Below the pieces are notes generated by a model. It made no database searches. It was not told where the DNA came from and saw only the letters and a list, made by a program, of their open reading frames with translations. Shown here one piece after another: positions 1 through 27,262 of a DNA stretch of 27,262 bases. The position numbers and the translations under genes are program-made. Origin of the DNA: Bacteroidota bacterium (GTDB taxonomy: Bacteria > Bacteroidota > Bacteroidia > Cytophagales > Cyclobacteriaceae); NCBI GenBank assembly GCA_038525885.1, contig JBCBHI010000001.1, positions 1 through 27,262 on the forward strand. Reading direction: 5' to 3'. Position 1 is the first letter of the stretch; every line of letters begins with the position of its first letter.

Positions 1-527
1 TTCAGGTGGCGCAGACGGAAAATTTGAGCAACACCGCCGAGGTGATTTCACGGATGCTGTCTCGTCGCCACTATGGCGTGGTAGACTACCAAATTACCAT
101 CCCCATTCAGCTACTAGAACAGCAGCAGCGCACCAACGATATCTTCAACTATGTATTGGCAGCCATTGCGGCCATCTCCCTGCTGGTAGGGGGTATTGGT
201 ATTATGAATATCATGCTGGCCTCGGTACTAGAGCGCATCAAGGAAATCGGACTTAGGCTGGCCATTGGCGCCAAAAAGGACGACATCGTGATGCAGTTCG
301 TGCTGGAATCGGTCATGATATCCATCAGCGGGGGCATCATCGGTATCCTGCTGGGTGTGGGCTTGGCCTCACTGGTCTCCAATCTGGCCGAAATCCCAAC
401 GGTCATCTCTTTTGTATCTATCCTGGTTTCATTTGGTGTTGCGGCCTTTGTTGGGCTATTTTTTGGCATTTTCCCTGCCCGGCGCGCAGCAAAACAAGAC
501 CCTATTACCTCACTTCGCTATGAATAA
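1..527 (+). CDS. ABC transporter permease, MacB/FtsX family (C-terminal part, 5' truncated by window edge)
   Basis: Motif SLLVGGIGIMNIMLASVLERIKEIGLRLAIGA...QFVLES...GIFPARRAAKQDPITSLRYE; frame is open back to the window start. Confidence 0.93.
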   Translation, partial: QVAQTENLSNTAEVISRMLSRRHYGVVDYQITIPIQLLEQQQRTNDIFNYVLAAIAAISLLVGGIGIMNIMLASVLERIKEIGLRLAIGAKKDDIVMQFVLESVMISISGGIIGILLGVGLASLVSNLAEIPTVISFVSILVSFGVAAFVGLFFGIFPARRAAKQDPITSLRYE

Positions 528-1998
528 GTTTTTGTGCGCCCTACTCGGGCTCCATTGTATATTCCTGAGCCAGGTACAGGCTCAGGCCCCCGCAGAATCT
601 TTACTCACTCTGGCCGAATATGTATCCATGGCGCGTGGTGAGTCACCTGCGGCCTTACGTGCAGATACCCGCCGTGAGAACCGATACTGGCAGTACCGTA
701 CCTTCCAAAGCCAATACCGCCCCCAGCTAGTACTGAACAGTACCTTACCTCAGTATTCTAACAGTATACAAGGGGTACCCCAGCCGGACGGTACTATTGA
801 CTTCCTACCCGTTAACCAGAATACCTCTCGGTTGTCTCTGGGCCTACAGCAAGTAGTACCCTGGACGGGAGGTACCGTATCGGTGGTGAGTTCAATACAG
901 CGTTTCGATAATTTTTCGGTAGACTCGAACAACATCAATTACCAGAGCAATCCCTTCTTTTTCCGGTTTACCCAGCCCCTTACGTTCTTCAATCAATTCA
1001 AATGGGACCGGGCCATTTCCCCACTGGCATTCGAGGAGTCCAAACGAGCGTACGTAGAGGAGATTGAGCAGCTGTCACAGTTAGCTACCGAATTGTATTT
1101 CAACTTGCTGCTAGCCCAGCGGAGTTATGAAATTGCGGTACAGAACGTGGCCAACAACGATGAGGTCTACAAAATAGCCCAAGGGCGTTTCCAATTGGGA
1201 AAAATTCCTGAAAACGACCTATTGCAGCTTGAGCTCAACCTGATGAACTCGCAGTTGGCAGTATCGCAGGCAGAGCTGGATTTTGAAACGGCCTCTTTGG
1301 AGTTGAAATCCTTTGTAGGGCTGCCCCCCAGTGCCAATCTGGTATTGGCCGTACCGCAAGACATGCCCGAGTTTACGGTAGATATGGAATTGGCTTTGGA
1401 AGAGGCCTCAGCCAACCGGTCGGAGGCCCTAAGCTTTGAACGTCGGCAACTGGAAGCCCAGCGGGACGTAGCCAGTGCCCGGGCCAACGCCGGAGTAAAT
1501 GGTGATCTGGTGTTCGAATTTGGCGTGGCCGGTCAGGGAAATAACCTAGAGGCGGTAGCTAACAATTTGATTCCGAACACGGTAGCCAATGTAGGGCTTC
1601 GGGTACCCATCCTGAACGGAGGACGGCTGAAAGCAGTACGCGAGACGGCGGAGGCCAATGCCCGGCTAACAGAGTACACTTTGGCCCAGGACAAGATCAA
1701 CTTTGAGCAAGAGGTGAGCACCCAGGTAAGGCAGTTTGATATGCTCCGCGAGCGGGTTAAGATCACTAAAACGAGCGAAGAGGTAGCCCAACGGCGGTAT
1801 GATATTGCCAACAATCGCTATAAGATTGGTAAAATATCCATTACTGACCTGAGCCGTGCCCTGGAAGAGAAGGACCGCGCGGTAAGCACCTATATTGAGA
1901 GTTTGCGCAACCTATGGACGGCATATTATAACCTACGCCGCCTCACGCTTTACGACTTCGAGTCTGGCACGGAGCTATACGTGCATGAGGAAGAGTAA
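520..1998 (+). CDS. TolC family outer membrane efflux protein
   Basis: ATG at 520 (MNKFLCALL, signal peptide) overlaps the permease stop by 8 bp; two-repeat OEP architecture (RFQLGKIPENDLLQLEL / RYKIGKISITDL); the ORF-track start at 355 lies inside the permease. Confidence 0.88.
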   Translation: MNKFLCALLGLHCIFLSQVQAQAPAESLLTLAEYVSMARGESPAALRADTRRENRYWQYRTFQSQYRPQLVLNSTLPQYSNSIQGVPQPDGTIDFLPVNQNTSRLSLGLQQVVPWTGGTVSVVSSIQRFDNFSVDSNNINYQSNPFFFRFTQPLTFFNQFKWDRAISPLAFEESKRAYVEEIEQLSQLATELYFNLLLAQRSYEIAVQNVANNDEVYKIAQGRFQLGKIPENDLLQLELNLMNSQLAVSQAELDFETASLELKSFVGLPPSANLVLAVPQDMPEFTVDMELALEEASANRSEALSFERRQLEAQRDVASARANAGVNGDLVFEFGVAGQGNNLEAVANNLIPNTVANVGLRVPILNGGRLKAVRETAEANARLTEYTLAQDKINFEQEVSTQVRQFDMLRERVKITKTSEEVAQRRYDIANNRYKIGKISITDLSRALEEKDRAVSTYIESLRNLWTAYYNLRRLTLYDFESGTELYVHEEE

Positions 1999-2026
1999 TT
2001 AGGAGACGAAATTCTTTCCTCAAGTG

Positions 2027-2074
2027 AGAGTACTCAGAATGCAGAAACCCTGCTCCCTGAGTACTCTTTTTTTT
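2027..2074 (+). terminator. Probable intrinsic terminator of the efflux operon
   Basis: AGAGTACTCAG (2027-2037) and CTGAGTACTCT (2057-2067) inverted repeat with an internal GCAG/CTGC pair, followed by a T run. Confidence 0.65.
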
Positions 2075-2324
2075 GCCTGGTGGTATGGGTAAGTCTTTGT
2101 TTGTGAATAGAGGCTTATTCAGTCCCGACTGGTGAGCAATTGAGTGTTTTGCGCGAGATACTTTTAGTTTCCCAGTCTTCGAGCCTGGAGGCTCTAACCA
2201 TCCGGAGTTCCAAGGCAGGGGCCTTGAAACAGGTTCTTTGTATTGCCCAAAGGCAACGGGAGCGGGCGACGGCGTGGAGGCACGCCCAATTTTAAACCTG
2301 ACTTCAGGTTTGTAATTTGGGGGT

Positions 2325-3410
2325 ATGCCTACTAAGCATCCCTTCCTTTTGTATCCTAGCCGGACCTATACTTGGCATTCAGAACAGACCTATGAAGGCA
2401 CTCGGGAGACTTACCAGAAACAGTATCAGGACTGGTTGGAGGAAGTAGAGTCTGTTAAGGAAGTCCTAGCGAGTGACGGTGCTCAGTACGATACCATTCG
2501 AAGGGCTATACTAGTAGGCTGGGTTACCTATCGGTGGGCTGAAGTAAAGGAGTGCCTGGCGGCCTTACTGGAATTCCGCCCCACGGAGGCTGATCTGCTT
2601 TTTTACCTGGGGGAAATCTCATGGTTTGCTTTGCCCAATGAGTCTCAGCATGCTCAAGACTACTATCAAGCTTACCTCGCTACCGAGCCAATAGCGGCCA
2701 GCCCAACATCCTACTTTCTAGATGGCTGGTACATAGAACGGCATGAATACGCCCCTTGTCAACTGCTGGCTTTCACCCGGCTAGCTGAAATAGCTAAAGC
2801 AGAAGAGAAGCCCAAACTAGCCGAAAAACACTACCAGGCAGCCATTGAGTGTGCGCCATCCACTGCGCTAGCACCCTACGGGGCTTTGGCCCGGCTTTTA
2901 GGCAGCGCGGGAAGGGTGGAAGAAGCGTTCTCACTACTGCAACAGGGCCTGGCCAACTATGAAGCTACAGAATGGGATCGCCGTCCTTTTGATCTGCCTT
3001 GTGAATACTATGAGGAGCTGGAAGCATGGCAACAAGCCACCTTTCGGTATACCTATCGCTACTACGAGCTTGGTTTTCTGCACTATGCTGAAGATGCGGT
3101 CTATTTGTTTGAGCAAGGGATCTATAACTCGCTGGCGCCCGAACTACTAGCCCCGATAGCCCAGTGGGCCATTGAATTGATGCAAAGCCAGCAAAAGTCA
3201 TCTCCCGCTGTATACCAAAAATCCTCCTACCGCGAAAACAGAATCCGCAACCAAGGGTACTATGTGTACGGGGACTTACTGGCCCGGTCGGCACACGGTT
3301 TTATCTCCCTGGGGGCCAAAGATACGGCCTGGCAGATGCTAGACCTGCTGATGAGTTGGAGTGACAAGCACAGTCAACTGCCCGCCCTGATAGCGTTGCT
3401 GGAGGAATAG
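2325..3410 (+). CDS. Hypothetical protein with TPR-like helical repeats
   Basis: 361-aa ORF; TPR-like segments such as AEKHYQAAIECAPSTALAPYGALARLLGSAGRVEEAFSLLQQGL. Confidence 0.6.
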   Translation: MPTKHPFLLYPSRTYTWHSEQTYEGTRETYQKQYQDWLEEVESVKEVLASDGAQYDTIRRAILVGWVTYRWAEVKECLAALLEFRPTEADLLFYLGEISWFALPNESQHAQDYYQAYLATEPIAASPTSYFLDGWYIERHEYAPCQLLAFTRLAEIAKAEEKPKLAEKHYQAAIECAPSTALAPYGALARLLGSAGRVEEAFSLLQQGLANYEATEWDRRPFDLPCEYYEELEAWQQATFRYTYRYYELGFLHYAEDAVYLFEQGIYNSLAPELLAPIAQWAIELMQSQQKSSPAVYQKSSYRENRIRNQGYYVYGDLLARSAHGFISLGAKDTAWQMLDLLMSWSDKHSQLPALIALLEE

Positions 3411-3607
3411 TCTGGCGCATTCGAATACGAATGAAATGAATGCTTGGGCCGTAGCTGATGCCCCATTGTGAATCGGGGCTAGAAAGCCAATCCATCGTTT
3501 CCCTTCAATGTATTGAATGTGGATATCCTTCCTCCTGCATTTGGTTGGAAATGTGGGCGTTTCGGGCTAATCTTTGTAATCGCTAACTTACTGACTGTTA
3601 CGCTCTT

Positions 3608-4249
3608 ATGGAGTTTTTGGACCGGGAAATCCAAGCTTATTCTGAGGCCCATTCGCAAGCCGAAGGCGCCTTACTACGCCGGATTCACCGGGAAACGCAT
3701 ATACAGGTATTGCGGCCCAGAATGCTGTCTGGCCCCATGCAGGGCCGGCTGCTGAGCATGCTAAGCCATATGCAACGGCCAAAACGCATTTTGGAGATTG
3801 GCACGTACACGGGCTATTCGGCGTTATGCTTGGCAGAGGGGCTTGCCGAGGGGGGAAAGCTGATCACCCTGGAGGTGAATAACGAGCTGGAAGCCAGGGT
3901 GCGAGGGTACATAACTGAGGCTAAGATGGAAGACCGGATAGAGTTGATCATCGGCAATGCGCTGGAGATCATCCCAACCCTGGAAGTGCCCTTTGATCTG
4001 GTATTTATTGATGCCGACAAGGTGAACTACGGGCAGTATTATGACTTGGTGTTGGATAAAATGCCAACGGGAGGAGTGATACTGGCGGACAATGTGCTGT
4101 GGACGGGAAAAGTGGTTGAACCCGTAGAAGAAAAAGACAAAGAGACGCAGGCACTGCTGGCCTTCAACAAGAGGGTGCAGGAGGATGCTCGCGTGGAAAA
4201 TATACTGCTGCCGTTTCGGGACGGCATCATGATGGCACGAAAACTATGA
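3608..4249 (+). CDS. O-methyltransferase, family 3 (COMT/CCoAOMT-like)
   Basis: MLSGPMQGRLL, ILEIGTYTGYSALCLAEGL, FDLVFIDADKVNY, DNVLWTGKV motifs. Confidence 0.93.
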   Translation: MEFLDREIQAYSEAHSQAEGALLRRIHRETHIQVLRPRMLSGPMQGRLLSMLSHMQRPKRILEIGTYTGYSALCLAEGLAEGGKLITLEVNNELEARVRGYITEAKMEDRIELIIGNALEIIPTLEVPFDLVFIDADKVNYGQYYDLVLDKMPTGGVILADNVLWTGKVVEPVEEKDKETQALLAFNKRVQEDARVENILLPFRDGIMMARKL

Positions 4250-6459
4250 AGCGATTCGCGATTTTGTGGGTAGCCGTAGGTTTGGCAAACATGGCCCTAG
4301 GGCAGGTACCGCAGGTGCCTCGTCGGGTTCAGTTTGCGGATATGACCCTTACGCTGACCGATGCCGCCCGCCGGGAGATACAGGAGGATGTGGAGTCATT
4401 GCACGCGGGCATTACCTACCTGCAAGAAAAGGCTGACCGAGCACGGTTGTACATGCCGATAGTGGAGCAAATCATGCGGGAAGAGGGTGTGCCAGAAGAT
4501 TTTAAGTTTCTGGCGATCCAGGAAAGTGCTTTCGTGCCAGACGCCGTATCCACTTCCAATGCCATCGGATTCTGGCAGTTTAAAGAACCCAGTGCCTTTG
4601 AAGTAGGTCTGAAAATAAACCGACAGGTAGATGAGCGCATGAACATTGTGAGTGCTACCCGAGGTGCTTGCCGATACCTGAAAAGCTTCAACGAGACGTT
4701 TGACAACTGGTGGTATAGCCTACAGGCGTACAACAATGGTTTTACGGGTGCCCAGAATGTGCTGCCTACTTCGGGTTATGGCAAACGGACCATGCAGGTA
4801 ACCAAGCAGTCGCATTGGTACATTAAGAAATACCTGGCCCATAGAATAGCCTATACGGATGCTGTAGAACCGCTAGCCAGACCCGCGCGCATCTATGCGC
4901 TGTACGAAACTGAGGGGGGAGAATCATTGAACCAGCTGAGCCGGCAGCTGGGGGTAGATGGGCAGGAGATGAAGGACCTGAATATATGGTTGAAATCCTC
5001 CCGGGTGCCTGATGACAAAAACTACTTTGTGCTCTACCCCATAGACAATCCTTCTGCCCAGGACTTGCAGGTCCTGAACCCTCAACAGATGGACGAGGAG
5101 GTACTACAGGTGCCCCAACCTTCTAATCAGGAGGAGTACCCTATCATATTTGCAGACAAACGAGTGAGCAATCAGCCTTTTCGGATCACCATCAATGGCA
5201 AACGGGCCATAGTAGCCGGGCGTTATGATGACATCCACACCCTGGCGAGTAAGGCGGAAATCCTGCCGGAGAAATTGCGGGAGCTCAATGACATGGACCG
5301 GGCCCAGGCGGTGATACCGGGGCAGTACTACTACCTGGAAAATAAGCGTAACCGGGCGCGGGTCTATTACCATACCGTGCAGCCGGAAGAAACGCTGTGG
5401 CTGATCTCACAGAAGTATGGGGTGAAATTGAACCGTTTGGTGCAAAAAAATCGGCTTACCGGAGTCAATAGCATAGAGCCCGGGATGCTACTGTGGTTAC
5501 GGTTCATCCGGCCTGCTGACATACCCGTGCAGTACGATGAGGAAATAAAGGCGGCCAACAACCCTAATTTGCAGCACAACGAAGAGATGATAGCGGCCGC
5601 TATTTCTTTCCTAGACCAAGAAGGCCCCGAAACGGAAGTGGATGCTGCCAGCACGCTGCCTACTCCTGCCACCCTGCCTCCACCTGTAGTGCGGGAGATC
5701 GATACCGTGGTAGAGCAGGATACCCTACTAATGCTGTACCCGGCCACAGCAGAGCCGGAAGCCACTAGTGAGGAAATACTTATGGCTGTCCCAGAAGAAG
5801 AAGAAGAGAAGGAGGAGGTCACTCCTATCCTACTCTATCCTGCCCCAAAGGAGGAGCAAGAAGAGATAGTGGCCGCCCCCCAGGACACCTCACGCACCAA
5901 CGTTATTTTGGCGGTACCCTCAGAATTTGAGGTAGCTACTACCGAATTAGACGCACCAGCCACCACACCCAGCCCTACAGAGAATGTACAGGAGGATATT
6001 CCCATAGAAGACGTGGCAGTTCTAACTATGGTGTCGAGCCCGGGTATGGACACCCTGGAAGAGGAGGTTTTTGAAGAGGAATCTGACCCTATTTTGGCCC
6101 CTTCCCGGCCAGATTTTCATTCTGTACAGCAGGGTGAAACCCTATACGGAATAGCCCGATTGTATGAAATACCCTTCCAACGATTGGTAGAATACAATCA
6201 GCTAGATCCGAGTACCCCCATTGATATTGATCAAAAGCTAAAAATACCTCCTAAATCGGCAGAAAACGCTGAAAACCCTACATCCGAAAACTCCACAGAG
6301 CTGGCAGGAGAATCTGTTGTGGTACATGAAGTACAAGCTGGTGAAACGATGTACTCCCTAGCCCGCCAATATTCGGTGAAAGTAGAGGATATTCGTCATT
6401 GGAATGAAAAGCCTGATTATACCCTGAAGGTGGGAGAAAAATTGATAATTAAACGATAG
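4246..6459 (+). CDS. LysM-containing lytic murein transglycosylase (MltD-like)
   Basis: Signal peptide; SLT motif AIQESAF...AIGFWQF...AYNNG; LysM motifs HTVQPEETLWLISQKYGV, HSVQQGETLYGIARLY, HEVQAGETMYSLARQY; ATGA overlap with the methyltransferase. Confidence 0.9.
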   Translation: MKRFAILWVAVGLANMALGQVPQVPRRVQFADMTLTLTDAARREIQEDVESLHAGITYLQEKADRARLYMPIVEQIMREEGVPEDFKFLAIQESAFVPDAVSTSNAIGFWQFKEPSAFEVGLKINRQVDERMNIVSATRGACRYLKSFNETFDNWWYSLQAYNNGFTGAQNVLPTSGYGKRTMQVTKQSHWYIKKYLAHRIAYTDAVEPLARPARIYALYETEGGESLNQLSRQLGVDGQEMKDLNIWLKSSRVPDDKNYFVLYPIDNPSAQDLQVLNPQQMDEEVLQVPQPSNQEEYPIIFADKRVSNQPFRITINGKRAIVAGRYDDIHTLASKAEILPEKLRELNDMDRAQAVIPGQYYYLENKRNRARVYYHTVQPEETLWLISQKYGVKLNRLVQKNRLTGVNSIEPGMLLWLRFIRPADIPVQYDEEIKAANNPNLQHNEEMIAAAISFLDQEGPETEVDAASTLPTPATLPPPVVREIDTVVEQDTLLMLYPATAEPEATSEEILMAVPEEEEEKEEVTPILLYPAPKEEQEEIVAAPQDTSRTNVILAVPSEFEVATTELDAPATTPSPTENVQEDIPIEDVAVLTMVSSPGMDTLEEEVFEEESDPILAPSRPDFHSVQQGETLYGIARLYEIPFQRLVEYNQLDPSTPIDIDQKLKIPPKSAENAENPTSENSTELAGESVVVHEVQAGETMYSLARQYSVKVEDIRHWNEKPDYTLKVGEKLIIKR

Positions 6460-6652
6460 TTTATTGTAACTTCACCGCTGTCTGGAATTAGGGCATTCCG
6501 CTGATGAAGAGTTCCATTTCTTAATGAAACGCTACACGTGCAATGTTTCTCTCTGAATGCGAACCATGACGGGGTGGTATTTTCTCTAATTTCACGTTTC
6601 CATTGACGCACTTACAAGACTGAACGTTTTCACTAAAACCTGTCCCTGTGCC

Positions 6653-6684
6653 TTGGAAATAGGAGTTTACTGTTCTTAATTTTG
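6653..6684 (+). promoter_or_regulatory. Bacteroidota primary-sigma promoter
   Basis: TTG (6653-6655), 21-nt spacer, exact TAnnTTTG (TAATTTTG, 6677-6684), 50 nt upstream of the receiver gene. Confidence 0.65.
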
Positions 6685-6734
6685 GAAAAGACGTCGCGTT
6701 TGGGTTTCTTTCAAATACCTAATACCTGATTTGC

Positions 6735-7151
6735 ATGGCTACGGATACGAAGGCTATTGACCTTGTGATGTTGGTGGATGATAACGACACTGACAATTTT
6801 ATCAGCAAACGGATCATTGAGATCACCAAATTTGCTTCGGACGTAGAGATCAAGAATTCTGGGAAGAGTGCACTGGAATACTTGGAACAAAATAAAGAGG
6901 ATCACAGCCGCTTGCCCGATATCATTTTCCTGGATATCAACATGCCCATCGTGGATGGTTTCGTATTCTTATATGAGTTCGAAAAGTTCGCTGACACGGT
7001 GAAAAACAAGTGCAAGGTGATCATTCTGTCAAGCTCCGACAACAAAAGAGATATCGATAAGATCGTGAATAATGATCACGTGATTAAGTTCATTACTAAG
7101 CCGCTCACAGAGCAGTCGCTAGAAGAAATTCGCAAAATGAACCTTAATTGA
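6735..7151 (+). CDS. Single-domain response regulator (receiver only)
   Basis: VMLVDD...IIFLDINMPIVDG...IILSSS...FITKPL; conserved Asp, Ser and Lys; no output domain. Confidence 0.92.
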   Translation: MATDTKAIDLVMLVDDNDTDNFISKRIIEITKFASDVEIKNSGKSALEYLEQNKEDHSRLPDIIFLDINMPIVDGFVFLYEFEKFADTVKNKCKVIILSSSDNKRDIDKIVNNDHVIKFITKPLTEQSLEEIRKMNLN

Positions 7152-7175
7152 GTGGTTTTCATCGAAAGAAATTGC

Positions 7176-7201
7176 AAGCCTCGCCTAGCGAGGCTTTTTT
7201 T
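7176..7201 (+). terminator. Intrinsic terminator
   Basis: AAGCCTCGC-CTA-GCGAGGCTT followed by a T run, 25 nt after the receiver stop. Confidence 0.8.
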
Positions 7202-7243
7202 GTGCCAACTAAAACAGACAAGTTCATCCTGACTGCAAGTTTT

Positions 7244-8161
7244 ATGCAACGAAGCATTCTTATCATCATCGCCCTCACACTCCTAAGCCCCACGGTTTGG
7301 GGACAAGACGCCGACGGAGCCGCGGCAGATACTACTGAAGTAAACCCTTGGGAACATGGGGCTAGCTTTTCGCTCACTCTTTCCTCCATCAACCTTTCCA
7401 ACTGGGCTGGCGGTGGCCAAAGTGCACTATCTGGCAATTCGGAATTCATTGCCTTTGCTAACTATACCACGGACCAGCGCTCCTGGACCAACCGCCTACA
7501 GATGGCCTACGGTGTGCTACAAGAGGGAGGCTTTGGCGAGGCCGTGAAAAAGAACAACGACATTTTCATTTTCACCTCCCGGTACGGGCAAAAGATAAAT
7601 GAGAACCTGAAGGTATCCGCCGGACTTGATTTCCGCTCTCAGCTTGCCCAAGGCTTTGCCTACGCGGAAGATTCTTTAGGAATAGAACGTGCTACCCTGA
7701 CCAGCCACATCCTGGCTCCTGGTTACCTAATCACAGGTTTGGGGGTAGCCTATGCGAAAAACAACTTCACCGTAGACTTCGCTCCTGTGACCGGCAAGTT
7801 CACCTTTGTACTGGATGAAGGGCTTTCGGCCCAAGGCCTGTATGGGGTTGAGCCTGGCCAAATGGCACGCTCAGAGTTTGGATACAGCTTGGCGCTGGCC
7901 TACAAAAAAGCCTTTACCGATGACTTCGAATATCAAGTAAACGGCCTGTTTTTCTCTAACTACGAAGGGCTCAACACGGTGGACGTCAACATAGAATTTC
8001 AGGCACGCTACCGCCTCAACAAGTGGCTCACTACCAACTTCTCTGCCCAACTCATATATGATGAGGACATCGACATTGCTCGCAATGACGGTACGGTAGG
8101 GCCTGCCCTTCAGTACAGAAGTGTGACCAACATTGGATTCGGATTCGAATTCTGGAAATAG
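7244..8161 (+). CDS. DUF3078-like outer membrane beta-barrel protein
   Basis: Likely start ATG 7244 (MQRSILIII, signal peptide), downstream of the terminator; LSNWAGGGQS, LDFRSQLAQGFAY, LAPGYL, FAPVTGKFTFV, LIYDEDI motifs recognised by eye. Confidence 0.78.
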   Translation: MQRSILIIIALTLLSPTVWGQDADGAAADTTEVNPWEHGASFSLTLSSINLSNWAGGGQSALSGNSEFIAFANYTTDQRSWTNRLQMAYGVLQEGGFGEAVKKNNDIFIFTSRYGQKINENLKVSAGLDFRSQLAQGFAYAEDSLGIERATLTSHILAPGYLITGLGVAYAKNNFTVDFAPVTGKFTFVLDEGLSAQGLYGVEPGQMARSEFGYSLALAYKKAFTDDFEYQVNGLFFSNYEGLNTVDVNIEFQARYRLNKWLTTNFSAQLIYDEDIDIARNDGTVGPALQYRSVTNIGFGFEFWK

Positions 8162-8162
8162 A

Positions 8163-8687
8163 TCAATCTTCCCACTCCAGGAGAGCCTCATAGGGGTCTC
8201 CTGCGAGTCCCAACACCTTAGCAAAGGCAGGCTCAGTTTTGTGGCCTGCCTTTTTTAGTGCCACTACCTCATCCCGAAAGCTACTACCGTGGGCTTGCAG
8301 TATCCGGTGTTCCACCAGCATGTGCCGATAGGCATGCTGCCTTACGGTAGGTACTGCCTGACCAAAAACCTCAATGGGAAAATGGCTTCCCTGGAAACGA
8401 GTTACCAAACAGGGGGTATCCCGAATTTCTTTTGGCTCCAGCATAAATCCAGGATGGGAACCATAGTGGAGCTCCATCAGCTCACTAAAGCTCTCAAAGT
8501 CAGCAACCTCTACGATCACATCCAGATCGCTGCCCGGGATATCAATACCGATTGGTACCGTACCTACCAGAATGGGGCTGTAGGGCGCCAAACGCTCCAT
8601 CAGTTGCAGGCCCTGCAACTCTAGGTACGCTTTTCTCTGGCGATCATTCCCTTTAAGTAAGTAGTCTAGGGTGAGGAAATCATTCAT
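8163..8687 (-). CDS. DUF4269 family protein (nucleotidyltransferase-like signature)
   Basis: PILVGTVPIGIDIPGSDLDVI, HMLVEHRIL, LKKAGHKTEPAFAKVLGLAGDPYEALL. Confidence 0.82.
   Translation of the reverse strand: MNDFLTLDYLLKGNDRQRKAYLELQGLQLMERLAPYSPILVGTVPIGIDIPGSDLDVIVEVADFESFSELMELHYGSHPGFMLEPKEIRDTPCLVTRFQGSHFPIEVFGQAVPTVRQHAYRHMLVEHRILQAHGSSFRDEVVALKKAGHKTEPAFAKVLGLAGDPYEALLEWED
8223..8256 (+). terminator. Probable intrinsic terminator of the DUF3078 gene, embedded in the antisense DUF4269 CDS
   Basis: AAAGGCAGGC-11 nt-GCCTGCCTTT plus further Ts, about 60 nt after the DUF3078 stop. Confidence 0.55.
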
Positions 8688-8888
8688 TTTGAAAGAGTAT
8701 TCAGGAAGTAACTAATCTGATTTTAGTTCTAGCAAGGTTTCTGGCAACTACCCGCCGTTATGGGTGTTTTTGGGCGTATGCCAGCCACGGGAACGTCCAA
8801 CTACATCAAGGGCTGATCCTTGAAAGCAAGTCTCCAAATTTTCGGCATGATCCCTGATTTTCTATCTTAGAATAAACCTTAACTACCC

Positions 8889-9263
8889 ATGCAACGGCCC
8901 ATCCTCATTAGAGTTAATACCGCTTTACAAATCTTTTTTGCTATCCTGATTATTGGGGCATTAATCGGGTATGTTTTTTCTCCTTATTTTTTGGCTTTAC
9001 TGCTATACCTGTTGCCACTAGTAGGATTAAGCCATGTAATCCTCGGCATCCTATTCCTGATGGCCAAGCTACCTCATCGCCAATTCCTATATGCTTATTT
9101 CACCTTTGTCCTGGTTTACTTTGCTACCCTGATTTTTTTCGCTTCAGGCGAGATTTCGACCACCGATGATTCTGTAGTTAAGTTTTTAATTTTTCCCACT
9201 TCCCTACTGGGTACTATGGCCTTTTGGTACCACAGTTACCAACTACACCGTGCTCCACAGTAG
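8889..9263 (+). CDS. Hypothetical membrane protein (about 4 TM helices)
   Basis: 124-aa hydrophobic ORF; TATCTTAG (-7-like element) at 8863-8870. Confidence 0.6.
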   Translation: MQRPILIRVNTALQIFFAILIIGALIGYVFSPYFLALLLYLLPLVGLSHVILGILFLMAKLPHRQFLYAYFTFVLVYFATLIFFASGEISTTDDSVVKFLIFPTSLLGTMAFWYHSYQLHRAPQ

Positions 9264-9355
9264 ATGGATAGCCAAGGGTAAATTTTCACCATAGACAAAC
9301 AGCTACAACAAGAGCTTTTTCTTTGTCACTCAGGCGATTAGTAAGTTAGGATTGG

Positions 9356-9386
9356 TTGAGTATTGGCGCGGAAGTCCGTACCTTTG
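9356..9386 (+). promoter_or_regulatory. Bacteroidota primary-sigma promoter
   Basis: TTG (9356-9358), 20-nt spacer, exact TAnnTTTG (TACCTTTG, 9379-9386), 17 nt before ATG 9404. Confidence 0.65.
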
Positions 9387-9403
9387 CCGCTTCAATTTTA
9401 CTA

Positions 9404-9910
9404 ATGGAGAACGAAGAATTTTTACCCGCAGACTCCCTCACCCCCAAAGAGGTTAACGCGCTTATCCAGTTTGACGCGACTGCGTCTGGTCAACCCACCG
9501 ATGCTTATTATGCTTTCTTGTTTGCTATGTACACCGGGCTAGCCCTTTCCGACCTAGGAAAACTGGATGCTGACCAGCACTTAGCCATGACAGAGAAAGG
9601 TCTTATCCTTCAGTTTGGCACCCGCACGGTTATGCTAGATGAAGTAGCTGACGGTGCTGCCGGAACGATTTGCGACTTGTACAACGGTGTATACGGCCAG
9701 CCTTTTTTCGGCCCTATCCCTCCTCGTATTTTCCCCGTTAAGCTCAAGGCTTTGTTCAAAGAAATTGGCGTCTCACGCAAGCTCAATCTTGACGACGGGT
9801 TTGCAATGCGTACTGGGTTAAATTATTACCAGGATCTTGGACTTAGCGCAGAGGAAATTCATTCCTGGACAGGCTCACACCTACCTACCCCAGTACAAGA
9901 GGCTGTGTAA
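9404..9910 (+). CDS. Tyrosine recombinase-like catalytic-domain protein, apparently inactive
   Basis: SLTPKEVNAL...AFLFAMYTGLALSDLGKL resembles the integrase box I (xLTxEE...FLFxxxTGLRxSD) with R replaced by A; box II-like C-terminus KEIGVSRKL...AMRT...LGLSAEEIHSWTGS; start placed at ATG 9404 because the promoter lies upstream of it. Confidence 0.6.
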   Translation: MENEEFLPADSLTPKEVNALIQFDATASGQPTDAYYAFLFAMYTGLALSDLGKLDADQHLAMTEKGLILQFGTRTVMLDEVADGAAGTICDLYNGVYGQPFFGPIPPRIFPVKLKALFKEIGVSRKLNLDDGFAMRTGLNYYQDLGLSAEEIHSWTGSHLPTPVQEAV

Positions 9911-9994
9911 AAGCCCAAACGAACATCGGCTTCAACCGCTAGAATATTCCTTCCTCTAGGGCGTTTTCAAAAATAAGCCCTATTTTTTGCCGTG

Positions 9995-10396
9995 ATGCGA
10001 CTGTTTTTCTTGTTTTTGCTAGGATCATACTTTGGAGGTATCGGCATAGGGTATGCCCAAACGCGTGGTGAGTTCGAAGAAACCACTACCACGGAACGCC
10101 GAGCCCGGCCAGACAAAAACCCTTTTCGTGAGCGTACCATTTGGCCCATCTACAGGACTAAAACCAAGAACACCCTCTCAGGGAATCGCTGCTTTGAGGA
10201 GGCTACCCGAAAGATGGGTTTCGAATACGTGATCATGCCAGAAGGCGAGAGCTTCTCCCTTTCCCCAGTAGATAGATTTCTGAGCAATTCGTTGGTTCGT
10301 TTTGCACTCTGTTTCCGGGCGGGCCCCTGGTGGCCCATTACCGTGGCTATCAAACGGAAACAATGCCGCAAGCGCATGGGGGATTACGTGGGATAG
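9995..10396 (+). CDS. Hypothetical exported protein
   Basis: Signal-peptide-like N-terminus (MRLFFLFLLG...GYAQ); basic mature region with Cys residues. Confidence 0.6.
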   Translation: MRLFFLFLLGSYFGGIGIGYAQTRGEFEETTTTERRARPDKNPFRERTIWPIYRTKTKNTLSGNRCFEEATRKMGFEYVIMPEGESFSLSPVDRFLSNSLVRFALCFRAGPWWPITVAIKRKQCRKRMGDYVG

Positions 10397-10402
10397 GACT
10401 GA

Positions 10403-10469
10403 AGTTATTAATTATTAGTTATTTAAAAACTTCTTTAACTATTAACTGTACACTGTTAACTATTAACTC
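10403..10469. repeat. Inverted heptamer tandem arrays between convergent genes
   Basis: AGTTATT AATTATT AGTTATT (10403-10423) and TTAACTA TTAACTG TACACTG TTAACTA TTAACTC (10435-10469). Confidence 0.75.
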
Positions 10470-11857
10470 TAATACCCTAAGATTTTCATCATGGCTTCGC
10501 TGTTCTGCTCAGGAGCAAACAAACGGTGGGAAAGTTTGCCTTCTTCGTCGCGGTCAAGAATTACGTGTTTGGGTGCAGGGATGAGGCAGTGCTGAATGCC
10601 GCCATAGCCGCCTAGGCTTTCCTGATACGCTCCGGTATTGAAAAACCCGATGTACAACTGCTTTCCTTCTTCTATGCGCGGCATGAATACCTCAAAGTCG
10701 TGGTGCTCACTATTGTAGTAATCCATGCTGTCACAAGTAAGCCCTCCGAGACTTACCTTTTCCATACGGGCATCCCATTGATTGATAGCCAACATCAGGT
10801 ACTTATGCTTCAAGCCCCAAACATCGGGCAAGTGCGTGATCAAAGAGCCATCGATCATGTACCATAGCTCTTTGTCGTTTTGCATTTTCTGGTCTAGCAC
10901 GGAGTACAATACAGCTCCACTTTCGCCCACCGTGTAGCTGCCAAACTCGGTGAAAATGTGGGGTACCGCCACCCCGGCCTTCTCGCACATATCCTTGATG
11001 TTGCCCACTACTTGGTCTACCATGTACTGGTAGTCGTATTCAAAGAAGAGGGAATTTTTGATCGGAAAGCCTCCGCCAATATCGATGGTGTCAAGCTCAG
11101 GGCATACCTTTTTGAGGGCGCAGTAGAGGTCAATAAACTTGGCAAACTCATGCCAGTAGTAGGCCGTATCCTGAATTCCGGTATTGATAAAGAAGTGCAG
11201 CAATTTCAAGGTGGCCTTGGGGTGCCCCTTGAGGGTGTTCTCGTAATACGAAATAATTTCGCGATAGCGAATGCCCAAGCGTGAGGTATAGAAGCCAAAA
11301 TTGGGTTCTTCATCCGCCGCTACCCGGATACCTACCTGAAACTTTCCTTCCACCTGGTTTTCATATTCCTTCAGCTCATTCAGGTTGTCCAGCACAGGTA
11401 TCACGTTGGTGAATCCCTCATTGAGCAACTCACTTAGGTACTGAGTGTAGAGTGGCCGTTTGAACCCATTGGCTACAATGAATGCATCCTTGGGCAATTT
11501 ACCCTGTGCGGCCAGGGCACGGATAATGGGAACATCATAGCTAGAGGAGGTTTCTATATGGATATCGTTTTTCAAGGCCTCCTCCATCACAAAACTAAAG
11601 TGGGAGCTCTTGGTACAGTAGCAGTACACATACTCACCAGCATAGTCATGTTTCTGGATAGCCGAAGCGAAGTATCGCTTGGCACGCTGGATGTTTTCTG
11701 ATATTTTCGGAAGATACGTGAGCTTAAGAGGAGTACCGTATTCCTCTATGATCTCCATAAGGTCTACCTGATGAAAGAAGAGGCGGTTTTCTTCCGTATG
11801 AAACTCTTCGGTAGGGTAGTAAAAAGTTTGATCAATGAGATCGAAATAACTTTTCAT
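10469..11857 (-). CDS. speA: Arginine decarboxylase (short Bacteroidota type, PLP fold III)
   Basis: YCYCTKSSHF (PLP lysine), IDIGGGFP, FTEFGSYTVGESG, GGLTCDSMDYY, TGAYQESLGGYGGIQHCLIP. Confidence 0.9.
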   Translation of the reverse strand: MKSYFDLIDQTFYYPTEEFHTEENRLFFHQVDLMEIIEEYGTPLKLTYLPKISENIQRAKRYFASAIQKHDYAGEYVYCYCTKSSHFSFVMEEALKNDIHIETSSSYDVPIIRALAAQGKLPKDAFIVANGFKRPLYTQYLSELLNEGFTNVIPVLDNLNELKEYENQVEGKFQVGIRVAADEEPNFGFYTSRLGIRYREIISYYENTLKGHPKATLKLLHFFINTGIQDTAYYWHEFAKFIDLYCALKKVCPELDTIDIGGGFPIKNSLFFEYDYQYMVDQVVGNIKDMCEKAGVAVPHIFTEFGSYTVGESGAVLYSVLDQKMQNDKELWYMIDGSLITHLPDVWGLKHKYLMLAINQWDARMEKVSLGGLTCDSMDYYNSEHHDFEVFMPRIEEGKQLYIGFFNTGAYQESLGGYGGIQHCLIPAPKHVILDRDEEGKLSHRLFAPEQNSEAMMKILGY

Positions 11858-11922
11858 TGGCGCACCAAATCATCAATATTTGTAGCGCAATTATCAGAAA
11901 ATAAATCGGGAACCGAATATTT

Positions 11923-12870
11923 ATGAAGCGGATTAAGTTCGTGGAAGTACGGTCCGAACTCGCCGCCGGTACACGGGGGGCTAGTTTGGGAGTAGATGCG
12001 ATGAAAGTGGCTAGTTTGGACAAAGCTTCACAGTTTTTTACCGAATACGAGGCCGTACGCGTGGCGGATGCCAACGAGAAACTGTTTGAGAAAAACCTAT
12101 ATCCTTGGGCAAAACACATTGACGGAGTATACACGGTAGTAGACCGCACCCAGCGTGCAGTAGCAGAAGCCCGGGCCACGGGCCTGCCGGTAGTAGTACT
12201 AGCCGGAGACCATAGCACCGCCGGGGGTACCATATTGGGTTTGAAAGCGGCCCACCCAGACCAACGTATGGGTATCATCTGGATTGACGCACACGCTGAC
12301 CTGCATACGCCTTATACCACCCCCTCTGGCAATATGCACGGCATGCCTTTGGCCATGGTGCTCACGGAGGACAATTTGGACAACAAACGGAATGAACCTA
12401 AGACTGAAACTCTGGCTTATTGGGAGAAAATAAAGGGTTTGGTGCATGAAGGGCCGAAGATCAACGGCAGCGACATTGTGTTTGTAAGTGTGCGTGACCA
12501 AGAGCCTGAAGAGCAGGCCCTGATGGACAAATACGGCATGCGTAACATAACCCGGGATGAGGTGCAGCGTATGGGGGTGGCCCAGGTAGCAAAGGAGGCG
12601 CTTAACCGACTTGCCGATTGTGACATCATCTATGTATCCTTTGATGTGGACAGCATGGACACTACCGTTTCGGTAGGTACCGGAACTCCTGTGCCTGACG
12701 GCATTTCGGATGCTGAAGCCAAGGAGCTCAATAAGCTACTTGTGCAGGACCCGAAGGTAATCTGCTGGGAAGTAGTGGAGGTAAATCCTACGCTAGACAC
12801 TAAGAACAAAATGGGCGAGGTAGCTTTCGACATTCTGGATGCTACCGTGCATGCTATGGAAGCACGCTAG
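11923..12870 (+). CDS. rocF: Arginase
   Basis: Ureohydrolase metal motifs GDHS, WIDAHADL, SFDVDSMD; TPSGNMHGMP is typical of arginase rather than agmatinase. Confidence 0.88.
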   Translation: MKRIKFVEVRSELAAGTRGASLGVDAMKVASLDKASQFFTEYEAVRVADANEKLFEKNLYPWAKHIDGVYTVVDRTQRAVAEARATGLPVVVLAGDHSTAGGTILGLKAAHPDQRMGIIWIDAHADLHTPYTTPSGNMHGMPLAMVLTEDNLDNKRNEPKTETLAYWEKIKGLVHEGPKINGSDIVFVSVRDQEPEEQALMDKYGMRNITRDEVQRMGVAQVAKEALNRLADCDIIYVSFDVDSMDTTVSVGTGTPVPDGISDAEAKELNKLLVQDPKVICWEVVEVNPTLDTKNKMGEVAFDILDATVHAMEAR

Positions 12871-13010
12871 GGGGCTCCACCCAAAAACTACATTCCATAG
12901 AGTCTATAAGGCAAATCCACACTTCATAACGAATGGGATTTCCTAGTGTCTCACTAAATTAGACTTCAATCCATGAAGGGGAGTTATTCCCCCATCATCG
13001 AAATAAACTT

Positions 13011-14069
13011 ATGATCAACGTATCCCTACTGCGCGATATCTGCGTGACTCCCGGTGCACCGGGTTTTGAGAAGCCCATCCGAGACCGGGTATTGGCCGAG
13101 GTGAAGGACCTGGCCGATGAGGTATCTATTGATAACCTGGGCAATGTGTTTGCCATACGCCGAGCCAAAGCGGGCGCTGAACCTGCCAAAAAGCTGATGG
13201 TGGCGGCCCACATGGATGAGATTGGGTTCATAGTGAAGCATATTGATGACCAGGGGTTTGTGCGGTTTCACACCTTGGGAGGCTTCGATCCTAAAACGCT
13301 GACCGCTCAACGGGTGATCATCCACGGGAAAGAAGATGTAATCGGGGTAATGGGCACCAAACCCATCCACGTAATGTCGCCCGAGGAGCGCACTAAAATG
13401 CCCAAGACCACCGATTTCTACATTGACATGGGTATGGGGAAGGAAGAAGTGGAGAAGATAGTAAGCGTAGGTGACCCCATTACGCGTGAGCGTGATCTGA
13501 TTGAGATGGGCGAATGCGTGAACAGCAAGTCGATTGACAACCGGGTTTCAGTATTCATCCTGATAGAAGCCCTGCGGGCCTTGAAGGATGTAGAGCTAGA
13601 CGTGGATTTCTACGGAGTATTTACCGTGCAGGAAGAGGTAGGTATTCGTGGGGCTAACGTAGCGGCCCATACGGTAAATCCTGACTTTGCCATCGCCCTG
13701 GACACCACGATAGCCTATGACCTGCCGGGTGCAGCGGCCCACGAGAAAGTAACTGAGCTTGGCAAAGGCGCGGCCATCAAAGTACTAGACGGTATGACTA
13801 TCTGCGACTACCGCATGGTAGCCTACATGAAGCAGGTAGCCGACAATAAGGAAATACCCTGGCAGTCAGAGATTCTGCCTGCAGGCGGCACGGATACGGC
13901 CGGCCTACAGCGGATGGGGAAAAATGGCGCGATCGCAGGAGCTATTTCTATCCCTACCCGTCACCTGCACCAGGTCATCGAGATGGCTCACAAGCAGGAC
14001 ATCCAGTATTGCATCGATCTGCTTGTAGCGTGCTCCGAAGGACTTAGCGGCTACGATTGGAGTCACTAA
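13011..14069 (+). CDS. M42 family metallopeptidase
   Basis: AAHMDEIG, KSIDNR, FTVQEEVGIRGA, IALDTT, AGGTDTAG, SIPTRHLH. Confidence 0.93.
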   Translation: MINVSLLRDICVTPGAPGFEKPIRDRVLAEVKDLADEVSIDNLGNVFAIRRAKAGAEPAKKLMVAAHMDEIGFIVKHIDDQGFVRFHTLGGFDPKTLTAQRVIIHGKEDVIGVMGTKPIHVMSPEERTKMPKTTDFYIDMGMGKEEVEKIVSVGDPITRERDLIEMGECVNSKSIDNRVSVFILIEALRALKDVELDVDFYGVFTVQEEVGIRGANVAAHTVNPDFAIALDTTIAYDLPGAAAHEKVTELGKGAAIKVLDGMTICDYRMVAYMKQVADNKEIPWQSEILPAGGTDTAGLQRMGKNGAIAGAISIPTRHLHQVIEMAHKQDIQYCIDLLVACSEGLSGYDWSH

Positions 14070-14092
14070 GCTTGCTCAAGGAAGAGATTATC

Positions 14093-14127
14093 AGAAAGGC
14101 TGCTTGTTTCAAGCGGCCTTTTCTTTT
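14093..14127 (+). terminator. Intrinsic terminator
   Basis: AGAAAGGCTGCTTG-TTT-CAAGCGGCCTTTT followed by CTTTT. Confidence 0.75.
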
Positions 14128-14338
14128 GTCTTAACACAAGGGATACCTGCCCACTCAAAAGGATCAAGCCGTAAAGCTGGGGCTATAAATTTTCAAGGTT
14201 TACCCTTTTTGTCGTTCGGGATTTCGATGTTTAAGCACAGACAGGTTCCTAGGCGTCCCCCGCTTAAACACCGACAACGGCGAGTCTAGTGTCTTTGGCA
14301 CCCTTTTTATTGGGTGGCCAGCAATGGAAATAGTGCCC

Positions 14339-14695
14339 CTAGCCAAATAGGTACATCCATATCATCCGGGACATGCGGAAATTAAACACCCAAAATAATA
14401 CCACGGGTATACACACCACGGCCATGATTCCTTCTATGCTGAGCGGAAAAAAGAGGGTAATCAGAAAAGCCGCAATCATTTCGAGCAAAGCCAGTCCATA
14501 ACTAACGTACATGGCTCCGGTAAAAAAGCCTGGCTCGGTCTCAAACCGATGATGGCAGACAGGACATTCCTCGTGCATTACCGGGATTTTGAACTGCGAA
14601 ACGCTTCCTTTCGTCTTGAAAACCTGTCCTTGATGACACCGGGGACACCGCTCCTGCATCATGTTTTTCACGCGTCTTTGTGTTGTTATTTCCAT
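14339..14695 (-). CDS. DUF983-like protein (CPxC...CPxC zinc ribbon plus 2 TM helices)
   Basis: CPRCHQG...CPVCHHRFETEPGFFTGAMYVSYGL. Confidence 0.8.
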   Translation of the reverse strand: MEITTQRRVKNMMQERCPRCHQGQVFKTKGSVSQFKIPVMHEECPVCHHRFETEPGFFTGAMYVSYGLALLEMIAAFLITLFFPLSIEGIMAVVCIPVVLFWVFNFRMSRMIWMYLFG

Positions 14696-14736
14696 AGCAC
14701 TACAAAGTTGGTGGTTCGGTTAAGGAATACCCACGC

Positions 14737-14770
14737 TCCAAGTTTCAAAAACTTGGACAAAAAGGACATC
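14737..14770. promoter_or_regulatory. Candidate operator in the DUF983/AraC divergent region
   Basis: Perfect inverted repeat TCCAAGTTT-CAA-AAACTTGGA (14737-14757) overlapping the tandem GGACA-AAAA-GGACA. Confidence 0.5.
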
Positions 14771-14782
14771 TTGCACATACTC

Positions 14783-15658
14783 ATGAAATGGGACATCCTA
14801 CATCTAGAACAGTTTGAGACGTCGCTGCATCAAGACGGACTTTATGTCAATGTGCTAAAGGATCATCTGGAGGCTCACAAGGAGGCCATTGCCCCGCCTC
14901 ACAAACATAGTTTCTTCCTGGTGGTGGTGTTTACTCATGGCGAAGGGGTACATGAAATTGATTTTGAGCGCTACCCGGTATCTGCCGGAAGTGTGTTTTT
15001 TCTCACCCCTGGGCAAACACATCACTGGGAACTGAGCGATGATGCAGATGGAGTGATCTTTTTTCACTCCCAGGAGTACTTCGATGTGTCCTTTACTCAG
15101 CAGTCCGTATTTCAATTTCCCTTCTATTACTCGCAGCAGAATCCACCGCTGTTGCAGCTGACCGAGCTGCAACAACAACAGGCCCTGTCACATTTTGAAG
15201 GCCTCCTGGCAGAGCACCAGAATGATGGTGCCTGGATGAAAAGGCAGCGTATATCTGCTCAGCTTAGCCAACTCTACATCGACCTGAGCCGATGGTACCT
15301 AGCGGAAGAAAGACCAAAAACACAAGCCTACGCCACCTATTCGGAGCACTTGCGTGCTTTGGAAGTACTGATAGAGAACCAGTACACTCAGCAGAAATCA
15401 CCCACTGAATATGCAGAACAGCTGCACATGACGGTGAGGCATCTCAACCGCATAGTACAGGAGGCGTTAGGCAAAACCACCACGCAGCTTATTACTGAAC
15501 GGGTCATCCTAGAGGCCAAACGGATGCTAGTACAAACCGCCACCCCCACTACGGAGATTGCCGAAACCCTGGGGTATGTGGACTATCCATATTTTTCCCG
15601 ACTTTTCAAGAAGTGGGTGGGGATGTCACCGGCAGCTTTTGCGAAGCAGTATAGGTAA
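14783..15658 (+). CDS. AraC family transcriptional regulator
   Basis: Start likely ATG 14783 (MKWDILHLEQF); cupin-like PHKHSFF...HEIDF; C-terminal EAKRML...EIAETLGYVDYPYFSRLFKKWVGMSPAAF; the ORF-track start overlaps DUF983. Confidence 0.9.
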   Translation: MKWDILHLEQFETSLHQDGLYVNVLKDHLEAHKEAIAPPHKHSFFLVVVFTHGEGVHEIDFERYPVSAGSVFFLTPGQTHHWELSDDADGVIFFHSQEYFDVSFTQQSVFQFPFYYSQQNPPLLQLTELQQQQALSHFEGLLAEHQNDGAWMKRQRISAQLSQLYIDLSRWYLAEERPKTQAYATYSEHLRALEVLIENQYTQQKSPTEYAEQLHMTVRHLNRIVQEALGKTTTQLITERVILEAKRMLVQTATPTTEIAETLGYVDYPYFSRLFKKWVGMSPAAFAKQYR

Positions 15659-15742
15659 TCGGCTTTTAACACGAGTATTCAAAGAAGGCTTAGAGAGCGC
15701 TGGGTTACACTTGGTGCTGGAGAAAACTCTTCATCTACCATG

Positions 15743-15792
15743 ACGGAACTAAGTTCCGTAATTGTGCCCGTGCAGGAAGTAACTTCCAGCAC
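15743..15792. repeat. Cluster of short REP-like palindromes
   Basis: ACGGAACT-A-AGTTCCGT (15743-15759) and GTGC-A-GGAAGT-A-ACTTCC-A-GCAC (15770-15792). Confidence 0.6.
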
Positions 15793-15805
15793 AGGGGAGG
15801 AAATG

Positions 15806-15834
15806 AAAAAGAGAAGCCCGAAAGCTTCCCTTAT
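15806..15834 (-). terminator. Intrinsic terminator downstream of higA
   Basis: Minus strand GGGAAGCT-TTCG-GGCTTCTC-TTTTT. Confidence 0.8.
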
Positions 15835-15896
15835 GCCAAAATCGATGATTCTGCAACTTGATAGTGGTGACACGACTTAAAGTCTTACTACCACTG
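15806..15896. repeat. 91-bp direct repeat, copy 1 (terminator plus decayed REP-like hairpin)
   Basis: 78/91 identical, ungapped, to 16799-16889; first 29 bp identical. Confidence 0.92.
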
Positions 15897-16006
15897 GTTT
15901 GCCTTCTGTTTGATAGGGCATACTGACCAGAAAGCTACCTTGAGATCAGTTTAATTGAAAAGGGTAGGATAGTTCTACAGTTCTTACTATTAAAATGTAC
16001 AGGTGA

Positions 16007-16405
16007 TCAATCTTCTACCTTCACAGAATCACTAACTAATGGATAGGGTTGATTGAGCACTTCCTGGGAAACCTTGAAATAATTGGCAAGTTTTCGAATG
16101 CTGTTCTTCGACAGGCCCGTTTGCCTACTCAGGATTTTCGAGACCGTCCCTTTGCTTAGTTCTAGGATATCTACTAAGTCTATCGCCTTTAGCCCATGGT
16201 CCTTCATTAATGCTTGAATCAAATCAATGGGATCCATCGCCTCAGGTTCGGGCATTTCCTTTTCATAACTGTGAATTAGCAGTTCAAGCAGTTCTATTTC
16301 ATCTCTATGGTTCTTATTTCCTGATTGGGATAGTTTCTCAAAAGCATCACAATACCTGAAGTACTGTTTATCGTCCTTGATCACGGTATATTTTAGGGCT
16401 GCCAT
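16007..16405 (-). CDS. higA: HigA-type antitoxin (HTH_XRE)
   Basis: EIELLELLIHSYEKE...DPIDLIQALMKDHGLKAIDLVDILELSKGTVSKILS...LSKNSIRKLANYFKVS; 2 nt after the toxin stop. Confidence 0.88.
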   Translation of the reverse strand: MAALKYTVIKDDKQYFRYCDAFEKLSQSGNKNHRDEIELLELLIHSYEKEMPEPEAMDPIDLIQALMKDHGLKAIDLVDILELSKGTVSKILSRQTGLSKNSIRKLANYFKVSQEVLNQPYPLVSDSVKVED

Positions 16406-16407
16406 AG

Positions 16408-16749
16408 TTATTCGCCTTTAAATGCATCAACTGTATACTGATTGCCACTTTCGCATAGCTTATCATATTCAGCATGAGTCCCGATCCATTTTACATATAA
16501 GTGAACTCTGCGTCTGCCAAACCAATAGCCACAAATCAACCGATACTTATTCCCTCCTAGATTAAAAACCACTCGGTTACTGCCTTTACCTAAAATGTCG
16601 GCACTACCAAAAGTGGCTACAATATCTAATGGCTGTTCCCAATCAGCTATAGGAACTAGGTTTCGCCAAATATCAATACCCGCTTTACTAGAAGCATGCT
16701 GCTGTACGAATCGGAACAGGGTTAACTCCTTTATCACATGCACCTTCAT
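16408..16749 (-). CDS. higB: HigB-type toxin (RelE-superfamily mRNA interferase)
   Basis: Start ATG 16749 (MKVHVIK); W...DIVATFGSADIL...RVVFNLGGNKYRLI...YVKWIGTHAEYDK; toxin-first gene order. Confidence 0.9.
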   Translation of the reverse strand: MKVHVIKELTLFRFVQQHASSKAGIDIWRNLVPIADWEQPLDIVATFGSADILGKGSNRVVFNLGGNKYRLICGYWFGRRRVHLYVKWIGTHAEYDKLCESGNQYTVDAFKGE

Positions 16750-16760
16750 AAGGGGGAAGA

Positions 16761-16797
16761 AGCTCAAAAAGTTTCAAAAAATGAAACTTTTTGAGCT
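16761..16797. promoter_or_regulatory. Probable higBA operator
   Basis: Perfect 16-bp inverted repeat AGCTCAAAAAGTTTCA-AAAAA-TGAAACTTTTTGAGCT, 12 nt upstream of the higB start. Confidence 0.75.
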
Positions 16798-16798
16798 A

Positions 16799-16827
16799 AA
16801 AAAGAGAAGCCCGAAAGCTTCCCTTAT
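16799..16827 (-). terminator. Intrinsic terminator of acs
   Basis: Minus strand GGGAAGCT-TTCG-GGCTTCTC-TTTTTT. Confidence 0.82.
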
Positions 16828-16889
16828 TCTATGGCCGATGGTTATGCAGCTTGGTAGTGGTGACACGACTTGAAGTCGTGCTACCACTG
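16799..16889. repeat. 91-bp direct repeat, copy 2 (intact REP-like hairpin plus acs terminator)
   Basis: Begins 5 nt past the acs stop; TAGTGGTGACACGACTT-G-AAGTCGTGCTACCACTG imperfect palindrome, then the terminator hairpin. Confidence 0.92.
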
Positions 16890-16894
16890 ATGGG

Positions 16895-18787
16895 TTACAA
16901 TGCCCCGGCTTTGATTTCTTCTACTACTCCGGGGTTTAGCAGGGTACTGATATCACCCAGATTAGAAGTGTCTCCTTCGGCGATTTTGCGAAGGATACGG
17001 CGCATGATCTTGCCGGAACGGGTTTTGGGCAGCCCACTTACAAACTGGATCTTCTCTGGCTTGGCGATGGGCCCAATGGTGCTAGACACCAAATCCAGAA
17101 TCTCCTTACGGAAAGCCACCTCGTCTTCGATGTCGTGGTAGGTGGTTACATAGGCGTATACACTTTGGCCCTTGATGTCGTGCGGGTAGCCTACCACGGC
17201 GGTCTCTACAATGTTTTTGTGCTCATCGATGGCGGATTCTATTTCGGCCGTGCCGAGGTTGTGCCCGCTTACAATGATTACATCGTCTACCCGGCCAGTG
17301 ATGCGGTAGTAGCCGTCCTCATCCCGGCGGCAGCCGTCTCCGGTGAAGTACTTACCCGGGAAGGTGCTGAAGTAGGTGTCCTTGTAGCGTTGGTGGTTGC
17401 CGTATACGGTACGAGCCATACTAGGCCAAGGAAATTTCACAGTCAGCCGGCCTTCCACATCGTTGCCCTCCAATTCGTTACCCTCAGCATCCATTACCGC
17501 TAGCTGCACACCGGGCATGGGGAAGGTGGCAAAGGTAGGCTTGGTCTTGGTCACGTGGGCGATGGGCGAGATCATAAAACCGCCCGTCTCGGTTTGCCAG
17601 TAGGTGTCCACAATGGGGCATTTGTTCTTCCCGATGTGGTCATCGTACCAGTGCCAGGCCTCCTCGTTGATGGGTTCGCCCACCGAACCCAATACGCGCA
17701 GGGTATCCAGCTTGGCCCGCTTCACTACATCCAATCCGGCTTTTTCCAGGGCCCGGATGGCCGTAGGGGCTGTGTAGAATATGTTTACGCTGTGGCGGTC
17801 GCACACGTCCCAAAAACGCCCCATATCCGGGTAGCTAGGTACCCCTTCGAACATCAGGCTGGTAGCTCCCGCAGTCAAGGGACCGTAAAGAATGTAGCTA
17901 TGCCCAGTGATCCAACCCACATCTGCGGTACACCAGTAGACATCGCCTTCGTTGTACTGGAAGGCATTGCGGAAGGTATAGTTGGTGTATACCATGTAGC
18001 CGCCACAGGTATGCACCATGCCCTTGGGGGTACCGGTAGAACCGGAGGTGTAGAGGATAAAGAGCAGGTCTTCGCTGTCCATCTCCTCGGCCTCACACTC
18101 CGGCGACTGCCCATGAATAGCATCTTCCCACCATACATCGCGCCCCGACTCCATCGTGACGGATTCGCCCGTGCGCTCGGCCACAATCACCTTCTCTACC
18201 GAGGTAGTTTCTTTGAGCGCGTCATCCACAATGGTTTTCAGCCCCAGGGTTTTGCCTCCCCGGTAGCTACCATCGGAAGTGATGACCATTTTGCAGCTGG
18301 CATCGTTGATGCGGCTGGCCAAAGCGGAGGAGGAGAATCCGGCAAACACCACACTGTGTACGGCACCCACCCGGGCACAGGCCAATACGGCCACGGCCAT
18401 TTCAGGTATCATGGGCAGGTATATGCACACCCGGTCGCCTTTCTTAATGCCTTGGGCCTTCAGCGCATTGGCAAACTGACACACCTTTTGATATAGCTGG
18501 CGGTAGGTGAGAGAGATGGGATCATCCCCAGGCTCATTCGGTTCCCAAATAATGGCCGTCTGGTCGCCCCGGGTTTCCAGATGACGGTCCAGGCAGTTCT
18601 CAGTGATATTGAGCTTACCCCCCAGAAACCACTTAGCCTCCGGAGCATGGAAATCCCATTCCAGCACCTTATCCCATTTCTTACGCCAAGTAAATTGCTC
18701 GGCCATTTCAGCCCAAAAGCTTTCAGGGTCTTCAACACTGCGGGCATAGGCCTGCTGGTAGTCTTCCCAGGTGTTAATTCTCCACAT
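16895..18787 (-). CDS. acs: Acetate--CoA ligase (AMP-forming acetyl-CoA synthetase)
   Basis: Start likely ATG 18787 (MWRINTWEDY); LYTSGSTGTPKG, TADVGWITGHSY, DTYWQTETGG, LPKTRSGKIMRRILRKI (acetylatable Lys). Confidence 0.95.
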   Translation of the reverse strand: MWRINTWEDYQQAYARSVEDPESFWAEMAEQFTWRKKWDKVLEWDFHAPEAKWFLGGKLNITENCLDRHLETRGDQTAIIWEPNEPGDDPISLTYRQLYQKVCQFANALKAQGIKKGDRVCIYLPMIPEMAVAVLACARVGAVHSVVFAGFSSSALASRINDASCKMVITSDGSYRGGKTLGLKTIVDDALKETTSVEKVIVAERTGESVTMESGRDVWWEDAIHGQSPECEAEEMDSEDLLFILYTSGSTGTPKGMVHTCGGYMVYTNYTFRNAFQYNEGDVYWCTADVGWITGHSYILYGPLTAGATSLMFEGVPSYPDMGRFWDVCDRHSVNIFYTAPTAIRALEKAGLDVVKRAKLDTLRVLGSVGEPINEEAWHWYDDHIGKNKCPIVDTYWQTETGGFMISPIAHVTKTKPTFATFPMPGVQLAVMDAEGNELEGNDVEGRLTVKFPWPSMARTVYGNHQRYKDTYFSTFPGKYFTGDGCRRDEDGYYRITGRVDDVIIVSGHNLGTAEIESAIDEHKNIVETAVVGYPHDIKGQSVYAYVTTYHDIEDEVAFRKEILDLVSSTIGPIAKPEKIQFVSGLPKTRSGKIMRRILRKIAEGDTSNLGDISTLLNPGVVEEIKAGAL

Positions 18788-18819
18788 GTCGTTTTTCGTT
18801 TTCAGGTTTTGTAAAAAAT

Positions 18820-18854
18820 AGAAGTCAGAAGCGTGAAGTGAGAAGCGAGAATTC
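18820..18854. repeat. Heptamer tandem repeat in the acs leader
   Basis: AGAAGTC AGAAGCG TGAAGTG AGAAGCG AGAATTC. Confidence 0.7.
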
Positions 18855-18999
18855 GAAGCCATACATATTCCACTTTTCAGCCCTCCTGAACTTCCCGTAT
18901 AATTTTTATGGCTGCCCGTGAGGGATAAGATTTGGATCCACACCTCCTGCCTTGCAGGCCGGTGGCATTACCTCATTCCCTCCGGGGTACCTTATCGCA

Positions 19000-20010
19000 T
19001 TACACTAGTTTGGCCAACACCCTTCCTTTGGTTTTGCCTTCCAAAATGGCAGGAATATACGCTTCGCTCAGCGTGTCCAAATCCGTTTCGGTGTACATTC
19101 CCTCTACCATGGGCACCCGCCAGCTAGTGGCCAACTTGTCCCACACCGCTTTGCGCACAGCCATGGGGTGCTCCGCAGACTCTACGCCCAGTACGTTCAC
19201 ACCCCGCAGGATGAAGGGGAATACACTGGCGTCAAATTTGGGCGAAGCCACCAAGCCACAAACGGCCACATTGCCATAGGACTTAGTCCCTTTAATCACG
19301 GAGGCAAGCATATCGCCCCCCACCGTGTCCAGAGCACCCGCCCAGCGGGCTTTCAGTATGGGGCGACCAGAGGTATCAATTACCTCATCCCGAGCAAGGA
19401 TCTCTTTGGCCCCAAGGCCACGGAGGTAGTCATGGGCATCGGCAGATCCGGTTACCGCCCACACGTCATAGCCTGCCTGCGAGAAAATAGCTACGGCCAA
19501 GCTCCCTACACCTCCGGAGGCCCCGGTGACGAGCAAAGGTCCCATATCAGGGTTTTGGCCCATACGCTCCATTTGGTATAGTCCCAAACCCGCAGTGAGC
19601 CCCGCAGTGCCTTGTACCATACTCTCTCGCAAGTCATAGCCCTGGGGCATGGGAATCACCCAGCTACCTGGCACCCGGATGTACTCGGCAAAAGCTCCGG
19701 AGGTATTCATGCCTAAATCGTAGCTGGTGCAAATCACCGACATCCCCTCTTGAAAGTCAGGATGTTTAGAGGCAACCACAACTCCCGAGGCATCGATCCC
19801 GGGGGTATGGGGGTAGTTGCGGGTGACCCCTTTGTTACCCGTGGCAGAGAGGCCGTCCTTATAGTTGAGTGCGGCATAGTGCACCCGTATGGTGACTTCG
19901 TCTTCGAAACTGGGCAGCTCTGCCAGCGGCAGGTCTTTAATGGACCGGGAAAACTTCCCCGCTTCGGTTTCTTCCACCCGGAGTCCCAGGTAGTGTGTTG
20001 GTAGGTTCAT
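19000..20010 (-). CDS. YhdH/YhfP family MDR oxidoreductase (AcuI, acryloyl-CoA reductase-like)
   Basis: YAALNYKDGLS...PHTPGIDASG, GTAGLTAG, VTGASGGVGSLA, FPFILRGVNVLGVES. Confidence 0.9.
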   Translation of the reverse strand: MNLPTHYLGLRVEETEAGKFSRSIKDLPLAELPSFEDEVTIRVHYAALNYKDGLSATGNKGVTRNYPHTPGIDASGVVVASKHPDFQEGMSVICTSYDLGMNTSGAFAEYIRVPGSWVIPMPQGYDLRESMVQGTAGLTAGLGLYQMERMGQNPDMGPLLVTGASGGVGSLAVAIFSQAGYDVWAVTGSADAHDYLRGLGAKEILARDEVIDTSGRPILKARWAGALDTVGGDMLASVIKGTKSYGNVAVCGLVASPKFDASVFPFILRGVNVLGVESAEHPMAVRKAVWDKLATSWRVPMVEGMYTETDLDTLSEAYIPAILEGKTKGRVLAKLV

Positions 20011-20015
20011 AGGTG

Positions 20016-20393
20016 CTATCCTTTACGTTCTTTATCCATTTTCTTTACTTTATCCATCAGGTGCCGGGTAGAAAACGGCTTGGTCAAATACAAATCCGCG
20101 CCCAGCGCATATCCTTTCTCTACATCCGATTCTTTGGACTTGGCGGTGAGGAAAATCACCTTGGTGGCATGCAGAGTGTTATGATTTTTTACATAACTGC
20201 AAACCTCATATCCGTCTACCTCGGGCATCATAATATCCAGCACGATGATGTGAGGTTCCTCCCGGTCGATGATCTCCATGGCTTCGGAACCATCGCGGGC
20301 AATGAACACCTGATGGCCCCCTTTTTTCATCAGAAATTCCAGGGACATCAGAATATTAGGCTCATCGTCTACGATCAAAACTTTCGTGCTCAT
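20016..20393 (-). CDS. Single-domain response regulator
   Basis: KVLIVDDEPNI...IVLDIMMPEVDG...IFLTAK...LTKPFS; ATGA overlap with the kinase stop. Confidence 0.92.
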   Translation of the reverse strand: MSTKVLIVDDEPNILMSLEFLMKKGGHQVFIARDGSEAMEIIDREEPHIIVLDIMMPEVDGYEVCSYVKNHNTLHATKVIFLTAKSKESDVEKGYALGADLYLTKPFSTRHLMDKVKKMDKERKG

Positions 20394-23137
20394 GGCGCAG
20401 TGGGGTTTGCGGGTTTACCAACAGGTTGGGCAGGCAAGGCAAAGCTAAAACGCGCGCCTTCACCGGGGGTGCTTTCTACCCAGATGCGGCCCTGATGCCG
20501 GAGCAAAATGCGTTGGCAGATTGCCAGCCCCAGGCCACTACCGATGGGTTTGCGTACCGTTTGGTTTTCTACCTGATAGAATTTATCGAAGATAAGCGAC
20601 TGAATTTCGGGGGCAATGCCTTTGCCATTATCAGACACCCGCACGCGGATTTCTCCATCTATGTAGTAGGAAGTAATCACAATTTTCCCAAGCCCGGCCT
20701 CCACAAACTTTACTGCATTGGACAGCAAGTTGAGCACTACTTGCGTCATGCGGTCGCGGTCGGCATATACTGGGGGCAGGGAGCCCTGCAAGTCTACCTG
20801 AAGCGCTATTTTCTTCTCCTTAATCACCTGACGGAAGGATTCTACGGCTTCGTGCATCACTTCATTGAGCTGGATACTGGTCATATGCAGCGACATTTTC
20901 CCGGAATCCAATTTCTCCAGATCGAGCACCTGCGAAATCAAACGGTTCATCCGTTCGGTCTCGCTGATGATGGTATTCAGAAACTGATCCCGCTCCTCCC
21001 CTTCAAGGTCCGGATTATCCGCCAATATTTCGGACATCGCGCGGATGGCCGTAAGCGGGGTGCGCATCTCATGGGTAACGGTGGAGATGAAATCGTCCTT
21101 GCGGGCATCCAATAACCTGAGCTGGGTGTTGGCTTGCTGTAGGGCTTCGGAAGCTTCACGCAATGCTTCGGATTTCTGCCGTAGCTCTTGGTTGATGGAT
21201 ACCAGATGCTGAGACTCGCGCAGTAGATTGTGCACCTCCTCCATGGTGATTTCCTCTTCCTTCAGCGTGGTGGCCAGCAGCACCCTCGCCGAAGCCCTTC
21301 CCATGGATTCGGCCAGCATACGTTCGGCATAGTTGACCAACCGGGCATCGGCCACAGTTTGGGCATTCCAGTCTACCTGGTAGGTTTGGGCAAAGGCGGC
21401 CAGAATCTCCTGGCTGCGGGCATGGCCCAGAAACTGTTCCAGCAGGCGGCGGATTTCATCTACCGAGGCACGGCCCTTCCAGCCAATGGAAGAATCATAG
21501 GCTTCCGAATATTTGAATACCTCTATGAATACTTCTGCCTGGTTCTGCTCTTTGCTACTAGGGGAAGTGAAAACGGAGACAATCACGTAAGCTCCCAGGT
21601 TCCAGAACAAGCTCCAAAACACCCCGTGGGCCATGGGTTCCATGGACTCTAAGCCCAAAAACTGATAGGGACGCAAAAGAGAAATGCCCCACAAGCCTTC
21701 CTGCATGAGTCGCTCGCCCATCAACCCTGACCCTACCAGGGTGGGCAACACCAGAGTGAATCCCCAGATGAGGAAGCCAATCATAATACCCGCAGTAGCG
21801 CCTAGCTTGGTACCGCCCTTCCAGTACATACCTCCCAGCAGAGCCGGGGCAAATTGCGCCACGGCCGCAAAGGAGATAAGCCCAATGGACACTAGGGAAT
21901 AGCTGCCCGCTACCCAATGGTGGTACAAATAGGCTAGCAACAGGAGCAGAATAATATTGACCCGGCGGCTGGCGATGAGGATACGCCCAAAGTAGCTGCC
22001 TAGCCGCTGGGTAAGGGGTTTGGAGCTTACCAGGTAGGGAACTAGTACGTTGTGGCTGATCATGCGGCTAAGGGCAATGGTAGACACAATGATCATGGAG
22101 GAAGCGGCAGAAAAACCACCCAGATAGGCCAGCAAGGCCAAGCCATCCCGGTCGGCCCACAGGGGCAAGGTCAGTACAAAAGTATCGGCATCTACATCGC
22201 CCAAGGGGAAGGTAAGCCGGCCGGCAAAGGCGATGGGTAATACAAAAATATTGATCAGCAGTAGATATAAGGGGAACAGCCAGATGGCTTTCCGAATGTT
22301 ACTTTCCTTGCGGTTTTCCAGGACCGCTACCTGAAATTGCCGAGGCAGTAATAAGAAAGCAAACATGCTGGCCATTAGCATCCAAAACCAGCGGGAGAAC
22401 CCTACCTCTTCGTCCATCAGGAATAGCTGCTGCAAGGCCGGCTGGGCCTGGGCCTGCCGGAACAGGTCGCCAAAGCCATCAAACAATCCAAAGGTGATGA
22501 CGGCCCCTACCACGAGAAAGGCCACCAGTTTGACGATAGACTCAAAGGCTACGGCCACCACCATACCCTCGTGGTTGCGGGTAACGTCCAGCGGCTTGGA
22601 ACCGAAAATGATGATGAACACGCCCAACACCAGCGTGATATAAAAGGAGGAGTCCTGGTACCAAGCGCCCGTAGACTGGGCTATCAGGGTGGAAGAGGTA
22701 AGAATTTCGAAGCTGGAGCCGATAGCTTTGAGTTGTAGGGCAATGTAGGGCACAATACCCAGTACGCACACGATAGTCACCAGATAGCTGAGGCGCAGGC
22801 TTTGCCCATAGCGGGCAGAAATGAAGTCTGCCAGGGTGGTGATACGCTGCACCCGGCAAATGCGAATGGCCTTGCGCAAAATAATCCACCAGAGGGGTGC
22901 GGTGAGCGTAGGCCCCAAGTAGATGGTAAGGAACTCAATGCCGTTGTTGGCCGCACGGCCCACGGAGCCATAGTAGGTCCAGGCAGTGCAATACACCGCC
23001 AGGCTAAGAGCATAGACGTAGGGGTTGTTTACCAGGCTTCGGCCCCGCTGAGCACGGCGTTCTCCCCACCATGCCAAGGCGAATAGCAAGGAAAGATACC
23101 CTACCGAAAAGCCGATGACCCACCCCAGGTTGTTCAT
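20390..23137 (-). CDS. Sodium:solute symporter-fused sensor histidine kinase (SSS-STAC-HisKA-HATPase; CrbS/CbrA-like)
   Basis: N-terminal SSS (LSLAVYCTAWTYYGSVG, LLLPRQFQVAV); STAC-like LLEQFLG...AERMLAESMGRASARVLL; H-box FISTVTHEMRTPL; NLLSNAVKF, DNGKGI, GSGLGL. Confidence 0.92.
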   Translation of the reverse strand: MNNLGWVIGFSVGYLSLLFALAWWGERRAQRGRSLVNNPYVYALSLAVYCTAWTYYGSVGRAANNGIEFLTIYLGPTLTAPLWWIILRKAIRICRVQRITTLADFISARYGQSLRLSYLVTIVCVLGIVPYIALQLKAIGSSFEILTSSTLIAQSTGAWYQDSSFYITLVLGVFIIIFGSKPLDVTRNHEGMVVAVAFESIVKLVAFLVVGAVITFGLFDGFGDLFRQAQAQPALQQLFLMDEEVGFSRWFWMLMASMFAFLLLPRQFQVAVLENRKESNIRKAIWLFPLYLLLINIFVLPIAFAGRLTFPLGDVDADTFVLTLPLWADRDGLALLAYLGGFSAASSMIIVSTIALSRMISHNVLVPYLVSSKPLTQRLGSYFGRILIASRRVNIILLLLLAYLYHHWVAGSYSLVSIGLISFAAVAQFAPALLGGMYWKGGTKLGATAGIMIGFLIWGFTLVLPTLVGSGLMGERLMQEGLWGISLLRPYQFLGLESMEPMAHGVFWSLFWNLGAYVIVSVFTSPSSKEQNQAEVFIEVFKYSEAYDSSIGWKGRASVDEIRRLLEQFLGHARSQEILAAFAQTYQVDWNAQTVADARLVNYAERMLAESMGRASARVLLATTLKEEEITMEEVHNLLRESQHLVSINQELRQKSEALREASEALQQANTQLRLLDARKDDFISTVTHEMRTPLTAIRAMSEILADNPDLEGEERDQFLNTIISETERMNRLISQVLDLEKLDSGKMSLHMTSIQLNEVMHEAVESFRQVIKEKKIALQVDLQGSLPPVYADRDRMTQVVLNLLSNAVKFVEAGLGKIVITSYYIDGEIRVRVSDNGKGIAPEIQSLIFDKFYQVENQTVRKPIGSGLGLAICQRILLRHQGRIWVESTPGEGARFSFALPAQPVGKPANPTAP

Positions 23138-23445
23138 TCTTCTTCAGGATCGGTTTCCTTGATAGAGGTACGAACAATTCTTGCCAAGGCCACTATAACT
23201 ACTATCCAAACCAGGAAAATGTAGAAGTACAGCACAGGAAAGCCACCCACAAAATCCAGACGATTGAAAATGGAAAGGAGGGGCGGATTGATACTCACCA
23301 GAAGTAAGCCAAATACGGCCAGGAGTCGGGGCACAAGCCCGCGTTTATTTGATGTTTTCTTGGACACAGGACCTGAAAATAGCAAATCCTGCCAACGATC
23401 GTCAGAGGGAGCGGAATAACTAGAAGGGCGGTTTGAACTGCTCAT
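23134..23445 (-). CDS. Small 2-TM membrane protein preceding the SSS kinase (start uncertain, may be later)
   Basis: LLAVFGLLLVSINPPLLSIF...GGFPVLYFYIFLVWIVVI; ATGA overlap with the kinase start. Confidence 0.7.
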   Translation of the reverse strand: MSSSNRPSSYSAPSDDRWQDLLFSGPVSKKTSNKRGLVPRLLAVFGLLLVSINPPLLSIFNRLDFVGGFPVLYFYIFLVWIVVIVALARIVRTSIKETDPEEE

Positions 23446-23454
23446 TTCGAGGAG

Positions 23455-23490
23455 AAAAAATGACCCGGAGGAGAAACCTTCTCCTCCGGG
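23455..23490 (-). terminator. Intrinsic terminator of the symporter operon
   Basis: Perfect 12-bp inverted repeat CCCGGAGGAGAA-ACC-TTCTCCTCCGGG with a T6 tract on the minus strand. Confidence 0.8.
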
Positions 23491-23507
23491 AACACCTGTG
23501 GATACAC

Positions 23508-25202
23508 TTAGTGAACCGCAGCGGGCTGCTTAGCCCCGCTAGGGTGGCGAATGTCCTCCACCAGATCTTGTACATCCTGTGGTGGCTGAGCGGTGAAACG
23601 CATCACGACCAGGGCCACTACAAAGTTGACCAGCATGGCTACTACCCCGAAGCCTTCAGGAGAGATGCCAAACCACCAGTCTTCAGCGGTGGTATCACCA
23701 AAGACGTTGAACTTGAAGCGCAGGATGTAGAAACACATCACCAACAGGCCAGAAACCATTCCCGCAATAGCTCCCTCTTTGTTCATTCGCTTGGAGAAAA
23801 TACCCATCATGATGGTGGGGAAGAACGAGGAGGCCGCCAGGCCAAAGGCCAGCGCTACCACCGCCGCGACATAGTCTGGTGGGTTGATACCGAAGTAGCC
23901 TGCCACACACACCGCAAAGGCAGCCGATATACGAGCAATCCATAATTCACTGCGCTCGCTCATGTCGGGAGCGAATTGTTTCTTAATCAAATCATGAGAT
24001 ACGGAGGCTGAGATTACCAATAGCAAGCCTGCCGCCGTAGAGAGCGCAGCTGCCAGACCACCAGCCGCTACCAGGGCGATAACCCAGCTGGGCAGATTGG
24101 CAATTTCAGGGTTGGCCAAAACCATGATGTCGCGGTCTACCGTAAGCTCGTTAGCAGCGGGGTCTGCCACATACTGAATTCTGCCATCCCCGTTTTTGTC
24201 TTCAAAGCCCAGCAGGCCCGTTTCTTCCCATTTGGTAAACCAAGTAGGCATGGAAGAGTACGGCTGATCCCTTACGGTCTCGATGAGGTTGGTACGGGCA
24301 AAGGCCGCTACGGCAGGAGCCGCAGTGTACAGGATGGCAATGAATACCAGGGCATACCCAGCAGAAACCCGGGCATCTTTTACCTTAGGCACAGTAAAGA
24401 AGCGCACAATCACGTGCGGAAGCCCGGCAGTACCTACCATCAGGGCAGCTACGATACAGAAGACGTCGATCATGGACTTAGAACCGTCCGTATAGGCCGC
24501 AAAACCCAACTCTTCGTGCAGTCCGTCTAGCTTATCGAGCAAGGAAACATCCGTACCGACTACGTTGCCACCAAAACCCAGCTGAGGAATAGGATTGCCC
24601 GTCAGCTGAATAGAGATAAAAATGGCCGGTACCATAAAGGCGAAAATGAGAATACAGTATTGAGCCACCTGGGTGTAGGTAATCCCTTTCATGCCGCCCA
24701 GTACGGCATAAAAAAACACGATGCCCATCCCGATGAGTACGCCGTTGGTTACGTCTACTTCCAGGAAGCGAGAGAACACCACGCCCACACCGCGCATCTG
24801 ACCTGCCACGTAGGTAAAGGATACGAACAGGGCGCAGATCACCGCTACTGTACGGGCGGTATTGGAGTAGTAGCGGTCTCCAATGAAATCGGGCACGGTA
24901 AACTTTCCGAACTTCCGGAGATAAGGAGCCAGCAGAAGCGCCAGGAGTACGTAACCACCAGTCCAGCCCATGAGGTACACGGAGCCGTCATAGCCCATAA
25001 AGGAAATAAGCCCGGCCATGGAGATGAAGGAGGCGGCCGACATCCAGTCTGCCGCCGTGGCCATGCCATTGGCCAGGGGGTGCACACCACCGCCAGCCAC
25101 GTAGAATTCTTTGGTAGAGCCTGCCCGAGACCACACGGCAATGCCGATGTACAGGGCAAAAGTGATTCCTACAATGATATATGTCCAAGTTTGAACGTCC
25201 AT
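23508..25202 (-). CDS. Sodium:solute symporter, ActP-like cation/acetate (monocarboxylate) type
   Basis: NGMATAADWMSAASFISMAG, GWTGGYVLLALLLAPYLRKFGKFTVPDF, GTAGLPHVIVRFFTVP. Confidence 0.9.
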   Translation of the reverse strand: MDVQTWTYIIVGITFALYIGIAVWSRAGSTKEFYVAGGGVHPLANGMATAADWMSAASFISMAGLISFMGYDGSVYLMGWTGGYVLLALLLAPYLRKFGKFTVPDFIGDRYYSNTARTVAVICALFVSFTYVAGQMRGVGVVFSRFLEVDVTNGVLIGMGIVFFYAVLGGMKGITYTQVAQYCILIFAFMVPAIFISIQLTGNPIPQLGFGGNVVGTDVSLLDKLDGLHEELGFAAYTDGSKSMIDVFCIVAALMVGTAGLPHVIVRFFTVPKVKDARVSAGYALVFIAILYTAAPAVAAFARTNLIETVRDQPYSSMPTWFTKWEETGLLGFEDKNGDGRIQYVADPAANELTVDRDIMVLANPEIANLPSWVIALVAAGGLAAALSTAAGLLLVISASVSHDLIKKQFAPDMSERSELWIARISAAFAVCVAGYFGINPPDYVAAVVALAFGLAASSFFPTIMMGIFSKRMNKEGAIAGMVSGLLVMCFYILRFKFNVFGDTTAEDWWFGISPEGFGVVAMLVNFVVALVVMRFTAQPPQDVQDLVEDIRHPSGAKQPAAVH

Positions 25203-25223
25203 AATAGTGTCTGTTTCAGTGGT

Positions 25224-25490
25224 TTATTCTTCGTCTACCTCGTGCGCCTTGTCCAAGCGGTTCATCAGATACACATATACAAAAATGAGGATCACGAATA
25301 CGTAGATGGATCCCTGCTGGGCAAACCAGAAACCCAGCTTGAAACCGCCCAGTTGGACGTTGTTGAGTTGGTCTACCAGCAGCACGCCAAAACCGTAGCT
25401 CACCGCAAACCAAACACTCAGGAGGATGACTAGATACCGGATGTTTGTGGTCCAGTATCCTTTCAAGTCTTTACCTTCTCCCTTACTCAT
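25224..25490 (-). CDS. DUF4212 family small subunit of solute:sodium symporter
   Basis: YW..N...LSVWFAVSYG...GGFKLGFWFAQQGSIYVFVILIFVY...MNRLD. Confidence 0.9.
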   Translation of the reverse strand: MSKGEGKDLKGYWTTNIRYLVILLSVWFAVSYGFGVLLVDQLNNVQLGGFKLGFWFAQQGSIYVFVILIFVYVYLMNRLDKAHEVDEE

Positions 25491-25508
25491 ATGCTTGTGA
25501 TTTTTAGG

Positions 25509-26837
25509 TTATAAGAAGATTACATATTGCAAGCGCCCCAGATCAGACCCGGTGCCGCTCACAGCATTGGTATTATGTTGCCACTCCAAGGTGAGCTTGG
25601 AGTTATGTCCGTTAAGCAAATAGTTGAGCCCTACCCCAAGGGTACTTGCAGAGGTATTCTCGTAATTCTCTGAATCCTGGAACTGATCCAGCATGCGCAG
25701 GCTGCCCGTTACGTAGGGTTGCAAGCGATGGCGCACTCCGTCTCCAGGGGTTAAGAAACCCACTTGTGAAAAGACGGTGCCCCCAGAGCCAATGGTCTCG
25801 CCACGGGCGTAGAGGAAGTTAGGGCCAAAATCGTAGTCATAATACACGGCGTAGGCCGTAATAGCCGCCCCTCGGTTGCCTATAGGGCTGTCATAAAATA
25901 CATCAAATCCGAACAGGTTTACGTTGTGCGAGTCCGTCTTGGACTGTACATCCGCCAGGATGGCTGCGGGGTCCGTGAGCGTAGCATCCAGCGGCTGGTT
26001 TGCATCTGTGAGCGTGATAGCCGCGTTTGGATTGGTGTAGAATCCTGCCCCGATGTTGAATACTTTCTTCTTCCCAAAGTAGGTACCTACCATATAGGGG
26101 AGCTTGTTGCTCTCCTGATCCAAAAACTGGTAGTTGAAGTATCCTTGTACAATGTAGCTACCCTGGGCACCGAAGGTGAGGGCCTTGGCATTGATGGTGG
26201 AGTAATCTGCATTGACTGCCCGGGTAGCATCCACGTTGTTAGTCATGGCCTCGTTTACCGCCACGCGGTAGTCCAGCTTACCCAGCTTGCCCTTGGCATA
26301 AATGCCTATATGGCGAGCAAATTGATCAGTGGTATTGATGGTAGGCCAGTTAAACCGCGGCATATCCAGAGGCAGGAAGTTGAGCGTACTCTGGTTGGTA
26401 AGCCGGGAAATTCCGTTCCAGTAGTGCAGCCCGCCCCCTACATACAAGTTCTTCTTGATCGCTTCGTACTCCACCCAGGCATCGTGCATAAACAACTGCG
26501 GACGTCCCTGCCCAATGCCTTGGAGTTGATCTGCCCCCAGGCTGTTGATGCCAAAGTGGGTAAGAATCAGAAATTTGGGAGAGATCTGCGCGTAGAGTAG
26601 AAAACGGGACCGGCGCAGACTTGGGCGGACGGTGAGTTCATCGGTAAGTGCATGGTCTTGGGCAGTGAGCCAAAACTGATGCCAGTTGATGAATCGAATG
26701 TACTTCGATCCGTCCTCGCTTACCTTTAGGGTAATGGCCTTGTAGCCATAGTCGGGTTCTTGATCTTGGGCTATGCTTACAGTACTGGATAATAGCAGCA
26801 GCACGCACCCTACAACAAATAGTCTTAACGATTTCAT
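25509..26837 (-). CDS. Putative outer membrane porin (beta-barrel)
   Basis: Signal peptide; amphipathic strands (RRSRFLLYAQ, LFMHDAWVEY, LTLEWQH); aromatic near the C-terminus (YVIFL); first gene of the transporter run. Confidence 0.7.
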   Translation of the reverse strand: MKSLRLFVVGCVLLLLSSTVSIAQDQEPDYGYKAITLKVSEDGSKYIRFINWHQFWLTAQDHALTDELTVRPSLRRSRFLLYAQISPKFLILTHFGINSLGADQLQGIGQGRPQLFMHDAWVEYEAIKKNLYVGGGLHYWNGISRLTNQSTLNFLPLDMPRFNWPTINTTDQFARHIGIYAKGKLGKLDYRVAVNEAMTNNVDATRAVNADYSTINAKALTFGAQGSYIVQGYFNYQFLDQESNKLPYMVGTYFGKKKVFNIGAGFYTNPNAAITLTDANQPLDATLTDPAAILADVQSKTDSHNVNLFGFDVFYDSPIGNRGAAITAYAVYYDYDFGPNFLYARGETIGSGGTVFSQVGFLTPGDGVRHRLQPYVTGSLRMLDQFQDSENYENTSASTLGVGLNYLLNGHNSKLTLEWQHNTNAVSGTGSDLGRLQYVIFL

Positions 26838-26950
26838 GTGCGTAATCGGTCTTCAGGTTTAGAGAGAGGAGGCCTCCGATTCGCTGAAACCAAGGTGAGC
26901 AGAATAATCCTAAGACCGAATACATCAATACATTTTTGCTAATACTATAG

Positions 26951-27262
26951 CTACTCTCGAAACCGCTCCCATTTAATGAGCATATACTTGTCCCCTAATT
27001 CGGTGATCATCATACCGGCTCCTGACAGGTTACTCTTTTCGGCAAAAAACTCACCTAATTCATTATGATTCAACACTTTGTAGGTTGGTCGATAGTTGTG
27101 ATTTTCGGGTGCCTTTACTTTGTATTTTTTCACCCAATTCATCACACTTACATGGCTCACTCCCAGGATTCGCTCTATCTCCCGGTAGCTCACACCTTCC
27201 AAATATAACTGCAAGGCTTTGGTCACATAGTAGGTATCAATCTGCTTTCCCAGCTTGTTGAC
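26951..27262 (-). CDS. IS1 InsA-like helix-turn-helix protein (5' truncated by window edge)
   Basis: Frame open to the edge: VNKLGKQIDTYYVTKALQLYLEGVSYREIERILGVSHVSVMNWVKKY, then a non-transposase C-terminus ending KWERFRE. Confidence 0.72.
   Translation of the reverse strand, partial: VNKLGKQIDTYYVTKALQLYLEGVSYREIERILGVSHVSVMNWVKKYKVKAPENHNYRPTYKVLNHNELGEFFAEKSNLSGAGMMITELGDKYMLIKWERFRE

Follow-up and report, generated by a model that had tools for sequence, protein, structure and literature searches.

The window, that is, the whole stretch of 27,262 nucleotides analysed here, belongs to a marine metagenome assembly (G000) that is 77% complete and consists of 1293 contigs. The region of interest lies between two genes identified by profile matches, namely acs, the core gene for acetyl-CoA synthetase (16895-18943, minus strand), and, as its conserved left neighbour, the gene for an AraC-family regulator (14549-15658, plus strand). 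Between these two genes, a pair of 91-bp direct repeats, copy 1 at 15806-15896 (distal to acs) and copy 2 at 16799-16889 (proximal to acs), encloses a two-gene cassette. In a self-alignment of the window the repeats match without gaps at 78 of 91 positions with an offset of 993 bp (self-BLAST E = 5.6e-24), and the stop codon of acs is located 5 nt from copy 2.

The 902-bp interior between the copies contains higB and higA as its only genes, together with a palindrome and a 110-bp spacer. The toxin gene higB comes first (16408-16752, minus strand). It codes for 114 amino acids from the ATG at 16752, although the open frame reaches a TTG further upstream, at 16767, and its product matches PF09907 with E = 3.8e-22. 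Only 2 nt separate it from the antitoxin gene higA (16007-16405, minus strand), the 132-residue product of which carries a C-terminal Cro/C1-type helix-turn-helix (HTH) domain (PF13443, HTH_26, E = 1.4e-5; also HTH_3) and matches TIGR02607 weakly. HigB finds the solved HigB structures 5ifg, 5ycl and 6kml at a phmmer E of about 4e-5, a distant relationship, and it is thus predicted to be a RelE-like protein related to solved mRNA interferases. Judged by gene order and domains, the pair fits a HigBA-type type II toxin-antitoxin system. It resembles the E. coli-type HigB/HigA (5ifg) in having the toxin gene first, a RelE-like toxin of the PF09907 family, a longer antitoxin with a C-terminal HTH domain and a palindromic operator upstream. 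It differs in that the HigB of the window is only distantly related to the solved proteins and is known here from its sequence alone.

At the promoter end of the cassette, abutting copy 2, there is a perfect palindrome with 16-nt arms and the core GTTTCA-N5-TGAAAC (16761-16797). A palindrome of the form TTTC-N7-GAAA is found 34-41 nt upstream of higB at 10 of 36 related loci, as compared to 2 of 36 control stretches. Since this recurring palindrome has the motif and the position of the core at 16761-16797, the latter can be assigned to the cassette itself and is likely the operator of HigA. The opposite end of the inserted cassette is formed by the non-coding tail of 110 bp downstream of higA (15897-16006, minus strand). 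The GC content of the cassette is 0.38-0.44. Most of acs is at 0.52-0.60, and the side of the AraC gene at 0.45-0.52. No transposase or integrase was found within the cassette. On the window's contig there is no match to PF00589, the only matches of this genome being on contigs C232 and C63, and no match to Y1_Tnp was obtained on contig C1.

Close copies of the cassette were sought both among 150 genomes of the family, with a best HigB identity of 57%, and across 185,579 species represented by one genome each, with a best identity of 58%. No close copy was located in either set, so recent mobility of this particular higBA unit is unsupported.

We now turn to the repeats themselves. Along the minus strand, both copies show the same order of parts, in which a REP-like hairpin comes first, then a spacer and after it a terminator-like hairpin. 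The latter, with the sequence AAGGGAAGC-TTTCGG-GCTTCTCTT and a T run behind it, is identical in both copies (15832-15809 in copy 1 and 16825-16802 in copy 2, minus strand). The pattern scan for terminators returned exactly these two, one per 91-bp copy, and they fold with z values of -3.4 for copy 1 and -5.3 for copy 2. The REP-like hairpin is an intact palindrome in copy 2 (16857-16887), and in copy 1 (15864-15894) it has decayed, with three changes of which two break the stem. The 13 differences between the copies are distributed very unevenly. There are none in nucleotides 1-29, ten in the following 29 nt (19 of which match) and three in the last 33 nt, each of these three falling within the 31-nt hairpin.

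The sequence-only reading had described the repeat pair, the identical minus-strand terminator and palindrome in each copy, the gene content, the higher AT content of the interior and the lack of a transposase or integrase inside. All of this is reproduced by the self-alignment, the pattern scan and folding, the domain matches and open reading frames, and the GC profile.

It is important to distinguish between the parts of the repeat, as they behave quite differently in the genome. The 31-nt hairpin follows the pattern GTGGT-N3-ACGAC-loop-GTCGT-N3-ACCAC, of which there are 42 strict copies. Of these, 41 lie outside open reading frames of at least 120 aa, compared to 25% of random positions, and because the hairpin is dispersed and mostly outside genes it can be called REP-like, that is, a short imperfect palindrome scattered through intergenic DNA. 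Most members of the family have GGG/CTT, AAG/CCC, CAG/CAG or CTG/CTG as their internal triplets. The variant GAC/GCT is present in a single strict family member, which is copy 2, and copy 1 has the decayed form GAC/ACT. Pairs of REP-like repeats also enclose many single genes of this genome.

The first 57 nt of the 91-mer, comprising the terminator and the spacer, occur on the other hand only twice in the 77%-complete genome, in the same register, and the same is true for the full 91-mer. The suspicion, raised earlier as a test, that the 91-mer might be a high-copy repeat is thus correct for its 31-nt hairpin, with some 42 copies, and for the repeat as a whole it finds no support in this 77%-complete assembly. 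A metagenome scan with the terminator sequence gave 14 matches, and none of the 14 adjoins acs or higBA. The terminator hairpin thus appears to be a generic terminator-like sequence that is also used in unrelated organisms. In the assembled contigs (ca 10x) that three public runs offer for the region, one contig stops at 16288 and the next one begins at 16832. These contigs, which say little on the matter, contain neither a joint that bypasses the cassette nor a circle or an empty-site form.

A direct comparison for the acs locus is possible with G001, the one further genome available for the genus. Its locus (L010) has the order AraC, an extra ORF of 200 aa, a single module of terminator and hairpin, and acs. 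The sequence of approximately 70 nt on the left of this module can be aligned to the left flank of the window's copy 1 (15735-15805), and the right flank is acs, just as for copy 2. The G001 locus, with one module and the cassette absent, can hence be read as an empty site. It is the one-copy acs-araC junction in a relative that had been called for as a test. The G001 module also carries the GAC/GCT hairpin variant, and its terminator stem has a G where both window copies have an A. Because the window copies have in common both this hairpin variant and a stem A that is absent from G001, they are sister copies of the ancestral 3' module of acs, and both go back to one local sequence.

The segment of 993 bp, i.e. 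one repeat copy plus higBA, is accordingly present in the window's lineage and absent from G001. With one relative to compare, it may have been inserted in the former lineage, or it may have been lost from G001 by recombination between the repeats. Whichever lineage changed, the arrangement is that of a cargo with a duplicated target. Copy 2 is the 3' module of acs and still serves this gene, and copy 1 is the terminator of the higBA operon. As two copies stand against a single one in G001, the earlier proposal that acs keeps its 3' hairpin and terminator and that higBA gains a terminator holds good. Both follow from the extra copy of the target.

A structure of this kind has a precedent. Insertion with long target duplication (ILTD) of restriction-modification units is reportedly a subject of Nobusato et al. 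2000 (Gene 259:99). It is documented for restriction-modification units of all types, the defining features being a repeat of more than 30 bp, an insert shorter than 20 kb without mobility genes that includes restriction and modification genes, and repeats whose counterpart in another genome is a single copy and which are not multi-copy in their own (Furuta, Abe and Kobayashi 2010, NAR 38:2428, PMC2853133). For restriction-modification units there is also a proposal that involves cleavage of DNA by the cargo. A 2013 review only says that some restriction-modification systems insert by ILTD, and full-text literature searches gave no description of ILTD for toxin-antitoxin pairs.

The locus in the window has a repeat of 91 bp, an interior of 902 bp with no mobility gene, and a single copy at the related locus L010 in G001. 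Concerning the copy number of the repeat, the 57 nt of terminator and spacer occur twice only in a genome that is 77% complete, and the 31-nt hairpin belongs to a family of ca 42 copies, its GAC/GCT variant being private to this locus. The similarity extends to the general character of the element, which is a small selfish unit without transposase or integrase, of deviating base composition, enclosed by long direct repeats of variable length and sequence, with one copy of the repeat where the related genome lacks the insert. The difference lies in the cargo, which is here a type II toxin-antitoxin pair with a toxin akin to the RNA-cutting HigB, and not a DNA-cutting enzyme with its modification partner. 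As the cargo is higBA instead of a restriction-modification unit, ILTD is matched in structure with a different kind of cargo, and the locus fits an ILTD with toxin-antitoxin cargo, a kind of insertion already described for restriction-modification units.

The same scar is found elsewhere in this genome. A genome-wide search for direct repeats on the same contig, spaced 300-5000 bp apart, led to contig C2, where 64-nt repeats, identical at 56 of 64 positions, enclose a PIN_3 toxin and a small ORF upstream of it. Each repeat corresponds to the final 64 nt of the coding region of mgtE. The distance between mgtE and its convergent neighbour is 34 nt in G001, which makes this locus a second empty site. 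The two C2 copies are closer to each other (56/64) than to G001 (48/64 and 51/64). Contig C71 has two toxin-antitoxin pairs in tandem, one of DUF433/DUF5615 and one of ParE type, among three copies of a multi-hairpin repeat. Further copies of this repeat are scattered through the genome, and the G001 ortholog of the locus is a larger array with an ORF that resembles Y1 transposases in sequence. The C71 case is, as far as these similarities indicate, better read as a REP-rich hot spot. In total, repeats bracket 4 of the 14 toxin loci checked in the assembly.

The phenomenon is not confined to this genome either. A set of 109 higB loci from different species, taken from the HigB searches, was analysed by self-BLAST for repeats with a spacing of 400-3000 nt. 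This gave 30 direct-repeat pairs, 19 of which bracket higB, compared to 10.3 expected for random placement (simulated P about 2e-4). For spacings of up to 1500 nt, there are 10 bracketing pairs against 3.9 expected (P about 1e-3). The bracketing repeats are 22-245 nt long and consist of unrelated local sequence. They comprise the start codon and 14 codons of an oxidoreductase gene (L034; 44 nt, 98% identity), a terminator beside an apparent tRNA gene end (L049; 48 nt, 96%), a piece of coding region (L058; 245 nt, 92%), the 3' end of a TonB-receptor gene (L101, from Sinomicrobium sp. N-1-3-6; 241 nt, 99.6%) and the 3' end of the upstream gene in Parvibaculum (L160; 51 nt, 84%), in addition to bracketing repeats of 50, 64, 45 and 22 nt at L103, L146, L149 and L159, respectively. 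Comparison of the ten tight cassettes gave neither a shared motif at the ends nor terminal inverted repeats of more than 6 nt.

For Sinomicrobium, the 241-nt repeat has only two occurrences in its own genome, and in four relatives the end of the receptor gene lies 14-330 nt from the upstream gene, which makes it a third case with an empty site. When empty sites were sought for L034, L049 and L058, the gene order in the relatives searched proved not to be conserved, or the flanks were on separate contigs.

These results have a consequence for how the repeats are understood. It had been suggested previously that a new cassette system inserts specifically at terminator/REP modules, and this suggestion is not supported, as the other cassettes duplicate sequences that have nothing to do with such modules, namely the end of mgtE, the start of an oxidoreductase gene and the end of a TonB-receptor gene. 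The 91-bp repeats are copies of the landing-site sequence rather than sites of recombination. Being part of the target that was copied, the REP-like hairpin and the terminator have simply been carried along.

On this basis, we consider it probable that a foreign, self-contained higBA unit of ca 900 bp entered the chromosome 5 nt behind the stop codon of acs and that its insertion duplicated a 91-bp target, in other words that the locus arose by ILTD. The unit would have consisted of the operator/promoter, the HigB toxin, the HTH antitoxin and the 110-bp tail, with no mobility enzyme, and the directly duplicated target would have been the 91 bp comprising the REP-like hairpin, the spacer and the intrinsic terminator. 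As for the mechanism of insertion, we infer that the most likely route is the capture of a linear DNA fragment by host replication or repair. The duplication could then result from a staggered break followed by fill-in, or from a template switch after which copying resumes at a position behind the one it had left. Afterwards, copy 2 would have continued to serve acs and copy 1 would have come to end the higBA operon, with its hairpin free to decay.

Inserts of this type would normally be lost again through recombination between the repeats. Loss of a toxin-antitoxin pair would, however, harm the cell, such that the insert and its repeats are retained. Because of the harm that results from losing an addiction module, the scar would be seen preferentially around toxin-antitoxin and restriction-modification genes. 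Furthermore, since HigB is related to RNA-cutting toxins, cleavage of DNA by the cargo cannot be a requirement of the host route, and given a toxin with predicted kinship to mRNA interferases, such cleavage is unlikely as a general explanation of the scar. More tentatively, one can envisage that toxin-antitoxin pairs, like restriction-modification units, enter chromosomes in general by a recombinase-free host route that duplicates tens to hundreds of target bases. This generalization is possible, and we would not put it higher than that. Hairpin-rich gene ends, such as the module of REP and terminator considered here, may be preferred break points.

One feature of the locus is not accounted for by this picture in its simplest form. 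The uneven divergence of the 91-bp copies is poorly explained by a simple duplication followed by neutral decay, and needs either selection on both terminators, gene conversion, or two alleles of different origin. The last option leads to another scenario, in which the cassette arrived by homologous recombination together with the acs 3' module of another lineage, one repeat copy thus being foreign and the other the displaced resident. Two variants can be envisaged. In the first one, a linear fragment is anchored in acs by homology and its far end is joined illegitimately, and in the second one, an excised circle with one repeat integrates at the resident copy in Campbell fashion. The mosaic nature of the 91-mer, with an identical block of 29 nt adjacent to a block with 19 matches out of 29, fits a crossover or two alleles, and the uneven divergence is indeed easier to explain by this route or by gene conversion. 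It is also consistent with the fact that the repeat boundary is 0-5 nt from a stop codon in three cases.

There are, however, several observations that do not agree with this scenario. The identity of acs between G000 and G001, calculated per 90 nt, is flat at 0.74-0.93, with no mosaic breakpoint near the 3' end, which is a weak test as it involves these two genomes only. At both the acs and the C2 loci, the two copies share derived states relative to G001. An unduplicated cassette at the same site was not found in the relatives searched for the acs, mgtE and Sinomicrobium loci. Finally, the homologous-recombination route still needs another mechanism for the first insertion. Taken together, we regard it as unlikely.

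A site-specific cassette system, in which the hairpin, or the terminator together with the hairpin, is the site for a REP-associated Y1 transposase, an Xer-type recombinase or an integron-like recombinase supplied in trans, has to be considered as well; the mobile unit would then be the cassette with one such site. It draws on the dispersal of the hairpin family outside genes (41 of 42 strict copies outside long ORFs), on the several Y1_Tnp proteins of this genome that are flanked by hairpin repeats, and on the C71 locus, where two toxin-antitoxin cassettes are placed among three multi-hairpin repeats and the G001 ortholog has a Y1_Tnp-like ORF. The Y1_Tnp (IS200-like) genes are on contigs C108, C521, C228, C602, C1082 and C112. 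The two of them that were inspected are flanked by hairpin sequences other than the 31-nt family, and no link was found between a Y1 gene and either this family or the acs locus. The likeness to REP/BIME elements and their RAYTs lies in the hairpin, which comes from a palindrome family dispersed outside genes in a genome with hairpin-flanked Y1 proteins; the difference is that the REP-like hairpin is here duplicated as part of a target, together with unique sequence.

Against a site-specific system, the duplication takes in, in addition to the hairpin, 57 nt of terminator and spacer that are unique sequence. Other bracketed cassettes have repeats without hairpin or terminator. There is no constraint visible on how long the repeats are or on what they contain, the ends of the cassettes are not conserved, and no recombinase was found within or beside them. 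We therefore consider this explanation very improbable.

The same applies to integrons in particular. An integron attC site is composed of R''/L''-L'/R' boxes with GTTRRRY/RYYYAAC cores. As had been stated in the sequence-only reading, such cores are missing here, with no GTTRRRY found by eye in either 91-bp copy on both strands. Integron cassettes, including the toxin-antitoxin ones of chromosomal superintegrons, do resemble the present unit in being small, often promoter-bearing cargo between repeated structured elements. The differences are that there is no attC-type site here and no site conserved across cassettes, that the repeats reproduce the local target sequence, and that the PF00589 search gives no integrase-family match, and thus no IntI, on the window's contig. 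With neither an attC core nor an IntI on the contig, the integron reading is rejected. What survives of the original cassette hypothesis is the self-promoted unit accompanied by an extra copy of its target, as seen from the empty site in G001, and what finds no support is the role of the terminator/REP module as an integron-like recombination site.

The least credible of the alternatives is coincidence, i.e. that a mobile terminator/REP element landed separately on each side of an existing higBA pair, for which one can cite the multi-copy hairpin and the many single genes flanked by REP-like pairs, but this is rejected on the grounds that only the hairpin is dispersed, that both copies have the unique 57 nt in the same register together with one and the same rare variant of the hairpin, the ancestral form at acs as judged from G001, and that the left flank in G001 corresponds to that of copy 1 and the right flank to that of copy 2.

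Insertion with duplication of the landing site, the reading we prefer, bears on the question of how two-gene toxin-antitoxin modules spread between chromosomes without a mobility gene. The three cases with empty sites, together with the excess of repeats around higB in 109 loci from different species, reveal the scar known from restriction-modification units with a toxin-antitoxin cargo. The relation of the toxin to RNA-cutting enzymes argues for a general host process combined with selection against the loss of an addiction module, over DNA cutting by the cargo. The scar also provides a concrete signature for searches in pairs of genomes and for reproduction at the bench, and if the host-driven route is true, the movement of toxin-antitoxin modules becomes directly testable. 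There is, in addition, a warning for annotation, namely that short orphan gene ends, terminators and REP hairpins beside toxin-antitoxin pairs are to be read as insertion scars and not as functional sites. For the organism considered here, the visible outcome is an acs gene with an intact 3' module, and a displaced copy of this module in which only the terminator, the part still of use, has been preserved.

The cassette behind acs is also present in a close strain, since a 275-nt contig assembled from X3, a second marine metagenome run of the same study, contains higB and the operator with 4 differences from window positions 16530-16804. The intergenic region between AraC and acs is variable on both sides, because in G001, a same-genus genome, an ORF of 200 aa whose start resembles a signal peptide separates AraC from the 3′ module of acs (contig C263, locus L010 615-1217), where the window has just 148 bp. 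A scan of this ORF against Pfam and NCBIfam gave no match. Nor was any Pfam or NCBIfam match found, at E-values up to 0.01, for the window ORF at 9356-9910, which had been flagged earlier as a dead tyrosine-recombinase domain.

Other higBA loci of the family were also compared. Relative to locus L058 (1491-1790), the related species G006 precisely lacks higB at C14:55765 and retains higA together with the promoter region, the identity on either side of the missing gene being 86-93%. The G006 higA is an orphan antitoxin whose toxin gene has been deleted. In three family genomes, higA or its end is duplicated ca 830-850 bp downstream (L053 1820-2724, L055 1853-3135 and L050 2108-3020), with an unrelated ORF separating the copies. 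This is a distinct repeat pattern, in which the toxin is not bracketed.

The REP-like hairpin family, with a window member at 16857-16887, has the consensus GTGGT-N3-ACGAC-loop-GTCGT-N3-ACCAC across the window's own genome, G000. Its internal triplets are paired, for example GGG/CTT in 14 copies and AAG/CCC in 13, and these two forms are one element in two orientations. Full pairing, with G-U wobbles included, would occur on one strand only, which hints that the family may function at the RNA level.

IS200-like Y1 transposase genes (PF01797) are located in G000 at C108:4040-4911, with a score of 22 bits that is just below the Pfam cut-off of 23 bits, and at C521:1111-2251. Each is flanked by hairpin-built direct repeats, and these arrangements resemble REP-associated transposase units. 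Further copies of IS200-like Y1 genes are found on contigs C228, C602, C1082 and C112.

In G000, a PIN_3 toxin with a small ORF (C2:12877-13760; L059 1378-2261) has entered at the stop codon of mgtE, and 64 nt of that gene's coding end are duplicated, whereas the site is empty in G001. At C71:7554-9132 (L060 1055-2633), a DUF433/DUF5615 and a ParE-type toxin-antitoxin cassette lie in tandem and are enclosed by a multi-hairpin repeat that occurs there three times. In G001 the orthologous locus (contig C441, L077) is ca 3 kb longer and contains, besides the ParE cassette, a further RelE/ParE-like pair and, by sequence similarity, a Y1-transposase-like ORF. This locus resembles a landing pad, rich in REP elements, on which cassettes accumulate.
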